A stretch of DNA of 33,463 bases from a virus. Its lineage: Duplodnaviria > Heunggongvirae > Uroviricota > Caudoviricetes. Under the pieces are notes generated by a model, which did not search any database, was not told the origin of the DNA, and saw only the letters and a program-made list of their open reading frames with translations. The stretch lies in IMG/VR virus record IMGVR_UViG_2548876860_000012, positions 1 through 33,463 of that record; one strand, given 5' to 3'. Numbering within the stretch: the first letter of the stretch is position 1; the number at the start of each line of letters is the position of its first letter. The translations under genes and the position numbers were made by a program. Positions 1-33,463 of the stretch are shown here, one piece after another.

Positions 1-243
1 AAACGGATTCTTGCGGCTTAACAGCAGCGCACGAAGCGCGGTAAGCAGCTGGTCGTGCCTCCCCTTCTCCAGGCTGGCACCGGATGCCTCCACCACGCCA
101 CAAAGCTCTTCCTGCAACATGTCAAAGTAGTCATCATCCAGATCGGTGGCAGGCGTGCCGGTCTGGGGGTTACCACGGGTAAAACCGTTCTTACCCGCGC
201 CGAACTTATCCTTCTGCGCGGTTTTCGTGTCTATACGATGCAT
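1..243 (-). CDS. Tail fiber protein, N-terminal part only (Mu gp49/S position)
   Basis: Minus-strand ATG at 243, 3 nt after the stop of the upstream gp48-like gene. Translation [51 protein letters not shown] resembles conserved tail-fiber N-termini. The ORF continues past position 1. Confidence 0.5.
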
Positions 244-246
244 GGA

Positions 247-831
247 TTACTCCGGATATTTAAAAATTACGTAGGTATGCGACGGGCAGAGTTTGTTAAG
301 CACACATTCGACAACGGTGTCCCCCCAGATACGCAGTGCGGAATCGCAGGGGTCGCCACATGTCATCCAGGTGGTGTTGGTGGCGGCTGGCATGTTGACC
401 TGCCAGTAATACCGCCATTCCGGCGCATTCACCGCGTCAGTACAGACCGATGAGCAGGTGAACGTGCTTTTGTCGTATCGCGTGATGGTGGCGGCTGGTC
501 TGCCCAGGGCAGCAAGCTGTGCAAGGTAAAAATCCTCATTGATGCCGCCCGCCAGGTTAACCTTCGCATCCAGTCGTTGCTGACGCTGGCGAAGGGTCTG
601 TGTCCCTGCGGGAATACATTCATCCGGCAGGCCGCACAGACGCTCCCAGCGGTTTATCAGTTCGGTGGTGGTGCGCGGATCCAGCTCCCGCATCAGGGCA
701 TCCGCACGCTGATGAACACGGGTTAATGACGGTGCCGCACCGGCAATCGCCGGATCGCTGGCTGACCACGCCGGACCGGGGGGCAACAGTGCCGACAACA
801 GATGGATGTAATCATCGTTTGTCACGTCCAT
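247..831 (-). CDS. Mu gp48-like tail protein (DUF2313/YmfQ-like)
   Basis: 194-aa ORF downstream of the baseplate J gene in Mu-like order; family assignment from recalled sequence features. Confidence 0.6.
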
Positions 832-1880
832 GAAATCGTCCCCAGTACCGCCAGTTCATTTTTTGCAATGGAGATATTGTCCGCCGGTGCAAGCAACTGA
901 TGGCTGTATTCCCCGTTCGCACCGGAAATCGCCTCACTGATACGCGACACCTTCAGTTCTCCCTGCGGATAACCATCACGCAGCAGGAACGAACGCAACT
1001 CGGCGGTGATGGCAGCCCGTATTTCCGGTGTGTCCGGCGTCACGCGGATATGAAAATCCACTTTATGCGCCACCGGCCTGAATACATACAAATCAGAGCC
1101 TGCCACCGGGGCCAGTGGCTCAATGTGTTGTCTTGCCGCCGTTTCCGTTGACTCTTCCGGAATGGGATTAATCAGGTCACTGCTGGCAATCATCACACCG
1201 ACAGTCCCCGTTCCCATCCAGTGGCGGTATGTCCATGCACGGGTAATGCCTGGCACTTCTTTAGCCCAGACAACATAGTCCCCGTCAGCCCCGCCCTGAG
1301 GCGTCCAGTAATACCGCTCAATGACGCGGGCGCGCCACGTTTCCAGCTCTTCAGTATCAAATCCACCTGTCAGAGTGTCTGCCACGCCGGAAGACGGCAG
1401 ACCATTCACCGGCGTGACCAGGATTAATGACGTACCGTCGTCAGCGTTACCGACCGCGCCTGCACTTGAGCAGGCGATCGGCACGCGCAGGGCACCACCG
1501 GAGCTGGTTGCATCGGCAGTTGCCGTGTACTGAACCAGGTCATCGCGCTGAATAACACTCCCGGCGGTCACCTTCAGGCCATCGCTGACACCTTCCCAGC
1601 GCATATACCCGCTGGCAGCCGTGGCCCCCTTGCGCGGACACCGTTTCATCGCAGCATGTCGCGCCAGCCAGGACTCATCGCACAGGTCAGGCAGCATGTT
1701 CATTGCCAGATAATCGATGTAACCGTAAACCGTATGCAGCGCCGCCGCATACACCTTTGCCCGCACGTCTTCATCCATGCGCCGGAGCGTGTCGCTGACG
1801 TCCAGCCTGGCGAATAAATCGTTACGGAGCATACTGATATTTTCTGCCAGCGTCGGGCGCTGAAATTCACTGTCCGCCAT
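822..1880 (-). CDS. Baseplate J-like protein (Mu gp47)
   Basis: 352-aa ORF in the baseplate cluster, overlapping its neighbours as in Mu-like tail operons. Confidence 0.7.
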
Positions 1881-2295
1881 GCGTTATCGCACTCCACAGA
1901 TCATCAAAAGAAATCATTACCGGTCCGTCACGACGCCAGAGAGTGATACTGTTACCCAGTTCATTAATCCCGGTGCGGCGGATATCCAGATCAATACGGG
2001 ACACCACACCGTCATCAATCATCCATTGCAGGCATTCGCGGATATACCCCCTTACCGTCTGCACCAGCTGATTGGTCAGTTTGCCGCGCTGAAGCAGCCA
2101 CAGCCGGGAGCCGTAACGGTCATTCTGTACCGCAGGCCAGGTATCCCCCCACCATCCCATCGGGACGTCGGCATTGTCATCAGGCTCCGCCCGCCGCCAG
2201 GTGAACAGGGAAATCACCACGGCGCGGGTCAGCGGATCCAGCGGTGCGCTGGCGCAGGTGCGTTTACCGTTCACCGTCAGCCACAGTTCCATCAT
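1867..2295 (-). CDS. Baseplate wedge protein (Mu gp46, GPW/gp25-like)
   Basis: 142-aa ORF between the gp45-like and gp47-like genes; size and position fit. Confidence 0.6.
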   Translation of the reverse strand: MMELWLTVNGKRTCASAPLDPLTRAVVISLFTWRRAEPDDNADVPMGWWGDTWPAVQNDRYGSRLWLLQRGKLTNQLVQTVRGYIRECLQWMIDDGVVSRIDLDIRRTGINELGNSITLWRRDGPVMISFDDLWSAITHGGQ

Positions 2296-2840
2296 GCCTC
2301 CATCGCTTTATCCGGTTTGTCGGTGTTACTGCCCTGACCGTTCTCTCTGTGACGATGGCCGTTATAGGCAAGCCGCATCGCTGACATGGTGGTGCCGCCG
2401 GAGTCGCACAGGTCTTTCACCTGTCCGGTCACTTCCAGGTCCATTTCAAAACGTGCTCTGGGCGCATTGCGAAACGTGATCGTTTTACCTGCACCGTCCA
2501 CCACGATCCCCTCCCGGGTCAGCGTCACAGACTGCCCCTGATCGTCATAGACAGCCACCTCCCCCGTCTGCAGCCCTTTCATGCGGTAGCGCCGGTCCGA
2601 CACCGTAACAACCACCGCATGAGAACGGTCGCCATCCGGAAACAACACCACCGCTTCCGCACCGCTGTTTGCCCTTGCGGTAAAACCGTAGGGTTCAAGA
2701 TGTTCAACCCCGGCTTTGGGTTCACCGGCAATCAGGGACACATCCACGGTCTGACATTTCGTGGCGGCACTGATGCTTTTCACCACTGCCCGCCCAATCA
2801 GGCCGAGAAGTTGTCGCTGCATGGCTTCAATCGTCCTCAT
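2292..2840 (-). CDS. Baseplate assembly/spike protein (Mu gp45-like)
   Basis: 182-aa ORF, start overlaps the upstream stop; Mu-like gene order. Confidence 0.6.
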   Translation of the reverse strand: MRTIEAMQRQLLGLIGRAVVKSISAATKCQTVDVSLIAGEPKAGVEHLEPYGFTARANSGAEAVVLFPDGDRSHAVVVTVSDRRYRMKGLQTGEVAVYDDQGQSVTLTREGIVVDGAGKTITFRNAPRARFEMDLEVTGQVKDLCDSGGTTMSAMRLAYNGHRHRENGQGSNTDKPDKAMEA

Positions 2841-3919
2841 CAGAACGGGTCCTCCTGTACTCTGGCTTTTTTCTTTTTCCGCGCGCCGGGGTCTTCAGGT
2901 TCAGGCAGATAAGCATCAGGCGGGCCGACACGGATTTCCGTCAGGGTGCCGTTCTGGTCCTGAGTAAACGTGACTTCCGAAACAAGCAGTTCGGTATTGT
3001 CAAAACCACAGACCGGATCAAAGACAATCACCCGCTGGTTGGGTTGCCACAGCGTACCGTTACCCTGTCGCCAGCCCTGCACCACATAGGTGGTTTCATC
3101 CGTCCGCGCCGCCCGTTGCCGGGCTTCAAAGTCAGCACGCGCAATACAGCCTGCCCCCGTAGCCTGCCCTGTCTGCCTGATATACATCGGACGGTAACGG
3201 GCAATAAATGCGTCCTCTGTGCGGGCCCGCAGCGCGGTGGTGGTGGCCTCACCGAAATCATCGTCGTTTCCGGCACGCTGCCCCGCCACCTGGTAAACAG
3301 AAAACCGCTCCCGGATACTCTTCTCCGTATCGCAGGAAAGGATGTTTTCCCCAAGTACCAGCGCGGTATGTGCCCGCGTTGAGCCAATACCACCAATCAC
3401 CAGCCTGCCGTGCGGGTCGTCGTAAGCCAGCGCCTGCTGCTGACCGAGTATTTTGTTGATCACCTCAATCACCGTTTCACCGTGATCAGGCTGGACATCA
3501 GGAATAACACCCGACGGCGCACCGCTGTTCACCACCTCAATGCCGAAAGGCGCAGCAAGCGCCTGCGCAATCTGTACCAGCGATCGTCCGTTAAACTGTG
3601 TCGGTTCGGCTGCACAGTCAATCAGGTCAGCGGTCAGACTACGTCCGGCAATACCGGTGCTGACCGAACGGGCATCGTAACGAACGGGCGTCGCCTCCAC
3701 CCAGCCGGTGATCACCAGCTCATCACCAATCAGCACCTCCACTTTTGAACCGTTTTTAATGCGCGACTGAAGCGTGGTAATACCCTCATCTCCCGGCCAC
3801 TGGCGGGTGATCTCCACACTGAAATCCCGCGCCAGTCGTTCAACACCGGCACCGATGCGCACCGATGTCCAGCCATTCCACTCCCGGTCATTTACCCGTA
3901 GCGTGACATTGTCGTTCAT
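2840..3919 (-). CDS. Tail/baseplate hub protein (Mu gp44, P-like)
   Basis: 359-aa ORF following the DNA-circularization-like gene; Mu-like order. Confidence 0.6.
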   Translation of the reverse strand: MNDNVTLRVNDREWNGWTSVRIGAGVERLARDFSVEITRQWPGDEGITTLQSRIKNGSKVEVLIGDELVITGWVEATPVRYDARSVSTGIAGRSLTADLIDCAAEPTQFNGRSLVQIAQALAAPFGIEVVNSGAPSGVIPDVQPDHGETVIEVINKILGQQQALAYDDPHGRLVIGGIGSTRAHTALVLGENILSCDTEKSIRERFSVYQVAGQRAGNDDDFGEATTTALRARTEDAFIARYRPMYIRQTGQATGAGCIARADFEARQRAARTDETTYVVQGWRQGNGTLWQPNQRVIVFDPVCGFDNTELLVSEVTFTQDQNGTLTEIRVGPPDAYLPEPEDPGARKKKKARVQEDPF

Positions 3920-5286
3920 TGCACTGGCACCTTCAGAGGGATCACCGGCACAAAGCCGGGATGCGTAATGGCATTACGCCGAATAATGTCCGCGTCACGC
4001 GCCGCGTTATCAAACCAGGTCGCCGCCAGCACCAGCGCGGGTAAAACCTCATCCGGTGTGCGCTGAATGATCCGTGCAGACTGTTCAAGGCGCGTGTTGA
4101 TATCCGCATTCAGATCTGCTTTCACCCGGCGCAGCGCCAGAAACAGCGCATCACTGGTTGTTCGGGACAACTCCTTATCAATTGCCGTATTCAGTGTGTC
4201 GCGAATGTCAGTCAGTTCTTCCCACGTCGGCAGGTCAACCGTGCTTTTCACCGCCGGTGCATTGTTCAGTGCCGGATGCGTGACGGAAGGCCAGCCAGTG
4301 CTCTGCGCGGGTGTTGTTGCCTGCCCCACTGCGGCATTCTGCATCACCGCGGAAGTTGTTGGCGCAGGCAATCGGGTGACGGCATACGCCGCTTCGCTGA
4401 TTGCGGTCGTACGAAGGGTGCTGGCAACCACGTTACGCTGCTGCGTCGCCGTGGCGGTGGTTTTACTGTCCGTTTTCCAGACGCCGCGCGGTTGCAGATC
4501 GCTGCCGAGGCTGACACCGGAAAGCGTTTTGATCATGGTGACCAGGTCGCTGGCGTTACCATAAAGGCGTTTCCCGGTACGCCACATTTTCTGCACCTGC
4601 TCAACGAAATTTTTGCCTGACGATGGCGGCGGCAGAAGTACCGAGATATCCCCCTGCAACAGCCTGGCGGCATCCGATACGGCAGAATCCACCACTTTCA
4701 TCGCATCAGAAACATACCCAAGCATTGTGCTGGCATTACCGACGACGTCGTTCTGCACAAAATCTGCCACGCCATCGATACTGAAACCACTGAAGCTGTC
4801 ACTGATGCAGTCATCCAGTGCAGAACAGGATGACATCAGCGTCTGCGCCGTCGCCGCACCTGAAGTGGGGTAAGAGAGTTCTCCCGCTTCGACAAACTTC
4901 AGGTCAAAGCGGACAATACGCCCTTCACTCTTCGATGTGCTGACCCGAACTTCCCCGTCAACACAGACTTTCAGCTCACCGTAAGTCGGATGGACAAGCG
5001 TGCCGGGACCGGGTTTATTCAGCGCGTCAATCAGGCGATCGCGCTGGTCAAAGCAGTCATCTCCCACCACATAAGCTGTGATGGACGGGCGGAAAGTGAT
5101 TTTCCCCAGGTCTTCGGTATAGGGTTTGTCGCGGTTCGGGTATTCGTGCGTTTCCACACGACGACCGGTTCCCGCACTTTCTTCTTCAACCTTAAACGGC
5201 ACACCGCGAAATGACGCGTCCTGAAGTCTGTCTTTCCACGTCATATAAACTCCGTACATAAAAAATCCCACCGGAGTGGGACTCAT
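3916..5286 (-). CDS. Mu gp43-like DNA circularization protein N
   Basis: 456-aa ORF directly after the tape measure gene. True start may be the internal Met (MTWKDRLQDASFRGVPF...). Confidence 0.65.
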   Translation of the reverse strand: MSPTPVGFFMYGVYMTWKDRLQDASFRGVPFKVEEESAGTGRRVETHEYPNRDKPYTEDLGKITFRPSITAYVVGDDCFDQRDRLIDALNKPGPGTLVHPTYGELKVCVDGEVRVSTSKSEGRIVRFDLKFVEAGELSYPTSGAATAQTLMSSCSALDDCISDSFSGFSIDGVADFVQNDVVGNASTMLGYVSDAMKVVDSAVSDAARLLQGDISVLLPPPSSGKNFVEQVQKMWRTGKRLYGNASDLVTMIKTLSGVSLGSDLQPRGVWKTDSKTTATATQQRNVVASTLRTTAISEAAYAVTRLPAPTTSAVMQNAAVGQATTPAQSTGWPSVTHPALNNAPAVKSTVDLPTWEELTDIRDTLNTAIDKELSRTTSDALFLALRRVKADLNADINTRLEQSARIIQRTPDEVLPALVLAATWFDNAARDADIIRRNAITHPGFVPVIPLKVPVQ

Positions 5287-5304
5287 TAACAGATTAATTT
5301 TTCA

Positions 5305-7140
5305 TTACCTGCCAAAGCGCGTATAGCCAACATCATGGCTGACATCAAAACCGCTGGATCGCGTTTCCATAACCCGCATACCCGGAGGCGAATTCACAAA
5401 AGAGACCTTGATCTCACCATCAACTTTTGGCGCAGAAGCTTTGTTAATCATGAAGGGATTCGGGCCTGTGGCATCGGAGGCGTTGTTTGACTGAGCCGGA
5501 TCTACCGCCTGATAAGGTGTGTATCCCCGTGCCGGTATTCCCGTCCCATAAGCATCATAAGCACCCGCGCCCCACTGCGCAGAGTTAATGACATCGACCG
5601 TGTCACCGGAACTGTCGGTAAACCACTCAATAATTGGCTTCAGCTTGTCCCACATATCCTGAAACCACTTAACAACCGGTCCCCAGTTATTGATCACCAT
5701 CCCCAGCGGCGACCAGGCAAAAACCTTCTTCAGAAGTTCCCAGCCAGCCTCAAAATAAGGACCAATGGTTTCCCAGAGCTTCTTGAAATAAGGTCCGACA
5801 ACATCCCAGTTAGTGATAATTAATCCCGCAGCCAGGGCTATCGCCGTCGCAATCATTCCAATCGGCGTCATCGACATGATCCTGCTGACAATACTGATGG
5901 CACCGCCAACGCCCATCAATCCCAGTTTCAGAATCGCAAGACCGGCAGCAAGCCCGACGACGCCGCGAATAACCCGGGGATTTTCATCCGCAAACTTCGT
6001 GAATTTTTCCCCTAACTCTCCCAGCCATTGCGTGATATTTTTGGCGTCACCAGAAAATGCGCCGCCAATAGCCGCAAGGCCGTTAGTTGCGGTCCCCGTC
6101 ATTGCCTCCCACAGGTTGGACAGCGTACCAAGCTGGGCCTGAACACGTTTATTCAGGCTGGCCTGTTTATTCATCTTCTGCTGGATCTGATCGTAACCAT
6201 CCTTTCCTTTATCGATCAGAGCATTGACCACCTGAAGGGTTTCAGCATCATCACCAAATATTGCCTTAAGTACACCTGTTCGCTTAACGTCGGTCAGTTT
6301 TCGCAGCTTTGCCAGTTGCCTGAACATGTTATCAAGACCGCCAAAACTTCCTTTGCCGTCAGTAAAATCGAGCTGTACCCCGAGTTTCTGGCGGGCCATA
6401 ACTTTATTAACGTCCCTGATTTTCTTAACGCTTAATCCGGACTGGATAACTTTTCGCAGGGCATTACCTGCCGACTCCCCGTTCATCCCCATCTGATCCA
6501 TCATGACGCTGATGGGGGCAAGGCTCTGTGCAGCCTGAAGACCGTCCTTGTTCACCATCTTCAGAACAGAACTGGTTTTAGTGAAGAAGGACAACATGTT
6601 GGTATCGTCAACGCCCAGATAAAACGCCTTCTGGATAGTGTCGAACAGCCCCATCATGTCTTCTGACGCCGTTCCGGTAGCATCCTGCATCTTTGCAGCA
6701 AACTCAGCAGCCGCTTCCGGTGTTTTTTTCAGTTGTACCGCAAGATAAGCTGTCGCTTTACCCACACCACCCAGAATGTTTTCTGCCGGGATCCCCTGAC
6801 GCACCAGCATCTGCATCATGTTCTGGAAATCAGCCGTTGTACCGGGTAGCTGGTTACCCAGGCCAATAGCCAGTTTATTGATGTCCTGAAAGCTCTTTCC
6901 AACCTCGCCGTTCGCATCCATCATGGCGACTTTCAGCCCGGTGGCGGCGTTTTCCTGATCGGCATAAGATTTCAGGGAAAGCGTCAGACCCGCTGCCAGT
7001 CCGCCACCAAGCGCCAGCCCCCCCTGTGACGCTTCTTCCGCCTGGCGTTTAAATCCCCGGATTTTCTTTTGCATTTTCGACAGCGCGGGAGAAAGCCTGT
7101 CGACACCGGTGATCAACGCCTTAAGCTCAAATTCAGCCAT
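5305..7140 (-). CDS. Tail tape measure protein
   Basis: 611-aa ORF with Ala/Gly-rich and hydrophobic segments, immediately after the chaperone frameshift pair. Confidence 0.8.
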   Translation of the reverse strand: MAEFELKALITGVDRLSPALSKMQKKIRGFKRQAEEASQGGLALGGGLAAGLTLSLKSYADQENAATGLKVAMMDANGEVGKSFQDINKLAIGLGNQLPGTTADFQNMMQMLVRQGIPAENILGGVGKATAYLAVQLKKTPEAAAEFAAKMQDATGTASEDMMGLFDTIQKAFYLGVDDTNMLSFFTKTSSVLKMVNKDGLQAAQSLAPISVMMDQMGMNGESAGNALRKVIQSGLSVKKIRDVNKVMARQKLGVQLDFTDGKGSFGGLDNMFRQLAKLRKLTDVKRTGVLKAIFGDDAETLQVVNALIDKGKDGYDQIQQKMNKQASLNKRVQAQLGTLSNLWEAMTGTATNGLAAIGGAFSGDAKNITQWLGELGEKFTKFADENPRVIRGVVGLAAGLAILKLGLMGVGGAISIVSRIMSMTPIGMIATAIALAAGLIITNWDVVGPYFKKLWETIGPYFEAGWELLKKVFAWSPLGMVINNWGPVVKWFQDMWDKLKPIIEWFTDSSGDTVDVINSAQWGAGAYDAYGTGIPARGYTPYQAVDPAQSNNASDATGPNPFMINKASAPKVDGEIKVSFVNSPPGMRVMETRSSGFDVSHDVGYTRFGR

Positions 7141-7315
7141 GTGTGCGTTTCTCCTGCTCTATCCTGTTTGCCTGACTGACCAGTAAGGGAATTTCACTGA
7201 TCGGCATATTCAGCAATTCGAAAGGATTAATGCGCCAGTAGCTGGCGCAATCAAAGAAGCGATCAGTAAGGTATTCAGCCGTCAGGCCTGGAGGAAAAAA
7301 CCAGCCACAAGCCAC
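7133..7315 (-). CDS. Tail assembly chaperone, -1 frameshift extension
   Basis: ORF in the -1 frame overlapping the 3' end of the chaperone gene; the slippery heptamer T_TTT_TTC lies in the overlap (plus-strand 7294-7300). Confidence 0.7.
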   Translation of the reverse strand: MACGWFFPPGLTAEYLTDRFFDCASYWRINPFELLNMPISEIPLLVSQANRIEQEKRTHG

Positions 7316-7551
7316 GCCGCTGCATTCAGGTCTGCCGGAGACATCTGGTCGACAGAGCTTTGCGGCACTTTCGCCAGCCGCACAATGTATTTCGATACCA
7401 CATGCGCCAGAAGTCTGACGGACTCATCCTGATTCATCTGGTAGGGATACCCCAGCTCGCGGACATCTTTCCCGGTGGGCTCATCAAACTCCAGTACGGA
7501 GAGTGTCTCGCCATGAGCGGTAATCGGTTTCTTTAACTCAAGCTCTTTCAT
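7282..7551 (-). CDS. Tail assembly chaperone
   Basis: 89-aa ORF between tail tube and tape measure with a slippery site near its 3' end. Confidence 0.7.
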   Translation of the reverse strand: MKELELKKPITAHGETLSVLEFDEPTGKDVRELGYPYQMNQDESVRLLAHVVSKYIVRLAKVPQSSVDQMSPADLNAAAWLVAGFFLQA

Positions 7552-7907
7552 TACTGGTAATCCCCTTCTTCACCGTGGAACTCAAGATCGACCGTGCCTT
7601 CTTCGGCATTATGGTTCGCTTCGCCGTGCAGCCAGGCAGACGACAGTACATAGACCTGACCGTTTGCCAGCTCGGCAGTGATGGTCATCTCATCAGACGA
7701 GGTGATTTTGCTCACCGGAAAATTCTTCGGCACCTTGAAGGTCCCTTTGACATAAGGCGCACGGTGAGTTTCCTTGCGGTCCACTGAACCGTCCAGGCCG
7801 ATGATGTCATCATTTACCGTCCTGTTCATGGGCACCTCAATGCCGCCGGTCAGCGATAGCTGCTGACCGTCAATTTTGAAATAACAGGTTCCCCCGATAC
7901 GGGCCAT
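7551..7907 (-). CDS. Tail tube protein (Mu gpM-like)
   Basis: 118-aa ORF directly downstream of the sheath gene; its start overlaps the sheath stop. Confidence 0.7.
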   Translation of the reverse strand: MARIGGTCYFKIDGQQLSLTGGIEVPMNRTVNDDIIGLDGSVDRKETHRAPYVKGTFKVPKNFPVSKITSSDEMTITAELANGQVYVLSSAWLHGEANHNAEEGTVDLEFHGEEGDYQ

Positions 7908-9403
7908 TATGCAGACTCCTCTGAATACTGAAGACGGAACTGGTTAACCACGGCAAAGACACGCAACTGGTTAACATAGTCAGGCGGGAACAGCGTGTTC
8001 AGGCGGTTCGGATCGCTGGCATCACGCTCCACAACCAGGTACTGCTTAAACAGTTCGTAGTTTTCCACGATCCCCGCACGCTCAAGCTGACGGTAGGTTG
8101 CCAGCAGTTCCCCTTTGATCACCGCCGGGGTGACAATCGCCTGACCGGGACCAAAGCGGGTACCGTCGCTGGCAAGCTTGTGACGCCCGTACTTACTGGT
8201 AATGACGGATTTCAGTTTGCGCAGTACATACGCACTGGTATGCAGCGTCTCGCTGTCGAGGTAGCTGTTATCCGCAACCCCGTAAGCGTTTTTCCTGTAC
8301 GTGGTGACATCACGCTGAATGCGCAGTACCCCGCTTTCGACATACGCCGTTGCCACGCCATGAGACAGCAGGGTCTGTTGTTCGGTCATCGTGAACCGTT
8401 TCCCCTTCGGCGCAGGCAGCATACCCACCAGCTCACCGGTCTGCGTGGGACGTGCCGGATCGTTGCGGATAAACACCGCTGCGCGGGCGGTACGGCTTGC
8501 CGCCAGCTCGTCGGCAGGCGTCTGGGTCTCTTTTTCGTACCCCGCCAGGGTAATGTGCTGCTGGTTAAACTGGTCACCTGCGGTCACCAGTTCTGACAGC
8601 GTGCCGATCTTTGCCGTATACACATGACCATACAGCTGACGCGCATAGCTCCAGCGACCGCTGGTATCGTTCATCTCGGTCACCAGCGTGTTAACGGAGG
8701 CCGTGTCGTTGAACGGCAGGCCGATATAATCAAACGGCTCATCCGCCATTGCAGCCACCGCGCCGGTGAGAACAGGAGAGCCCGTTCCGGCGGTCCCCGT
8801 CGCCACGGCAATCTGTACGCCCGCAGGCAGCACGTCGCCCCCACCAAAGCCGTAGTAATTGAGGCTGACAGGAATTTCATTCCCGCAAAGCCCCTTATGA
8901 CGCGCGGTCAGTGTGACCACGCCAGCCGAAGATGAAGCTGTAAACGGCAGAGTCGGAACGGCATTGATGGCATCCTGGATACTGCTGGCAATCGTCGTGA
9001 CGTTATCGCCGTTGGTCACCGGAGCCTGCACGCGGGTACGTCCCACATAGACATTCACCGTGCCGCTTTCGGTTGCTTCCCCGGTCACCGTCAGCGTAAC
9101 CGTTGCCGCCGCGCCTGTGGCTTCCGGAACGGCAATCACATACAGCTCACCAAACGGGTCGGTCTGGCGATAAGCCTCGACCATACGCGCCAGCTGACTT
9201 CCCGCACCACAAATCTGGCGTGCATAGTCTGCCGATGGCATCAGCACCAGACTGTTGGCAACAATCTCTGCACCGTTATTGGCATGACCAATCAGCAGCG
9301 ATGCTCCGCTATCCTGTGCAGTATTCGCCGCCTGGTTATCCATTTCCGCATAAAACAGCGGAACCAGCGTATTCGACGGAATGGTGTTAAAGCTTATCGT
9401 CAT
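7907..9403 (-). CDS. Contractile tail sheath protein (Mu gpL-like)
   Basis: 498-aa ORF; size and position typical of myovirus sheath proteins. Confidence 0.8.
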   Translation of the reverse strand: MTISFNTIPSNTLVPLFYAEMDNQAANTAQDSGASLLIGHANNGAEIVANSLVLMPSADYARQICGAGSQLARMVEAYRQTDPFGELYVIAVPEATGAAATVTLTVTGEATESGTVNVYVGRTRVQAPVTNGDNVTTIASSIQDAINAVPTLPFTASSSAGVVTLTARHKGLCGNEIPVSLNYYGFGGGDVLPAGVQIAVATGTAGTGSPVLTGAVAAMADEPFDYIGLPFNDTASVNTLVTEMNDTSGRWSYARQLYGHVYTAKIGTLSELVTAGDQFNQQHITLAGYEKETQTPADELAASRTARAAVFIRNDPARPTQTGELVGMLPAPKGKRFTMTEQQTLLSHGVATAYVESGVLRIQRDVTTYRKNAYGVADNSYLDSETLHTSAYVLRKLKSVITSKYGRHKLASDGTRFGPGQAIVTPAVIKGELLATYRQLERAGIVENYELFKQYLVVERDASDPNRLNTLFPPDYVNQLRVFAVVNQFRLQYSEESA

Positions 9404-9557
9404 CGGTGTTCACCTTTTTATTCACGCGCCGGATATCACCCGCTGCTTCACGGCGCAGCCAGTAGTTGTTCTCGTCAACATTTCGCCCTTCGGCGGGCAA
9501 AAGGTCGCCGCGGGCAGGATCAGGAACTGACCGCCCTTTAACAGGTTTGACAAACAT
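9387..9557 (-). CDS. Small protein upstream of the sheath gene (56 aa, DUF2635-like)
   Basis: Not in the ORF track (under 60 aa). ATG at 9557 with a GAGG Shine-Dalgarno 7 nt upstream; overlaps the sheath start by 17 nt. Translation MFVKPVKGRSVPDPARGDLLPAEGRNVDENNYWLRREAAGDIRRVNKKVNTDDDKL. Confidence 0.45.
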   Translation of the reverse strand: MFVKPVKGRSVPDPARGDLLPAEGRNVDENNYWLRREAAGDIRRVNKKVNTDDDKL

Positions 9558-9565
9558 GAGGATCC

Positions 9566-10126
9566 TCAGGAAGGAAGGGTTATTTCGGTGTGATGTTCGA
9601 TATCGCCGTCAGGCCCGTTACCGGGATCGAGATAATCAACATCAATCGCCAGCGTTCGCAGTTCATCCAGACTGTTCAGGTCATCCTGCTGGCGGGTATC
9701 GTCTTCAGTCAGCTCGCTGATGATCGAAAAATCGAACTGATAAATCAGCTCATGACGATTCAGATCCAGCAGCGTGCCGCCGTCATAGTTAATCGGGTTA
9801 CCGCACTCTTCCGGGTTCCAGCCCAGCAGGGCCTTAAAGAGCATCTGCCGGACATCGTCCACCACATCATACGAAGCAAACTGACCGCGCTCATCACGCC
9901 CGTTACTCAGTATGACAACCACGGAGAAGCCCTCTTTCAGCTCCTGCCAGTAGTCGGTCTGGCTTTTGTTTTCTCCCGGAGAATCATCCCCCGGTACCAC
10001 ATACGCCGCCGGGAGTCTCAGCTTTCCGACCTCCGGCAGATTTTTGAACTGTGCCGCGCCTGCCACCCGGTTTTCAAAATACGGGCAGCGGGCACGCAGC
10101 GCAGCAATAACAGGCGTCAGTTTCAT
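9566..10126 (-). CDS. Phage structural protein (tail completion/neck-like)
   Basis: 186-aa acidic ORF between the head-completion genes and the sheath; function inferred from position only. Confidence 0.35.
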   Translation of the reverse strand: MKLTPVIAALRARCPYFENRVAGAAQFKNLPEVGKLRLPAAYVVPGDDSPGENKSQTDYWQELKEGFSVVVILSNGRDERGQFASYDVVDDVRQMLFKALLGWNPEECGNPINYDGGTLLDLNRHELIYQFDFSIISELTEDDTRQQDDLNSLDELRTLAIDVDYLDPGNGPDGDIEHHTEITLPS

Positions 10127-10629
10127 CTGTGTCGTCGCTCCGGCTTCAGTGATTTACGCAATTCCCGCGCCAGAAAATAGCGTGTCCAGCTGCGGTTCTT
10201 TTCAAGCGTTTCCACCATGAAGTTATTACGTGGAGCCAGTCGCCAGCCGCTGCCACCGGATGCACCACGATGATGGCTGCGACGACGCTTTGCCCCTCGC
10301 CTCACGCCATAGAACAAAAAAGCCGGATAAAAATCACCGGTGATACGGCGGTTTCCCTCTCCATTACGCTGGTTAGGGGCTATACGTGCCATAAAACCAG
10401 GGCGATGTTTACTGGCTCTGGGTACCATGTAACCAATCGAACGAGCCAGGCGTCCGGTCTGATAACCGGGGTTTTCACCCGGTGCCGACCGCGCACGGCG
10501 CATCACCAGCCGACGGGCATCACGCATATGACGCTGACCAATCGTGACAAACGCCCGCCGGACACGGGCGCGGTTAAAGCGCATCTCCGCGGGCTGCTGA
10601 AAATCAACGTGCAAAAAGGAAGTCGTCAT
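10123..10629 (-). CDS. HK97 gp10-like head-tail joining protein
   Basis: 168-aa basic ORF with 4-nt overlap to the downstream gene, in the head-completion cluster. Confidence 0.5.
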   Translation of the reverse strand: MTTSFLHVDFQQPAEMRFNRARVRRAFVTIGQRHMRDARRLVMRRARSAPGENPGYQTGRLARSIGYMVPRASKHRPGFMARIAPNQRNGEGNRRITGDFYPAFLFYGVRRGAKRRRSHHRGASGGSGWRLAPRNNFMVETLEKNRSWTRYFLARELRKSLKPERRHR

Positions 10630-11014
10630 TGTTGCCTCCGTGACTCTGCCTACATTCGCCCAGCTCCGTACACTCCAGCAGCAGAAAGCGCCGCGCCCCG
10701 TTCAGATCGCGCTGACGTTTCACCCGGTACACACTGTCACCGCAGACCACCTCATAATCAGCGGTGATCCCCCGGCGGTAACGAATGGTGATGTAATGGG
10801 TGATGGCGTCCCCGGTCTGCGCGGTTTCCTGCCAGGTGGTGGCACTGGTCTGGACAACCTTCGCCCATGTCCGGAACGCAACCGGGTATTGAGGCTCCAC
10901 GCCAAAGTTATCCGCGGGCATATCCACCCGCAGGCGGATCAGGACGCGTTTATTCAGTTCACCGGGGTCCGGCAGAATGTAGGTTGCGCTGGTCTGCGCC
11001 TGACGAATTTTCAT
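10604..11014 (-). CDS. Head-tail adaptor / head closure protein
   Basis: 136-aa ORF in the head-completion cluster; start codon uncertain. Confidence 0.5.
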   Translation of the reverse strand: MKIRQAQTSATYILPDPGELNKRVLIRLRVDMPADNFGVEPQYPVAFRTWAKVVQTSATTWQETAQTGDAITHYITIRYRRGITADYEVVCGDSVYRVKRQRDLNGARRFLLLECTELGECRQSHGGNNDDFLFAR

Positions 11015-11334
11015 TGCGGGAAATACCTGTACGGGCCGACAAGCCAGTTAAAGCTCATTGGCAACTCCATTTTCTCAACGTCTGTAACCGACGAGCGATT
11101 TTCGTAAAAATGGCTGATAAGCATCAGCATCCCCAGACGAATATCATCCGGCAGGTGCAGCCCGTCCGGATCGCTGTCCGGAATGGTTTCATCCGGAGCA
11201 TAGAGCTTCCGGTTCAGATACGTTTCCGTCCGCTTTTGCGCCGCACAGGCCAGCAGTTGCAGATGGCGGTCATCAGCATCGAAATCCTCATCCAGCCGGA
11301 GTTGGGCTTTAATCTCTTCCATTGTCAGAAGCAT
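11011..11334 (-). CDS. Head-tail connector protein (gp6-like)
   Basis: 107-aa acidic ORF downstream of the major capsid gene. Confidence 0.6.
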   Translation of the reverse strand: MLLTMEEIKAQLRLDEDFDADDRHLQLLACAAQKRTETYLNRKLYAPDETIPDSDPDGLHLPDDIRLGMLMLISHFYENRSSVTDVEKMELPMSFNWLVGPYRYFPQ

Positions 11335-11336
11335 AC

Positions 11337-11537
11337 TCAGCCCTCTTTACTGGTCGTGGCTTTTTTCTCTTTTGTCGCTTTACTGCTTTTTGCACTGGTT
11401 CCGCGCTCTGCTAACCCGGCCTGAAGTGCAATCTCCTGCACCCGGGCAGGAAGCGCCCCGTCGTCATACTCACCGGCCCGAATGACCTCAACACGCATAC
11501 CGTCCGGTGACCATTTCAGATCTTGTTTCAGGATCAT
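11337..11537 (-). CDS. Small hypothetical head-module protein
   Basis: 66-aa ORF with a Lys/Ser/Thr-rich C-terminus, between the capsid and connector genes. Confidence 0.35.
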   Translation of the reverse strand: MILKQDLKWSPDGMRVEVIRAGEYDDGALPARVQEIALQAGLAERGTSAKSSKATKEKKATTSKEG

Positions 11538-11586
11538 GATTCTTCACCCGTCAGAACAGGGGGCGCGGTTCCGCGCCCCTGAGTGA

Positions 11587-12792
11587 TTACGCCGCAGCAA
11601 TCTTCAGCAGTTTGATGGCCTGCGAATCGACCAGCATGCCGCCGGTGCGCTTGGTGGTATAAAAACCGACAAACGGTTTATTGGTGTACGGATCGCGAAG
11701 AATGCGGGTACCGATACGGTCAACGATGGTGTAACCCCGTTTGAAGTTACCAAATGCAATGGCTTTCGCATCCGCGGCAATATCCGGCATCTGCTCGTTT
11801 TCAGCGATATCGTAACCCGCCAGAGAGGATGGCTGCCCCAGTTCCAGCCCAGGACGCCACAGATAGTTACCCTCGGTGTCTTTCAGCAGACGGATGGCAA
11901 ACAGGCTGTTGTTGTTCATCATGAACTTCGCGCCAGTGCGGTGTGCCTTACGCAGCGTGTAAATCAGTTTGATAATGGCGTCTGCGGTCACCGCGGTCGC
12001 TTCGCCGGATACAATATGCTGAAGTTTGCCGAACGCCCGGACCTTGTCGGTTTCATCAGTGGATTCATACGCCAGGAACCCTTTCGGCTTCTTGGTGCCA
12101 TCGCCTGAGGTAAAGGCAATTTCTTCCTGTTCGGCAAATTCGGTTGCCAGCTCGCTGTTGATCCAGGCCTCCACGTTGAAGAAGGCATCGTCCAGCATTT
12201 TCTGGGTAGCCTGCGGGTTGCCGTAAATTTCCCCCATGAGAGGTTCAATCAGCTCCAGTCTGGAGGTGGCAGTCTGGGATCGCGTATCCGTTTCCCCCAC
12301 CCATCCGGAAGCCGTACCGCCCAGATTCACCAGTTTTTTGTAGTCGGAACCGCCAACGGTGATCACCGTGGCTTCCTGACGCATCACCACTTCATCTTTC
12401 AGCAGGTTAAGAATGTTGCGATCCAGTTCTTCCGGCACGGCGTAGCCACCGTCTTCATCGGTACCCACCTGCAATGCCTTACGCTCCAGATCGCGCAGAC
12501 CGTCTTCACGGCCTTTACGCAGGAAGCCCACAAACGCCTCTTTATGCTCGGTGGCCAGTTTATTTTGCGCTCCACCAGCCGGACGTTTCAGCTCAAGCAG
12601 CTCTTTTTCAAGGTCGCTTTTGAGATTTTCCAGCTCGCTGAGTTTCCCGTTCAGGGTTTCCACCTGCCCGGCAAGCTTGCCTTTTTCCTGCTCAATCGCC
12701 TCCACGCGCTTGTCGTTCTTTGCTTTGAAGTCGTCAAACTTCTGCTGCAGCTCCTGCGCGACCTGTTCGACATCTTTAATATCAACCGCCAT
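11587..12792 (-). CDS. Major capsid protein (HK97 fold)
   Basis: 401-aa ORF after the prohead protease with an N-terminal coiled-coil-like delta domain (AQELQQKFDDFKAKNDKRVEAIEQEKGKLAGQVETLNGKLSELENLKSDLEKELLELKR). Confidence 0.85.
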   Translation of the reverse strand: MAVDIKDVEQVAQELQQKFDDFKAKNDKRVEAIEQEKGKLAGQVETLNGKLSELENLKSDLEKELLELKRPAGGAQNKLATEHKEAFVGFLRKGREDGLRDLERKALQVGTDEDGGYAVPEELDRNILNLLKDEVVMRQEATVITVGGSDYKKLVNLGGTASGWVGETDTRSQTATSRLELIEPLMGEIYGNPQATQKMLDDAFFNVEAWINSELATEFAEQEEIAFTSGDGTKKPKGFLAYESTDETDKVRAFGKLQHIVSGEATAVTADAIIKLIYTLRKAHRTGAKFMMNNNSLFAIRLLKDTEGNYLWRPGLELGQPSSLAGYDIAENEQMPDIAADAKAIAFGNFKRGYTIVDRIGTRILRDPYTNKPFVGFYTTKRTGGMLVDSQAIKLLKIAAA

Positions 12793-12806
12793 TGTATTTC
12801 TCCTGA

Positions 12807-13493
12807 TTAGAAGTTCAGATTTTTCAGTGCATTCAGTGCAGAGCCCACATCCTCAGCGTCGCGCAGGGACAGTGCGCCATAGCCCCCGGCCATGAATGCT
12901 TTGGCCTGGGTACGGGAGAGTCCGACATCACGCAGGACTCTTTCGATTTTTTTCTGTTCGGGGATTTCCCCGCGGGCCAGTGCGTTCTTGACGTCGCTGA
13001 TCCGCGCCTCGTCGTTAGACGGGAACGTCACCAGGCTGACTTCCCAGAGGTCGATTTCTTTCAGCAGAAAGGCTTCTTTGCTCCGGTCGTATTCCCAGTC
13101 TTTCAGGACGTACCCAATAGAAAGGCCGGTTAACGAACCGGCCTTCATGTGTGCATGTGCGCGTTTTGCGAGGGGATCATCATCAATAAGCAACCGTCCC
13201 CTGACGTAAAGCCCGACATCGTCTTCCTTCATTTCGGTGTAAACACCGATGGGTTCATCCATGCGGTGCTGCCAGAGCAGCGCAGGTAACGCTTTTCTGT
13301 CACTCCACGCCCGCAGGGAAGCAGCAAATGCCCCGGACATCACCATATCATCGTGGCTGTCCTTTACACCAAAGACGGAGCCATACCCTTCAAACTCACC
13401 GGAGTCACTGACAGATTTCAGACTCAGCGGTACATCAAGACGTTGTTTCGTCTGCATTGGCGTTATCCTTCTGCTTACCGGCTTTACTGCCAT
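12807..13493 (-). CDS. Prohead protease (HK97 family)
   Basis: 228-aa ORF between portal and capsid; the 5' overlap with portal suggests a later true start. Confidence 0.8.
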   Translation of the reverse strand: MAVKPVSRRITPMQTKQRLDVPLSLKSVSDSGEFEGYGSVFGVKDSHDDMVMSGAFAASLRAWSDRKALPALLWQHRMDEPIGVYTEMKEDDVGLYVRGRLLIDDDPLAKRAHAHMKAGSLTGLSIGYVLKDWEYDRSKEAFLLKEIDLWEVSLVTFPSNDEARISDVKNALARGEIPEQKKIERVLRDVGLSRTQAKAFMAGGYGALSLRDAEDVGSALNALKNLNF

Positions 13494-14676
13494 CGGAGGG
13501 TTTCGTGGTCATGTTCATCGGTGTGAGATAGACATCACCACCGGGACGCGGATTCATATCTTCCAGGTCGCGGCAGTCATTGGGAGAGTAAATTCCCCAG
13601 TTGATCCCGGTGGCGTAGGCTTCAAAACGGGACTTCATATCCCCGCGCAGTAACGCCCCGGCGTTAAATTTGGCGTAATAAACGCCCTGCTTACTTTTTC
13701 GTACCAGTCCGGTGTTGATCCGCTGTTCGATGCGGGTCAGATACGGCACCAGTGAATAGTTGATAAATCCCAGCCCCAGCTCTTCGATATTGTTGAAGGT
13801 GGCGCGATCGGTGTTCTGCACCATGTGCAACGGCACCCGGAACAGACGACAGATTTCTTCAAGCTGAAACTTGCGGGTTTCCAGGAACTGGCTGTCCTCG
13901 GCGTTCAGCGCCATCGACTTCCAGTCCAGCCCCATCTCAAGGATCATCGGGCGGTGAGCATTGCCAAGCCCGGTGTGACGCTCCTCAAAATCTTTCTTCA
14001 GGCGCTCATAAGCCTGATCTGACAGCGTCTGCTCTGTACGCAACACACCCGACGTCACCGCGCCATTGCTGAACAGTCTGGCCCCGTGCTCTTCGGTCGC
14101 TGCCGCCAGCGATATTGCCTCGCGGGCATAGGCGATGGGATTCAGTCCCACCAGACCGTCCAGCGTCAGCGTGCGCACATGCCAGATATCCTCCTGGCTC
14201 AGTACATCCGTGGAGCCGTCCGGGAATGTGACCTGATAGACCGGCTCCCAGCGACTGTTAAGCTTCGGTACCACACAGCCGGGATCGACGGGCAGCAGTT
14301 CAGCCACTTCGCCAAATGCTTTCACTTTGTAGGCGTAAAAGTTTCCCCGCAGGCACAGACAGGTGACCACCAGCTCCCAGAACTCCTGCGGCGTCATATA
14401 GCCATTGGGATGCGTGGAGATCAGCTTATGCAGACGCTCGCCGGTGGCTCTCTGTTTCAGGCTGCCGTTCAGGTGATACAGATTGCAGGGCAACATCCCG
14501 ACCGACTCTGCCAGCACCCTGACGCAGGAAAAAACCGCCGTCAGTCGCATGGCCCGCTGGCTGCTGATCTGCTTTCCGGTATAGGTGTCGTAGGACAACC
14601 CGATAGCATCCGCCAGCTCTGCTGGCGTGGTCACCGGTGCGTCACTTTTTCGTTGAAATAATCCCGAAAAGAACAC
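13435..14676 (-). CDS. Portal protein (HK97 family)
   Basis: 413-aa ORF downstream of the large terminase. Confidence 0.8.
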   Translation of the reverse strand: MFFSGLFQRKSDAPVTTPAELADAIGLSYDTYTGKQISSQRAMRLTAVFSCVRVLAESVGMLPCNLYHLNGSLKQRATGERLHKLISTHPNGYMTPQEFWELVVTCLCLRGNFYAYKVKAFGEVAELLPVDPGCVVPKLNSRWEPVYQVTFPDGSTDVLSQEDIWHVRTLTLDGLVGLNPIAYAREAISLAAATEEHGARLFSNGAVTSGVLRTEQTLSDQAYERLKKDFEERHTGLGNAHRPMILEMGLDWKSMALNAEDSQFLETRKFQLEEICRLFRVPLHMVQNTDRATFNNIEELGLGFINYSLVPYLTRIEQRINTGLVRKSKQGVYYAKFNAGALLRGDMKSRFEAYATGINWGIYSPNDCRDLEDMNPRPGGDVYLTPMNMTTKPSDGSKAGKQKDNANADETTS

Positions 14677-14858
14677 TATTTACCTCCGCCGACAGACGAC
14701 TGTGTACGGTCGAGATATCGCGCCACCAGCCACGACCAGAACAGGCACAACGCCCCGGCAACAACAAACCCCGCCGGGGGATAAATCAGCCAGGCACCAT
14801 ACGCCAGCAAAAGCGCCCCCAGCACGCCCACCAGAGGCGCGAGAATCAGCATGATCAT
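14676..14858 (-). CDS. Small two-TM membrane protein
   Basis: 60-aa hydrophobic ORF ([49 protein letters not shown]...) between terminase and portal. Confidence 0.35.
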
Positions 14859-14869
14859 AATTACCTCAG

Positions 14870-16603
14870 TTAAAGCGAGCGGATCCCATAGGACTCAATG
14901 TGGTCAGACAGCGTGTCTTCTTTCTCGTACAGCATGGCTCTGCCAACCGCCATAATCAGCGCAACTGCACCATCGATTTTGTTTTCCGCCTGCTCTTTGA
15001 CGGGCTTCACCACATCATCGTTACCCGGAATGGTTTTGCCGACCACGTTGCCGATACACCAGGTCATGATGGGATTGCCATCATGATGAAAGCGCCCCGA
15101 TTCAATTGCCGCTTCCAGCTCTTTCATCGGGTCGGACATGTTGGTGTAGTTCTGAATGATAGTGATGGGGTTCAGGTCTTCATCAGCAAGGTCATGTGAC
15201 AGCCCGGTCGCCCCGAAGGGGTCGATGGGTGACTCACTGACCGGGCTGATTTTGTTCGCCGCTTTGGCCTCCTCGAGGATGTAGCGATAATCCACTTCCG
15301 CACCATCGGTAACGGTCAGAACGCCCATTTCCACCCATTTCTGAAAGCGTTCGGCTGTCCGTCGATCTTCATTTTTCTCGACGCTGTACACCGTGTCATA
15401 CGGTACCCAGAAACGCGGGGCCACACTGTAGTAATGCGTTTTACCGTCAATCTCGCGGGTATAAAGTCGCGCCATGCTGTTCATATCCAGCTTACGCGCC
15501 AGGTCAAAGGCCAGAATGCACGGCTGCCCCTCGAACTGCTCAAGGGTCAGTGATTTATCCTCGCAGCTCTGCCAGCTCACCAGGTTGAAATAAGCCGAAC
15601 GCGCCGACACCCAGATATTGAGGTGTTTTGTTTTAAAGACGTTTGCCAGACGGGCGTTATTTTTCGCACGCTGCTGCTGACTTAACAAAAATTCGCGATA
15701 AACCGACACGCCAATATTTGGATTGGCTTTTTCCAGCACCTGCGGGTCGGTCCAGTCGTCACCTTCATCAACGGTATAGATGATCCCGAACAGTTCATCG
15801 TTGGGCACCGAGCCGTTGAGCATCTCGATGACTTCCCGCCGCTTGTCGTAGCACGGCCCCTCAATGTTGTACCCGGCAGTAGTAATGGCCCACATCAGTG
15901 GCTGACGTCGCGCCCCCATCCCGGTAAGCATCGTGGTGTAAAGCGCATCGGTGGCGTGCTCGTGATATTCATCCACCACCGCACAGTGGGGTGATGATCC
16001 ATCACCGGGGTTACCGATCAGCGGTTCAAACCGCGCGCCATCCTCCGGACGGTTCATGTTTGAAGCGTTAACCTCAATCCCGAACGCTTCCGTCAGCATG
16101 GGTGTGCGTTTACACATCAGTCGCGCCGGGCGAAAGACTTCCCACGCCTGTTTCTCTGTCGTGGCACCGGAATACACTTCCGCGCCAAACTCGTTATCAC
16201 AGGCAAAACAATACAGGGCGACACCGGCAGAGATTGCCGATTTGCCGTTCTTACGGGGGATTTCGGTATACACCTCCCGGAAGCGGCGCAGCCGGGTACC
16301 TTTATTGACCCAGCCAAACGCACAGCAGATCACAAAGAGCTGCCACGGCTCCAGCGTGATGGGCATCCGTTTAAATGCCCACTCACCCTTGGTATGCGGC
16401 AACAGCTGAATAAATTTGGCGGCCCGTTCAGCCAGGTCCTTGTCGAAGCGGTAACGAAACGACTTACTTTTTTCCGCCATCAGGTCATCAAGATGGCGCT
16501 GGCAGGCCTGAATCACAAACTGGCAGGCCACAATCTTTCCGCGAACGACATCCCGGGCATACTGATTGGCAGCATTTACGTTGGGGTAAGATTTCCGGCT
16601 CAT
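14870..16603 (-). CDS. Terminase large subunit
   Basis: 577-aa ORF; its start overlaps the small-subunit stop. Confidence 0.85.
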
Positions 16604-17103
16604 GATTCGATAATTTTCAGAAACGGGTTAGTGGCTTTCTTCTGCCCCGCCAGGCCAATCAGACGCTGGCGGCTGCTGGGGTCAAGTCCGAGCATTGCAC
16701 CCGTGCTGCTCATCTCGGACTCCTGTTCTTTTTTGGCGGTCAGCTCCGGATTTTTGACCATGCCGCCCATTGCACCGGTGATGGTGTTGCCCTGTATGGC
16801 AATATTTTTCACGGCACGTCGCCAGAACTCATAGGCCACGCACCACCGCTCAAGTACCGCCAGGTCAGTCACGCACAGCAGGCCCTGACCGCAGAGTTCT
16901 TTGGTTGTCAGTTGCCACATGATCGTGGCGAGAGGGAGCTCTTCTTCAGCGAACCACTCCGGTGGCTCAACACCTTTGATGGGCGTAAAAACAGGTTCAT
17001 CTTTGTTCAGGGCTCGCTTGCCGGGGTTTCCGGCCAGCGCCTTGCGCGCCGTTGGCTTGGGGCGACGCCCGGAACGCCCCGCCGTTCCAGCCATATGCGG
17101 CAC
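16600..17103 (-). CDS. Terminase small subunit (P27-like)
   Basis: 167-aa ORF immediately upstream of the large subunit, with a basic N-terminus. Confidence 0.7.
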
Positions 17104-17144
17104 TCCTGGTTAAATTTCATTTTTCGCGGGTATAAAAAAACGAT

Positions 17145-17193
17145 GGGGCGGGCAGTCCGGAAGACGTCAGGTCACAGAGATTTGACCCGCCCC
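17145..17193. other. Candidate cos/packaging-site region
   Basis: 8-bp GC inverted repeat GGGGCGGG (17145-17152) / CCCGCCCC (17186-17193) in the 116-bp gap between HNH and terS, where HK97-like phages place cos. Confidence 0.3.
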
Positions 17194-17219
17194 TCCCCTC
17201 AGACAGTTGAGAATTATTA

Positions 17220-17570
17220 TCACTTTAGCCGTTCACGGGCCGTCTTCGCCTTATGACACGGCCAGCACAGACTCTGCAGATTATTGTCGGCCTCAGTGCC
17301 GCCATGTGCTTTAGGGATGATGTGGTCAACGGTTTGCGCCTCACGCACCACACCGGCACGCAGACATAACTGACACAGGCCCTTGTCACGCTTCAGTACA
17401 CGTTCACGGATAGCATCCCATTTCGAACCGTAGCCGCGCTGATGACGGGATTGTCCTGGCTTGTATTGCTTCCAGCCTTCGCTTTTGTGGCTTTCGCAGT
17501 AGCCTGACGAGTCAGTGGTGGTATGGCGGCAGCCACGAACACGGCAGGCTTTTGGGATTCGTGGGGGCAT
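17220..17570 (-). CDS. HNH endonuclease (packaging-associated)
   Basis: 116-aa ORF with Cys/His motifs (CRVRGCRH...CESH and DHIIPKAHGG...CWPCH) directly upstream of cos/terS. Confidence 0.8.
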   Translation of the reverse strand: MPPRIPKACRVRGCRHTTTDSSGYCESHKSEGWKQYKPGQSRHQRGYGSKWDAIRERVLKRDKGLCQLCLRAGVVREAQTVDHIIPKAHGGTEADNNLQSLCWPCHKAKTARERLK

Positions 17571-17596
17571 AAATATATTCCTGTTCTTTGTCCAGA

Positions 17597-17869
17597 TTAT
17601 TTGCCTGCTGCCAGCAAAGCGTTATGGCGCATCTCGATACTTCGAATCCCCGCTTTGTCAATATTGCATTGTCCCAACGCTGACAACAGACTCACATTCA
17701 ACTCCAGACTGGCACCATACGTCAGCGGATTGGGTATAAACGGTACAGGAGTATCAGAAGTCAGGCTGGCTGGCAGTGGTGCCACCGGAGCGCTCACGTA
17801 AACCGTCCGCGAATTTCCGCAACCTGTCAGCAGCGGCAGCAGGCACAGGACGTGAAGCACAATCATCAT
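17597..17869 (-). CDS. o-spanin (Rz1-like lipoprotein)
   Basis: Start placed at the internal MM of the track ORF (MMIVLHVLCLLPLLTGCGN) with lipobox LLTGC; out-of-frame overlap with the 3' end of Rz. Confidence 0.6.
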   Translation of the reverse strand: MMIVLHVLCLLPLLTGCGNSRTVYVSAPVAPLPASLTSDTPVPFIPNPLTYGASLELNVSLLSALGQCNIDKAGIRSIEMRHNALLAAGK

Positions 17870-18146
17870 CCGCAACAGCCACTTTGATATCTTCCTGGGT
17901 TCTCTGTGACTCCAGTGCGATCTGCTGTTTTGCATGCTGGTTAGCCTCTATAACTGTATTGATGATTTGCAGTGATTGCAGAACGTTACGGGTAATGGCA
18001 GTTGCTGATTCAGCATTTCGTACAGCCTCATCAGCACGCTCCTTTTCGTGCTGATATTTGCTGTAGTAATGCCCGGTAGACCAGATGAAGGAACCAATGA
18101 CGGTAACAAAGAAGGCAACAATAACCAGCTTATATCTCAGCTTCAT
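17754..18146 (-). CDS. i-spanin (Rz-like)
   Basis: 130-aa ORF with an N-terminal TM helix and coiled-coil-like middle, following the endolysin. Confidence 0.65.
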   Translation of the reverse strand: MKLRYKLVIVAFFVTVIGSFIWSTGHYYSKYQHEKERADEAVRNAESATAITRNVLQSLQIINTVIEANQHAKQQIALESQRTQEDIKVAVADDDCASRPVPAAAADRLRKFADGLRERSGGTTASQPDF

Positions 18147-18606
18147 TTACTTCCCCACCAGCCTCTTTAAATCGGGCAATCAGGTCGCCTATTTTATGTT
18201 CATACTGACCATAACCTGCACCAGGTAACGACGCCCAGATATTGCTGCAACGGTCGATTGCCTGACGAATATCACCGCGATCAATCATCGGTAAAGCGCC
18301 ACGCTCCTTAATCTGCTGCAGCGCAACAGCATCCTGGCTTTTCGGAGAGAAGTCTTTCAGTCCAAGTTGCTTACGGTAAGCATCCCACCAACGGGAAAGA
18401 AGCTGGTAACGTCCGGCTGCTGTTGATTTGAGTTTGGGGTTTAACGTGACAAGTTTGCGAGGGTGATCGGAGTAATCAGTAAACAGTTCGCCGCCAACAA
18501 TAACGTCATAACCGTGGTTACGTGTCGGTTGTCGCCCGTTATCCGTTCCTTCTGACCATGCCACCATATCGAGGAAAGCTTTACGCTGAGGATTAAGATT
18601 TTGCAT
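18130..18606 (-). CDS. R: Endolysin, lambda R-type lytic transglycosylase
   Basis: 158-aa protein nearly identical over most of its length to lambda R as I recall it (QRKAFLDMVAWSEGTDNGRQ...NHGYDVIVGGELFTDYSDHPRKLVTLNPKLKS...GRYQLLSRWWDAYRKQLGLKDF). Confidence 0.9.
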   Translation of the reverse strand: MQNLNPQRKAFLDMVAWSEGTDNGRQPTRNHGYDVIVGGELFTDYSDHPRKLVTLNPKLKSTAAGRYQLLSRWWDAYRKQLGLKDFSPKSQDAVALQQIKERGALPMIDRGDIRQAIDRCSNIWASLPGAGYGQYEHKIGDLIARFKEAGGEVNEAEI

Positions 18607-18910
18607 TTTTCACCCCTGTCAGTCGTTCCCAGAAGTACGTCAGTGCAACCGACCCCATCGCACCGCTAATCCCCGCTGTCGCGAGAATCATGTAAATACT
18701 GAATCCACTTTCGATGCTAATCAGGCCACCAATAACACCGGTGAATCCTGATACCACTATTTGAGCCAGAGCATTTATCCAACTCCACGTTGCTTTACTC
18801 TGCTTCACATCTATCAGGTAGCGGACCAGACCGCCCCAACCTGCAATGATCAGCAAAACGAGCCAGAACGCTCCGGCAAGGCTCTCTTTTTCGTGCATAT
18901 GAATAGCCAA
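18593..18910 (-). CDS. Holin (three TM helices, dual-start motif)
   Basis: 105-aa ORF directly upstream of the endolysin; N-terminus MAIHMHEK has two Met codons like the lambda S105/S107 motif. Confidence 0.65.
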   Translation of the reverse strand: MAIHMHEKESLAGAFWLVLLIIAGWGGLVRYLIDVKQSKATWSWINALAQIVVSGFTGVIGGLISIESGFSIYMILATAGISGAMGSVALTYFWERLTGVKNAKS

Positions 18911-19121
18911 TGTTTCGCCGCCGACAAAAGGCCGGGACGTTAAATGTCAGAATGCAGGCTCACGGGTTAATTTAACGACAAAGCACGGAGTTGATGCTCC
19001 CCGCAAGCCTTGAATAAAAAAGCCAGCATATGGCTGACAACAGAGGGTTAAGCAATGTCAATTCATCAGGCGAAGGCAACAAAAAGCCCCAGCAAATGCC
19101 AGGGCTAGACAGATATGAATA

Positions 19122-19301
19122 CTACTGTTCTTCTATTTTTTTACTGGAAATCAATCCACTGGTCATTTCATAACCGTTTGTGTGGCCACAGTAAGGGCAA
19201 ATAATTGGCTCTTTATCCTTTCCTCCTGGATAGCCTCCACTGTGCTCCCAATAAATAAACTCTTTATTGCAACTTTCATTACTACATCTTGTATTGCTCA
19301 T
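19122..19301 (-). CDS. Small zinc-ribbon protein (59 aa), moron between Q and lysis
   Basis: Not in the ORF track. ATG at 19301 with GGAG 8 nt upstream, stop at 19122-19124. Translation MSNTRCSNESCNKEFIYWEHSGGYPGGKDKEPIICPYCGHTNGYEMTSGLISSKKIEEQ carries two CxxC pairs. AT-rich. Confidence 0.45.
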   Translation of the reverse strand: MSNTRCSNESCNKEFIYWEHSGGYPGGKDKEPIICPYCGHTNGYEMTSGLISSKKIEEQ

Positions 19302-19372
19302 TGCATCACTCCCTCAGTAAGTAAGGAAATAAATACATAGCATAACCAAATCATTATTCGAAATTTGAGCAC

Positions 19373-19397
19373 AAAAAAACCCGCTCGATGGCGGGTT
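19373..19397 (-). terminator. Rho-independent terminator downstream of Q (tR'-like)
   Basis: Minus-strand reads AACCCGC-CATCGA-GCGGG followed by TTTTTTT, about 110 bp after the Q-like stop. Confidence 0.6.
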
Positions 19398-19503
19398 CAA
19401 GAAGATTATCAACGGTAGACACACAAAGCCCATCGTTAGGAGAATCCTAACCATGTTTTTTGAAAAATGCAAGAATCATGTCGCTATCTTCGGCGAAAAT
19501 CAT

Positions 19504-20256
19504 TTATCTTGTCACTCTCCTCAATTGTGTCTCAGCATATGCTTCTTCCTGCCAGCACTTTGTCACCAGTTTATCAATGACATCTGCATATCCTTTGTAC
19601 CACTGATAATCCGTCAGGTCTGGTACCAGCTTCTGGACATGATGCCGCGCCAGTGTGGTTGGTAAACGACTAAACCGGTTTCCATTGCAACGCCCACAAA
19701 TCTTATAAACAGGCGTGCCATGAAGCCGGGTTCTTTTTTCATCCAGGATAATACCTTTACCCTTACATCCTCTGCACGCCGTGCTGACTTCTCCCTTACC
19801 ATGACAATGCTGACATAGTTCCTTCACCCTCTCTGCCTTGATAATGGATTCCCCGCTTCTGGAGTGTTTCACCACTTCGCGCAATACATTATGAAATCCA
19901 GTACCAGCACAATGCTCACAGCGAGCCTTACTTGCCGCAGACCTGGAATAATCAGCAAAGGCAAAATTCACAAGGTAAGGGATGATCTGTAACCGGGTTT
20001 CTTCACTCAATTTGTTCAATGTCGGGTTATCCAGTGCCATCGCGTAATTGAGCAGACCTTCAATCGCAAACTGAGGATCCTGAACACCAACTTTTGCCAG
20101 GAATAAGGCAAAACCCAGTGGTGCTTTCGACTGCACCATCCCCTGCGCAGCCATCACATCTGTAATTGTTAAACCACCAGAGCCTGTCGCCGGTGCGTCA
20201 TCACTCAATTTTGGAGATTTTGGGGAGTAATATTTTGGTAAGGCTTCAAGGTTCAT
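19504..20256 (-). CDS. Putative late antiterminator Q
   Basis: 250-aa ORF with clustered Cys motifs (CEHCAGTG, CQHCHGKG, CRGCKGKG, CGRCNGNR), placed immediately upstream of the terminator and lysis cassette. Confidence 0.5.
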   Translation of the reverse strand: MNLEALPKYYSPKSPKLSDDAPATGSGGLTITDVMAAQGMVQSKAPLGFALFLAKVGVQDPQFAIEGLLNYAMALDNPTLNKLSEETRLQIIPYLVNFAFADYSRSAASKARCEHCAGTGFHNVLREVVKHSRSGESIIKAERVKELCQHCHGKGEVSTACRGCKGKGIILDEKRTRLHGTPVYKICGRCNGNRFSRLPTTLARHHVQKLVPDLTDYQWYKGYADVIDKLVTKCWQEEAYAETQLRRVTR

Positions 20257-20269
20257 GCTCGTTCTCCAC

Positions 20270-21265
20270 TTACGCCAGTACGCCTATTGCCAGCGCATGA
20301 TCGATAAAACGAAATATCAGCTCCAGCTGGGAGCCATACTTCTCTTCAAATGCCACGGTATTCGCATGCAGCTCGTCGTGATGCTTTCTGCACAAAGGCA
20401 ACACAAAGAGGTCATGCGCTTTAGTACCCATTCCACCCTGACCGTGACCTATCAGGTGGTGGGGATCATCAGCAGGCTTACCACAACATGCACACGGCTG
20501 TGTCTTAACCCAGCGCGTGTACTTTTCATTAACCCAGCGGCGACGTTTTGGGCGTAACATAAAAGACTCCGGCGACTCCGGATCCACTTTCAGCGCCAGC
20601 ACCTTTTTCGCTTTATCCTGGATAATGCTGGTGGCAGGAACCGAAGGCACAAGGTCACTCTCCCGGGTGACAGACAGCACAACAGGCCTCGGTAATCTCA
20701 GTGCCTTACGGGCTGCACTTTCCGGTAAGGCATCAGCCAGGTCATTACGAACCAGCCACCAGCACAGTTCCGGCATTGTCACAACGTGGCTATCATCAAA
20801 ACCGAGATCACGGCGCACAACAGATAACACCCAGCTGGCACAGTTATCCGTTGCCATTGATTCCAGCCGTTCCGTGAACTGATCGCGCAACTGGTTATCG
20901 CAGTGCCAGCACAGACGGATTGCGCCCGGCGCGTGCCGCATTGTGGTCATGTTCTCGCTGTGCCAGTCGGAATGAGGCCACTGGCAGCCTTTTTCACGAA
21001 GTAACCAGCTTTCAAGACATTCCACGCCACCAGCACGACGGATCACTGCCTCATTGCGGAACACGGCCCGAACGGCAGGATCATCCGCCAGCGGTTGTGA
21101 TGCCGCCGGAACGGCACCACTGGCGAAAGATGAATAACGCTCCGGCTCAGGCTCCAGCAGGACACGCCCCTGCATAAACAGGGGCATCAGCTCTGAACCT
21201 GGCCTGAACAATACGATCCCCATACGCGGGGCAATTTCAGGGGTTAGTAGTGCTCTCACGGTCAC
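20270..21265 (-). CDS. DUF968-like protein with C-terminal HNH-like Cys/His motif
   Basis: 331-aa ORF; C-terminus CACCGKPADDPHHLIGHG...LCRKHHDELH. Sits in the nin-region position between the antirepressor and Q. Confidence 0.5.
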   Translation of the reverse strand: MTVRALLTPEIAPRMGIVLFRPGSELMPLFMQGRVLLEPEPERYSSFASGAVPAASQPLADDPAVRAVFRNEAVIRRAGGVECLESWLLREKGCQWPHSDWHSENMTTMRHAPGAIRLCWHCDNQLRDQFTERLESMATDNCASWVLSVVRRDLGFDDSHVVTMPELCWWLVRNDLADALPESAARKALRLPRPVVLSVTRESDLVPSVPATSIIQDKAKKVLALKVDPESPESFMLRPKRRRWVNEKYTRWVKTQPCACCGKPADDPHHLIGHGQGGMGTKAHDLFVLPLCRKHHDELHANTVAFEEKYGSQLELIFRFIDHALAIGVLA

Positions 21266-21266
21266 C

Positions 21267-22064
21267 TCAATGAACGGTATCGAGCAGCTTTAACAGCTCA
21301 GGGAATCGGGATTCGAAGAAATGCGGCTGCGTCTCGCGCGGATTTGCGGGACTGGTGATGTTCTTGCCGAACATGCAGCCTTTCGCTGTCAGCGACCAGA
21401 ATTTTTTGATGTTGTTAATCGCGGTACGGCTGTATCGTTCGCGTTGTTCAACGATCCCCAGCTTCGCCATCTGGTGATATGCCTGATTAGCCGTCAGGCA
21501 GATACCATACTGTTTCAACAGTGCACTCAGTGACAGTGTCGGGCGACTTGAGCCATCAGGCGCGTCAGCAGGAGCATCAATGGCATAGCGCGGTGCCAGA
21601 TTTGGTAAGCCAACAGCCTCCTGGAGTTTCTGACAGGCCCCAAGCACAGATGAGTTAGACAGGTTTAACTCCCGACGCATAAAGTCCAGCAGAATCACGC
21701 CAGCCTGCATCTTGTCAGCAGCCTGTCCGGATAATTTTTCCGGTGCGCTGGTTACCATGTCGAAAGTACGGATCACCTTCAGATGGAATGACGGGCTGAT
21801 CCACATTGCATAGGCATACACCAGTTCCTTACAGACATACGTCCCCTGATTATTTCCGCCGCGAATAACGTTAACTGGCTCTATATTGACCGAGTTGCAA
21901 ATCTGCAACTCGCTTATTAAACGTTCAGTTTGCTCATTGCGGAGCCAGAATGCAGGCTTATGCTTATCCAGAGAACCGGCAGCCCTGTGCAGATCGTTCA
22001 GGCTGTAACGCCCATAAGCATCACGACGAACTTCAATACCATCAATGACCATCAGATTATTCAT
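21267..22064 (-). CDS. KilA-N domain antirepressor-like protein
   Basis: 265-aa ORF with a KilA-N-like N-terminus (MVIDGIEVRRDAYGRYSLNDLHRAAG...KPAFWLRNEQTERLI). Confidence 0.65.
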   Translation of the reverse strand: MNNLMVIDGIEVRRDAYGRYSLNDLHRAAGSLDKHKPAFWLRNEQTERLISELQICNSVNIEPVNVIRGGNNQGTYVCKELVYAYAMWISPSFHLKVIRTFDMVTSAPEKLSGQAADKMQAGVILLDFMRRELNLSNSSVLGACQKLQEAVGLPNLAPRYAIDAPADAPDGSSRPTLSLSALLKQYGICLTANQAYHQMAKLGIVEQRERYSRTAINNIKKFWSLTAKGCMFGKNITSPANPRETQPHFFESRFPELLKLLDTVH

Positions 22065-22083
22065 ACTTCGTTTCTCCTTTTAA

Positions 22084-22473
22084 TCAGGCGGCTGCACCCG
22101 CCGTTTTCTCGTACTTACTGATAGTGATCTCGACCTTCCCTTCCGGGATAACCGGTCCCCACTCCACCAGCATTCTTTTCACCTGACTGTCGTCTTCCCA
22201 CACACCCGCGTGGGTCAGGGCGTCAAACAGCGCCTTGTTATAGTTGTCCAGATCGCGGATCCGGTTATCCGGTGGAAACAACACGATCTCCACTGCAGCA
22301 GGTGCCGACGTTGGTTTCGGCAGACGACGTAACTGCTCAACTATTGCTGTGCACGCCGCGCTCTGGAATTTTCGCCCCGCCGTGCTTATCAGGCTCTTAC
22401 CAGCAAACGCCCCTTTGTTGGGGTGTCGCCAGTACGTGTTCACGCTGGGCGGAAAAGGCAGAATAAGCTTCAT
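22084..22473 (-). CDS. rusA: Holliday junction resolvase RusA
   Basis: 129-aa ORF; DLDNYNKALFDALTHAGVWEDDSQV matches the RusA catalytic core (DLDNL.KA.FDALT.AG.W.DD.QV). Confidence 0.85.
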   Translation of the reverse strand: MKLILPFPPSVNTYWRHPNKGAFAGKSLISTAGRKFQSAACTAIVEQLRRLPKPTSAPAAVEIVLFPPDNRIRDLDNYNKALFDALTHAGVWEDDSQVKRMLVEWGPVIPEGKVEITISKYEKTAGAAA

Positions 22474-22829
22474 ACTTTCAGGCCCCTCTCATGTAACCAG
22501 TGGGCTGCACGCAGCCTGGCGTTTTCCTCACCGGCAAGCAGTGAGCGGATAATCCCGACCGCCTCGCTGTCGTCGTCCTTCACCGCGGTATGAAGCGTTA
22601 TCCCCCGGGCCACGCCACGCTTTATCGTGATGACGCCTTTTTTCTCCAGCGCACGAAGATGCTCCACCGCTGCATTCACCGAACGGTATCCCAGCATGGT
22701 TGCCACCTCCTGATTGGTTGGCGGGAAGCCACGTTCTTTCTGATAAGAAATCAGCATATCCAGCACCTGCTGCTGGCATTGAGTTAACGTCGTCATTAAG
22801 CCCCCACGTAATTCCCTGACAGATACCAC
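22470..22829 (-). CDS. LexA N-terminal DNA-binding-domain-like protein without S24 peptidase domain
   Basis: LTQCQQQVLDMLISYQKERGFPPTNQEVATMLGYRSVNAAVEHLRALEKKGVITIKRGVARGITL parallels the LexA N-terminal domain; the ORF ends after about 119 aa with no protease domain. Confidence 0.6.
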   Translation of the reverse strand: MVSVRELRGGLMTTLTQCQQQVLDMLISYQKERGFPPTNQEVATMLGYRSVNAAVEHLRALEKKGVITIKRGVARGITLHTAVKDDDSEAVGIIRSLLAGEENARLRAAHWLHERGLKV

Positions 22830-23290
22830 TCTTCACCCGATGCAGCGCGCTTGCTTCTTTTCCGTAAGCACCGCTCACGACGCGCCAGAAAATTGTTTCG
22901 TTCTGGCTGGGAGTGGCTTTCACGGAATGCCGCCATCCACACCGTTGCAGCACGACGGTATAAGCCCCTGGACTCCAGTTCTTCAGCCTGGCGGGTCAGG
23001 CACAAAATCACCCGGGGATCGTTAGTGCCGACATAGAAATTGCGCACAGGTCTGGTTTCACGAACTGGTTGTGGTTCCGACTCCTGCGCTCTCTCAGTCA
23101 GGCGCGGGAAATGTCTGCGTGTATCTCCTTCACAACGGTGAGCCACACGCCCACTCTGACGTAACTTGCTTGCTGACTGCAGAACGCGCTGCCGTGAGTA
23201 ACCTGCAAAAGCATCCGCAATGTCTCCGGAAGTACAGCCCGGATGGGCTTCAATGAATTTCTGAACGTCATTCAAAAGACTCATGCTCAC
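22796..23290 (-). CDS. Putative PerC/ANR-like regulator
   Basis: 164-aa basic ORF; the segment AEELESRGLYRRAATVWMAAF resembles PerC-family motifs. Weak call. Confidence 0.3.
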   Translation of the reverse strand: MSMSLLNDVQKFIEAHPGCTSGDIADAFAGYSRQRVLQSASKLRQSGRVAHRCEGDTRRHFPRLTERAQESEPQPVRETRPVRNFYVGTNDPRVILCLTRQAEELESRGLYRRAATVWMAAFRESHSQPERNNFLARRERCLRKRSKRAASGEEWYLSGNYVGA

Positions 23291-24228
23291 CCCCTGAATC
23301 CTGCCGGGATCTGGCTGTAGTCCACATTGTCGTAACTGGCTTTGAAGTACGGGTCTTCGCGTTTTTCTGTGTACGTGCTGACGGACGGCGATAAGCGCAG
23401 GGAAAGCTCATCCCATTTTTCCCGCAGCTTCGACGGGCTGAGCACGTTACGGCACCAGAACGGATCGCGGCTGACGCGGCTGTACATCTCGCAGATTTGT
23501 TTGTGAGTACGACCATCCTGCACACACATCAGGCGTATTTCGTTTGCCCATGCTGTCCAGTTCGGTTCTTTGGGACGTACCACTTCGCCGTCACATTCGG
23601 CGGCCTGCTCGTACAGAGCGATGATTTTTTTCCAGAGCCACTGTGCGCAGGTCAAATCATCCTGCGTCCCCCACTGGCGCTTTTTAGGGCTGAATACAAC
23701 CGCATCAGGATGGCGAGTTAAAAAATCCTGTTCAGCCGTCTGCGTGTCCGGTTGCGAAGCGTCCGGACGAGAAGGTTTTTTATCTGACGGATCATGTTTT
23801 GATTTTACTGACGGATCCCCGCCAGATTCTGACGGGTGAAAACCCGCTTTTTTGCCAGATTTCGACGCATCAAATTTTGACGGGTCAGATTTTGATGCGT
23901 CAGATTTTGACGGGTCAGAATCTGACAGTTGAGAAAATGCCGCTGCCTGAAGCTTCGCAACGTTAAGCTGATAAACATTCGACGCATTGCGGTTACCCTG
24001 GCGACGCGCCTTACGCGTTAACCAGCCTTCTGCTTCCAGCCGTGCGATAGCCGTTCTGACGGTACTCATTCCCGCGCCAATCTGGCGGGCAATGGTTTCA
24101 ATTGATGGCCAGCACACACCTTCGTCATTACTGAAATCAGCCAGGCGGGCCATAATTGCCACGCTGGATAATTTCATGCCTGATGCAGCGCAACCATCCC
24201 ATACATAGCCGGTTAATTTAGTGCTCAT
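23287..24228 (-). CDS. Replication initiation protein (O-like) with iteron-encoded linker
   Basis: 313-aa ORF with an HTH-like N-terminus, an internal repetitive linker (DPSKSDASKSDPSKFDASKS) encoded by 15-bp DNA repeats, and a C-terminal domain. Confidence 0.65.
   Translation of the reverse strand: MSTKLTGYVWDGCAASGMKLSSVAIMARLADFSNDEGVCWPSIETIARQIGAGMSTVRTAIARLEAEGWLTRKARRQGNRNASNVYQLNVAKLQAAAFSQLSDSDPSKSDASKSDPSKFDASKSGKKAGFHPSESGGDPSVKSKHDPSDKKPSRPDASQPDTQTAEQDFLTRHPDAVVFSPKKRQWGTQDDLTCAQWLWKKIIALYEQAAECDGEVVRPKEPNWTAWANEIRLMCVQDGRTHKQICEMYSRVSRDPFWCRNVLSPSKLREKWDELSLRLSPSVSTYTEKREDPYFKASYDNVDYSQIPAGFRG
23783..23930. repeat. Iteron-like direct repeats (candidate replication origin) inside the replication gene
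   Basis: About eight copies of a TGACGG(G/A)TCA-like core (tctgacggatca, actgacggatcc, tctgacgggtga, ttcgacgcatca, tttgacgggtca, tttgatgcgtca, tttgacgggtca, tctgacagttga); the last four are at 15-bp period. Confidence 0.6.
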
Positions 24229-24237
24229 GACCGACCT

Positions 24238-24576
24238 CTATTTCCCTGAATTTACGACGAAACTGTTCGAGCGGGCTGAAGCACTCATGCTCATAGCCTT
24301 CGCGGAGGTAGATAACACGTTGTGTTTCCGGCTCCCAACGAATGACTCTGACGGGCACTCCGTAGTGATCTTTGAACCAGCGGTTAACTTGTCGCAAAGG
24401 ACTGTCTCCTTCTGCCGGTTGAAATCACCCACAGCCCACTCTGCAAAGCTGTGGGTTACAATTTCCCTGTCACCTGGTACATTTACTGCATAGCAATACT
24501 CCACCTTCGCTTTTCCACCCGGTACAGGAAGCGCAATCAGTTGCGAGCGACGGTAGTGTGTTGTTAAACTGTTCAT
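24238..24576 (-). CDS. Hypothetical early protein; frame ambiguity near the 3' end
   Basis: 112-aa track ORF. A different frame over the 3' half gives a more protein-like product ([45 protein letters not shown]) with no ATG start. Confidence 0.3.
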
Positions 24577-25235
24577 GCGTTAGTTTCTCCACAGTCACGA
24601 CACGCCACGGCGCCCGGAGCTGCACACTCGCGGGCGTCACTACTTTCTGAAACGCAAAAGATTTTGTAGACCAGAGCTGCATGCTCCTGCAGCTTCGAAA
24701 TTGAGAGGTACAGCTCATCGTTAATTGCTGTCTTCTCATGCGGTTCCACCACACCGTCTTCAATTGCTGAACGAATCTGTCTGGAATAACTGCCGATCTG
24801 TTCAATGACTTCCAGCAGACGCTGGTTAATATCGGCATTGTCCACATCCTCGACGTCAGGAAGAGACACAAAGATGCCATTTGCAGACTGCGCCACAGCG
24901 TCAGCAATGAAGTGAGTTCCACCAGCACGTTGCAAAATCATTGCCCATCCCAGCGGGAAAATCTGATCGCCATCGGCACGAAGGCGGTTAAATAATGCGT
25001 TTTCTGTTACGTCCAGCCAGTCAGCAGCTTCAGCGTAACCCCCCGGCAACGCTGCGATAGTTTTTCTGACAGCTTTCACGTACCACTCAGGCTGTTTTTC
25101 TACTTTCCAGTGATGCTTACCCACGGTTAACTCCTCGTTTCTGTGGTTACGTTTACGCAGCTGAACCGCTAACTTTTGAATAGCACTCAGGTAATCCATC
25201 ATTTGGATTGGGGTAAATATCAGGACGCAGTTCAT
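24573..25235 (-). CDS. Early regulatory protein (CII-like/YdaT-like, tentative)
   Basis: 220-aa ORF directly downstream of cro-like; its 5' end overlaps cro by 83 nt, so the true start is probably internal. Confidence 0.35.
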
Positions 25236-25416
25236 GAGGGGTCACGGACCAGTTTCCCAACTCACAAAGTTGTAAAACCCGTTCTGACGGGACTTGATTG
25301 TTAATTACCCAATTAGCGACGGATTGAGTGGACTTAAAACCAAAGTGACGGGCTACTTCAGATAAAGATTTTCCCGCAGCTTTTACTGCTTTCTCTGTGT
25401 AGTTTTGAGATGACAT
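25153..25416 (-). CDS. Cro-like HTH regulator
   Basis: 87-aa ORF transcribed divergently from the CI gene, with GGAGGAG Shine-Dalgarno upstream and an HTH-like segment (SLSEVARHFGFKSTQSVANWV). Confidence 0.7.
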   Translation of the reverse strand: MSSQNYTEKAVKAAGKSLSEVARHFGFKSTQSVANWVINNQVPSERVLQLCELGNWSVTPHELRPDIYPNPNDGLPECYSKVSGSAA

Positions 25417-25532
25417 ACCTTTCTCCTCCGAAATTCAGAGGGATGATGCTACTTAAAATAGCAAAATGCAACTACTTAAAATAGAAATGACTAGCGTATG
25501 TGATGCGAGTAATCTTCTACCTATGGTAGAAG
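25417..25532. promoter_or_regulatory. Divergent immunity promoter/operator region (OR-like)
   Basis: Two copies of the 13-mer CTACTTAAAATAG 23 bp apart (25449-25461 and 25472-25484) between cro-like and cI-like genes, plus an inverted repeat CTTCTACC-TAT-GGTAGAAG at 25514-25532. Confidence 0.6.
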
Positions 25533-26227
25533 AACAGAAGTATCCAGATTTCGCCAAGAGACTAAACGAGCTAATGACAAACAAGGGAATTTCTGTCACC
25601 CAACTCAAAAGTCTTGTGGGCGTTACATATGAAATGGCGCGGCGATACACAATCGGCGCTGCGAAGCCTCGTGCCTCTGTCATGAATAAACTTGCATTGG
25701 CTCTGGGGGTATCAGCTTCATATTTAGAATATGGTGTTGGCGAGAGAGAAGGATGTAAGGAAATGGCAAGCATCCCCAATCCAACAAAACCCGATGTATA
25801 CAGGATAGAAGTTTTGGATCTTAGCGTTAGCGCAGGACCTGGGACCTATATGCTTTCAGACTATGTTGATGTGCTCTACGCCATTGAGTTCACAACAGAG
25901 CATGCCCGTTCTCTTTTCGGTAATCGTTCTCAAGATGATATTAAAGTTATGACTGTAAATGGCGACAGCATGTCCCCTACTCTAGTTTCCGGAGATCGAC
26001 TGTTTGTCGACATTTCTGTTCGCAACTTCCAAACTGATGGTGTTTACTCTTTCGTTTATGGTAAGACGTTCCACGTTAAACGTCTACAAATGCAAGGCAA
26101 CAAACTCGCCGTTCTTTCGGATAATCCAGCCTATGAGAAATGGTACATTGATGAGAAGTCCCAAGATCAACTTTATGTTATGGGCAAAGCATTGATACAC
26201 GAATCAATTAAATACAACCGGCTTTAG
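25466..26227 (+). CDS. CI-type prophage repressor (HTH plus S24 LexA-like peptidase domain)
   Basis: 253-aa ORF with an HTH N-terminus (ISVTQLKSLVGVTYEMARRY) and S24 motif VNGDSMSPTL. Start is ambiguous (25466 or the internal ATG at 25523). Confidence 0.8.
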   Translation: MQLLKIEMTSVCDASNLLPMVEEQKYPDFAKRLNELMTNKGISVTQLKSLVGVTYEMARRYTIGAAKPRASVMNKLALALGVSASYLEYGVGEREGCKEMASIPNPTKPDVYRIEVLDLSVSAGPGTYMLSDYVDVLYAIEFTTEHARSLFGNRSQDDIKVMTVNGDSMSPTLVSGDRLFVDISVRNFQTDGVYSFVYGKTFHVKRLQMQGNKLAVLSDNPAYEKWYIDEKSQDQLYVMGKALIHESIKYNRL

Positions 26228-26397
26228 TTCTTCATTTAGACTATAGAACTAAAGGTAAAAAAATAATATTTAGCAAGCAAGTGCTATTACTAATAGTTGT
26301 TTTACTCTCTTATTTTTATTAAACATTATCATTAACAATATAAAATAATTACCCAGCGTAAATTACAATATGCTGGGGGTCGAAAGGATAGAGAAAC

Positions 26398-27474
26398 ATG
26401 ACAAAATCAATTTGTTTTTTTAATCATAAAGGTGGGGTAAGTAAAACCACAACAACCTTCAATCTTGGATGGGCACTTGCGGATGAAGGCAAGAAAGTAT
26501 TGATGGTTGACCTTGATTCGCAATGTAATCTAACAGGAATGGTTCTTGGCTATGAAAAGATTGATGAGGGTTTAGATTCTTTTTATTCTAGCAGAGATAA
26601 CTTAACTCTTGGACCTATTGTAGAATATTTGATTAATGGCGGACAACCTGAAGCATACCTTGAAAAAGAAACGGGAAAATTACACCCTACACTGCATGAA
26701 AACCTTCTGCTTCTTCCCGGACATTTAGATGTTTCGGACTTAGATTCACAGATAAGTGTTTCTCTAAAAATTGCTGCTGGTATTCCTGCTACAAGAAATA
26801 TACCAGGGAACCTGCCAAAAATATTACAGCTAATCGCCTTGAAGAATAATATTGATTACATTCTTTATGATCTCAGCCCTAATGTTGGAGGTTTAAATGA
26901 AGTAGTTCTCATGTCAAGTGACTATTTTATCGTACCTGTAGCTCCAGACTTTTTTTGCTGGCAAGCAATTCGCTCTCTCTCAAAAAATATACCTCGCTGG
27001 CACAAAGAATTAGCATTATTTAAAGAAAATAATGATGGTAACTCTTCACAATCAATTAAAAATGCACCGCAGTTTCTAGGCATGATTCAGCAGAGATACA
27101 GGCCGCGTAAAGGAGCACCTGTAAAATCTTTCGAAAAATGGATGGCAGCTATCCGTGATGCTGTTGATTCGATCTTAGTGCCAAATCTAGAAAAAATTAC
27201 CTGCATAATTCCACGAGATAAAGTGCAACATGCAATTAACAAAACAACAGTCAGTGGAGATTTATCAGCCTATGATCTTGCGCATATTTCCGATTTCAAC
27301 TCATTAATCGCAATAAGCCAACAACTAGCGACACCTGTTTTCTCCATCAGTGATCAGCAAATTCGCGATTCAGGGCAATTTGGGCATGCCTTAAATACAA
27401 TGAAATCAAGCAGAGACGCCTTTAACGAACAATTTAAAGGGCTGGCTCAACGAGTTCTAGAACTTACAAAGTAA
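26398..27474 (+). CDS. Orphan ParA/MinD-family P-loop ATPase
   Basis: 358-aa ORF with deviant Walker A (NHKGGVSKTTTTFNL), A' (VLMVDLDSQ) and B-like (IDYILYDLSPN) motifs and AAGGA Shine-Dalgarno. AT-rich; no ParB-like partner in the window. Confidence 0.7.
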   Translation: MTKSICFFNHKGGVSKTTTTFNLGWALADEGKKVLMVDLDSQCNLTGMVLGYEKIDEGLDSFYSSRDNLTLGPIVEYLINGGQPEAYLEKETGKLHPTLHENLLLLPGHLDVSDLDSQISVSLKIAAGIPATRNIPGNLPKILQLIALKNNIDYILYDLSPNVGGLNEVVLMSSDYFIVPVAPDFFCWQAIRSLSKNIPRWHKELALFKENNDGNSSQSIKNAPQFLGMIQQRYRPRKGAPVKSFEKWMAAIRDAVDSILVPNLEKITCIIPRDKVQHAINKTTVSGDLSAYDLAHISDFNSLIAISQQLATPVFSISDQQIRDSGQFGHALNTMKSSRDAFNEQFKGLAQRVLELTK

Positions 27475-27481
27475 TGCATGT

Positions 27482-27515
27482 GCCCGGCCGCATAACCGGG
27501 CTTTACTCTTCTTTC
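27482..27515 (+). terminator. Rho-independent terminator after the ParA-like gene
   Basis: GCCCGG-ccgcataa-CCGGGC hairpin followed by the T-rich tract TTTACTCTTCTTTCT, starting 8 nt after the stop codon. Confidence 0.55.
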
Positions 27516-27694
27516 TCCCTGATTAATCTCATAAAAAACTCCCTCCTCATAATTCACTATGCTCAATACCTACTCCAACTTCGTGCGATATTTTCAGTTT
27601 ACAGCATAGTAAATCAGCAAAAACATTTAACTTTCAATTAATTATAGAAAAATCATAGACAACAACAAATATCTACTTTTTGTTGTTGATTTTT

Positions 27695-27717
27695 GCTACT
27701 TTAAGTAGCAATATAAT
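27695..27717 (+). promoter_or_regulatory. OL/pL-like operator-promoter
   Basis: 15-bp palindrome GCTACTTTAAGTAGC (27695-27709), closely related to the OR repeat, immediately upstream of a perfect TATAAT (27712-27717). Confidence 0.55.
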
Positions 27718-27918
27718 GTAAGCTATCACGGACAGGCAGGACGCCCACGAAGTAGCCGCCTGGGGCATATGAAGTCCAGGATGATTCGTTGAGTCATGTT
27801 GTGCCACTAGGCACTCATGTTAAAGCAGGTGTATGAAATGAAAGTCCAGATTTTAAACAATAACTGTGAAGTCGTTTGGGCGTAAAACATGACCGCGCGT
27901 AGACCAAGGGAGGAAAAA

Positions 27919-28095
27919 GTGGGAATAGTTAGAAATCAAGCAGATATATTGAAAATCAGCTCTGAATTGCTTGGAGTTTTGAAAAGTGAGCTCACCGCAC
28001 ATGGCATCGAGCCCACTGACGAAAATTTAAGTTGGGTTTTGTCGATTATTCAACAATCACTCAAGCCCAGCCTCAGCAAACTTTTTATCGAGTAG
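27919..28095 (+). CDS. Small hypothetical protein, first ORF of the early-left operon
   Basis: Track ORF 27889-28095; preferred start is GTG at 27919, preceded by AAGGGAGG at 27906-27913. Not Arg-rich, so not N-like. Confidence 0.35.
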   Translation: MGIVRNQADILKISSELLGVLKSELTAHGIEPTDENLSWVLSIIQQSLKPSLSKLFIE

Positions 28096-28248
28096 TGCTT
28101 CGAACTTATCGTAAAGCTTGCTTATGTCGTCTATCGGGTTTTCTGACGTACTGTAATTTTTATCTGATGTCATGGCAGCAGTCTGATATGCAGTGTGAGT
28201 CTTAACCGATAGTTGGAATAAATAAAGAATTTTTTCTTCTTTGGTCAT
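28057..28248 (-). CDS. Small hypothetical protein antisense to the early-left operon
   Basis: ATG at 28248 with AAGGAA Shine-Dalgarno 7 nt upstream (MTKEEKILYLFQLSVKTHTAYQTAAMTSDKNYSTSENPIDDISKLYDKFEALLDKKFAEAGLE); 3' ends converge on and overlap the 27919-28095 ORF. Confidence 0.35.
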   Translation of the reverse strand: MTKEEKILYLFQLSVKTHTAYQTAAMTSDKNYSTSENPIDDISKLYDKFEALLDKKFAEAGLE

Positions 28249-28449
28249 AACTATTTCCTTCTTGGCTATATGAAAACACCAAGATACCACCGAGCCTGAA
28301 GTGGTGAAAAGACAGGCACATAACAGCTAAGTATTTTCAACCAGAGAGAATCCTTAGCGTTGTGGTGAATGCGGCTCAGCGCACGCGGGTTAAGGTTGAG
28401 ACTGACAGTCGACCTTCTGTGGATACCCACCCGCCTGGTGTGCAACCTT

Positions 28450-28637
28450 CGCCAGGCACCGGGAGGCACCCGGCACCACAACTTTATGCTGTGTGTAGTC
28501 CTGGCGGTACCAGCTTGTACCCTTGCTTCCGGCTGGTACCTCCTTTTTACAAAACAGAGAAGAGCATCACCGGACGACGGGCTCATAACCCAATCCATCC
28601 GGGCGGCGGCCACCACAGGTGTTCTTCTCTGTTTTGT
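28450..28637 (+). ncRNA. Candidate structured RNA element in the pL operon leader
   Basis: GC-rich island with nested inverted repeats: CGCCAGG (28450-56) / CCTGGCG (28500-06); GGTACCAGC (28506-14) / GCTGGTACC (28532-40) followed by TCCTTTTTAC; perfect 15-bp repeat 28549-28563 / 28623-28637 around a 49-nt core. Its translation is Pro/Gly/Arg/His-rich and implausible as protein. Confidence 0.4.
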
Positions 28638-28685
28638 GGAGAAACTAATCGGCCTTGCAGGGTCGATATGATGAGGAGCAGCAAA

Positions 28686-29048
28686 ATGGCTAGCGAACGC
28701 AGTACTGATGTGCAGGCATTTATCGGGGAGCTGGACGGCGGCGTATTTGAAACCAAAATCGGCGCAGTTCTCAGTGAAGTCGCTTCCGGTGTGATGAACA
28801 CGAAAACCAAAGGTAAGGTCTCACTCAACCTGGAAATCGAACCATTTGATGAGAACCGTGTGAAAATCAAACACAAACTCTCATATGTTCGCCCGACTAA
28901 CCGCGGGAAAATTTCTGAAGAAGACACCACCGAAACGCCGATGTATGTCAATCGCGGTGGTCGCCTGACTATTCTGCAGGAAGACCAGGGACAATTGCTG
29001 ACTCTTGCTGGTGAACCTGACGGAAAACTCCGCGCAGCAGGTCATTAA
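28686..29048 (+). CDS. YfdP-like hypothetical protein (120 aa)
   Basis: Start moved to the ATG at 28686 (GAGGAG Shine-Dalgarno upstream); length and position ahead of the yfdQ/yfdR-like genes match the CPS-53 yfdP arrangement as recalled. Confidence 0.5.
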   Translation: MASERSTDVQAFIGELDGGVFETKIGAVLSEVASGVMNTKTKGKVSLNLEIEPFDENRVKIKHKLSYVRPTNRGKISEEDTTETPMYVNRGGRLTILQEDQGQLLTLAGEPDGKLRAAGH

Positions 29049-29113
29049 TATCGTTCTTAATTAACTGATTATTTATCTCATCACTGAATATCTTTATATA
29101 GTGAGGACTTATT

Positions 29114-29938
29114 ATGTCTCAGAACTTAGACGCAACCGCAATTAATCAAATCCATGCTCTTATTTCTGCTCAGGGTGTTAATGAAATTATCAGTAAGATT
29201 GGTGCCGATGCTGTGGCATTGCCTGAGAATTTCCGCATTCATGATCTGGAAAAATTTAATTTAAATCGCTTCCGTTTCCGTGGTGCGCTTTCCACTGCCA
29301 GCATCGATGACTTTACCCGTTATTCTAAAGATCTTGCAGATGAAGGCACCCGCTGCTTTATCGATGCTGATAATATGCGTGCCGTCAGTGTGCTTAACCT
29401 GGGTACTATTGATGAACCAGGTCACGCAGATAACACCGCCACTCTCAAACTGAAAAAGACAGCACCGTTCTCTGCACTGTTGTCTGTTAACAGCGAGCGT
29501 AACTCCCAGAAGTCACTGGCAGAATGGATTGAAGACTGGGCCGACTACCTTGTGGGTTTTGATGCTAATGGTGACGCTATCCAGGCAACAAAAGCGGCTG
29601 CGGCTGTCCGTAAAATCACGATTGAAGCAAACCAGACCGCTGATTTTGAAGATAATGACTTCAGCGGCAAACGCTCCCTGATGGAGTCTGTCGAAGCGAA
29701 GACCAAAGACATTATGCCAGTGGCATTTGAATTTAAATGCGTTCCGTTTGAAGGTCTGAAAGAACGTTCTTTTAAATTACGCCTCAGCATTATCACTGGC
29801 GATCGTCCTGTACTTGTTCTGCGCATTATTCAGCTGGAGGCGGTGCAGGAAGAAATGGCTAACGAATTTCGCGATCTGCTTGTTGAGAAATTCAAAGACA
29901 GCAAAGTAGAAACCTTTATTGGTACTTTCACCGCCTGA
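29114..29938 (+). CDS. yfdQ: YfdQ-like protein (DUF2303 family)
   Basis: 274-aa ORF, the same length as E. coli YfdQ as recalled, followed by an HD-domain YfdR-like gene. Confidence 0.55.
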
Positions 29939-29952
29939 TTTGATTACTGCAA

Positions 29953-29970
29953 ATGCCCCTGCGGGGGCAT
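29953..29970 (+). terminator. Stem-loop (weak terminator or stabiliser) after the yfdQ-like gene
   Basis: ATGCCCC-tgcg-GGGGCAT perfect 7-bp stem with tetraloop, 15 nt after the stop; only a weak T tail (TTATGG). Confidence 0.4.
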
Positions 29971-30066
29971 TTATGGAAACGTAATTAACTCAATAATCGC
30001 CGGATGGTGAGGGCTTCCTTTTACCAGAATTCAGTGCGGTGCAGCGCAAATAACGTGGAGAACAAA

Positions 30067-30615
30067 ATGTCATTTATTAAAACTTTTTCCGGGAAGCATT
30101 TTTATTATGACAGGATAAATAAAGACGACATCGTTATTAACGATATCGCGGTTTCCCTTTCAAATATCTGTCGCTTTGCAGGACATCTTTCACACTTCTA
30201 CAGCGTCGCCCAACATGCGGTTCTTTGCAGCCAACTGGTACCGCAGGAATTTGCTTTTGAAGCGTTAATGCATGATGCAACAGAAGCGTATTGCCAGGAC
30301 ATCCCCGCTCCACTGAAACGCCTTCTTCCTGACTATAAACAGATGGAAGAAAAAATAGACGCCGTAATCCGTGAGAAATACGGGTTACCCCCGGTTATGA
30401 GTACGCCCGTGAAATATGCCGATCTCATCATGCTGGCAACAGAACGCCGCGATCTCGGGCTTGATGATGGCTCTTTCTGGCCTGTACTGGAAGGCATCCC
30501 GGCAACAGAGATGTTCAACGTGATTCCACTGGCACCGGGCCATGCCTACGGGATGTTTATGGAACGCTTTAAAGAGCTGCATAAGATGCATAAACAATCC
30601 AGACAGCGAAATTAA
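30067..30615 (+). CDS. yfdR: HD-domain phosphohydrolase (YfdR-like)
   Basis: Start moved to the ATG at 30067 (GGAG 8 nt upstream), giving 182 aa; HD motif in LMHDATEAYCQDIPAPLKRLL. Confidence 0.6.
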   Translation: MSFIKTFSGKHFYYDRINKDDIVINDIAVSLSNICRFAGHLSHFYSVAQHAVLCSQLVPQEFAFEALMHDATEAYCQDIPAPLKRLLPDYKQMEEKIDAVIREKYGLPPVMSTPVKYADLIMLATERRDLGLDDGSFWPVLEGIPATEMFNVIPLAPGHAYGMFMERFKELHKMHKQSRQRN

Positions 30616-30643
30616 CTAGTGAAATAGTTTTGTAGCAAAAGAA

Positions 30644-30904
30644 ATGAGGTTATCAAAAATGCTTCAAATGCTGACACTTGAGGAATGGGCTGCGGAAAAA
30701 TACAGAAGTAATCCTCCAAGCGTGTCCACATTGCGTCGTTATGCTAAGCAGAATTTATTTTGTCCACCGGCAATGAAACAAGGTCGACTATGGCGAGTGC
30801 GTGAAGACGCAGAGTTAGTTGGGGAATTAGTTACTCCTGTCATCAAGAAAAATGATTCTATTATTCTACAAAGGATTTTAAGTAATGGCAGCCAGACCAC
30901 GTAA
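30644..30904 (+). CDS. xis: Excisionase (lambda Xis-like)
   Basis: LTLEEWAAEKYRSNPPSVSTLRRYAKQNLFCPPAMKQGRLWRVREDAELV parallels the lambda Xis pattern; overlaps the int start as in lambda. True start probably an internal Met. Confidence 0.8.
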   Translation: MRLSKMLQMLTLEEWAAEKYRSNPPSVSTLRRYAKQNLFCPPAMKQGRLWRVREDAELVGELVTPVIKKNDSIILQRILSNGSQTT

Positions 30905-32012
30905 AAATAATGTTTCAGTCCCGAACTTGTATCCGCTTTATAGTAGAAAAGTAAATAAAGTCTATTGGCGATATAAACATCCAGTGACCGGGAAGTTTCA
31001 TTCTTTAGGCACAAACGAAGCTGAAGCCATTGCTATTGCCACTGAGGCAAATTCACGCCTGGCTGAGCAAAGAACCCGGCAGATTCTGGCTATCAGTGAC
31101 AGGATCGCAACCAGCAAAGGAAAAGCAATCACAACGTCAACCTGGTTAGATCGCTATCAAGCAATCCAGGATGACAGACTGGAAAGTGGCGATATAAAGC
31201 TAAACACCTATAAACAGAAAGCCAAACCAGTATCCTTGCTCAGGGAACGAGCAGGAATGAAATTAATTTCATCAGTTGATGTAAGGGATATAGCACAATT
31301 ACTTGACGAGTATATCACTGCCGGGCAACCGAGGATGGCGCAAGTAGTCCGCTCCGTTCTAATTGATGTATTCAAGGAGGCACAACACTATGGGGAAGTC
31401 CCTCCGGGCTATAATCCAGCACTGGCAACCAAACAACCCAGAAGAAAAATTACCCGACAACGGTTAAGTCTTGAAGAATGGCAAAAAATCTTTGATATCG
31501 CAGATGCCCGCCATCGTTATATGGGGAATGCCATGCTGTTAGCACTGGTTACCGGCCAACGGTTAGGTGATATCTCACGTATGAAATTTAGCGATATTTG
31601 GGATGATCATCTTCACGTCATCCAAGAAAAAACCGGGAGCAAAATCGCCATCCCGCTTTCCCTTCGCCTCAATGCAATTAACTGGAGTTTACGCGATGTA
31701 GTAGCCCGCTGCCGTGACTATGCAGTCAGCCCATACCTTGTACATTTTTTTCGTACTACTTCACAGGCTGAACGTGGCGCGCAAGTAAAAGCCAATACAT
31801 TGACGATGAATTTCAGTAAAGCGAGGGATTTAGCAAACATTGACTGGGGTGAAGGTTCGCCCGCCACATTCCATGAACAAAGATCTTTATCTGAGCGACT
31901 TTACGAAGCTCAGGGCGTCGACACCCAAAAACTTCTGGGACATAAATCGCCTAACCAGACAGCTAAATACCATGATGATCGTGGTAAGGAATGGGCAAAA
32001 ATCAAGGTTTGA
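30885..32012 (+). CDS. int: Tyrosine integrase (lambda Int family)
   Basis: 375-aa ORF whose C-terminus (ATFHEQRSLSERLYEAQGVDTQKLLGHKSPNQTAKYHDDRGKEWAKIKV) closely parallels lambda Int, including the catalytic-Tyr region. Confidence 0.9.
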   Translation: MAARPRKNNVSVPNLYPLYSRKVNKVYWRYKHPVTGKFHSLGTNEAEAIAIATEANSRLAEQRTRQILAISDRIATSKGKAITTSTWLDRYQAIQDDRLESGDIKLNTYKQKAKPVSLLRERAGMKLISSVDVRDIAQLLDEYITAGQPRMAQVVRSVLIDVFKEAQHYGEVPPGYNPALATKQPRRKITRQRLSLEEWQKIFDIADARHRYMGNAMLLALVTGQRLGDISRMKFSDIWDDHLHVIQEKTGSKIAIPLSLRLNAINWSLRDVVARCRDYAVSPYLVHFFRTTSQAERGAQVKANTLTMNFSKARDLANIDWGEGSPATFHEQRSLSERLYEAQGVDTQKLLGHKSPNQTAKYHDDRGKEWAKIKV

Positions 32013-32033
32013 ATTTTACAAAATTGAATGATA

Positions 32034-32049
32034 CTGTATATGCATACAG
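32034..32049. promoter_or_regulatory. SOS-box-like motif (CTGT-N8-ACAG)
   Basis: CTGTATATGCATACAG; the extended 20-mer TACTGTATATGCATACAGAA matches the LexA consensus TACTGTATATATATACAGTA at 17 of 20 positions. Confidence 0.45.
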
Positions 32050-32070
32050 AATTGAAAGAAAATTAAGCTC

Positions 32071-32099
32071 TTGAAAGTGCTTGGTTTTATGGAATAATG
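32071..32099 (+). promoter_or_regulatory. Sigma70-like promoter for the downstream operon
   Basis: TTGAAA (32071-76), 17-bp spacer, ATAATG (32094-99); AGGAG Shine-Dalgarno at 32116-32120 precedes the ATG at 32128. Confidence 0.45.
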
Positions 32100-32127
32100 A
32101 AACCAAATAGTTTACAGGAGTTTTCTT

Positions 32128-33024
32128 ATGCAGTTGTATGCCTTACGTGTGTTAATGAGACCGCGCGATCCAGACCTCTTTTCGAAAGGAACTGTTCAGA
32201 AAGATATCTCTCATTTTGAAAATGCTATGGTTATCGCTGCAAAAAATTTACACATGACGTCATCAACACCTTCCGTTCATAAGAAAACTAGTTACACCCT
32301 GAAATTGAGCATAAAACCTACTGATGGTGTTATGGCTGGAGTCATATCAAAGCTGCAAAAGATTAAAGGACATGATAAAGACTTTCGAGAGTACGATGTA
32401 GACAACTATCCACCTATCGTATGGATTTGGGACAAAGTAGAGCAGGTGTTACTGGTTGAGAGGAAAACCGCTGTTTTCAAGGATGCGCAACAAGTTGCTA
32501 AAGCGTTCGAAGATCTAGCCAATAACGACTATTTGGCTCAGTTAGGACTTAGAATATTTATAGAGCCTTGTCTTGAAATGGAAGATTTTTGGTCAGAATA
32601 CCATAGGCTTCAATTTATCGACAAAGTCAGCTTTACGCTGATTACTCCGAATATCTTCGGAAGCAGTAAGCAAGCGTTAACCAATGATTTACGGAAGCTT
32701 GAAAAAGATACCAATGCAAATACTGTGACCACTATTTTTGAAAACAAAGATGGCAATTTGAAACTCAAAGGTTCTCATTGGGCTGAGACTCTTGTTGACT
32801 GGGTCAAAGATGGTGGCGGGTCATGGTTGATTAAAGGACGTAAGACACTCAAGTCAAAATCTACTACGGTATCCAGTAATCAGACAGCCAAAATCGTGCT
32901 GATCGAAGGTGAGATATCAGAAATTGAACTTGATGGCTACTCAGCAAATGATATTAAAGAGATCATAGCATTACATCAAAACAGGTATACGTTCAAAAAT
33001 GCAAAATCTAACTGTCTGGATTAA
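32128..33024 (+). CDS. Hypothetical protein, first gene of an AT-rich two-gene operon
   Basis: 298-aa ORF with good Shine-Dalgarno; no motif I recognise. Lys/Asp/Glu-rich and AT-rich, unlike the prophage structural genes. Confidence 0.6.
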   Translation: MQLYALRVLMRPRDPDLFSKGTVQKDISHFENAMVIAAKNLHMTSSTPSVHKKTSYTLKLSIKPTDGVMAGVISKLQKIKGHDKDFREYDVDNYPPIVWIWDKVEQVLLVERKTAVFKDAQQVAKAFEDLANNDYLAQLGLRIFIEPCLEMEDFWSEYHRLQFIDKVSFTLITPNIFGSSKQALTNDLRKLEKDTNANTVTTIFENKDGNLKLKGSHWAETLVDWVKDGGGSWLIKGRKTLKSKSTTVSSNQTAKIVLIEGEISEIELDGYSANDIKEIIALHQNRYTFKNAKSNCLD

Positions 33025-33463
33025 AGCTATAGCTACCTTCTTTTTGTGCTTAGCATTAGCATCGACTGATAAAACCATTTATACCTTACTTGAGCAGGCT
33101 TCTGCTGGAGTAATAGGTTCAATACTTGGAGGTATTGCCGCAGGTATCTCCGTTATCTTCGGAATTTTGGCTGTCATTAATAAGGGCGAGAAAAGCACAG
33201 ACTTTACGGACTATTTAGATAGTTTAGAATTAGATTTGAAATTACTGGTCATGTGTCTGGCAGTAACAATCTTCCTTCCCTATTTACGTAATTATGACAT
33301 ACCACTAGTAAATTATCCTCAGCACGAATTTATCCCTTCTAAAGGCAAGCTATTTACTGCTTTAGAACTTTTTGCTATCGTGCTATCTCTTAACCTCATT
33401 GCAGAAGTGATTAGCTGCATGATTTTAGTGGTTAAAAAAAGTTTCAAAATTGAATCAAAGTGA
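32999..33463 (+). CDS. Small four-TM membrane protein, second gene of the operon
   Basis: 154-aa ORF overlapping the upstream gene by 26 nt; four hydrophobic helices (AIATFFLCLALAS; GVIGSILGGIAAGISVIFGILAVI; LKLLVMCLAVTIFLPYL; ELFAIVLSLNLIAEVISCMILVV). Its stop codon is the last 3 nt of the window. Confidence 0.6.
   Translation: MQNLTVWIKAIATFFLCLALASTDKTIYTLLEQASAGVIGSILGGIAAGISVIFGILAVINKGEKSTDFTDYLDSLELDLKLLVMCLAVTIFLPYLRNYDIPLVNYPQHEFIPSKGKLFTALELFAIVLSLNLIAEVISCMILVVKKSFKIESK

Follow-up and report, generated by a model that had tools for sequence, protein, structure and literature searches.

A LexA-type DNA-binding domain with a helical tail and without a protease in the early operon of a lambdoid prophage

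The window (the whole stretch of 33,463 nucleotides that was analysed) is a lambdoid prophage that, with its intE and xisE, belongs to the e14/icd type of integration. On its minus strand lies an open reading frame at 22470-22829, which gives 119 aa when counted from its GTG start codon and encodes the LexA-like protein that is the subject of this analysis. The features of the locus and of the protein, in descending order along the window, are as follows.

25466-26227, plus strand: cI, with HTH_3 and Peptidase_S24 domains (Pfam)
25153-25416, minus strand: cro-like gene (domain assignment)
24573-25235, minus strand: cII-family gene (domain assignment)
23287-24228, minus strand: O-like replication gene (domain assignment)
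22796-23290, minus strand: PerC/YfdN-family gene, immediately upstream of the LexA-like gene (Pfam PerC, E=3.4e-8; PGAP)
22797-22829, minus strand: upstream in-frame extension to the GTG, 11 codons, inside the PerC-family gene (open reading frame list; lengths of homologues)
22794-22798, minus strand: TAATG overlap of the PerC-family stop and the LexA-like start, suggestive of translational coupling (sequence read directly)
22470-22796, minus strand: LexA-like coding sequence, 108 aa plus TGA stop (PGAP start, Pfam start, full-length PHROG 362 match, within-subfamily dN/dS of 0.20)
22590-22796, minus strand: winged helix-turn-helix, residues 1-69, homologue of the LexA N-terminal domain (PF01726; AF2; Foldseek to 3jso and 1lea)
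22641-22679, minus strand: recognition helix, residues 40-52, VNAAVEHLRALEK (LexA alignment; family variation)
22575-22589, minus strand: flexible linker, residues 70-74 (pLDDT below 50 at 71-74 in both models; variable and gapped in alignments)
22473-22574, minus strand: C-terminal two-helix tail, residues 75-108, with helices 75-88 and 93-103 (AF2 pLDDT ~90; conserved pattern)
22470-22473, minus strand: ATGA overlap of the LexA-like TGA stop and the RusA ATG (sequence; the same 4-nt overlap in 89 of 90 related viral loci)
22084-22473, minus strand: RusA Holliday-junction resolvase, downstream partner (Pfam RusA, E=1.5e-14; synteny in 90 of 90 sampled viral loci)
21267-22064, minus strand: KilA-N domain protein (Pfam)
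20270-21265, minus strand: DUF968 protein, Orf-like plus HNH (Pfam DUF968, E=3.3e-80)
19504-20256, minus strand: Q antiterminator, end of the early-right operon (Pfam Antiterm, E=1.7e-53)

A first, sequence-only reading of the window had placed the gene at 22470-22829. The reading frame is real, but this extent is that of the maximal open reading frame, and the gene itself likely begins at the ATG at 22796, which gives a protein of 108 aa. In near-identical (98%) prophages PGAP starts the gene at the equivalent ATG (WP_000210164.1, 108 aa), the Pfam LexA_DNA_bind match begins exactly at the methionine encoded by this codon, and the homologues of the LexA-like protein are 106-108 aa long. The 11 codons between the GTG and the ATG are probably not translated as a part of the LexA-like protein. 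The ATG at 22796 and the TAA stop codon of the PerC/YfdN-family gene have one A in common. At the other end the RusA start codon lies 4 nt ahead of the end of the LexA-like gene, and thus no room is left for a decayed protease domain.

The profile analysis confidently identified PF01726 (LexA_DNA_bind) as the sole Pfam domain above cut-off in the LexA-like protein (E=3.7e-19, 68.7 bits with a cut-off of 23.7 bits, profile positions 1-65 of 65, residues 12-76 of the 119-aa reading frame); the next family, HTH_Crp_2, scored 18 bits, under its own cut-off. The BLASTP alignment with E. coli LexA shows 43% identity across LexA residues 1-86 (E=1e-21) and is gap-free through residue 68, and the solved structures best matched by the protein are all LexA (1lea, 1jhh and 3jso). 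Two AlphaFold models were available (pLDDT 79 and 86), and Foldseek placed the LexA N-terminal domain (3jso, 1lea) at the top, with an rmsd of 1.0-1.2 Å (1.0 Å over 67 residues, at ~51% identity and E ~3e-6), while the first non-LexA winged helix appeared at E 6.5e-3, three orders of magnitude weaker. In the AF2 model the winged domain (pLDDT ~91) comprises helices 6-22, 28-35 and 40-52 and the strands 56-58 and 66-68, which form a two-stranded wing. Since the top matches in Pfam, BLASTP, solved structures and Foldseek are exclusively to LexA, the resemblance is, on the sequence comparisons and predicted models, specific to LexA rather than to winged helices in general. The pattern of the LexA N-terminal domain that had been recognised in the sequence-only reading is therefore that of a true homologue, and the possibility raised there that it reflected no more than a generic winged-helix fold is not what the searches returned.

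The similarity to LexA is confined to its N-terminal part. The LexA equivalog model TIGR00498 gave 70.8 bits, below its curated whole-protein cut-off of 110.95 bits, and was matched at model positions 1-91 of 203 only. The Pfam search revealed no match to Peptidase_S24 in the LexA-like protein, whose chain ends at residue 108, and the protein has neither the Ser119/Lys156 dyad nor the C-terminal S24 peptidase/dimerisation domain. The earlier proposal that it stops where the S24 domain would begin is right as far as the missing domain is concerned, but the chain does not simply stop: it continues with the linker and the conserved two-helix tail. This tail (~30 residues) is unrelated to LexA and matched no family in the Pfam search, and its pattern EAxxLxxxLxAxxxxARxxAxxxLxxxG is kept in relatives down to 39-50% identity; we infer that it is a dimerisation module. 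The layout of the protein copies that of LexA in outline, with a DNA-binding domain, a flexible linker and a second module, here a mini helical hairpin. In the BLASTP alignment the sequence LLAGE of the window's allele falls on VAAGE of LexA, which contains the Ala84-Gly85 cleavage site. A retained cleavage site, which would make the protein a substrate in trans, was considered and rejected, as relatives carry LLANEE, LLVGEE, LLTRKE and MVERES at this position.

The LexA-like gene is a part of the CI-repressed early-right (lytic) operon and occupies the place of the lambda nin region. Strong terminator-like sites on the minus strand are found only after Q (19398-19377 and 19106-19085). The promoter scan upstream of the LexA-like gene revealed no convincing minus-strand promoter, the promoter-like matches being at or below shuffle expectation, and expression in the lysogen from a promoter of its own was rejected on these grounds. 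Given its place in a CI-repressed operon, the protein is expected once the prophage has been induced or a cell infected and not in the lysogen, which argues against a part in the lysogen as an anti-induction factor. Because the prophage possesses an S24 CI repressor of its own, the LexA-like protein is not the immunity repressor; judging from the sequence, CI is the one that fills this role and senses the SOS response. As for the neighbours named in the first reading, RusA indeed adjoins the gene at 22084-22473 among the early genes, but for the "antirepressor" only the KilA-N domain was confirmed. Membership in a defence system was rejected, PADLOC giving only a sub-threshold CARF-wHTH match.

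The gene is already annotated and does not represent a new kind of system. PHROG 362 is matched over its full length (E=1.4e-59, positions 1-106 of 106), PGAP uses the name "LexA family transcriptional regulator" (WP_000210164.1), and the counterpart in phage SfV is orf42; the window's protein belongs to this family and does not differ from it. Other records speak of "LexA DNA binding domain protein", "LexA-like protein" or "transcriptional repressor". The "repressor" names are homology transfers, and the name "RecA-mediated autopeptidase" found in some records is a wrong transfer. A comparative paper on Stx phages merely lists the gene as a pham (PMC8136144), and the literature search retrieved no functional study of the family. 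Copies at 95-100% protein identity are present in SfII, SfIV, SfV (orf42), mEp460, phage cdtI, Ayreon and Stx2a/Stx2c phages; for those in SfII, SfIV, SfV, mEp460, cdtI and the Stx2a/Stx2c phages the family comparison gives 97-100%. Of the 5,426 complete E. coli genomes, 2,703 contain the 1.4-kb module (2,165 at a coverage of at least 80%), and the LexA-like gene is carried by ~40-50% of complete E. coli genomes.

The exhaustive profile-free search collected 4,563 proteins at E <1e-3, among them tail-bearing relatives of 105-135 aa with 39-52% identity, and 90 viral contigs were retrieved with two relatives as single-protein queries. RusA directly follows the LexA-like gene in all 90 viral loci, with the same 4-nt overlap in 89, and the length of 106-108 aa is held in 82; the position upstream of RusA/DUF968/Q is also seen in SfII, mEp390 and E. 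coli prophages. No conserved stretch of 7-10 columns was found in the divergent family alignment. Between subfamilies the LexA-like proteins are 42-50% identical, as against 72-82% for RusA and 64-67% for DUF968, with synonymous sites saturated for all genes; within one subfamily the dN/dS ratio is 0.20 for the LexA-like gene, 0.08 for RusA and 0.09 for DUF968. The ratio of 0.20 implies a functional protein, and by these comparisons the gene is under purifying selection, yet evolves distinctly faster (~2.5x) than its neighbours. Such faster divergence would be typical of a regulator that diversifies its specificity.

The differences between relatives extend to the helix that reads the DNA. In LexA the contacts are made by Ser39, Asn41, Ala42, Glu44 and Glu45 (as cited in PMC3091678 and PMC13416735). 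The comparison of the contact helix with that of LexA, which had been recommended as a check, shows that four of the five residues are kept in the window's protein (S39, N41, A42, E45), with Val in place of Glu44. In the 74 unique sequences of the family, S39, N41, A43, H46 and K53 never change, nor do the wing residues R64, G65 and I66. Glu does not occur at position 44, which holds Ala, Val or Phe. At position 45, 62% of the sequences have Glu, 28% Ala and 7% Ser (Ala, Ser, Asp or Thr together in ~38%), and the two positions vary together, forming an A-E and a V-A class. A relative from Citrobacter, 66% identical, has NTIAG where the window's protein has NAAVE. The Enterobacterales hosts of the family all share the same LexA and the same SOS box. 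A protein devoted to that box should not vary at positions 44 and 45 under these circumstances. According to PMC13416735, and likewise PMC3091678, cyanobacterial LexA proteins with substitutions at the same positions use a different box.

A search for exact CTGT-N8-ACAG sites revealed two in the window, at 32034-32049 and at 25953. The former (TACTGTATATGCATACAGAA) is a strong LexA box that agrees with the consensus at 17 of 20 positions; it lies just after intE and is followed by a promoter-like site and a two-gene cassette (32034-33463). It had been put forward as a possible target of the LexA-like protein: it is a good SOS box, but no link between the two was found. The site at 25953 was rejected as an SOS box; it falls within the cI coding sequence, has a GC-rich spacer and is probably due to chance. 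When inverted and everted CTGT/ACAG repeats with spacings of 0-20 were scanned across the window, only these two N8 sites stood out, and one-mismatch sites were not enriched (16, with 11.2 ± 3.6 expected). In the 90 related viral loci the canonical SOS boxes are few, occur in inconsistent places and have no consistent link to the LexA-like gene; good ones are found in only a few loci (for instance L027, L029, L037, L043 and L074), where they lie in the immunity region, upstream by ~4 kb.

Nor did the search for other operators yield a candidate. No conserved palindrome is present in the intergenic gaps of the module, which are few. Inverted repeats specific to the A-E or the V-A class were discarded, since the top matches cluster in the part of the DUF968 gene that encodes the CQWPH..WH motif and recur in some loci of the other class; they are an artefact of linkage and coding. 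The palindrome TGTGGCCACA at 19181, between Q and the lysis genes, was also set aside, being located inside a 59-aa Cys-rich reading frame and absent from all other loci, and no candidate palindrome was found near Q and the late region. Altogether, the searches of the window and of the related loci returned no operator for the LexA-like protein.

The explanation that we prefer, with moderate confidence, is that the protein is a RecA-insensitive, LexA-derived DNA-binding regulator of the early operon that has its own operator and probably dimerises via its tail; it is favoured because Glu44 is never kept, position 45 is variable and the gene evolves fast. DNA binding, dimerisation through the tail, an operator other than the SOS box and a regulatory outcome are all predicted properties. 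The gene would be transcribed with the early-right operon only after cleavage of the S24 repressor CI or upon infection, and its product would be made in a coupled chain of translation leading from the PerC-family protein through the LexA-like protein to RusA. Residues 1-69 would take up the winged-helix fold of LexA, with the recognition helix making the contact to DNA, and the two-helix tail behind the flexible linker would serve for dimerisation in place of the LexA C-terminal domain. The dimer may recognise an inverted repeat with a half-site related, but not identical, to the CTGT of the SOS box, and may then act as repressor or activator of one particular promoter, belonging to the phage or to the host, at a time when the host LexA is destroyed. 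The precedents of gp6 (PMC6182141) and NinH (PMC7166090) speak for a regulator with its own operator. Against it count the operator that was not found, the variants that are tail-less (71 aa) or bear another tail (158 aa), and the four of five contact residues present in the window's allele, for which binding to the canonical SOS box is possible.

The only studied case that the literature search on phage proteins consisting of the LexA domain alone brought up is gp6 of GIL01, a tectivirus of Bacillus thuringiensis. By binding to a palindrome of its own, GaCACAnnTGTGaC, this truncated LexA homologue activates the late promoter P3 (Fornelos et al. 2018, PMC6182141), the palindrome overlapping the -35 element of that promoter (PMC6182141). 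Like the protein described here, gp6 is phage-encoded, is essentially a LexA DNA-binding domain without the protease and belongs to an early operon; it appears once SOS has been derepressed, and the recognition helices of gp6 and of the host LexA have diverged. The likeness lies in the type of domain. Unlike the window's protein, gp6 ends in only a short extension, which completes the wing, and has no helical tail, comes from a tectivirus of a Gram-positive host and has a proven function, whereas the late genes of the window's prophage are under the Q antiterminator. The second precedent, NinH of lambda, is a Fis mimic encoded in the nin region, which forms a homodimer and has a sequence preference related to that of the host protein (Chakraborti et al. 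2020, PMC7166090). It is likewise a small nin-region copy of the DNA-binding part of a global host protein, located among recombination genes, but it has the Fis HTH and not the LexA winged helix, and it has been characterised biochemically.

Compared with E. coli LexA itself, the phage protein keeps four of the five base-contact residues and the flexible linker after the DNA-binding domain; it differs in that it has Val for Glu44, is encoded in a lytic operon and possesses a helical hairpin of ~30 residues instead of S24, Ser119/Lys156 and the conserved Ala-Gly site. The lambdoid S24 CI repressors, such as that of the window (25466-26227), are also phage regulators with evolutionary ties to LexA/S24. 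However, they hold the opposite half of LexA, the S24 autoprotease, joined to a Cro/CI HTH, and act as RecA-sensitive immunity repressors, while the LexA-like protein corresponds to the RecA-insensitive half.

Or perhaps the protein is a surrogate of LexA, uncleavable for want of the cleavage site and the Ser/Lys protease, that binds the canonical SOS boxes and re-imposes the repression of the SOS regulon during lytic growth, once the host LexA is gone. We regard this as possible but doubtful, and the same holds for its supposed targets, which would include the antirepressors of rival prophages, LexA-controlled genes of mobile elements and the prophage's own cassette at 32034. The window's allele does keep S39, N41, A42, E45 and H46, with the LexA numbering gap-free through residue 68; expression from the lytic operon coincides with the depletion of LexA; a strong SOS box is present in the same prophage at 32034-32049; and NinH shows that mimics from the nin region can retain a host-like sequence preference. 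On the other hand, Glu44 is lost throughout the family, Glu45 is replaced in ~38% of its members and the Citrobacter relative reads NTIAG, yet the LexA box of the hosts is identical. The protein also evolves ~2.5x faster than its neighbours, and canonical SOS boxes occur in a minority of the 90 related loci, at inconsistent places. The spacing is a further difficulty: the LexA dimer (PDB 3jso) dictates by its geometry the N8 distance within the SOS box, and with another dimerisation module this geometry need not arise; also, the isolated N-terminal domain of LexA binds its operators weakly. A RecA-proof stand-in for LexA, present only after induction, which binds SOS boxes and shuts the SOS regulon down again, is an unlikely identity for the protein. 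If true, it would also silence LexA-controlled antirepressors, colicins and the cargo of competing elements, possibly including the cassette at 32034-33463, and about half of E. coli strains would carry a phage-encoded off switch of the SOS response for use in the competition between elements.

It is improbable that the protein is not a transcription factor at all but an accessory or architectural DNA-binding factor that serves the RusA and/or DUF968 recombination module, for instance by targeting or bending the DNA. The 4-nt overlap with RusA in 89 of 90 loci is suggestive, as it is maintained despite the low identity (only 42-50%) of the LexA-like proteins between subfamilies, and so is the arrangement in lambda, where the genes of NinH and of the resolvase Rap are neighbours in this region. 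In loci without an adjacent RusA the LexA-domain gene comes directly or nearly directly before DUF968, and it stays linked to DUF968 in this way in two phages: in Edwardsiella phage EPP-1 a tail-less 71-aa version immediately precedes DUF968, and in Klebsiella phage ST846 a 91-aa version lies two genes ahead of it. DUF968 has links to recombination of its own, since it joins an Orf-like recombination-mediator domain to HNH and elsewhere occurs as a fusion with RusA (PMC4118853). However, synteny in the tightly packed, mosaic nin regions can be a matter of simple linkage, and the variation of the recognition helix points to sequence-specific rather than structure-specific binding of DNA. RusA, moreover, works alone in other prophages and phages, for example in DLP12 and phage 82.

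That the gene is a decaying remnant or a generic winged-helix reading frame without a DNA-binding function of its own is very improbable: although its annotation rests on homology alone, the E-values and the fold are LexA-specific, the length of 106-108 aa is held in 82 of 90 loci, dN/dS is 0.20, the DNA-facing and wing residues are invariant, and the gene is carried by ~2,200-2,700 of 5,426 complete E. coli genomes as well as by functional phages.

The enterobacterial version is found in ~40-50% of complete E. coli genomes, in the serotype-converting phages of Shigella and in Stx2a/Stx2c phages, and any effect of it on SOS genes, on prophage induction (including the release of Shiga toxin) or on phage recombination would be broadly relevant. 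Beyond this version, a 158-aa form bears a different, long tail, and BFVD contains many phage proteins of 65-150 aa made up of the LexA domain alone, including those from Tectiviridae and a mycobacteriophage.

Within one subfamily of the LexA-like protein, members of which are otherwise 80-95% identical, positions 44 and 45 of the recognition helix (LexA numbering) co-vary: among the related viral loci L015-L094, where the LexA-like gene lies at about 6001-6321, 38 unique sequences carry Ala-Glu versus 20 with Val-Ala. The two classes look like alternative DNA specificities inside this subfamily. Two labels given to the protease-less LexA-like protein in public records (AB285204.1, KF030445.1, LR595868.1), 'RecA-mediated autopeptidase' and 'SOS-response repressor and protease LexA', are errors spread by homology.

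Other architectures exist as well. Seven proteins from the sequence search for relatives (P0132, P0133, P0148, P0152, P0153, P0156 and P0160; length 140-350 aa) possess two LexA_DNA_bind stretches in tandem, with the S24 motif absent. Two further loci carry LexA-domain-only genes devoid of the helical tail:

L097, 2495-3753, Edwardsiella phage EPP-1: tail-less gene, DUF968 next or near downstream
L096, 694-2200, Klebsiella phage ST846-OXA48phi9.1: tail-less gene, DUF968 next or near downstream

Since both tail-less genes precede DUF968, directly or nearly so, instead of RusA, the DUF968 Orf-HNH gene may be the more persistent partner of LexA-domain-only genes.

On the other side of the LexA-like gene, most related phages and prophages, including SfII, Stx2c phages, mEp460 and many from E. 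coli, have a 654-bp gene separating it from the PerC-family gene:

L002, 6794-7447, and L003, 7905-8558: dam-type N6-adenine methyltransferase gene

In the window this gene is cleanly missing between 22796 and 22797; a minority of genomes likewise lack it.

The intE stop is followed 22 nt later by a strong LexA box (TACTGTATATGCATACAGAA, 32034-32049, 17/20 to the consensus), and on the 3' side of the box lie:

32071-32098: promoter-like site, TTGAAA-16-AATAAT with TG
32128-33024: first ORF of a cassette, overlapping the second
32999-33463: second ORF, extending beyond the window end

Neither ORF has a match in Pfam, PADLOC or PHROG, and their homologues are all 'hypothetical' proteins from Enterobacteriaceae. 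This two-gene cassette is probably SOS-controlled prophage cargo of unassigned function.

Directly 3' of the prophage cI repressor is an unusual neighbour for an immunity region, with a weak match to PDC-M28B (PADLOC):

26398-27474, plus strand: ParA/AAA_31-type ATPase gene

Finally, a small ORF is placed between the holin gene and the tR'-like terminator downstream of Q:

19122-19301, minus strand: Cys-rich, zinc-ribbon-like ORF, 59 aa (CSNESC...CPYCGH)

At 19181 this ORF includes TGTGGCCACA, a 10-bp sequence that is perfectly palindromic.

Follow-up and report, generated by a model that had tools for sequence, protein, structure and literature searches.

Why does a phage replication initiator gene carry an array of short DNA repeats in the middle of its coding sequence? 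We addressed this question in a 33,463-nucleotide stretch of viral DNA (IMG/VR record IMGVR_UViG_2548876860_000012), which we refer to in its full length as the window. The gene that contains the array (23287..24228, minus strand) codes for a 313-aa protein that was identified as a replication initiator by its match to HTH_36 in Pfam (E=4e-11, aa 23-70; 42.9 bits, where the cut-off is 25) and by a match over residues 1-313 to PHROG 391, 'replication initiation O-like' (E=8e-136). Other Pfam matches were to GntR, HTH_29, PaaX, and MarR, with weak matches to DnaD_N and RP-C, and the NCBIfam matches were to generic HTH families only. In the protein, a linker encoded by the repeats (~aa 98-165) joins an N-terminal winged-helix domain (~aa 1-97) to a C-terminal domain that is helical and of the yfdO type (~aa 166-313). 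The original prediction placed the repeats inside this gene, encoding its linker, and likened the arrangement to that of lambda. The placement is correct: the ORF at 23287-24228 (-) contains the repeats, which encode S-D-x-S-K units at residues ~100-150. The likeness to lambda holds for position, with the array in an inter-domain linker as in gene O, but does not extend to the protein, which belongs to HTH_36 and not to the lambda-O family. A Pfam scan gave no match between the initiator and Phage_rep_O at E<=0.01.

The C-terminal domain had no Pfam match even at E<=10. The initiator matched no PDB sequence beyond the winged helix, and a Foldseek search with the C-terminal domain returned no PDB match with E<=0.001. 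The AlphaFold model of this domain is helical (pLDDT 72), and its first 11 residues (aa 161-171) are of low confidence. Among relatives, the C-terminal domain is swapped (yfdO type, Phg_2220_C, and a third type), and the N-terminal domain and the array are kept together. At the nucleotide level, the initiator gene is 98-99% identical to the replication genes of Kati and of the isolated Shigella phages SfII and SfIV, and it is present in full length in ~1,576 of the 5,426 complete genomes of E. coli. SfIV is an isolated and characterized phage whose paper assigns orf41-45 to a replication module and says no more on the origin. Our literature search found no experiment on initiator binding or origin activity in the SfII/SfIV/yfdO-type family, and a paper on the replication region of the Stx-phage 'Eru' type does not discuss iterons.

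We analyzed the genes surrounding the initiator. A DUF4222 gene (59 aa; 24218..24397, minus strand; Pfam E=9e-19) overlaps the start of the initiator gene by 11 nt, and 60 of 75 related loci have a homolog immediately upstream in the same orientation, which marks it as a conserved partner. On the downstream side, a PerC-like homolog of yfdN (22796..23290, minus strand; Pfam PerC E=3e-8; PHROG 1324, 'transcriptional activator') overlaps the initiator stop codon by 4 nt and occupies the position of the helicase-loader gene in lambda. Because a PerC-like gene is the downstream neighbor in only 4 of the 75 related loci, it is not a fixed partner. The genes downstream of the initiator are PerC-like, LexA-DNA-binding-domain, RusA, KilA-N, DUF968, and Q genes, and Pfam domain hits agree with the original prediction that the first of these are PerC-like and LexA-DBD-like. 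ParA-like, DUF2303, YfbR-like, and integrase genes form the early-left group. The expectation that no P- or DnaC-like loader would follow was also borne out, as no helicase, loader, or primase domain was recognized across the early region within the window.

We then defined the repeats. The array had been described as eight TGACGG(G/A)TCA-like copies. Exact copies of TGACGGRTCA occur three times in the window, all of them in the array (23785, 23878, and 23908). Allowing up to 2 mismatches gave seven positions within 23783-23930 (23785, 23809, 23830, 23863, 23878, 23893, and 23908), compared to a chance expectation of ~0.2 at the window-wide rate. The clustering is thus far above chance, but the eighth TGACGGRTCA-like copy, TGACAGTTGA at 23923, has 3 mismatches, and the eight do not form a single class. 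They are a mix of 11-mers and two CTGACGGATC boxes, both of which are described below. The claim that four copies follow an exact 15-bp period was accurate, with four to five copies spaced in this way. Tandem Repeats Finder placed an array of 15-bp period at 23856-23919 (81% matches over 4.3 copies) and also reported a 30-bp super-period.

The consensus itself was mis-framed. The conserved unit over 80 species is an 11-bp near-palindrome, TCARAWTCTGA in gene sense, and the 10-mer straddles the variable codon of this unit. Since that codon forms its central triplet, we did not retain TGACGGRTCA as the functional unit. In plus-strand coordinates, copies of the 11-mer lie at 23915-25, 23900-10, 23885-95, 23870-80, 23855-65, and 23822-32. 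Repeat and motif scans define the first five as near-palindromic candidate iterons at an exact 15-bp period (23855..23925); in gene sense, they read TCAGATTCTGA, TCAAAATCTGA, TCAAAATCTGA, TCAAAATTTGA, and TCGAAATCTGG. The sixth is a lone copy (23822..23832; TCAGAATCTGG in gene sense) that lies 33 bp from the fifth and adjoins an invariant block. In relatives, the distance from the sixth copy to the main array is usually 48 or 33 bp. Scanning the window for TCARAWTCTGA with <=1 mismatch gave 12 strand-hits against 1.8 expected, and 10 of the 12 are in the array. Related genes carry 3-10 copies of the 11-mer each, with exact 15-bp spacing in 248 of 345 cases, and the density of the 11-mer in their linker zones is ~90-fold higher than in the flanks. 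The motif logo shows a constrained A-W-T center. Symmetric co-variation between the outermost motif positions (T..A to C..G) was considered and set aside; C/G pairs numbered 50 against ~23 expected, a difference that is confounded by the coding context.

Codon usage in the repeats points to selection at the DNA level. We counted codons in 444 repeat units taken from 81 related genes. Ser in the unit is encoded by TCA in 93% of cases, compared to 16% elsewhere in the same genes. The Lys codon is AAA in 100% (62% elsewhere), and the preceding Ser codon is TCT in 78% (9% elsewhere). None of the three positions of the middle codon is fixed and its amino acid changes freely, and the 4-bp spacers vary within the same array as the frozen 11-mer. 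For the N-terminal domain, the majority-codon fraction in these genes has a mean of 0.54, and identity to the window at third positions is 45%; outside the repeat segment, third positions are close to saturation. Three relatives (L006, L081, and L178) each have one copy of the 11-mer in a different reading frame, where it encodes other residues. The motif does not change even where the N-terminal domain has diverged to 52-60% identity, and in L178, whose N-terminal domain is only 32% identical, it is kept in another frame and in inverted orientation. The peptides encoded by the same DNA motif differ among relatives (HPPESGG, GPKSGRSESE, and EPSDFEPSDF). Taken together, the frozen synonymous codons, the off-frame copies, and the association of the repeats with one initiator domain (see below) indicate that the DNA has been selected and not the peptide. 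From these comparisons of related genes, we conclude that purifying selection acts on the repeat segment as DNA, independently of the peptide it encodes, which fits an in-gene origin of the lambda style.

A 57-bp block of near-invariant DNA (23785..23841), delimited by third-position identity, comes after the main array in the direction of transcription and includes iteron 6 and both GATC boxes. Its sequence across relatives is TTT-sAC-CCG-TCA-GAA-TCT-GGn-GGG-GAT-CCG-TCA-GTA-AAw-TCA-AAn-nnn-GAT-CCr-TCA. Third-position identity, averaged over pairs among 68 genes of different species, is 0.82 in the block and 0.44 in the N-terminal domain, whereas amino-acid identity in the same comparison is similar (0.75 and 0.78, respectively). 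In a 73-gene alignment, the Glu codon of iteron 6 is GAA in 69 of the 69 genes that have Glu, and the Ser codon is TCT in 69 of 71. The two CTGACGGATC boxes (23783-93 and 23807-17), assigned from the repeat family and the GATC positions, are 24 bp apart and flank the A+T-rich stretch ATGTTTTGATTTTA. Each box contains a Dam site (GATC at 23790-93 and 23814-17). The Asp codon in the first box is GAT in 73 of 73 genes, and in the second box in all 64 genes with Asp at this position, compared to 53% elsewhere. Because Asp is always encoded by GAT at the boxes, GATC is kept by synonymous choice. Over the whole window, GATC is not enriched (129 observed, 130 expected), and the two boxes alone stand out.

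A search for an A+T-rich element beside the repeats had been suggested. The least stable duplex of the gene does lie there (23770..23809), on the promoter-distal side of the repeats, and is a candidate unwinding element, but it is only ~70% A+T over 40 bp. In a nearest-neighbor scan, this stretch is the stability minimum of the gene and belongs to the 3-4% least stable windows of the 33-kb sequence. The lowest GC content over 40 bp (0.40) is found in and beside the repeat segment, with one further instance at the 3' end of the gene. Our search near the array for a strongly A+T-rich unwinding element found none, the best stretch being the one at 70% A+T. No DnaA box (TTATNCACA, <=1 mismatch) was found in 23200-24450 or within 600 bp of the array, and no convincing IHF consensus or oriC-type 13-mer was found near the array.

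The array is associated with a particular initiator domain. A scan of viral contigs for the DNA pattern alone identified 120 loci with the array. In 119 of these, the array lies within ~90 nt downstream of a homolog of the N-terminal domain, and the exception is a 5'-truncated gene. The distance between domain and array was 4-79 nt in the 117 loci that were scored automatically. HTH_36 initiators with an N-terminal domain that is 39-43% identical (the mEp460/SfV and 24B types) carry unrelated direct repeats in the same place. Within the family that has the array, the motif itself is unchanged. Residues that are invariant in relatives (S55 T56 V57 T59 and R75 R76 G78 R80 S83 N84 Y86 L88 N89) fall where a recognition helix and wing would be expected by analogy with winged-helix proteins. 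Invariance of these putative recognition helix and wing residues matches the constancy of the motif. A motif that is constant despite divergence of the N-terminal domain would also fit recognition by a conserved host factor.

We propose that 23770-23930 is the cis-acting origin of SfII/SfIV/CPS-53-type lambdoid prophages, situated inside the linker-coding part of the HTH_36 initiator gene, and we assign this reading a probability of roughly 0.65. In our model, the N-terminal domains of the initiator would bind the near-palindromes, probably as dimers, and the bound initiators would build a nucleoprotein complex like the lambda O-some. This complex would strain and open the adjoining GATC/A+T stretch, and the helical C-terminal domain would recruit host DnaB, either through host DnaC or by another host route. 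The two conserved GATC sites suggest a possible influence of Dam methylation or SeqA, and the host regulator SrsR may act at the array as a modulator of the origin or as a competitor of the initiator. With 15 bp from center to center, adjacent sites would face almost opposite sides of the helix, an unusual arrangement for a wrapped O-some. Several other observations count against an origin: the sole demonstrated binder of the array is SrsR, the unwinding candidate is much weaker than the A+T-rich tract of lambda, no DnaA box or IHF consensus lies nearby, and the C-terminal domain is without a recognizable relative.

SrsR (YgfI) is a host LysR-type factor whose strongest genomic-SELEX peak in E. 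coli K-12 is the array locus, with a value of 1206 compared to <=288 for the other nine peaks (PMC9181523). DNase I protection at this locus spans 66 bp and includes four 11-bp boxes, TCAaATTTTGa, TCAGATTTTGa, TCAGATTTTGa, and TCAGAgTcTGa (PMC9181523). We found that these boxes are the window copies at 23870, 23885, 23900, and 23915, one of which differs by 1 nt. K-12 (NC_000913.3) and the window differ at 2 nt across the full length of the segment that holds the repeats and GATC boxes. The levels of yfdO and yfdK mRNA go down in an srsR mutant and up when SrsR is overexpressed (PMC9181523). The paper that reported these results, by Kobayashi et al. (2022), mentions no origin and contains no occurrence of the word 'iteron' (PMC9181523). 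The in vitro footprint of SrsR on the K-12 array had been missed when the sequence was first read (PMC9181523). In K-12, a deletion took codons 1 to ~77 of the initiator gene, whereas the array is in mid-gene in intact phages. The loss of these first ~77 codons explains why the array was taken for part of an intergenic promoter.

The SrsR results raise the possibility that the array is chiefly a platform from which SrsR activates transcription of the early genes from yfdN onward or of the divergent genes, or a site for a host factor, that the phage retains it on this account, and that binding by the initiator is not needed. Such a role is supported by the top SELEX peak and DNase I footprint in K-12 and by the response of yfdO and yfdK mRNA to srsR dosage (PMC9181523). 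It would also explain a motif that stays constant as the N-terminal domain diverges. Citrobacter, Kosakonia, Klebsiella, Yersinia, Hafnia, and Sodalis have named proteins with >=62% identity to SrsR, and the genera with SrsR relatives overlap the host range of the array. Among the matches listed, no SrsR-like name was found for Proteus, Providencia, Pantoea, or Rahnella, which bear the array too; this is a weak argument against the platform. More difficult to reconcile with it is that the array is never found apart from the initiator N-terminal domain (the one exception to 119 of 120 being truncated), and that phages of the same hosts with another N-terminal type carry other repeats, which is unexpected for a host-factor site. 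The footprint was obtained with 10-40 uM protein (PMC9181523), the 'intergenic promoter' setting is limited to K-12, and a platform for SrsR leaves the invariant GATC block unexplained. We consider it unlikely that the array is chiefly a site of this kind.

A different role for SrsR is compatible with an origin. SrsR might genuinely act at the replication origin of widespread enterobacterial temperate phages, competing or cooperating with the initiator, though we hold this to be doubtful. If it does, the main genomic target of SrsR would be a phage iteron array; competition would provide a stationary-phase brake or a defense, and cooperation would make SrsR a recruited host factor. Part of the published K-12 'SrsR regulon' phenotype would then be a relic of a phage-origin interaction.

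Uniformity of the repeat DNA could also arise if the linker were a recombination junction, with exchange or gene conversion keeping the sequence uniform and no cis-acting function involved. At least three unrelated C-terminal types occur behind the same N-terminal domain and linker, and megablast alignments break near here: mEp460_4F5 has the C-terminal half only, and phiNP has the N-terminal half and the array. However, exchange homogenizes whole tracts and not an 11-bp motif set among varying spacers and a varying middle codon. Recent exchange cannot account for the off-frame, inverted motif in the relative with 32% identity, and the 15-bp phasing is strict. An effect of exchange without cis-acting function is therefore very unlikely. 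The lambda origin also lies at such a junction, and the junction and origin readings are not exclusive.

We also weighed whether the element works as RNA or single-stranded DNA, through hairpins that control transcription or translation of the initiator mRNA or, after unwinding of the DNA, as a signal for priming or primosome assembly. For the sense transcript of 23760-23950, the folding energy is -56.4 kcal/mol compared to a shuffle mean of -41.3 (z = -3.8), and at 23833-23846 the plus strand contains a hairpin that resembles a terminator and has a T-run. Any array of near-palindromes is expected to fold well, however, and the stems would be 4-5 bp. The hairpin at 23833-46 rests on codons that vary among relatives, and the constrained A-W-T center of the motif suits a protein site and not a loop. 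These considerations make a function at the level of RNA or single strands highly improbable. Finally, slippage in a flexible, low-complexity S-D-P-S-K linker could leave repeats with no DNA-level function, and the range of 3-10 copies among relatives, the low-complexity peptide, and the low model confidence at aa 161-171 would suit this, but it is barely credible and already contradicted by the comparative sequence data, in which synonymous sites are frozen in 80 species, copies occur in other frames, and different peptides come from the same motif.

An origin at 23770-23930 therefore remains our preferred reading. It would give a replication module that is very frequent among E. coli, Shigella, and other Enterobacterales a probable origin, defined by exact coordinates and by a motif. 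This module is shared by the serotype-converting phages SfII and SfIV and by the cryptic prophage CPS-53, and the literature we searched gives no origin for it. The 'SrsR box' that is the top target in K-12 could be reread as the remnant of a phage origin in a decapitated initiator gene, which would change how the regulon is read. The locus is a clean example of overlapping constraints, in which a DNA motif is kept across frames and orientations while the linker it encodes drifts. An initiator without a recognizable loader also offers a candidate system for the question of how host DnaB is loaded. A review of replication modules by Weigel and Seitz reportedly defines 'initiator-solo' modules.

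We compared the element to known origins. In P1 oriR, an array of initiator-binding repeats lies beside a short A+T-rich stretch with GATC-containing repeats, and the origin has DnaA boxes, five GATC heptamers, and intergenic iterons. The element described here differs in having no DnaA box within 600 bp, two GATC boxes, and a location that is entirely coding. The origin of phage L was inferred in its genome paper from six imprecise 11-bp repeats inside initiator gene 18, and the same paper notes that every initiator type has its own repeats. Gene 18 of P22 and phage L is paired with a phage DnaB-type helicase, gp12, and the window encodes none; the P22/phage L repeat, TGTCCAACGGA, is unrelated to TCARAWTCTGA. 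There are further parallels with lambda and the Stx phages, in which the origin (with six iterons in Stx phages) likewise lies mid-gene at the inter-domain linker of the initiator, and in which the number of repeats varies among relatives and alters protein length (PMC7466680). In the lambda origin, as here, direct repeats with internal dyad symmetry are followed promoter-distally by the easiest-melting DNA (PMC7466680). The lambda initiator belongs to the Phage_rep_O family, whereas the initiator here is of the HTH_36 type. The repeats are ~20 bp in lambda and 11 bp at 15-bp phasing here, and the present element further differs in its weak 70% A+T tract, its two conserved GATC boxes, and the lack of a P- or DnaC-type loader gene after the initiator. 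The yfdO/yfdP 'SrsR box' array of CPS-53 is the same DNA, in an initiator gene that is decapitated there and intact here. As a kind of element, an in-gene, lambda-style origin is ordinary, but this candidate is a new one and brings with it a useful link to SrsR.

The initiator gene (23287-24228, minus strand) is an ORF encoding 313 aa. Its N-terminus (residues 23-70) matches Pfam HTH_36 (E=4e-11), with weaker matches to DnaD_N and RepC-N, and PHROG 391, "replication initiation O-like," covers the whole protein (E=8e-136). The replication genes of several Escherichia phages and of the Shigella phages SfII and SfIV are 98-99% identical to this gene at the nucleotide level, and 1,576 of 5,426 complete E. 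coli genomes contain a match over at least 80% of its length. The paper reporting the isolation of SfIV named orf41-45 a "replication module" and described no origin. The origin of this initiator family appears to be undescribed in the literature we searched.

The initiator sits in a lambdoid early region together with a cI-like repressor (25466-26227, plus strand), genes resembling Cro/YdaS and CII (CP76), and a small DUF4222 gene overlapping the start of the initiator gene. The DUF4222 gene is kept upstream of the initiator in 60 of 75 loci, and its product could be an initiator partner. This 59-aa ORF (24218-24397, minus strand; TTG start, PHROG 1343) shares 160 nt, in a different frame, with a 112-aa ORF (24238-24576, minus strand; PHROG 1170), annotated as orf40 in SfIV. 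Each matches a phage family, and the two may both be real or be joined by a frameshift. Just past the repressor, a 358-aa ParA/MinD-like P-loop ATPase (AAA_31, CbiA; 26398-27474, plus strand) occupies an unusual spot for a lambdoid prophage and could act in partition, exclusion or defence. The genes after the initiator are PerC-like (not conserved, being present in only 4 of 75 loci), LexA-DNA-binding-domain-only, RusA, KilA-N, DUF968 and Q. The 119-aa LexA-type protein (22470-22829, minus strand; E=4e-19) lacks an S24 peptidase domain and could be a non-cleavable LexA mimic or a competitor at SOS boxes. The 250-aa Q-type antiterminator (19504-20256, minus strand) joins an Antiterm domain to a DnaJ-type CXXCXGXG zinc-finger region, the latter matched at E=2e-7, under the Pfam cut-off.

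The original prediction placed eight TGACGG(G/A)TCA-like repeats at 23783-23930, inside the initiator gene. All three exact matches in the window fall there, and at two or fewer mismatches the interval holds seven positions versus about 0.2 expected, so the repeats are real. Tandem Repeats Finder recovered an array of 15-bp period (23856-23919) together with a 30-bp super-period, and the repeats encode the S-D-x-S-K linker of the initiator, as proposed. The eight copies are present, the eighth with three mismatches, but they mix two classes because two are GATC boxes. The 10-mer itself did not hold up as the unit. We compared the initiator gene from phages at graded distances and from a further 80 loci, nominally one per species, mostly from Enterobacterales and found via the N-terminal domain. 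Codon by codon, the middle codon of the 10-mer varies freely among relatives (CCG, GCA, ACA, GGG and others), and the part conserved as DNA is TCA-AAA-TCT-GAC, which runs from the end of one proposed unit across the spacer into the beginning of the following unit. The resulting candidate iteron is an 11-bp near-palindrome, TCARAWTCTGA in the gene sense, with window copies at 23915-25, 23900-10, 23885-95, 23870-80, 23855-65 and 23822-32. At one or fewer mismatches there are 12 strand-hits across the window versus 1.8 expected, 10 of them in the array. A terminator-like hairpin at 23833-23846 (plus strand; CGGGTGAAAACCCG then CTTTTTTG), antisense to the initiator gene, falls within the spacer that separates 11-mers five and six; conservation is unlikely, since the stem rests on codons that vary among relatives.

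Codon usage was counted in 444 repeat units from 81 genes. Serine after the variable codon is TCA in 93% of units (16% elsewhere in the same genes), lysine is AAA in 100% (62%), the preceding serine is TCT in 78% (9%), and aspartate is GAC in 70% (47%). At conserved residues of the N-terminal domain in these genes the majority codon averages only 54%, and identity to the window at third positions is 45% in this domain. The motif logo reads T-C-A-R-A-W-T-C-T-G-A, with perfect 5+1+5 palindromes in 24% of copies. In a set of 76 genes, motif density in the linker zone is about 90 times that of the flanks, each gene has 3-10 copies, and 248 of the 345 spacings equal 15 bp exactly. The motif also persists where the peptide does not. 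Two relatives (L006 and L081) have one copy shifted by 32 nt that is still TCAGAATCTGA, so this copy is read in another frame (L-Q-N-L-T in L006). Relatives with 52-60% identical N-terminal domains have different linkers (HPPESGG; GPKSGRSESEPSESG) and the same motif, often CCAGAATCTGG. Viral contig L178, with an N-terminal domain of just 32% identity, has the motif in the opposite orientation and retains the 15-bp period; one copy is read in another frame, and three GAACCGTCA boxes come after the motif. The Tatumella saanichensis linker (L085, gene nt ~330-560) has expanded into three or more copies of a 60-bp super-repeat encoding PQGPKSGLSESEGLKTGPSE, in which motif variants CCGAAATCTGG and TCAGAGTCTGA take turns.

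Beyond a variable spacer, the array is followed by a 57-bp block (23785-23841) of DNA nearly invariant across 73 genes. Its GAA, GAT, GTA and TCA codons are used in 97-100% of genes retaining the residue, and CCG/CCA in 92-93%. Between pairs of genes, third positions have a mean identity of 0.82 in the block and 0.44 in the N-terminal domain, with amino-acid identity similar in the two. The block contains the sixth 11-mer, as well as a pair of CTGACGGATC boxes spaced by 24 bp, each with a GATC maintained through synonymous choice of GAT. The gene's least stable duplex (23770-23809, top 3-4% of the window) is flanked by these boxes and is a candidate for the adjacent AT-rich element the original prediction suggested looking for, although its 70% A+T is modest and not lambda-grade. 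Motif searches found no DnaA box or IHF consensus near the array. An adenine-methylase-like gene (17 loci; phiNP and Kp1LV types) or one annotated as PAPS reductase (19 loci) comes directly after the initiator gene at 36 of the 75 genome loci, and such followers are also named for relatives L002, L003, L004, L009 and L010; SfIV, like the window, has PerC-like and LexA-domain genes in that slot. Given the GATC boxes, these neighbours are suggestive, and the pairing of a methylase with a candidate origin in which two GATC sites are retained may be meaningful. Comparison of the aligned genes thus shows a cis element under DNA-level selection, made up of phased near-palindromes and a GATC/A+T block.

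We scanned viral contigs with two adjacent 11-mers as the query and no protein information. Of the 120 loci found, 117 have the array 4-79 nt downstream of a same-strand homologue of the N-terminal domain. The arrangement is identical in a further two, mis-scored since the motif reads on both strands, and the last is a 5'-truncated gene. Where phages of the same hosts have HTH_36 initiators with other N-terminal types, the repeats at the equivalent place are unrelated: GTGCAGGAGATTCAC-type repeats in the mEp460/SfV type and three copies of GGGGTGGGGCAGGAGCTGCCC in the 24B type. The N-terminal domain and array remain together, whereas the C-terminal domain is freely swapped: it is of the yfdO type in the window, Phg_2220_C in phiNP and YeP2, and of a third type in Stx2_KH16 and mEp460. 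These results show that the DNA element is inseparable from the DNA-binding domain of the initiator. The presumed recognition-helix and wing residues, placed by analogy with winged-helix proteins, are invariant within the array-bearing family, in keeping with the constant motif.

Typical enterobacterial versions of the gene (N-terminal domain 66-89% identical) occur in assemblies labelled Vagococcus sp. (L018), Chryseobacterium sp. (L042), Martelella alba (L047) and Pseudomonas lundensis (L079), probably through contamination or mislabelling; the 'Martelella alba' assembly additionally carries a protein named SrsR. The initiator stops directly after the sixth 11-mer in Rouxiella badensis (L057) and at codon 108 in Brenneria sp. 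(L084), and runs into unrelated sequence past codon 79 in E. coli ECDA1023 (L064), so decay in cryptic prophages seems common. E. coli K-12 has such a remnant in cryptic prophage CPS-53. Its initiator lacks the first ~77 codons (break near window position 23995), and a deletion joined the remainder to the yfdP side (L091; MG1655 2472878-2473604). The annotated yfdO (122 aa) is the C-terminal domain only, and the repeat array and GATC block persist; the loss of the first codons makes the array look intergenic there.

The strongest genomic-SELEX peak of the LysR-type regulator SrsR (YgfI) in E. coli is this "yfdO/yfdP spacer" (intensity 1206 versus at most 288 for nine others; PMC9181523). DNase I footprinting at 10-40 uM protein protected 66 bp with four 11-bp boxes, TCAaATTTTGa, TCAGATTTTGa (twice) and TCAGAgTcTGa (PMC9181523). 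That paper makes no mention of iterons or an origin. Aligning MG1655 to the window showed that the protected DNA is the array, with 2 nt differing over the repeat and GATC segment. That the array and the published SrsR box are the same DNA is a new, testable connection, and this host factor, in vitro, is the sole protein with demonstrated binding to these repeats. Proteins with 62% or higher identity to SrsR have been named in Citrobacter, Kosakonia, Klebsiella, Yersinia, Hafnia and Sodalis, a distribution compatible with a host-factor role. An array that is mainly a set of SrsR sites would account for these binding data, but it explains neither the absolute linkage to the N-terminal domain, nor the different repeats beside other domain types, nor the GATC block. 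A recombination junction could conserve nucleotides, but not freeze motifs beside free spacers or keep copies in another frame or orientation. Action as RNA or single-strand hairpins draws on a fold z-score of -3.8, a value already expected of near-palindromes. A pure coding repeat is contradicted by the synonymous-site data.

Interpretation of the array and block as a replication origin is well supported by the comparison, short of proof. The initiator would bind the 11-mers, probably as dimers because the sites have dyad symmetry; a complex assembled on the array would then open the adjacent block, and the C-terminal domain may recruit the host helicase. This domain is modeled as helical (pLDDT 72) and has no relatives in Pfam, PDB sequences or PDB folds. 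The claim that a helicase loader is missing, with PerC-like and LexA-domain genes next, stands because no helicase, loader or primase domain was recognised from the integrase to the late genes of the window. The element is of a classical kind. The lambda origin (PMC7466680) has the same order of parts, although its A+T tract is stronger than the stretch in the window, and in phages L and P22 other initiator types likewise carry their own repeats within the gene.

Follow-up and report, generated by a model that had tools for sequence, protein, structure and literature searches.

The immunity region of this SfV/SfII/CPS-53-type Escherichia coli prophage in all likelihood works as a lambda-type CI/Cro switch, with CTAC-N5-GTAG palindromes as its operators. 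The analysis covered a stretch of 33,463 nt (the window), and the reading rests on sequence and its conservation among related loci. We found five such sites: O_R1, O_R2 and O_R3 between the cro-like and cI-like genes, plus O_L2 and O_L1 beyond a cargo gene at a distance of about 2.2 kb (Table 1). It is very probable that the CI and Cro repressors of this prophage bind at these 15-base palindromes.

Table 1. Features of the immunity region and adjoining DNA (positions in the window).
Feature	Position	Strand	Description
cro-like gene	25153-25416	-	YdaS family, 87 aa; opens the pR operon
Predicted pR -10	25443-25448	-	CATCAT as read on the minus strand; its first base doubles as the last of O_R1
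O_R1	25448-25462		GCTACTTAAAATAGC; inside the pR spacer
Predicted pR -35	25466-25471	-	TTGCAT on the minus strand; 1-bp overlap with O_R2
O_R2	25471-25485		ACTACTTAAAATAGA; imperfect palindrome, 23 bp from O_R1
Predicted pRM -35	25487-25492	+	ATGACT, adjoins O_R2; column identity 0.96
Predicted pRM -10	25510-25515	+	TAATCT; cI ATG 7 nt downstream; column identity 0.97
O_R3	25516-25530		TCTACCTATGGTAGA; its centre falls on the cI start codon and the predicted pRM start
cI-like repressor gene	25523-26227	+	234 aa; Pfam HTH_3 and Peptidase_S24; PGAP places the start here
Cargo slot between cI and OL	26228-27671	+	ParA-like ATPase gene and terminator-like hairpin
ParA-like ATPase gene	26398-27474	+	AAA_31, E = 2e-29; PHROG 164
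Intrinsic-terminator-like hairpin	27482-27501	+	in the cargo slot, after the ParA-like gene
O_L2	27672-27686		TCTACTTTTTGTTGT; degenerate, weak site 23 bp from O_L1
Predicted pL -35	27686-27691	+	TTGATT; 18 of the 21 distinct pL arms have this or TTGATA
O_L1	27695-27709		GCTACTTTAAGTAGC; perfect palindrome in the pL spacer
pL -10 region	27709-27717	+	CAATAT (27709-27714) overlaps TATAAT (27712-27717)
Structured RNA	27724-27795	+	5' end of the pL transcript; supported by covariation

Operator motif and repressor genes

A preliminary description of this DNA had proposed three 15-mers of the pattern GCTACTT-N-AARTAGC as CI/Cro operators. All three (O_R1, O_R2 and O_L1) were recovered with exactly the sequences and positions given there, but the second fits the full pattern only with two mismatches, one at each end base, and the core common to all three is CTACTT-N-AARTAG. 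Searching both strands of the whole window with GCTACTTNAARTAGC and up to two mismatches returned these three places and no others, whereas 0.23 ± 0.49 matches would be expected by chance; the observed count was reached in 0 of 100 shuffles. Copies scattered through coding regions, which the preliminary description had named as the mark of a generic repeat, were looked for and none was found, so the proposal passed the test that it had set itself. The looser core CTAC-N5-RTAG added one overlooked site (25517-25529) and gave six strand matches in the window against 0.71 expected, again a number seen in none of 100 shuffles. The first count of three operators was incomplete, O_R3 and O_L2 having been missed.

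That the sites are a functionless chance product or generic AT-rich repeat has a negligible probability: the sites do share the AT richness of the intergenic DNA around them (GC 0.34-0.37), but the shuffled sequences, the absence of the motif from 17 control loci and the conservation of site positions across genera amid variable neighbouring bases speak against it, and the comparative data described below already refute it.

As the preliminary description had it, O_R1 and O_R2 lie between a cro-like gene on the minus strand and a cI-like gene, and the 106-bp gap between them holds three CTAC-N5-GTAG sites. The cro-like product matches Pfam YdaS_toxin (E = 2e-11) and PHROG 35 (transcriptional repressor), and each of the 23 distinct related loci has a YdaS-family Cro encoded divergently to cI. 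The second gene of the pR operon encodes a CII-like protein, YmfL (Pfam Phage_CP76, E = 4.5e-13). Together with the HTH and S24 domains of CI, this gene set is ordered as in lambda. CI carries an N-terminal HTH with the helix T35-YEMARRY-42 and a C-terminal S24 self-cleavage domain in which the Ala-Gly site (A104-G105) and the Ser/Lys dyad (S149 and K186) are invariant in 19 relatives. A PDB sequence search with CI returned no close structure, and a profile search gave only weak XRE-HTH and LexA matches.

Conservation of the operators with one recognition helix

Comparison of about 60 related loci, ranging from E. coli to Aggregatibacter phage Aaphi23, revealed that the positions of the CTAC-N5-GTAG sites are fixed while the surrounding DNA has diverged, and that these sites always accompany a repressor with the HTH motif [ST]YEM[AVI]RRY. 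For the reverse test, 53 viral contigs were collected by the O_R1-O_R2 DNA pattern alone. All of those with enough flanking sequence contain O_R3 and one or two OL sites. Each of the readable loci (58 of the 61 analysed) encodes a CI with [ST]YEM[AV]RRY, three of them being short repressors that lack S24. A CI-alignment scan of species-representative genomes returned 16 loci, nearly all of other HTH groups, which could serve as controls. CTAC-N5-RTAG occurs in none of 17 control loci (SfII and 16 more) whose repressors combine the same C-terminal domain with a different HTH, and most of these loci have OR/OL palindromes of their own. Among the loci compared, the operator sequence changes together with the DNA-binding domain of the repressor, and the module appears exchangeable. 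These fixed positions, the partner helix and the module edges strongly support the proposed reading of the sites as CI/Cro operators at OR and OL.

A tblastn search of phage records with the N-terminal domain of CI gave a best identity not above 54%, which suggests that no characterised phage has the same immunity. Three distant matches among these records share the CI helix and the operators, and both the helix and the operator layout are shared by Aaphi23, Providencia PSTCR8lys and Phi06_2987. The operator specificity recurs in phages of Citrobacter, Klebsiella, Gibbsiella, Providencia and Aggregatibacter, and the cassette is nearly intact in 109 of 5426 complete E. coli genomes (~2%). Full-text literature searches for the operator strings and for Aaphi23 operators returned nothing relevant. 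Judged by these comparisons, the DNA specificity of this switch is previously undescribed, a new immunity specificity of a well-known type.

CI and Cro always co-occur, so co-occurrence alone cannot assign a site to one protein; the main reader of the palindromes might be Cro, or a further early regulator (the CII-like YmfL, for example), rather than CI. A YdaS-family Cro and a CII-like gene do lie beside the sites in nearly all loci. However, the Cro HTH of L068 and L075, the most distant two of the loci, reads AGLKT.W.V.KW instead of FGFKSTQSVANW, while the CI helix and the operators are unchanged. The pL sites, far from any CII-type promoter, fit a repressor. Moreover, the one YdaT that has been studied recognises, according to Prolic-Kalinsek et al. 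2023 (PMC9986795), TTGATT-N6-AATCAA, which differs from the palindromes here. We therefore regard recognition mainly by a protein other than CI as very unlikely and retain CI as a principal reader of the sites.

Right operator region, pR, pRM and the start of cI

The O_R1 family consensus is (G/A)CTACTTAA(A/G)(G/A)TAG(C/A/T), with a column identity of 0.94. In O_R2 the central base alone varies across 23 distinct operator sets (column identity 0.98), and O_R3, whose full palindrome CTTCTACC-TAT-GGTAGAAG spans 25514-25532, is identical in 20 of these sets. In locus L030 and in Aaphi23, O_R3 lies upstream of the ATG in non-coding DNA. Relatives with a CI 70-76% identical to this one keep the offsets of the sites from the cI ATG (-75, -52 and -7), while the spacers have diverged.

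At pR, the predicted -10 register reads CATTAT, CATCAT or TATTAT in 22 distinct arms, with A2 and T6 in 100%, and the TTG of the -35 is conserved 17 bp from it. An inverted repeat follows directly after this -10 and covers the cro Shine-Dalgarno; it fits poorly with the predicted pR start. For pRM, the two predicted hexamers are separated by 17 nt of constant length and variable sequence (identity 0.68, compared with 0.96-0.97 for the hexamers and 0.94-0.99 for the operators). All variants of the pRM -10 (TAACCT, TACTCT, TATGCT and TATCTT) keep T1, A2 and T6. Conserved hexamers at correct spacing flank or overlap the sites at pR, pRM and pL; they are predictions below the threshold of the promoter scanner, which at 9 of 12 called none of the three.

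The sole sigma-70-like match of that scanner in OR (9 of 12) is TTAAAA (25453-25458)-18-TAAAAT (25477-25482), inside O_R1 and O_R2, and it defines a different wiring of the same operators. Transcription of cI would then start near 25487, with translation from an ATG at 25487 (a 246-aa CI) or from the ATG at 25523 after a leader of about 34 nt, and CI would only repress its own synthesis, with no activation. Many gene callers choose ATG 25487 (246-aa forms), and an in-frame stop between the two ATGs is absent in all 25 distinct sequences. The conservation of TTAAAA and TAAAAT carries little weight here, since both lie inside operators and would be conserved anyway. The stretch between ATG 25487 and ATG 25523, however, displays no codon periodicity (variability 0.26, 0.24 and 0.30 at codon positions 1 to 3), and the 17 nt that vary in sequence at constant length are flanked by hexamers, the second with the T1/A2/T6 pattern of a -10. 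At the place of the pRM -35, Aaphi23 has TTGAAT and L070 has TTGGTG, both without an ATG, and PGAP puts the cI start at 25523. This wiring is accordingly unlikely, and ATG 25487 or 25466 is a less likely cI start than 25523 in view of the PGAP start, the variability pattern and the distant loci. We keep pRM as listed in Table 1, from which the cI mRNA would start at the ATG or within 1-2 bases of it and would probably be leaderless, like that of lambda cI.

Left operator region and pL

The OL/pL block is conserved in 21 distinct arms whatever its flanks. O_L1 follows the family consensus nCTACTTT(A/T)AGTAGC; O_L2 has GTTG in place of GTAG in this prophage, where most relatives read TCTACTTTTTGTAGT, and its distance from O_L1 equals that between O_R1 and O_R2. 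The TATAAT that the preliminary description had placed next to O_L1 is present at 27712-27717 and adjoins the operator as described, but the -10 register conserved in the family is CAATAT instead. This register starts at the last base of O_L1, retains A2 in 100% and T6 in 95% of the arms and leaves a 17-bp spacer from TTGATT. The TATAAT register, offset by +3, keeps T6 in 48% of the arms, is a perfect TATAAT in 1 of 21 and needs a 20-bp spacer; by family conservation and spacer length it is probably not the conserved pL -10. The predicted layout at pR and pL is the same: O2, a -35 with TTG, O1 and a -10 with A2 and T6 conserved. An inverted repeat (CAACAACAAA/TTTGTTGTTG) around O_L2 is confined to this lineage and was therefore rejected as a part of the switch.

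Cargo slot and module boundaries

Between cI and OL lies a slot of low GC content (0.27-0.38 vs 0.51 for the window). Homology to relatives stops at the cI stop codon and restarts at 27664-27672. In comparison with locus L027, the sole homology past cI is 27672-27710, i.e. the O_L2-O_L1 block. Across the loci the slot holds at least 12 alternative cargo layouts, and in seven loci without cargo just 90-143 bp separate cI from OL. By this comparison the ParA-like gene is swappable cargo in a hotspot, moving independently of the switch. Assignment of the ParA-like protein to a PADLOC defence family was rejected, as the match to PDC-M28B is confined to the P-loop (residues 3-40).

The preliminary description had concluded that the ParA-like gene belongs to the repressor-controlled cassette. 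It does sit between cI and OL, but repression by CI finds no support. The gene is co-oriented with cI and downstream of it, and terminator prediction found none between the two, so that expression in lysogens, as for lambda rexAB, is more likely. Since the sites bracket this gene and ParA systems use palindromic centromeres, the palindromes might also be thought of as centromere-like (parS-type) or regulatory sites of the ParA-like gene. This is highly improbable: an identical site layout is found in loci with unrelated cargo and in the seven cargo-free loci, a ParB-like gene was looked for and none is present, and the palindromes coincide with promoter elements.

Relative to SfII, the swapped module comprises 25149-27727. 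Because this swap ends at 27727, the immunity module ends just past the OL/pL block.

A structured RNA in the pL leader

Beyond the immunity module proper, starting at the mosaic boundary 27728, lies a previously undescribed structured RNA. Its roughly 65 paired and core nucleotides make up a pair of hairpins, the helix enclosing them and a core sequence, GGCAGGACGCCCACGAAGUAGCCGCC, that is invariant. The covariance model (R1) found one copy per locus and no second copy in the window. The RNA is common to many temperate phages of any immunity type and also occurs in a virulent T5-like phage, in the pre-early leader. As for a boxA partner, the window has none, and of 116 distinct leaders only 27 carry one. 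An Rfam search with 201 nt (E ≤ 10) gave no match, and a full-text literature search for the core returned nothing relevant.

The leader RNA resembles HK022 put in being structured, some 65-70 nt long and placed at the very beginning of the pL transcript, and both occur in phages without an annotated N. Put RNA has been described as two side-by-side stem-loops in a V shape (PMC9378689), whereas the leader RNA has a closing helix around its two hairpins. It is also present once per phage with no copy on the pR side, unlike put, which has copies after both pL and pR. Membership in the put family was rejected, as model R1 has no match in the HK022 immunity region. Whether it represents a new cis-acting class of early transcript, for example a put-like or Nus-recruiting antiterminator that replaces N in SfV/ST64B-type phages, is a tentative and rather doubtful proposal. 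It would be the first stretch transcribed from pL after CI leaves O_L1 and O_L2.

Comparison with known switches

The region shares with lambda the divergent cI and cro genes around three operators, the recurrence of that operator some 2.2-2.4 kb off at pL, a distance of 23-24 bp between adjacent sites, the predicted overlap of O1 and O2 with the early promoter, an operator adjoining the predicted pRM -35, a probably leaderless cI and a CI composed of an HTH and an S24 self-cleaving domain. The ParA-like gene corresponds to rexAB as an accessory gene that lies between cI and pL and is probably expressed in the prophage. Of the features that define the lambda type, divergent genes with repeated operators, an HTH and S24 repressor, an OL/pL cluster and covariation of operator and HTH are present; overlap of the operators with the core elements of pR, pRM and pL is predicted. 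However, the operator is a 15-bp palindrome rather than the 17-mer of lambda, two OL sites are recognisable instead of three, and O_R3 lies 45 bp from O_R2 on the pRM start and cI ATG, whereas that of lambda lies between the pRM hexamers. Unlike in lambda, Cro belongs to the YdaS family and no N gene is recognisable downstream of pL.

The PaaR2/YdaS/YdaT switch of CP-933P (E. coli O157:H7) has been proven experimentally; its repressor gene is leaderless, paaA2-parE2 toxin-antitoxin cargo lies between the repressor gene and PL, operator copies occur at PL, and the PL hexamers match those of PR (Jurenas et al. 2021, PMC8630535). As operators this switch has 18-bp repeats of consensus GTTTAGTAA (PMC8630535). 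Both systems have a YdaS-family Cro followed by a CII-like gene (YdaT/Phage_CP76) in the pR operon, a leaderless repressor gene (predicted here), operator copies at OL and cargo before PL. In contrast, PaaR2 lacks the S24 domain found in CI here, and GTTTAGTAA-type operators are unrelated to CTAC-N5-GTAG, so that the repressor and operator combination of CP-933P/Rac is not the one found in this prophage.

Gene order and phage backbone are shared with the Shigella phages SfII, SfV and SfIV, with 97-99% identity to either side of the module. SfII CI has a related C-terminal domain, with 36% identity overall, but SfII differs in an unrelated Cro, a different HTH, TCACGCAAT-type repeats and the lack of a cargo gene. 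On comparison of the two loci, the difference from SfII is a classic immunity-module swap.

Proposed mechanism and significance

At pR and pL alike, the proposed design consists of a weaker O2, 8 bp starting with the TTG of the -35, a strong O1 filling the 17-bp spacer, and the -10. A CI dimer would occupy O1 first and, through cooperativity, a second dimer would occupy O2, 23 bp away centre to centre, which would exclude RNA polymerase and keep the early operons silent. As O_R2 abuts the pRM -35, it could also activate cI transcription; since its centre lies near -44/-45 of the proposed pRM start, compared with -42 in lambda, such activation is uncertain. O_R3, on the cI start point, would allow high levels of CI, or Cro, to shut cI off. 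The S24 domain, Ala-Gly site and Ser/Lys dyad of CI suggest that induction would proceed by RecA-stimulated self-cleavage. The hotspot that carries the ParA-like gene occupies the position of lambda rexAB.

This result leaves the general understanding of such switches unchanged, and the leader RNA could be of more consequence, as it may bear on early antitermination in SfV/ST64B-type phages. For one immunity group, it provides a testable operator definition (15-bp CTAC-N5-GTAG, five positions, helix [ST]YEM[AVI]RRY), by which hetero-immunity between prophages becomes predictable. It also offers a further orthogonal repressor/operator pair for synthetic circuits and defines clearly where a hotspot of defence-type cargo genes lies, namely between the cI stop and O_L2.

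Probable operator sites and their conservation

The three 15-mers proposed in the preliminary description as CI/Cro operators, together with the adjacent TATAAT (27712-27717), were found exactly at their reported positions. A search of the 33.5-kb window for GCTACTTNAARTAGC with up to two mismatches on both strands recovered the sites starting at 25448, 25471 and 27695 only, against a shuffle expectation of 0.23 matches and with the observed count reached in 0 of 100 shuffles; copies spread over coding regions, which had been named as the sign of a generic repeat, were looked for in the window and none was seen. A looser core, CTAC-N5-RTAG, added one window site (25517-25529), which forms a perfect palindrome, CTTCTACC-TAT-GGTAGAAG (25514-25532), with an ATG at its centre. 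This predicted O_R3 is not a coding-sequence artefact, because it lies upstream of the ATG in the related locus L030 and in Aggregatibacter phage Aaphi23. Across 23 distinct operator sets, each of the five sites keeps its own character (see table).

Features of the immunity region and its surroundings; operators are predicted and consensus sequences derive from the operator sets
Feature	Position	Strand	Remarks
Replication-initiator-like protein	23287-24228	-	HTH_36/DnaD_N
CII-like YmfL (Phage_CP76), then replication genes	after cro
YdaS-family Cro	25153-25416	-
Inverted repeat CCTCTGA-att-TCGGAGG	25425-25441	cro-sense	between predicted pR -10 and cro ATG
O_R1	25448-25462		(G/A)CTACTTAA(A/G)(G/A)TAG(C/A/T); good palindrome
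O_R2	25471-25485		ACTACTnAAAATAGA; only centre varies
O_R3	25516-25530		TCTACCTATGGTAGA; identical in 20/23
CI	PGAP start 25523	divergent from cro	HTH_3 + Peptidase_S24; start is the ATG within the fourth palindrome
ParA-like ATPase	26398-27474
Terminator-like hairpin	27482-27501
10-bp inverted repeat CAACAACAAA / TTTGTTGTTG	27660-27688		around O_L2 left half
O_L2	27672-27686		TCTACTTTTnGT(A/T)GT; weakest of the five, degenerate in window
O_L1	27695-27709		nCTACTTT(A/T)AGTAGC; good palindrome
Leader RNA	27724-27795	+	5' end of pL transcript
Leader RNA, closing helix	27728-32 with 27785-89
Leader RNA, second hairpin	27759-63 with 27776-80
Leader RNA, invariant core			26 nt
STnc100-like match	28329-28551	+	~540 nt downstream of pL leader
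yfdP/Q/R-type genes, lambda-type integrase	farther downstream

Comparison of CI relatives revealed a nearly invariant C-terminal domain fused to several unrelated N-terminal HTH domains. Loci with the HTH type of the window (CI 70-76% identical overall; Citrobacter/Klebsiella, C. koseri, Gibbsiella) carry sites at -75, -52 and -7 from the cI ATG, offsets that hold while the inter-site DNA has diverged, and each has 1-2 more copies downstream of cI, past any intervening content. In a reverse scan, viral contigs were searched with the paired O_R1-O_R2 DNA pattern only, which returned 53 contigs; all those with enough flank had a third site ~45 bp on and 1-2 sites 0.1-2.6 kb away. Among the 61 loci analysed (the window and relatives L019-L078), the cI start and N-terminus were read automatically in 58, and every one of these repressors carries [ST]YEM[AV]RRY at the recognition-helix position, even where the remainder of the N-terminal domain has strongly diverged. 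The helix was assigned from the HTH_3 match in Pfam and from profile alignments with XRE-type HTH proteins of solved structure. In Aaphi23 the same helix accompanies O_R1, O_R2 (+23 bp), O_R3 (+44 bp) and a pair of sites 2.3 kb downstream; helix and layout also recur in Providencia phage PSTCR8lys, in Escherichia phage Phi06_2987 and in two more viral contigs.

As controls, SfII and 16 loci with other HTH groups were inspected, from all of which CTAC-N5-RTAG was absent. Most have a palindrome of their own common to their OR and a spot downstream of cI (TTAACC-N4-GGTTAA, ATAAC-N5-GTTAT, TAGCAAT...ATTGCTA, TACC-N4/5-GGTA, AATAGC...GCTATT). Operator sequence and HTH domain thus change together, and this covariation across loci supports the proposal that the palindromes define the immunity specificity. 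In three loci (L028, L068 and L075), the YEMARRY helix and the complete operator layout are retained although the repressors measure 138-149 aa and lack the S24 self-cleavage domain; their induction would need another route, e.g. an antirepressor.

Predicted early promoters and cI start

In transcription direction, predicted pR reads TCTATTTTAAGTAGT-TGCATTTT-GCTATTTTAAGTAGC-ATCAT and predicted pL TCTACTTTTTGTTGT-TGATTTTT-GCTACTTTAAGTAGC-AATAT. Both are built alike, with a TTG -35 element from the last base of O2, O1 occupying the 17-bp spacer and the -10 element from the last base of O1. In this register, A2 and T6 of the pR -10 are kept in 100% of 22 arms; among 21 arms at pL, A2 is kept in 100% and T6 in 95%. 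TATAAT is the less likely pL -10, as its register keeps T6 in 48%, has the perfect hexamer in 1 of 21 arms and would require a 20-bp spacer.

For cI, the sole promoter-scanner hit in OR is formed by TTAAAA and TAAAAT from within the operators themselves; on a less likely reading, these would be the cI promoter, with the start at ATG 25487. The order upstream of cI is a conserved ATGAC(T) adjoining O_R2, 17 nt, TAATCT, 7 nt and ATG, in which the 17-nt stretch is constant in length and variable in sequence (column identity 0.96 for ATGAC(T), 0.68 for the spacer and 0.97 for TAATCT). T1, A2 and T6 are kept in all variants of the putative -10, and Aaphi23 has TTGAAT-17-TATCTT at this position. Conservation therefore points to this arrangement as a candidate pRM, which would resemble the promoters of lambda cI and of CP-933P paaR2 in starting its transcript at or beside the ATG.

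Two inverted repeats were also observed. The one near cro, found in 17 of 19 distinct relatives, has its 3' arm over the cro Shine-Dalgarno and arms that covary between lineages (e.g. TTCCTCTA/TAGAGGAG, CCTGTGA/TCACAGG), and lies too near the predicted -10 for full containment in a normal pR transcript. The 10-bp repeat at O_L2 occurs only in the window and two relatives (L029, L059) and is absent from other family members.

Immunity module and cargo slot

An E. coli prophage of SfII/SfV/CPS-53 type, inserted beside tRNA-Thr and proA, makes up the window. Its flanks are 97-99% identical to SfII as far as 25148 and from 27728 onward, whereas everything in between is replaced in SfII, with an unrelated Cro, a CI of 36% identity and different repeats. 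We therefore delimit the exchangeable immunity module to 25149-27727, its right edge lying 10 bp beyond the TATAAT. Outside the module, SDPSK/SDASK peptide repeats occur in series in the replication-initiator-like protein, and the DNA repeats encoding them might be iterons of the origin, by analogy with the lambda O gene, which holds origin iterons within it.

In every comparison with relatives, homology breaks off at the cI stop (26220-26231) and picks up again at 27664-27672, the start of O_L2; after cI, the related locus L027 has only 27672-27710, the operator block, in common with the window. The interval between cI stop and O_L2 (26228-27671; loci L019-L077) is a hotspot for cargo, for which at least 12 layouts were seen, including three distinct ParA-like ATPases, a PD-T4-6/Stk2-like kinase alongside another gene (246 aa) that, judged by its sequence, may be PP2C-phosphatase-like, HipA_2 paired with DUF3037 (both Pfam labels), a gene pair that may be HigB/HigA-like, coiled-coil membrane proteins and, in 7 loci, no content. 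These cargo-free loci rule out that the palindromes belong functionally to the ParA-like gene. GC content in this gene and around it is low (0.27-0.38 vs 0.51 for the window), the gene is co-oriented with cI, and terminator prediction between the two found none. We regard it most plausibly as a moron or cargo at the rexAB position that is probably expressed in lysogens, and repression by CI is not expected. The earlier placement of the gene inside a repressor-controlled immunity cassette accordingly stands with respect to position, given the homology break between cI stop and O_L2, but is not supported with respect to control by CI.

A conserved leader RNA at pL

The structured RNA that opens the pL transcript shows homology with many otherwise different phages from 27728 to near 27790, and in 38 distinct gapless variants the fold comprises a closing helix and two hairpins, the first of them small, around the invariant core GGCAGGACGCCCACGAAGUAGCCGCC. 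Covariation is strong, with 88.8% paired cells vs 70.9% in shuffles, 100 double-change cells (30.5 ± 4.2 in shuffles, 0/500; slid controls no higher than 27), and all four Watson-Crick pair types at three positions. The plus strand is assumed because of the direction of pL; G-U counts alone do not decide the strand. Rfam returned nothing for the element, not even when 201 nt were searched at E ≤ 10, and none of 51 phage records carries an annotation of it. A covariance model identified exactly one copy per locus having any, always on the pL side and with any immunity type; it found no match in HK022, and by this model the RNA does not belong with HK022 put. The virulent T5-like Providencia phage PR1 has a full-length copy in its pre-early leader.

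A boxA-like sequence follows 10-45 nt after the RNA in 27 of 116 distinct variants (loci L002, L022, L034, L040 and others) and is absent after the copy in the window. Many of the 27 cases have a hairpin (AAGCGCCCUACAGGACGCUU) and then AGCUCUUUAACAA, the same order as boxB and boxA in rrn leaders. Q is the only antiterminator named in the SfIV genome paper. Farther downstream, the Rfam STnc100 sRNA family gave a full-length sub-threshold match (41.1 bits vs gathering score 47, E=1.3e-6).

Relation to known switches

By analogy, the switch logic appears to be lambda's. Among relatives studied by experiment, the closest is the CP-933P PaaR2/YdaS/YdaT switch (PMC8630535), with which the window has in common a YdaS Cro, a CII-like gene, a leaderless repressor gene (predicted here), an operator copy at PL and the cargo position, whereas the CP-933P repressor is without an S24 domain and its operators are unrelated. 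As the operator strings were not found in the searchable literature, we class the palindromes and their CI as a new immunity specificity within a known type of switch.

Follow-up and report, generated by a model that had tools for sequence, protein, structure and literature searches.

On balance, and with modest confidence, the gene described here is read as an anti-phage or superinfection-exclusion gene (a moron) that is expressed in lysogens, works as a single protein and belongs to a family sister to GiPD474. It encodes a solo ATPase of the ParA/MinD class with 358 aa (26398-27474, +), and lies behind the cI-type repressor gene of an E. coli prophage. The whole stretch of DNA analyzed, 33,463 nucleotides long, is called the window below. 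GiPD474 (STM474_RS13505), a ParA/MinD-like AAA_31 protein of 361 aa, is encoded by one gene of the Gifsy-1 immunity region in S. Typhimurium 4/74 (Bosma, Noireaux & Bowden 2025; PMC12724215). GiPD474 alone lowers the plating of FO1, T4 and Alf5 by ~5 logs in both Salmonella and E. coli K-12, and it is strongly expressed in exponential-phase lysogens (PMC12724215). Since a GiPD474 relative takes the same slot in sister prophages, defence is more likely than DNA partition for the window gene. Superinfection exclusion was one of two roles offered in the first-pass annotation, and it is the best-supported one through this shared slot and a distant homology to GiPD474, against which stands an identity of 22%. 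For the other, positioning of host or phage structures, no evidence was found.

The window is a prophage of the SfV/CPS-53 (yfdN-yfdT) kind, and many E. coli chromosomes match its region 25400-28400 with 99% identity. The minus strand carries the head, tail and lysis genes, while the early-left genes to the right of OL are read on the plus strand toward xis and int, by which the prophage encodes its own excisionase and integrase. No tRNA gene was found in the window. Just past the integrase gene there are two ORFs, 32128-33024 (+, 298 aa) and 32999-33463 (+, at least 154 aa, running off the end), for which neither Pfam nor PADLOC gave a match, and these may be additional cargo at the end of the prophage that has the attachment site.

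In the immunity region, a cro-like regulator gene (25153-25416, -), an 87-aa ORF called 'transcriptional regulator' in the RefSeq records of sister prophages, diverges from cI. The cI-type repressor gene (25466-26227, +) matches Peptidase_S24 (E 1.6e-16) and HTH_3 (E 2e-5) of Pfam; in RefSeq the repressor is annotated as an XRE family regulator of 705 nt, the start of which is equivalent to 25523. The OR region (25447-25488) holds two copies of the operator CTACTTAAAATAG, at 25449-25461 and 25472-25484, with direct and inverted repeats, and the OL region (27669-27710) holds a palindromic operator, CTACTTTAAGTAG (27696-27708), together with a degenerate copy. By pattern search, the 13-bp operator CTACTTWAARTAG has just three sites in the 33-kb window, at 25449, 25472 and 27696. 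Moreover, OR and OL are 81% complementary as the two arms of a 42-nt inverted repeat. An intrinsic-terminator-like hairpin with a T-rich tail (27482-27515, +) was recognized between the ATPase gene and OL by a terminator scan and RNA folding; the hairpin itself (27482-27501) has a GCCCGG/CCGGGC stem of 6 bp, all GC, with -12.5 kcal/mol and a z of -1.7. From the operator sites and the inverted repeat of OR and OL, it follows that the lambda-like order of cI, cargo, terminator and OL is real. The initial description of an orphan ParA-like ATPase in the slot that lambda uses for rexAB is therefore borne out, with the interval 26228-27515 beginning at the first base past the cI stop codon (26227) and closing with the T-rich tail of the terminator. 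The gene also has the AT-rich composition that had been taken as a mark of acquisition: its GC content of 37.8%, against 51.2% for the window, makes it compositionally foreign. A 55-aa ORF at 27474-27641 was considered as a rexB-like second gene and was rejected, being overlapped with the terminator and not conserved. Beside OL, a TATAAT is read directly in the sequence at 27712-27717; the -35 element of pL could not be placed from sequence. The first ORF to the right of OL (27889-28095, +, 68 aa, PHROG 15476, 'ClpX C4-type zinc finger protein' in RefSeq) occupies the position of N in lambda, and no N-like antiterminator was recognized.

The spacer of 170 bp between cI and the ATPase gene (26228-26397, +) is AT-rich. 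The terminator scan found no terminator-like site in it, so that the sequence is compatible with co-transcription of the two genes. The spacer has a single weak promoter-like site (26320-26349), which covers the motif CATTAACAATATAAAATAAT at 26330-26349. A motif of the form ATTAACA...TATAAAATAA(A) recurs upstream of ATPase genes in different prophages (26330-26349 of the window against the loci L024, L025 and L040), and the partners resembling the spacer motif in the upstream alignment are from Klebsiella, ST160 and Pectobacterium. This shared motif is suggestive only. In the upstream alignments, no convincing -35/-10 geometry could be assigned for an own promoter of the cassette.

Homologues that share the upstream motif begin 11-12 codons earlier, for example with MFEENTQDQLPM-PKSIC. 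The equivalent ATG in the window (26370) is out of frame, and translation must begin at 26398. That the N-terminal leader of some homologues is absent or out of frame here, and that several strains have IS1 (IS3 in strain 550) inserted just behind the ATPase gene, ahead of the early-left genes, could be taken as signs of a decaying passenger gene that has no current function. This can hardly be credited, as the ORF is intact with at least 99% identity in 109 of 109 E. coli genomes, some 90 positions do not vary among 37 diverse homologues, all catalytic residues included, and many sequences in the same alignment share the M-x-K-S-I start position of the window gene. In E. coli SM107, such an IS insertion (L027:22273-22970) splits the immunity region from the genes at its right.

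The protein belongs to the ParA/MinD (SIMIBI) superfamily by its deviant Walker A motif with the signature lysine, an above-threshold profile match and the ParA fold. The Pfam family AAA_31 matches residues 3-204 with an E-value of 2.4e-29, above the curated cut-off, and CbiA matches as well. Walker A reads K11-G-G-V-S-K16-T17; the alignment of 37 homologues shows no variation at K11, G12, G13, K16 and T17, at D38 and D40 of Walker A' or at D158 of Walker B. Many family-specific positions are likewise constant, among them the loop around N134-P136-G137, which has low confidence in the structure model. The curated NCBIfam cut-offs of the named ParA, MinD, BcsQ, SopA and RepA families were not reached by any match, and the matches are those of the Walker A region: ParA_partition scored 55.5 against a cut-off of 180 with the match confined to residues 5-43, minD_bact 35.8 against 212.9, and the SopA profile 20.8 against 725. 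The C-terminal extension that had been noticed at first did not stand up to structure comparison, and the idea of an extension domain was rejected; the extra residues are insertions within the fold. The C-terminal helix (330-357; block-mean pLDDT 88-96) looks like part of the fold, and a separate C-terminal membrane-targeting helix, a MinD trait, was not evident in the model as judged by eye. No recognisable effector domain was found in the protein. In PADLOC-DB v2.0.0, in which RexAB is included, no system protein matches the ATPase beyond Walker A; the candidate PDC-M28B (two models), which matches the Walker A region at residues 3-51, was rejected as non-specific.

Compared with GiPD474, the window protein is a full-length distant homologue with 22-23% identity, and comparison of profiles by hhalign gives a probability of 99%. 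The window protein has GGVSKT as its Walker A where GiPD474 has GGVGKT, and the latter carries an N-terminal extension of 17 residues. The GiPD474 family was defined by at least 70% identity and at least 70% coverage (PMC12724215), and the window protein, at 22%, falls outside this definition. On the other hand, the window gene shares the family trait of being a single gene by a prophage cII/cro/repressor module. As for PADLOC, none of its models matches GiPD474.

The relation between the two ATPases is clearer at the level of the slot. The window gene is present in 109 of 5426 complete E. coli genomes, and an at least 99% identical cI allele precedes it in every one of them. A second cI allele, 90-95% (about 92%) identical, is found in 95 further genomes. 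Of three genomes with this allele that were examined, two have a ParA-family gene of 361 aa behind it, a GiPD474 orthologue (93% identity) carried by 71 E. coli genomes in all. In the Gifsy prophages of Salmonella, what comes after a 155-aa repressor of 94% identity is GiPD474 in some cases and, in others, a member of the window's own family with 73% identity. From the occupancy in E. coli and Gifsy, it follows that the window ATPase and GiPD474 are alternative cargo of one slot. The slot behind a 93% identical cI in E. coli ACN002 (L016:5304-6003) contains two small overlapping ORFs of 115 and 126 aa, which have sub-threshold Pfam and PADLOC matches only and are a third cargo type.

The names given to the protein, 'ParA-like partition protein' for PHROG 164 (matched over residues 1-356) and 'ParA family protein' or the like in RefSeq, together with its intact Walker motifs, would suit a true partition ATPase that serves an extrachromosomal phage or another replicon, with partner and centromere located elsewhere. 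Against this, the prophage is integrated and encodes its own integrase and excisionase, and all 110 copies in E. coli are chromosomal. No ParB gene is annotated in the sister prophages in RefSeq, and no repeats but the operators, and no centromere-like array, flank the ATPase gene, in agreement with the first-pass annotation, which had seen neither ParB nor centromere repeats. The sole tandem array of the window, four and a third copies of the 15-bp unit CAGATTTTGACGGGT at 23856-23919, sits within an O-like replication gene (23287-24228, -), and its repeats are probably origin iterons, as in lambda. As described above, the match to ParA_partition stays far under its cut-off and within the Walker A region. 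Furthermore, no conserved neighbour or partner was found across the 22 closest species-representative loci. A small convergent downstream gene was considered as a hidden partner and was rejected; such ORFs in 11 loci are mutually unrelated, and the window has none. A partition role is thus largely refuted, and we regard it as very improbable.

The family extends far beyond this slot. Relatives with 60-73% identity directly follow unrelated repressors in Klebsiella, Pseudomonas and the P22-like phages ST160 and SE1. In ST160 and SE1, the order is c2, DUF3024, ATPase and the N-like gp24; the DUF3024 gene (orf24 of ST160, L025:3521-3862) lies between c2 and the ParA-like gene, a gene of the same type is found in Morganella (L029:3418-3759), and the whole DUF3024 protein is covered by a match to the PADLOC candidate PDC-S43 (E 2e-41). 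A relative in Acinetobacter follows an Arc-type repressor, one in Chromobacterium is a moron in the tail region, and one in Megalodesulfovibrio is in a P4-like island, adjoining HicAB and DarT/Macro (DarTG). By genome scan, at least 539 species-representative genomes from many phyla hold a relative, and 277 representatives of 50%-identity clusters were found at E <= 1e-30. The neighbours in the 22 closest loci are heterogeneous, including housekeeping genes, ATPases of the OLD/AbiEii type, a methylase and HerA, and because an S24/HTH repressor is upstream in only 3 of the 22, a position 'always behind cI' is not a family rule. One side observation concerns a three-gene islet between murB and mnmE, near chromosomal origin genes (L028:4622-7636, Logan SRR21361704_118). 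It consists of a solo-clade ParA-like gene (+), a fusion of Polbeta-nucleotidyltransferase and HEPN (-), and a GiPD474-family ParA-like gene (-) which is 60% identical to GiPD474 and lies upstream of the HEPN gene; the solo-clade gene is convergent on the Polbeta-HEPN gene.

The fact that many close relatives adjoin housekeeping genes, outside prophages, counts against the defence reading. So does the degree of conservation to some extent, for 60-65% identity is kept from Enterobacteria to Desulfovibrio, which is unusually high for an immune sensor and fits a conserved cellular partner at least as well as recognition of a variable phage protein. Both observations could be explained if the gene were a moron for host physiology, similar to MinD, FlhG, FleN, BcsQ or McdA, that relocates or controls a conserved machine of the host (division, flagella, secretion or the nucleoid), so that the lysogen benefits without direct targeting of phages. 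The nearest folds are consistent with this, since they are those of positioning ATPases, namely ParA (8ray), McdA (6noo), MinD, FleN and BcsQ, and many of the relatives beside housekeeping genes are single-gene islets. However, the solo clade has no conserved neighbour or partner, the protein stays far under the NCBIfam cut-offs of MinD, BcsQ and the other named families, the model gives no sign of a C-terminal membrane-targeting helix apart from the fold, a defence phenotype is known for the slot-mate GiPD474, and distant relatives are tied to toxins (HEPN, peptidase) rather than to cellular machines. A host-physiology role is therefore held to be unlikely.

Those distant relatives are coupled to effectors in two ways. 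First, at 27 of the 80 species-representative loci retrieved, a HEPN gene of about 200-250 aa is found downstream on the same strand, 0-40 nt away. All 22 of the partners scanned against Pfam are HEPN_RiboL-PSP proteins with the RRNxIAHE motif. The ATPases of these dyads are all at most 41% identical to the window protein; as full-length homologues they show 37-41% identity over residues 1-357, and they share the loop N134-P136-G137 with it. In contrast to the dyads, the window gene and all relatives with at least 43% identity have no such HEPN gene, as judged by hmmsearch with the partner profile. In the Pf1 prophage record of P. aeruginosa (AY324828.1), an unannotated 175-aa ORF directly after the ParA-like 'Orf317' (L026:4022-4549, +) belongs to HEPN_RiboL-PSP (E 2.6e-9 in Pfam and 3.6e-42 with the partner profile), so that this filamentous prophage has a ParA-like/HEPN dyad at its accessory end. 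Second, an exhaustive profile search for long relatives gave 10 proteins, half of which have a C-terminal peptidase of the CE clan (Peptidase_C48/RickCE). These fusions (P0303, P0305, P0326, P0327 and P0329) are about 610-670 aa long and join a ParA-like module to Peptidase_C48/RickCE_cat. Another long relative, P0251 (1112 aa), has two ParA-like modules. From the HEPN coupling and the peptidase fusions, it is concluded that the ATPase module recurs as a nucleotide switch in conflict systems with exchangeable effectors. As far as sequence comparison can tell, HEPN or peptidase wiring shows that the module acts as a sensor or regulator in such systems, and the window ATPase looks like the same switch standing alone.

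Dyads of ParA/Soj-like ATPases and HEPN proteins were predicted to be toxin-antitoxin or abortive-infection modules, in which the ATPase is the antitoxin and not the killer (Anantharaman et al., 2013; PMC3710099). The published dyads name the MAE_18760 HEPN family (PMC3710099), whereas the partners found here score best as RiboL-PSP-HEPN. Given that the 37-41% identical homologues are the upstream genes of such dyads, the solo ATPase might be derived from the antitoxin half and act as an orphan antitoxin or anti-defence factor, which neutralises HEPN RNases or similar effectors, whether from the host or from rival elements, to the benefit of the prophage rather than the host. The convergence of a solo-clade gene on a Polbeta-HEPN gene in the islet described above would agree with this. 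However, the enterobacterial loci examined all lack a HEPN_RiboL-PSP partner, and E. coli K-12 becomes resistant with GiPD474 alone. The place of the window gene behind cI, active in the lysogenic state, is typical of defence cargo, whereas most anti-defence genes are early lytic genes. An orphan antitoxin is quite unlikely on these grounds.

Returning to anti-phage defence as the preferred reading, transfer of function from GiPD474 is weak because of the 22% identity, and the mechanistic steps are conjecture because the window protein has no recognisable effector domain. In the prophage state, transcription of the gene would come from the repressor promoter, by read-through, or would start in the region upstream of the gene itself. 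Judging from the motifs and the fold, the deviant Walker A with its signature lysine may support an ATP-sandwich dimer. By analogy with GiPD474, this dimer would serve as a nucleotide-dependent switch that engages a phage-derived or phage-altered target after DNA entry and stops the infection. As the prophage clade has no effector in cis, the ATPase might itself inhibit, for example through binding to DNA or to a factor of replication or assembly; alternatively, it might use a host factor. A bolder and rather doubtful proposal is that the solo clade as a whole constitutes a widespread single-protein immunity family, distinct from GiPD474 and derived from ATPase-HEPN or ATPase-peptidase modules, in which the ATPase has become the inhibitor. 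Such inhibition could be ATP-dependent coating or mislocalisation of incoming phage DNA, or could affect a replication or assembly factor. If a solo 'positioning' ATPase inhibits phages without a nuclease, pore or NADase effector, this would be a defence mechanism not yet described.

Defence genes next to repressors are familiar, and a ParA-like case has been in print since 2025, which leaves no novelty in the general idea. The window family is nevertheless distinct from GiPD474, at 22% identity and outside the 70% definition, and is absent from PADLOC v2. In a literature search for ParA-like proteins in exclusion or defence, the relevant matches were the GiPD474 paper and the 2013 HEPN survey only, and no description was found of the window family or of its relation to HEPN dyads and peptidase fusions; other matches for 'ParA' were irrelevant, such as the arabinose promoter 'Para' and ParB in AbiR. 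Should the gene indeed act in defence, the single case of GiPD474 would become a broader class of ParA-fold immune proteins. Its three configurations, solo, followed by a HEPN RNase gene, and fused to a CE-clan peptidase, are a natural series for asking how a ParA-type switch senses infection, with the solo form as the minimal one that has no effector. One of the two ATPases is carried by 109 and the other by 71 of the 5426 complete E. coli genomes, and such slot genes may limit the host range of phages for therapy or biocontrol.

Among known systems, lambda RexAB, BstA of BTP1 and remAIN of Gifsy-1 in 14028s are alike in arrangement. [quoted passage not shown] RexAB has two proteins and includes a membrane ion channel, BstA belongs to the KilA-N proteins, and remAIN consists of three genes; the window protein has no sequence or fold relationship to any of them. 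With the canonical positioning ATPases, type Ib ParA/Soj, MinD and McdA, the window protein shares the fold, but it has about 100 extra residues as insertions and remains far below the curated cut-offs, and its gene has neither a centromere nor a partner gene of the ParB, MinE or McdB type and sits in accessory slots of mobile elements. Finally, the structural-genomics protein DIP2308 of Corynebacterium diphtheriae (PDB 3pg5) is about 24-35% identical to the window protein, the value varying with the region that is taken.

Follow-up and report, generated by a model that had tools for sequence, protein, structure and literature searches.

The GC-rich stretch at 28300-28685 of the window (the whole stretch of DNA analysed, 33,463 nucleotides) is non-coding. 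It is a mosaic of four RNA modules: a small hairpin, a pseudoknotted domain, an sRNA module and a 24-bp hairpin, with a further small hairpin in the yfdP leader. The domain at 28359-28482 is a divergent type-2 relative of the prophage sRNA STnc100. We consider it probable, with some reserve, that the region is a non-coding multi-module RNA of the pL operon, whose main product would be a terminator-ended sRNA driven from pL; transcription into yfdP-xis-int would be attenuated as well. An sRNA was one of several alternatives named in the first-pass annotation, and it fits best: the core is a sub-threshold STnc100 relative, and an RprA seed on a DicF-like terminator appears to follow it.

Early-left position and RNA folding of the region

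The stretch lies on the + strand directly upstream of yfdP, in the early-left operon of a lambda-like prophage. The features of the region and of its upstream promoter are collected in Table 1. The OL operator with its -10 hexamer (27693..27717) we take to be the early-left promoter pL, with a start near 27724 as read from the sequence. This OL operator is a repeat of the OR operators found between the cro-like and cI-like genes (25447-63 and 25472-87), and a layout of OL followed by the element is also found in e14, ST64B and the locus L001. A simple promoter and terminator scan of 27400-29200 returned zero promoters. The 124-nt domain is located about 600 nt downstream of pL, in the early-left arm between the cI-like gene with pL and yfdP. 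The region does lie in the early-left operon, as the first-pass annotation had it. The yfdP gene belongs to phrog_204, of unknown function. The family of the first pL ORF, phrog_2982, is also of unknown function and is not Arg-rich, and the earlier statement that no N-like protein is evident in the operon stands.

Table 1. Features of the 28300-28685 region and of the promoter upstream of it, in window coordinates
Feature	Position	Strand	Sequence	Notes
OL operator palindrome	27694-27710 (feature span 27693..27717)	+	TGCTACTTTAAGTAGCA	from sequence
-10 hexamer	27712-17	+	TATAAT	perfect; 3' of OL palindrome
Small hairpin	28326..28358	+	GCUAAGUAUUUUC / GAGAAUCCUUAGC	-10.4 kcal/mol, z -4.81; abuts 5' side of domain
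Type-2 STnc100-like domain	28359..28482	+		124 nt, multi-helix, pseudoknotted; z -3.34
P1 closing helix	28359-67 / 28474-82	+	GUUGUGGUG / CACCACAAC	
J1/2			AAU	between P1 and P2
P2	28371-75 / 28381-86	+		
Pseudoknot	28392-98 with 28443-49	+	AAGGUUG / CAACCUU	
Variable hairpins	28399-28431	+		
P4	28433-40 / 28450-57	+		
P5	28459-63 / 28469-73	+		loop AGGCA
7-bp repeat	28450-56 / 28500-06		CGCCAGG / CCTGGCG	flanks hairpin CCGGG-AGGCA-CCCGG, 28459-73
Single-stranded linker	28483..28502	+	UUUAUGCUGUGUGUAGUCCU	proposed seed
Intrinsic-terminator-like hairpin	28503..28548	+	GGCGGUACCAGC ... GCUGGUACCUCC + U5	-23.4 kcal/mol, z -3.31 (both 28483-28552)
Terminator stem	28503-14 / 28532-43		GGCGGTACCAGC / GCTGGTACCTCC	then T5 at 28544-48
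Module B	28545..28641	+		24-bp hairpin, 49-nt structured apical part; z -4.88 (28545-28690)
Module B perfect core	28549-66 / 28620-37	+		15-18 bp
Long repeat	28549-66 / 28620-37		ACAAAACAGAGAAGAGCA / TGTTCTTCTCTGTTTTGT	24 pairs counting G-U
Small GC hairpin, yfdP 5' leader	28648..28667	+		from fold; kept in mEp460 and e14
Ribosome binding site	28673-78	+	GAGGAG	yfdP ATG at 28686
ORF, 100 aa	28369-28671	+		ATG at 28369
GTG frame		+		running into yfdP; ORF list
ORF, 116 aa		-		ORF list

The GC content is 0.541 over 28300-28685 and 0.629 in the core (28359-28482), compared with 0.386-0.393 in the left flank, 0.499 in yfdP and 0.512 in the whole window. Therefore, the "GC-rich island" of the first-pass annotation holds against the AT-rich, immunity-proximal left flank but not against the window as a whole. 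Its description of the region as strongly structured was borne out on the + strand, where the folds exceed dinucleotide shuffles (from z -2.88 over 28329-28556 to z -4.88 over 28545-28690), whereas the - strand fold reached z -1.41 only.

All three inverted repeats that had been described were found. They do not form one tandem element, as had been proposed, but belong to separate modules that are found independently in other phages. The closing helix P1 and the pseudoknot had been missed. The 7-bp stem is doubtful because it competes with the covarying helix P4 and with the terminator, and because its complement, by eye, is absent in ST64B and phiES15; it is probably not a real pairing.

A divergent STnc100-like domain with a covarying pseudoknot

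At gathering thresholds Rfam gave zero matches in the window, and STnc100 (RF02076) appeared in a permissive search only, with a full-length match of 41.1 bits (E 4.4e-7), below the cut-off of 47. Other copies also score below threshold, namely phiES15 (40.6 bits) and Qin (34.4 bits) over the full length, e14 (29.2 bits), and ST64B with a partial match of 35.1 bits (model positions 31-147); canonical STnc100 copies score 76-161 bits. Our own covariance model, R1, scored the window at 114.7 bits. A covariance-model and Rfam search with comparative alignment had been suggested in the first-pass annotation, and when this was run, relatives were found in which helices P1, P2, P4 and P5 and the pseudoknot show compensatory change.

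In the R1 alignment 92.5% of cells were paired compared with 79.2% in shuffles, none of 500 shuffles being as high. Both sides had changed in 29 of 37 pairs, and P1, P2, P4 and P5 covaried. P5 alternates between CCGGG/CCCGG and CCUGG/CCAGG from copy to copy. When the whole family (A2) or type 2 (A3) was aligned with MAFFT, P4 and the pseudoknot came out of register between subgroups. Therefore, the covariance-model alignment was used for the nested helices and an alignment-free permutation test for the pseudoknot. This test gave a mean helix of 6.44 bp against 4.78 +/- 0.08 bp, and 0 of 1000 permutations were as high. These data directly support the helices and the pseudoknot. In the accessible parts of the literature on STnc100 and PasD, no mention of a pseudoknot was found.

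The conserved blocks of STnc100 are exact in the window, GGUGAAU at 28364-70 and CACCGGGAGGCACCCGGCACCA at 28457-78, and both are near-invariant in STnc100, PasD1 and PasD2. The shared secondary structure is also present, with the closing helix, P2, P4, P5 and a pseudoknot of J2/3 with the P4 loop (J2/3-L4), in the same helix order of P1, P2, pseudoknot, P4 and P5. A 3' linker and an intrinsic terminator follow in these sRNAs as in the window, and both belong to Enterobacterales lambdoid prophages. The two types differ in the sequence and register of P2, which is GCGGCUCAGCGCACGC in the window and CCCCCUGUGCGGAGGGG in STnc100. The window copy has a terminator but no promoter of its own at P1. 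Type-1 copies carry TTGACN at -38 and, at about -16, a hexamer resembling TAAATT, whereas upstream of the window P1 no promoter-like hexamers are seen. The copy analysed here belongs to the early-left operon, whereas type-1 copies lie between Q (or tRNAs, or stx) and lysis (or nanS-p) genes (PMC12370729; bioRxiv 10.64898/2026.05.13.724894). A reading of the type-1 copies as a "6S-like" pR'-tR' leader was dropped; they lie several hundred nucleotides from Q, are often in tandem and may follow stx (PMC12370729). STnc100 copies are transcribed in EDL933, one of them detected by northern blot (PMC5331693); Hfq RIL-seq revealed the related EPEC sRNAs PasD, and northern blots confirmed them (bioRxiv 10.64898/2026.05.13.724894).

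The small hairpin on the 5' side of the domain is retained in ST64B with a GC-to-AU change (GAUAAGAG / CUCUUAUC). No sigma70-like promoter was found at 28326..28358.

A candidate sRNA with an RprA-type seed and a DicF-type terminator

Within the linker downstream of P1, GCUGUGUGUAGUC (28488-28500) is identical in 13 of 13 nucleotides to the 5' seed of processed RprA (RprA sequence from PMC7311995 and PMC5606850), which is the last 47 nt of this sRNA (PMC9262595). The window contains this 13-mer once, against an expectation of 0 from 100 shuffles. Exact-sequence literature searches found the seed within RprA only, and the 22-mer of 28457-78 had no occurrence in such a search. The seed of processed RprA (UUGCUGUGUGUAGUC) is placed 5' of the terminator in the window. 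When the full 228-nt stretch is folded, the MFE structure leaves the seed unpaired up to G28492, and 28493-98 pair weakly with the tail. The e14, ST64B, phiES15 and Rac-type loci conserve an RprA-type seed, and in Rac-type and phiES15 copies its identity with RprA spans 16 nt.

The 9-bp stem with T-tract that had been called terminator-like proved to be a conserved intrinsic-terminator-like element. In ST64B and F1055 the stem sequence is wholly replaced, yet the U-tract CUUUUUAC is kept. The simple scan missed this terminator because its loop is 17 nt long. In a hand-checked alignment it matches K-12 DicF (UGGCGGUAUCAG ... CUGCCGCCCUUUUUA), and on this sequence evidence the 28503-48 hairpin is judged homologous to the DicF terminator. 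Rfam DicF and Rfam RprA gave no match to the window at E<=10; the e14 copy scored 28.5 bits on DicF, below the cut-off of 48, and the phiES15 copy 41 bits on RprA, below the cut-off of 70. The apparent kinship of the window with DicF and RprA rests on the 13-nt identity and the hand-checked alignment.

DicF (RF00039) and the window element are similar in several respects. Both lie in a repressor-controlled early operon of a lambdoid prophage (the Qin dicB operon, on a defective prophage, in the case of DicF), beside a cluster of division-inhibitor-type genes. Both appear to have a homologous terminator hairpin (UGGCGGUAYCAG ... CCGCCCUUUUUA), and both adjoin a type-2 STnc100-like domain. The seeds differ, being GCUGUGUGUAGUC in the window and UUUCUGGUGACG in DicF, and the DicF seed UUUCUGGUGAC is not carried by the window. 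The order is also reversed: in the window the domain precedes the sRNA module, whereas in Qin the sRNA precedes the domain. RprA (RF00034) shares with the window the 13 nt directly 5' of a terminator hairpin. Unlike RprA, which is encoded at the core-genome rprA locus, the window element is on a prophage, has neither the 5' hairpins nor the Rcs-dependent promoter of RprA, and has a DicF-like terminator.

Module B and the yfdP leader

The repeat of 15 bp, said to be extendable with G-U pairs, was confirmed and reaches 24 pairs in module B. One pair of this hairpin is G-U in the window, A-U in L127 and G-C in F1055 and e14, and a second changes from G-C to A-U. The G-U pairs would read as C-A mismatches on the - strand. 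F1055 and Kp4866-6 have module B but lack the upstream domain. The module was also found in mEp460 and Stx2c phages, in which the part upstream of it was diverged or outside the comparison.

Distribution of the domain among prophages

Exact matches to the 22-mer at 28457-78 occur in 110 stretches of species-representative genomes, the majority of them from Enterobacterales, and in >120 viral contigs. This near-invariant sequence is present in phages with unrelated immunity regions. The RNA family of the domain occurs in about 80% of complete E. coli genomes and in three K-12 prophages among them, and its 248 instances nearly always run in the same direction as their neighbours. A DicF or RprA-seed module adjoins the domain in 94 of 119 distinct type-2 loci (DicF upstream in 46, RprA-like upstream in 16 and RprA-like downstream in 32), and this linkage is directly observed, as is the homology of each module.

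In K-12 Qin the type-2 domain separates dicF from dicB, and in Rac-type prophages and phiES15 it precedes kilR and kil, respectively. The gene downstream is often a toxic early gene (dicB, kilR, kil). Two arrangements of the core were seen across representatives. A terminator follows it in the window, e14, ST64B and phiES15, and an RBS and ATG follow 30-50 nt past a P1 of 16-20 bp in Qin dicB, Rac-type kilR and the loci L013 and L019. At Qin- and Rac-type loci the domain comes after the terminator of the sRNA.

Discussion

Our data are consistent with the following pathway. When the cI-like repressor leaves OL, pL would transcribe rightward through a small ORF into the region, and the nascent RNA would fold into the 124-nt STnc100-class pseudoknotted domain, followed by the RprA-type single-stranded seed and the DicF-type intrinsic terminator. 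Most polymerases would halt at 28503-48 and leave a terminator-ended RNA with a predicted 3' end at about 28548 (in e14, after CCGCCCUUUUU). The window copy lacks a promoter of its own, and the 5' end of a discrete sRNA must therefore come from processing. The analogy of DicF and RprA suggests that RNase E or RNase III may trim the transcript to about 220 nt and/or about 65 nt, and the seed shared with processed RprA may act by Hfq-assisted base pairing. The same terminator would attenuate transcription into yfdP-yfdQ-yfdR...xis-int. Read-through RNA would carry module B and the yfdP-leader hairpin, which probably serve in processing or stability. Given an efficient terminator, a further factor must let polymerase reach xis and int. 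In this pathway we infer the transcript ends, processing, Hfq dependence, targets and attenuation, as well as the specific job of the pseudoknotted domain.

Base-pairing sRNAs are usually simpler than a 124-nt pseudoknotted domain with near-invariant junctions. This elaborateness, and the RBS found after the domain at Qin- and Rac-type loci, suggest a further or a different role in cis. The domain might be mainly a cis-acting, aptamer-like leader that binds a host factor or small molecule and gates the downstream gene, with the sRNA module as a separate neighbour. We regard this as unlikely, although it is the likeliest of the alternatives. The complex junction and pseudoknot would suit such a role, and J1/2, the P2 loop and the P5 loop are near-invariant across genera while the helices covary. 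The same core is joined to a terminator-type or an RBS-type downstream platform, which is typical of riboswitch-like elements. Because the 22-mer is shared by phages with unrelated immunity regions, the partner would be expected in the host and not in the phage. In the group of copies to which the window belongs, AAGGUUG has two pairing options, one local (28410-16) and the other in the pseudoknot. However, no conserved alternative pairing of the antiterminator or anti-RBS kind was apparent by eye, CGCCAGG/CCUGGCG being absent in ST64B and phiES15. No candidate ligand or protein is known, and type-1 copies have the appearance of independent units, from promoter to terminator, whose RNAs accumulate. 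More broadly, and with only a modest chance in our estimate, the STnc100-class fold may be a widespread cis sensor or processing domain in front of toxic early genes, coupled to DicF- and RprA-seed modules, in which the P5 loop, J1/2 and the P2 loop bind a host factor or metabolite and so decide the progress of polymerase or ribosome. If so, expression of Kil-type genes and mimicry of host sRNAs would be under one RNA device in about 80% of complete E. coli genomes.

The first-pass annotation had raised an analogue of HK022 put, a cis-acting processive antiterminator with which RNA polymerase would read through 28503-48 and later early-left terminators. In both cases a structured nascent RNA is found in an early operon of a lambdoid phage with no recognisable N; in the window it is co-oriented with the operon, as the family instances almost always are with their neighbours, and a strong terminator stands ahead of all delayed-early genes. 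Homology to HK022 put was not detected: R1 found nothing in the HK022 immunity region (E<=0.01), which contains put, and the HK022 pL/putL region gave no match to a model of the pL leader (R2) and was also compared by eye with the pL leader of the window. The architecture differs as well, since put RNA has about 70 nt and two stem-loops just downstream of the promoter (PMC9378689), whereas the window domain is 124 nt long, combines five helices with a pseudoknot, and is about 600 nt away from pL. In the family, many copies stand alone as genes with an apparent promoter of their own, and the Qin copy, like the Rac-type ones, is downstream of an sRNA terminator and not before it; neither is the arrangement that a cis antiterminator needs. 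Type-1 relatives, which seem to start at a promoter and end at a terminator of their own and to build up as short RNAs, do the opposite of self-antitermination. A put-like function is very improbable. Antitermination through the 7-bp stem was also considered and was dropped, its complement being absent by eye from ST64B and phiES15.

Coding by the region can be almost entirely discounted. The first-pass annotation had called the region non-coding, with a single reading frame giving an implausible peptide. In fact several ORFs are present (Table 1), but none is conserved among 31 close variants, and the 100-aa ORF has no Pfam match. A YmfH-like small protein of about 100 aa might be supposed, in that a 90%-identical stretch of K-12 e14, its copy of the domain, is annotated as protein YmfH, the window keeps an intact 100-aa ORF, and an expression clone of ymfH triggers the toxin of retron-Sen2 (bioRxiv 10.1101/2020.06.22.160242). 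This phenotype could equally come from RNA. The ATG frame of the 31 variants ends after 7, 10, 17, 41, 42, 73, 93, 100, 112 or >137 codons. The frame in ST64B stops after 7 or 19 codons, and the "ymfH" frame of e14 differs from the ATG frame of the window. PGAP annotates the stretch as "hypothetical protein, frameshifted", in other strains too, and the substitutions keep the RNA helices. In the literature ymfH has incidental mentions only; ymfH-xisE-intE lies within the e14 induction iModulon (PMC12132413). A site acting as DNA (recombination, origin, packaging) or a decayed mobile-element remnant, an idea to which the mosaic breakpoints where modules meet and the long perfect inverted repeat (28549-66 / 28620-37) might lead, is just as improbable, as G-U pairs are tolerated on the + strand only, the elements are almost always co-oriented with transcription, five helices carry compensatory changes, and neither an associated recombinase pattern nor target-site duplications were seen.

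Our study indicates that a conserved structured RNA lies behind the ymfH annotation of K-12 e14 and the calls of a frameshifted hypothetical protein. Pipelines based on Rfam overlook the whole type-2 subfamily because its scores fall below the STnc100 threshold. The type-2 domain occupies the uncharacterised dicF-dicB spacer of K-12 Qin and precedes kilR in Rac-type prophages, and these loci are still studied for the silencing of toxic cryptic-prophage genes. The pseudoknot supported by covariation and the near-invariant loops together suggest a specific partner. A prophage RNA with the exact seed of processed RprA suggests that derepression of the prophage may be accompanied by mimicry of a host regulator of envelope stress and biofilm formation.

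Results

The region (28300-28685) is placed inside the early-left operon of a lambda-like prophage of the SfV/e14/CPS-53 type. A third copy of the repressor operator, followed directly by a perfect TATAAT, is taken to be OL/pL (left operator and early-left promoter) and would fire rightward from about 27724, which puts the region about 600 nt from pL. This placement is based on OL/pL upstream and on the layout of OL, a few hundred nt and then the element, which recurs with unrelated operators in e14, ST64B and strain 82.0311.

Immunity and early-left features of the window
Feature	Position	Strand	Remark
cII-like and cro-like genes		-	leftmost of the immunity genes, going rightward
OR (right) operators, TGCTACTTAAAATAGCA	25447-63 and 25472-87
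cI-like S24 repressor	25466-26227	+
ParA-like gene (ParA/AAA_31-type ATPase)	26398-27474	+
Terminator-like hairpin of ParA-like gene	27482-27501
Operator, third copy	27694-27710		TATAAT at 27712-17
Conserved leader	27727-27790		directly downstream of pL
68-aa ORF	27889-28095	+	downstream of pL
63-aa ORF	28057-28248	-	PGAP call; overlaps 68-aa ORF on opposite strand
Small hairpin	28326-58		in front of domain
Pseudoknotted domain	28359-28482
sRNA module	28483-28548
Long hairpin	28545-28641		24 bp, 49-nt apical part; ahead of yfdP RBS
Small hairpin	28648-67		ahead of yfdP RBS
yfdP	ATG 28686		then yfdQ, yfdR

The ParA-like gene, which separates the cI-like repressor from OL/pL, occupies the place that rexAB has in lambda; it may therefore be a moron or defence gene expressed in the lysogen. 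The 68-aa ORF, in place of which PGAP annotates the 63-aa ORF, has a match confined to the C-terminal part of phrog_2982, a family that includes e14 YmfJ and phiES15 gp10, in each case the gene nearest downstream of pL; phrog_2982 is without N-like Arg-richness and has no assigned function. In some E. coli strains (873.10 and 730V1; L002 3000-3770), an insertion of ~650 bp with a 91-aa hypothetical gene splits a conserved block just upstream of the element, and pL-proximal sequence is partly duplicated. On the other side of its immunity region, ST64B carries a C4 antisense RNA (79.7 bits) adjoining isrK (64.3 bits; L004 409-597, - strand).

The leader after pL (~62 nt; counterparts in e14, L003 3262-3342; ST64B, L004 2660-2745; L238 1468-1545) has the layout GCGAACAGGCAGGACGCCCACGAAGUAGCCGCC-hairpin-GGAUGAUUCGC. 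It is predicted to fold into a closing helix and two hairpins, the second of which covaries (CCUGG/CCAGG, CCGGU/ACCGG, CCCGA/UCGGG). Of the leader and the region itself, the leader is the stronger candidate for a nut- or put-like site on account of its position; its covariance model gave no match to HK022 putL/putR or lambda.

The first-pass annotation described a GC-rich, non-coding island with three inverted repeats. The repeats are all in place. The GC contrast held against the left flank (0.54 for the region vs 0.39), weakened on the right (0.50 falling to 0.44) and was lost against the window average of 0.51; the core reaches 0.63. Separate parts fold more stably than shuffled sequence on the + strand (z -2.9 to -4.9), and the - strand has no excess (z -1.4). 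Comparison of reading frames indicates that the region is indeed not coding: the frame from ATG 28369 ends after 7 to >137 codons among 31 close variants and stops at once in ST64B, the K-12 e14 'ymfH' frame differs from that of the window's 100-aa ORF, and PGAP marks other copies as frameshifted. Among 5426 complete E. coli genomes, 2865 have matches to parts of the region and 1815 carry 80% of it or more; it is also found in the cultured phages SfV, SfII, SfIV, PhiR29, ST64B and phiES15.

Phage BLAST splits the region into blocks that occur independently: 28343-28648 in ST64B (76% identity), 28360-28500 in phiES15, 28502-28690 in mEp460, cdtI and Stx2c phages, and 28542-28648 in F1055 and a Klebsiella phage. 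It was therefore treated as four modules, namely the domain, the sRNA module and the two hairpins ahead of yfdP.

A permissive Rfam search gave one significant match, STnc100 (RF02076, full model; E 4.4e-7), at 41.1 bits, below the curated cut-off of 47 bits. The alignment is anchored by GGUGAAU and the 22-mer CACCGGGAGGCACCCGGCACCA, which is exact in more than 120 IMG/VR contigs and in 110 stretches of species-representative genomes, mostly Enterobacterales (Kosakonia, Enterobacter, Klebsiella, Citrobacter, Pantoea, Erwinia, Buttiauxella and others). These matches yielded 164 distinct cores of 57-131 nt and two types. Type 1, the majority, reads GGUGAAU-CCCCCUGUGCGGAGGGG and scores 76-161 bits against STnc100; type 2, which includes the window, reads GGUGAAU-GCGGCUNAGCGCACGCGG and scores 29-41 bits. 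A further 62 distinct type-2 cores came from a second scan, which used the type-2 signature. R1, a covariance model of the type-2 domain, found 103 copies in 100 loci (window 114.7, ST64B 117, e14 101.5, phiES15 98.9 and K-12 Qin 147.5 bits).

The R1 alignment bears out the proposed structure, with conserved helices (92.5% of cells paired vs 79.2% in shuffles, 0/500 as high) and compensatory changes (29 of 37 pairs vary on both sides; covariation score 0.274 vs 0.03-0.06 for slid registers). Helix P5 alternates CCGGG/CCCGG with CCUGG/CCAGG (third pair UA 38, GC 21) around a constant AGGCA loop, and P1 varies in length, with 9 bp in the window against about 20 bp in Qin- and Rac-type copies. 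A fifth helix is a pseudoknot in which the strand after P2 pairs with the P4 loop: AAGGUUG/CAACCUU in the window, AAGGCUG/CAGCCUU in phiES15, CAGUUAA/UUAACUG in Qin, AGACUGACA/UGUCAGUCU in locus L088 and AUCAGC/GCUGAU in type 1. The mean longest helix is 6.44 bp vs 4.78 +/- 0.08 with loops permuted (163 distinct combinations; maximum 5.10 bp in 1000 permutations), and helices of at least 6 bp number 135 vs 45 expected, with 73 different helices; the sequences are related, and the figures from the pairing, covariation and pseudoknot tests are not true probabilities. Because of the slid-register control and the helix diversity, the predicted structure, pseudoknot included, is nevertheless convincing. 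In the window/e14/ST64B subgroup AAGGUUG has two partners, the nearby CGACCUU (a local hairpin at 28392-28416, the MFE choice) and the P4 loop (28443-28449, the family-wide pseudoknot), and this alternative pairing could be a structural switch.

Next comes the linker UUUAUGCUGUGUGUAGUC, whose conservation extends to e14, ST64B, F1055, phiES15 and Rac-type loci. The window contains its 13-mer GCUGUGUGUAGUC a single time (0 expected by chance), and in the searchable literature the 13-mer was found inside RprA only. There it lies at the 5' end of the processed form of 47 nt, a functional species in itself (PMC9262595). The next hairpin aligns with the DicF terminator (UGGCGGUACCAG ... CC(U)CCUUUUUA vs UGGCGGUAUCAG ... 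GCCGCCCUUUUUA). In this chimeric module an RprA seed is joined to a DicF terminator, and neither Rfam model is reached; the e14 copy gives a weak DicF match and the phiES15 copy a weak RprA match. Among 119 distinct type-2 loci, DicF is immediately upstream of the domain in 46, the RprA-seed module is immediately upstream in 16 and downstream in 32 (window included), and 25 have neither. Domain and seed-plus-terminator sRNA module therefore recur side by side, with either one first.

mEp460, F1055, e14 and ST64B all retain the long hairpin; one of its pairs is G-U, A-U or G-C, another switches from G-C to A-U, and its G-U pairs work on the + strand only. In Qin and Rac loci, which lack it, P1 has its extended form, so a long duplex precedes the downstream ORF in most arrangements examined, phiES15 being the exception. 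This arrangement suggests that the duplex may be a site of processing by RNase III or may stabilise the leader.

Across 248 instances, the genes next to the element nearly always point in its direction. Type 1 is flanked by Q-type antiterminators or phage tRNAs on one side and by holin, lysozyme or nanS-p on the other, usually with TTGACN at -38 and a TAAATT-like hexamer at about -16 from GGUGAAU (pattern-based). From these positions, its RNA would begin at P1 as a stand-alone promoter-to-terminator unit. This agrees with reports that EDL933 transcribes 11 STnc100 copies, with northern-blot confirmation for one (PMC5331693), that RpoD binds at LT2 copies (PMC10794520), that stx2B is followed, 75 nt downstream, by a copy (PMC12370729) and that the family is related to Hfq-bound PasD sRNAs (bioRxiv 10.64898/2026.05.13.724894). 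Canonical copies are often tandem pairs 270-480 bp apart (L131 3121-3798, L057 4825-5482, L187 7149-7610), the first two just downstream of a phage tRNA gene cluster.

Type 2 has no type-1-like promoter and is located in early-left operons, where the gene that follows differs: yfdP for the window copy, xisE for e14, kil for phiES15, dicB at Qin-type and kilR at Rac-type loci. Of 5426 E. coli genomes, 4405 have a match to the kilR-type copy. In K-12 MG1655 the domain fills the spacer from DicF (Rfam 76.7 bits) to the dicB start codon. A published study detected no species running past dicF into dicB, and no discussion of the spacer was found in the section consulted (bioRxiv 10.1101/2023.04.14.536235). 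In lambda, L239 1040-1110 (about nt 44840-44910, between tR' and S) holds gtgctctttccgttgtGCTGAATtaagcgaataCCGGaagcagaaCCGGatcaccaaat, which is not scored by R1 and looks like a decayed type-2 copy; its 16-nt upstream flank matches that of intact type-2 copies, being exact in L028 and having one or two differences in L240.

Discussion

The type-2 domain shares sequence motifs and structure with STnc100/PasD but is below the Rfam threshold and differs in P2, promoter and genomic niche. The first-pass annotation had offered an sRNA as one alternative, and the RprA-type seed and DicF-type terminator make this the reading we prefer, with some reserve: a pL-driven sRNA ending at 28548 that also limits entry into yfdP...xis-int. 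Upon derepression, the domain would form in pL transcripts with the seed exposed, and most of them would terminate at 28548. The resulting sRNA would probably be trimmed as DicF and RprA are, and termination would limit transcription into yfdP...xis-int. The near-invariant loops of the domain, and the fact that it can be followed by either a terminator or an RBS, would also suit a cis-regulatory role for so elaborate a structure, which we consider possible but rather improbable. The proposed analogy to the HK022 antiterminator RNA put is very doubtful, because R1 detects no homology to HK022, the put architecture differs (PMC9378689), Qin- and Rac-type loci have their copies behind the sRNA terminator, and copies stop at a terminator of their own, accumulating as short RNAs.

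Over-expression of 'ymfH' (L003 4063-4374) triggers the retron-Sen2 toxin RcaT (bioRxiv 10.1101/2020.06.22.160242). No conserved protein is encoded there, and the trigger may therefore be the structured RNA rather than a protein. The findings call for correction of the ymfH annotation, provide a type-2 model for databases and lead to testable hypotheses on the control of dicB, kilR and kil.

Follow-up and report, generated by a model that had tools for sequence, protein, structure and literature searches.

Three consecutive early genes in a phage-derived stretch of 33,463 nucleotides (hereafter the window, meaning the whole stretch analysed) raise the question of what such a trio does for the phage that carries it. 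An earlier note had taken them for the E. coli CPS-53 genes yfdP, yfdQ and yfdR, one of them coding for an HD-domain hydrolase, and had proposed that together they control host replication through DnaA. The three open reading frames follow one another on the plus strand and end at the stops that the note had given:

28686-29048, plus strand: yfdP, 120 aa; 119/120 residues (99.2%) identical to K-12 YfdP; phrog_204, E 1e-49.
29114-29938, plus strand: yfdQ (DUF2303), 274 aa; 270/274 (98.5%) identical to K-12 YfdQ; PHROG 210, E 4e-119; Pfam PF10065, 305.6 bits against a cut-off of 26.6.
30067-30615, plus strand: yfdR (HD-domain phosphohydrolase), 182 aa; 168/178 (94.4%) identical to K-12 YfdR; phrog_318, E 5e-108.

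These identities come from the pairwise check that the note had set, a global alignment with the K-12 MG1655 CPS-53 proteins as translated from locus L001, and at the DNA level positions 28667-30572 are 97% identical to K-12. Similarity is far beyond chance. Gene order and the lengths of 120 and 274 aa stand as described, but the third protein has 182 aa and not 178. The genes are thus near-identical copies of familiar E. coli prophage genes, which is a correct but ordinary finding: genes, order, prophage context and DnaA link have all been published already. Longer versions of two of the genes were rejected. The 228-aa frame at 28362-29048 is not a longer YfdP, because its upstream part is a structured-RNA region and because K-12 homology, which spans the full 120 aa, and the distant homologues begin at ATG 28686, preceded by GAGGAG. 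The third frame is open from ATG 30004 (203 aa), but K-12 and distant homologues share the start at ATG 30067, which has GGAG before it.

Over residues 1-168, YfdR differs from the K-12 protein at two positions only (K16R and R92Q), and its final 10-14 residues are unrelated to K-12 YfdR. Homology to K-12 stops at about 30572, within the 3' end of yfdR, and gives way to xisE/intE, so the last 14 codons of yfdR are part of the xisE-side module. The claim of an HD-domain hydrolase is borne out by YfdR, in which the metal-binding pattern H...HD...D is present (H50, H69, D70, D119), H50, H69, D70, E73, D78 and D119 show no variation when aligned with Pseudomonas-type homologues, and residues 19-173 match PDB 2gz4 (E 3e-13). 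PHROG 318 is annotated as deoxyribonucleoside 5'-monophosphate phosphatase and the RefSeq gene name is 5'-deoxynucleotidase. YfdR does not reach the cut-offs of the NCBIfam YfbR 5'-deoxynucleotidase equivalog (NF003009; 20.5 bits, cut-off 122) or of the Pfam YfbR-like family (PF12917; 24.9 bits, cut-off 25.9). It is related to YfbR but belongs to a distinct phage subfamily (phrog_318, COG1896) and is no YfbR orthologue. K-12 YfdR, an HD-domain phosphohydrolase, shows weak 5'-deoxynucleotidase activity (cited in PMC4776307). Homologues of YfdR were found in 337 phage records, compared with 184 for YfdQ, and include proteins of virulent and jumbo phages of Caulobacter, Stenotrophomonas and Bacillus.

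The genetic surroundings of the trio consist of the following features:

25449-25461 and 25472-25484: operator copies near the repressor, by operator motif.
25466-26227, plus strand: CI-type repressor (HTH and S24 peptidase); Pfam Peptidase_S24 1.6e-16, HTH_3 2e-5.
27694-27717, plus strand: candidate oL/pL, a palindromic operator TGCTACTTTAAGTAGCA followed by TATAAT at 27712-27717.
27889-28095, plus strand: first ORF of the early-left run, 68 aa; phrog_15476, 7e-50; annotated in phage 689R6.
28329-28551, plus strand: STnc100/PasD-like structured RNA; Rfam RF02076, 41.1 bits, E 1e-7, full model length.
28545-28641, plus strand: long hairpin in the yfdP leader, stem of about 20-25 bp, ACAAAACAGAGAAGAGCATCACC (28549-28571) pairing with GGTGTTCTTCTCTGTTTTGT (28618-28637).
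29951-29972, plus strand: perfect hairpin between yfdQ and yfdR, AAATGCCCC-TGCG-GGGGCATTT, U-tract absent.
30644-30904, plus strand: excisionase (xisE type); Pfam Exc 6e-12; annotated xisE in matching genomes.
30885-32012, plus strand: integrase (intE type; lambda-Int arm-binding domain and tyrosine recombinase); Pfam Arm-DNA-bind_1 7e-37, Phage_integrase 1e-18.

The true start of the repressor is likely ATG 25487. The 13-bp operator motif CTACTTNAANTAG has three sites in the 33.5-kb window (25449, 25472 and 27696; 0.16 expected by chance), so that it is confined to the cro/cI region (oR) and to 27696-27708, where it adjoins the TATAAT. From these motifs we infer that 27694-27717 is the start of the early-left operon carrying yfdPQR; promoter activity is predicted, and the pL assignment follows motif logic with a weak -35 element. 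The plus-strand run extends from 27889 through yfdPQR to xis and int, ending at 32012, and the genes around it come in lambdoid order (Cro, CII, O, RusA, Q). [quoted passage not shown]

The two leader RNA elements separate yfdP from the putative pL. The STnc100 match was found with relaxed thresholds and falls below the gathering score of 47, and at gathering thresholds Rfam returned no match in the whole window; phage 689R6 carries a like element at 42.5 bits. Positions 28330-28690 fold with z = -5.17, and the 3' end of the STnc100-like RNA forms a terminator-like hairpin within 28506-28548, in which GGTACCAGC (28506-28514) pairs with GCTGGTACC (28532-28540) and is followed by TCCTTTTT. Pfam and PHROG recognised no N-like antiterminator in the window; a Q-type one is present, for the late operon. 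The leader hairpin is part of a stable fold (28540-28700; -62.6 kcal/mol, z = -5.09), and homology over its stretch accompanies yfdP in 82/83 enteric loci. The fold of 29930-30075, between yfdQ and yfdR, is unexceptional (z = -1.74).

The cassette is common, being found in 3107/5426 complete E. coli genomes and also in SfV, SfIV, mEp460, Stx2c phages and vB_EcoM-689R6. Its presence here matters little, given that the genes are published and that over half of the complete E. coli genomes have the cassette. The P-Q-R-xis-int arrangement occurs in the induced phage vB_EcoM-689R6 and in 109 E. coli genomes, and the late and early-right genes of the window are 97% identical to those of 689R6 and SfII. 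Early-left operons are described as carrying clusters of the yfbR/yfdQ/yfdP type (LLS, ST64B, phiNP, ArgO145) fairly often; the first gene putatively encodes a 5'-nucleotide phosphatase, and the remaining two are without known function (Genome Res 2025, PMC12315714).

Across the YfdQ clusters compared, the conserved core is YfdP-YfdQ, with yfdR as an optional neighbour. Scanning viral contigs with the YfdQ alignment gave only loci of at least 99% identity, and the diversity described here comes from scans with distant YfdQ sequences; the pair is widespread in phages, at about 1700 clusters at 50% identity. YfdP, whose homologues are tagged PF27127, immediately precedes YfdQ in 158/160 loci, the window among them, and the same order holds in 19 of the 20 evaluable clusters among 21 YfdQ clusters, whereas YfdR is linked to the pair in only 5/21. 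A conserved pair with an optional yfdR is a poor fit to a three-gene module built on DnaA control, and that part of the earlier proposal is not supported. ERF and YqaJ recombination genes lie less than 4 kb from P-Q in 8/21 clusters, SSB genes are near it in 3/21 and DnaQ-like genes in 4/21; in Vibrio, Xanthomonas and other phages the pair sits between or beside genes for ERF, YqaJ exonuclease, DnaQ-like exonuclease and SSB.

YfdQ fits its family over its full length (residues 7-272 on positions 2-269 of PF10065), and the DUF2303 representatives listed are mostly of 264-288 aa, with an extra domain in none. It matches PDB 9o7m, a newly deposited entry named 'YfdQ protein' with 36 YfdQ chains (E 5e-44), which was the only match when a 55-sequence YfdQ alignment was searched as a profile against PDB sequences; a literature search found no paper mentioning 9o7m or a YfdQ structure. 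Because this sole solved entry holds 36 chains, YfdQ probably forms a large homo-oligomer, the chain count being the one basis for saying so. The Xanthomonas-phage YfdP is absent from the PDB, which means that 9o7m does not show a P-Q complex containing it. The structures of YfdQ and YfdP were predicted with pLDDT 73.9 and 76.4, respectively, the AF2 model of YfdP consisting of one long helix and three long beta-strands, and comparison of both with PDB and BFVD gave no significant or informative match. In these searches no recombinase, nuclease or DNA-binding protein turned up as similar to either protein in fold or sequence.

What the earlier note says on DnaA matches the published account, in which K-12 YfdR binds DnaA in dependence on Phe46 (domain I) and multicopy yfdQRST inhibits replication initiation (Noguchi and Katayama 2016, PMC4776307). 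[quoted passage not shown] YfdR alone competes only moderately, with other gene products needed in vivo, and YfdQ is needed in the assay yet binds neither DnaA nor YfdR; deletion of yfdQRST has no replication phenotype, and the authors allow for an over-expression artefact (PMC4776307). [quoted passage not shown] In the window, yfdQ and yfdR of this inhibitor set are both intact and near-identical to K-12, and xisE directly follows yfdR. Homologues of yfdS (DUF551), yfdT and torI were sought across the window and none was found (tblastn with K-12 YfdS/YfdT, best E 0.3). The earlier reading as a host-replication control module is thus only partly supported; full published inhibition by this copy is doubtful because the third component that it requires (YfdS or YfdT) is absent.

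Our preferred reading, to which we give a probability of roughly 60%, is that the window holds the yfdP-yfdQ-yfdR cassette that is a standard accessory of enterobacterial lambdoid phages, here in a temperate myovirus of SfV/SfII-like type that integrates by e14-type Xis/Int, with YfdR acting on dNMPs and P-Q serving phage replication/recombination. Lying downstream of the repressor operator and promoter at about 27.7 kb, the three genes would be silent in the lysogen, and on induction or infection they would be transcribed together with xis and int. YfdR would then act on the dNMP pool and may also dampen host oriC initiation, and the obligate, conserved YfdP-YfdQ pair would most likely serve phage DNA replication/recombination rather than DnaA control. 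Against this, the terminator-like hairpin stands in the way of transcription from the putative pL to yfdP while no N-type antiterminator was recognised, and YfdQ is required in the K-12 assay, so P/Q may act in the DnaA pathway after all. The different C-terminal 14 residues of YfdR could alter partner binding.

The idea that the three genes jointly shut down oriC initiation on induction through YfdR and DnaA, in the manner of lambda P, draws on the Phe46-dependent binding and multicopy inhibition (PMC4776307), on the near-identity of YfdR residues 1-168 to K-12 and on the early-left position. We consider it rather unlikely, given the ineffectiveness of yfdQR without yfdS/T, the dispensability of yfdP, the silent deletion and the authors' own caution (PMC4776307), together with the lack of a yfdS/T homologue in the window and the rarity of the R-P-Q linkage. 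YfdR might also be solely a dNMP phosphatase that reshapes deoxynucleotide pools in lytic growth, its DnaA binding being incidental. The 5'-deoxyribonucleotidase of phage T5 is a model for such a role. Invariant HD catalytic residues, the PHROG 318 and RefSeq names and the spread of homologues across virulent and jumbo phages, wider than that of YfdQ, all fit, but the low score on the 5'-deoxynucleotidase equivalog does not and P and Q are left unexplained, and we regard this as possible, if short of probable.

That P-Q is an unrecognised DNA-metabolism complex beside or replacing the phage Rec module, and here supports recombination-dependent replication, would explain its recombination-gene neighbours elsewhere and is in keeping with a window that itself lacks ERF, YqaJ, DnaQ-like and SSB genes, with the damage sensitivity of the K-12 yfdQ deletion (cited in PMC4776307) and with the 36 YfdQ chains. 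However, neighbourhood by itself is weak evidence, neither protein was found to resemble a recombinase, nuclease or DNA-binding protein, and the cassette also occurs outside Rec-less phages and is missing from some of them; ArgO145 combines it with a full Rec module (PMC12315714), which argues against P-Q as a recombinase substitute. We regard this explanation as unlikely. Finally, P-Q and/or R could neutralise a host immune system, as many early-left accessory genes do. Large oligomers are common among sponge-type inhibitors, the genes are predicted to be expressed early, their cassette is mosaic, and P and Q have no competing established biochemical function. The strict pairing of P with Q next to recombination genes, as seen in distant phages, suggests another role, and we think an anti-defence role improbable; PADLOC, whose library covers defence systems and not counter-defence, gave no defence-family match for P, Q or R.

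The lead from this locus is the strictly conserved unit, YfdP-YfdQ, which is genetically tractable through the inducible phages 689R6 and SfV. Speculatively, the pair could be a two-protein phage machine on replication/recombination intermediates, in which YfdQ has a fold without recognisable relative and is probably a large homo-oligomer, and the DnaA binding of YfdR is a lineage-specific add-on. If true, this would explain P-Q beside ERF/YqaJ/SSB genes in marine and plant-pathogen phages as well as, in lambdoid phages that lack a Rec module, in the slot which that module would fill. A caution also follows: the DnaA account was established for a K-12 remnant that included yfdS/T but not yfdP, and so it should not be carried over to P-Q-R-xis-int prophages like the one here.

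Among known systems, lambda P and B. subtilis SirA, small proteins of a mobile element or of development that bind DnaA and block initiation, are comparable to the activity proposed for YfdR. SirA shares with YfdR a dependence on the residue that corresponds to DnaA domain I Phe46 (PMC4776307), whereas lambda P binds domain III, and YfdR has no sequence relationship to either protein. The HD-domain COG1896 phosphohydrolases E. coli YfbR and Agrobacterium Atu1052 share with YfdR the HD fold family and the H...HD...D residues, although similarity to YfbR itself is marginal (E 0.79 to 2paq). The LLS, ST64B, phiNP and ArgO145 alleles are more distant, phiNP YfdQ being 58.5% identical to that of the window, and the published treatment of the P-Q pairing considered it within Enterobacterales (PMC12315714). 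K-12 CPS-53/KplE1 has yfdP-yfdQ-yfdR(-yfdS-yfdT-torI) in the same order and orientation as the window. There a rearrangement against a truncated replication gene ends the cassette 19 bp upstream of yfdP, leaving it without repressor, operator and leader RNA, and on its other side the cassette runs on into yfdS, yfdT and torI, whereas in the window homology ends in the yfdR 3' end and xisE/intE follows. In SfV, orf30-32 are yfdP, yfdQ and yfdR, and SfV and SfIV share positions 28283-30576 only, with different sequence downstream. Phage vB_EcoM-689R6 (ON470584) has another repressor (209 aa, with the ParA-like gene absent) and other cargo after int (a DUF262 protein), but it covers 97% of window positions 28200-30950 at 96.9% identity and has the P-Q-R-xis-int arrangement and the STnc100-like element in common with the window.

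Three consecutive plus-strand ORFs of the window are yfdP, yfdQ and yfdR, as an earlier note had proposed from the sequence alone. Aligned to the K-12 MG1655 proteins (prophage remnant CPS-53, translated from locus L001), YfdP is identical at 119 of 120 residues (99.2%), YfdQ at 270 of 274 (98.5%) and YfdR at 168 of 178 (94.4%). The expected lengths of 120 and 274 aa hold for the first two, whereas YfdR, expected at about 178 aa, has 182 aa in the window.

Features of the repressor region and the yfdPQR cassette
25466-26227, CI-type repressor (HTH + S24)
27482-27501, terminator after the ParA-like ATPase gene
28686-29048, plus strand, yfdP ORF, 120 aa
29114-29938, plus strand, yfdQ ORF, 274 aa
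30067-30615, plus strand, yfdR ORF, 182 aa; conserved start at 30067, frame open from 30004

Window 28667-30572 is 97% identical to K-12 DNA, and the yfdPQR cassette occurs in 3107 of 5426 complete E. coli genomes (both by Megablast). In Pfam, the 274-aa YfdQ matches DUF2303 (305.6 bits) and YfdR has weak HD/YfbR-like matches; YfdP, YfdQ and YfdR match PHROGs 204, 210 and 318 (E 1e-49 to 5e-108). The catalytic HD-domain residues H50, H69, D70 and D119 are intact in the window's YfdR, which matches the solved HD protein Atu1052 (2gz4) at E 3e-13. A defence-system family search with the three proteins gave no match. The cassette is already known rather than novel; it was correctly identified and is found here in a natural intact context.

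We compared the window with 161 YfdQ-bearing loci, drawn from phages with annotation and from four scans of viral contigs, calling ORFs at each locus and detecting YfdP and YfdQ by profiles and YfdR, YfdS and YfdT by iterated searches; grouped at 80% identity, the YfdQ sequences give 21 clusters. Of 160 evaluable loci, 158 have YfdP directly 5' of YfdQ, as do 19 of the 20 clusters that could be evaluated. The pairing extends to phages of Vibrio, Pseudomonas and Xanthomonas, where YfdQ shares only 37-41% identity with that of the window. Only 5 of the 21 clusters link a YfdR-like gene to YfdQ, and YfdR homologues are found in 337 phage records, virulent and jumbo phages included, compared with only 184 for YfdQ. 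The near-constant pairing, the sparse linkage of YfdR and its wider spread argue that P-Q is the conserved functional unit and that YfdR is an independent enzyme, a regular neighbour of P-Q only in enteric phages.

ERF-family annealing proteins and YqaJ exonucleases lie at most 4 kb from P-Q in 8 other clusters of the 21; 3 clusters have SSB close by and 4 have DnaQ-like exonucleases. At six loci from Vibrio, Xanthomonas and related phages (L004, L006, L133, L149, L154 and L157), YfdP-YfdQ sits between ERF or a YqaJ-domain exonuclease and SSB. In many cases the flanking YqaJ-domain exonuclease has a long C-terminal extension and measures about 580 aa. No YfdQ cluster of the sample is both ERF-linked and YfdR-linked.

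YfdQ matches PDB entry 9o7m ('YfdQ protein', 36 chains of one sequence) at E 5e-44. The 9o7m sequence differs little from the YfdQ of Xanthomonas phage Tabio (E 1e-167) and comes from a Tabio-type phage of Xanthomonas/Xylella (compare L006, 4004-4828). A literature search for 9o7m did not find a describing paper. AF2 models of YfdQ (pLDDT 73.9) and YfdP (76.4) had no significant structural neighbour in a fold library lacking 9o7m, and a 55-sequence YfdQ profile run against PDB returned nothing beyond that entry. At 50% identity the YfdQ family splits into 1723 clusters; most of the listed representatives have 264-288 aa, and an added domain is seen in none of them.

The earlier note went further and took yfdPQR to be a single host-replication control module, a possible reading that we consider unlikely. 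Noguchi and Katayama (PMC4776307) isolated yfdQRST because, in multiple copies, it suppressed the over-initiation of hda-185. YfdR is established elsewhere as a DnaA binder and as a weak dNMP phosphatase (PMC4776307). In that work the minimal gene set is yfdQ and yfdR plus yfdS or yfdT, deletion of yfdQRST leaves initiation unaffected, and the authors allow an over-expression artefact as a possibility (PMC4776307). No YfdS or YfdT homologue was found anywhere in the window (best E 0.3), so the experimentally defined inhibitor set is incomplete in this prophage. In the enteric cluster, S or T is present at 62 of 73 evaluable loci and neither at 11. Function is recorded as not known for yfdQ and yfdP homologues (PMC12315714). 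For the window's yfdPQR allele, the functional claim calls for more cautious wording.

K-12 homology ends at about 30572, within the 3' end of yfdR, so the last 14 residues differ and xisE/intE (excisionase and integrase genes) follow directly. This mosaic junction joins CPS-53/SfV-type sequence on the 5' side to an e14-type xisE/intE module on the 3' side. It occurs in 109 of 5426 E. coli genomes (the yfdR 3' segment in 2960) and in vB_EcoM-689R6 (689R6), an induced temperate myovirus.

Placement of the genes in the early-left region is supported by a repressor operator upstream. The motif CTACTTNAANTAG has only three sites in the window (25449-25461, 25472-25484 and 27696-27708; chance expectation 0.16). 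Two lie at the cro/cI divergent region; the third is a perfect palindrome, TGCTACTTTAAGTAGCA, with TATAAT directly after it at 27712-27717. These operator-like copies probably mark oR and oL of the window's immunity type, and we read 27694-27717 as a putative oL/pL with predicted promoter activity. From this point at 27.7 kb a plus-strand run comprises a 68-aa ORF, a structured RNA region, yfdP, yfdQ, yfdR, the excisionase and a lambda-type integrase. Midway along the putative pL operon, a minus-strand ORF (28057-28290, 63-77 aa, phrog_2605) overlaps the last part of the 68-aa ORF; strain GPEC617 has it annotated as a hypothetical protein, and so, in a longer form, does 689R6. The probable start of the repressor ORF is 25487, close to the operators or overlapping them, pointing to a transcript with a short leader or none.

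Within the putative pL operon, just 5' of yfdP, 28329-28551 (+) matches the full Rfam STnc100 model at 41.1 bits (E 1e-7), below the gathering score of 47; its end forms a terminator-like hairpin. Both STnc100 and PasD have been described as sRNAs of prophages (bioRxiv 10.64898/2026.05.13.724894). Three reading frames stay open through the element, which other records annotate as a frameshifted hypothetical protein; it is also present in 689R6 and missing at loci with C4/isrK-type immunity regions. A second hairpin in the yfdP leader, 28545-28641 (+), has a near-perfect 20-25 bp stem (z = -5.09). Homology including the STnc100-like part is found at 38 of 83 enteric loci, and the 28545-28641 stretch is common to 82 of 83 and lost in K-12. 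We ruled out this hairpin as a terminator because it has no U-tract; speculatively, RNase III could process the transcript there.

Upon induction, the cassette would be expressed together with xis and int. YfdR would then work on the pools of dNMPs, possibly with a dampening effect on host initiation, and P-Q may assemble into a large complex for phage DNA replication or recombination.

Over window 1-25000, 689R6 covers 96% at 97% identity and Shigella phage SfII 93%, and the early-right genes are lambdoid (Cro-like HTH, CII-like, O-like, PerC/YfdN, RusA, KilA-N, DUF968 and Q antiterminator). Known modules are combined in a new way in this prophage. Single-place coverage of the 8.5 kb at 25000-33463 is at most 65% in every complete E. 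coli genome of the collection; the immunity, yfdPQR-xis-int and cargo modules are each found at 99% in some E. coli genomes. Two low-GC (0.38) ORFs 3' of the integrase, 32128-33024 (+, 298 aa) and 32999-33463 (+, 154 aa to the window end), have no match in Pfam, PHROG, NCBIfam or PADLOC, and this cargo occurs in only 32 E. coli genomes. The same spot holds a DUF262 protein in 689R6 and other hypothetical genes in GPEC617, which points to a variable cargo slot adjoining the attachment site.

Directly 3' of the CI-type repressor lies a gene for a 358-aa ParA/AAA_31-type ATPase (26398-27474, +). For this protein PADLOC finds only a weak similarity of the N-terminal P-loop to candidate system PDC-M28B. 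The module of repressor and ParA is present at ≥99% identity in 109 of 5426 E. coli genomes. In lambda, the slot occupied here by this ParA-like ATPase gene is held by rexAB.
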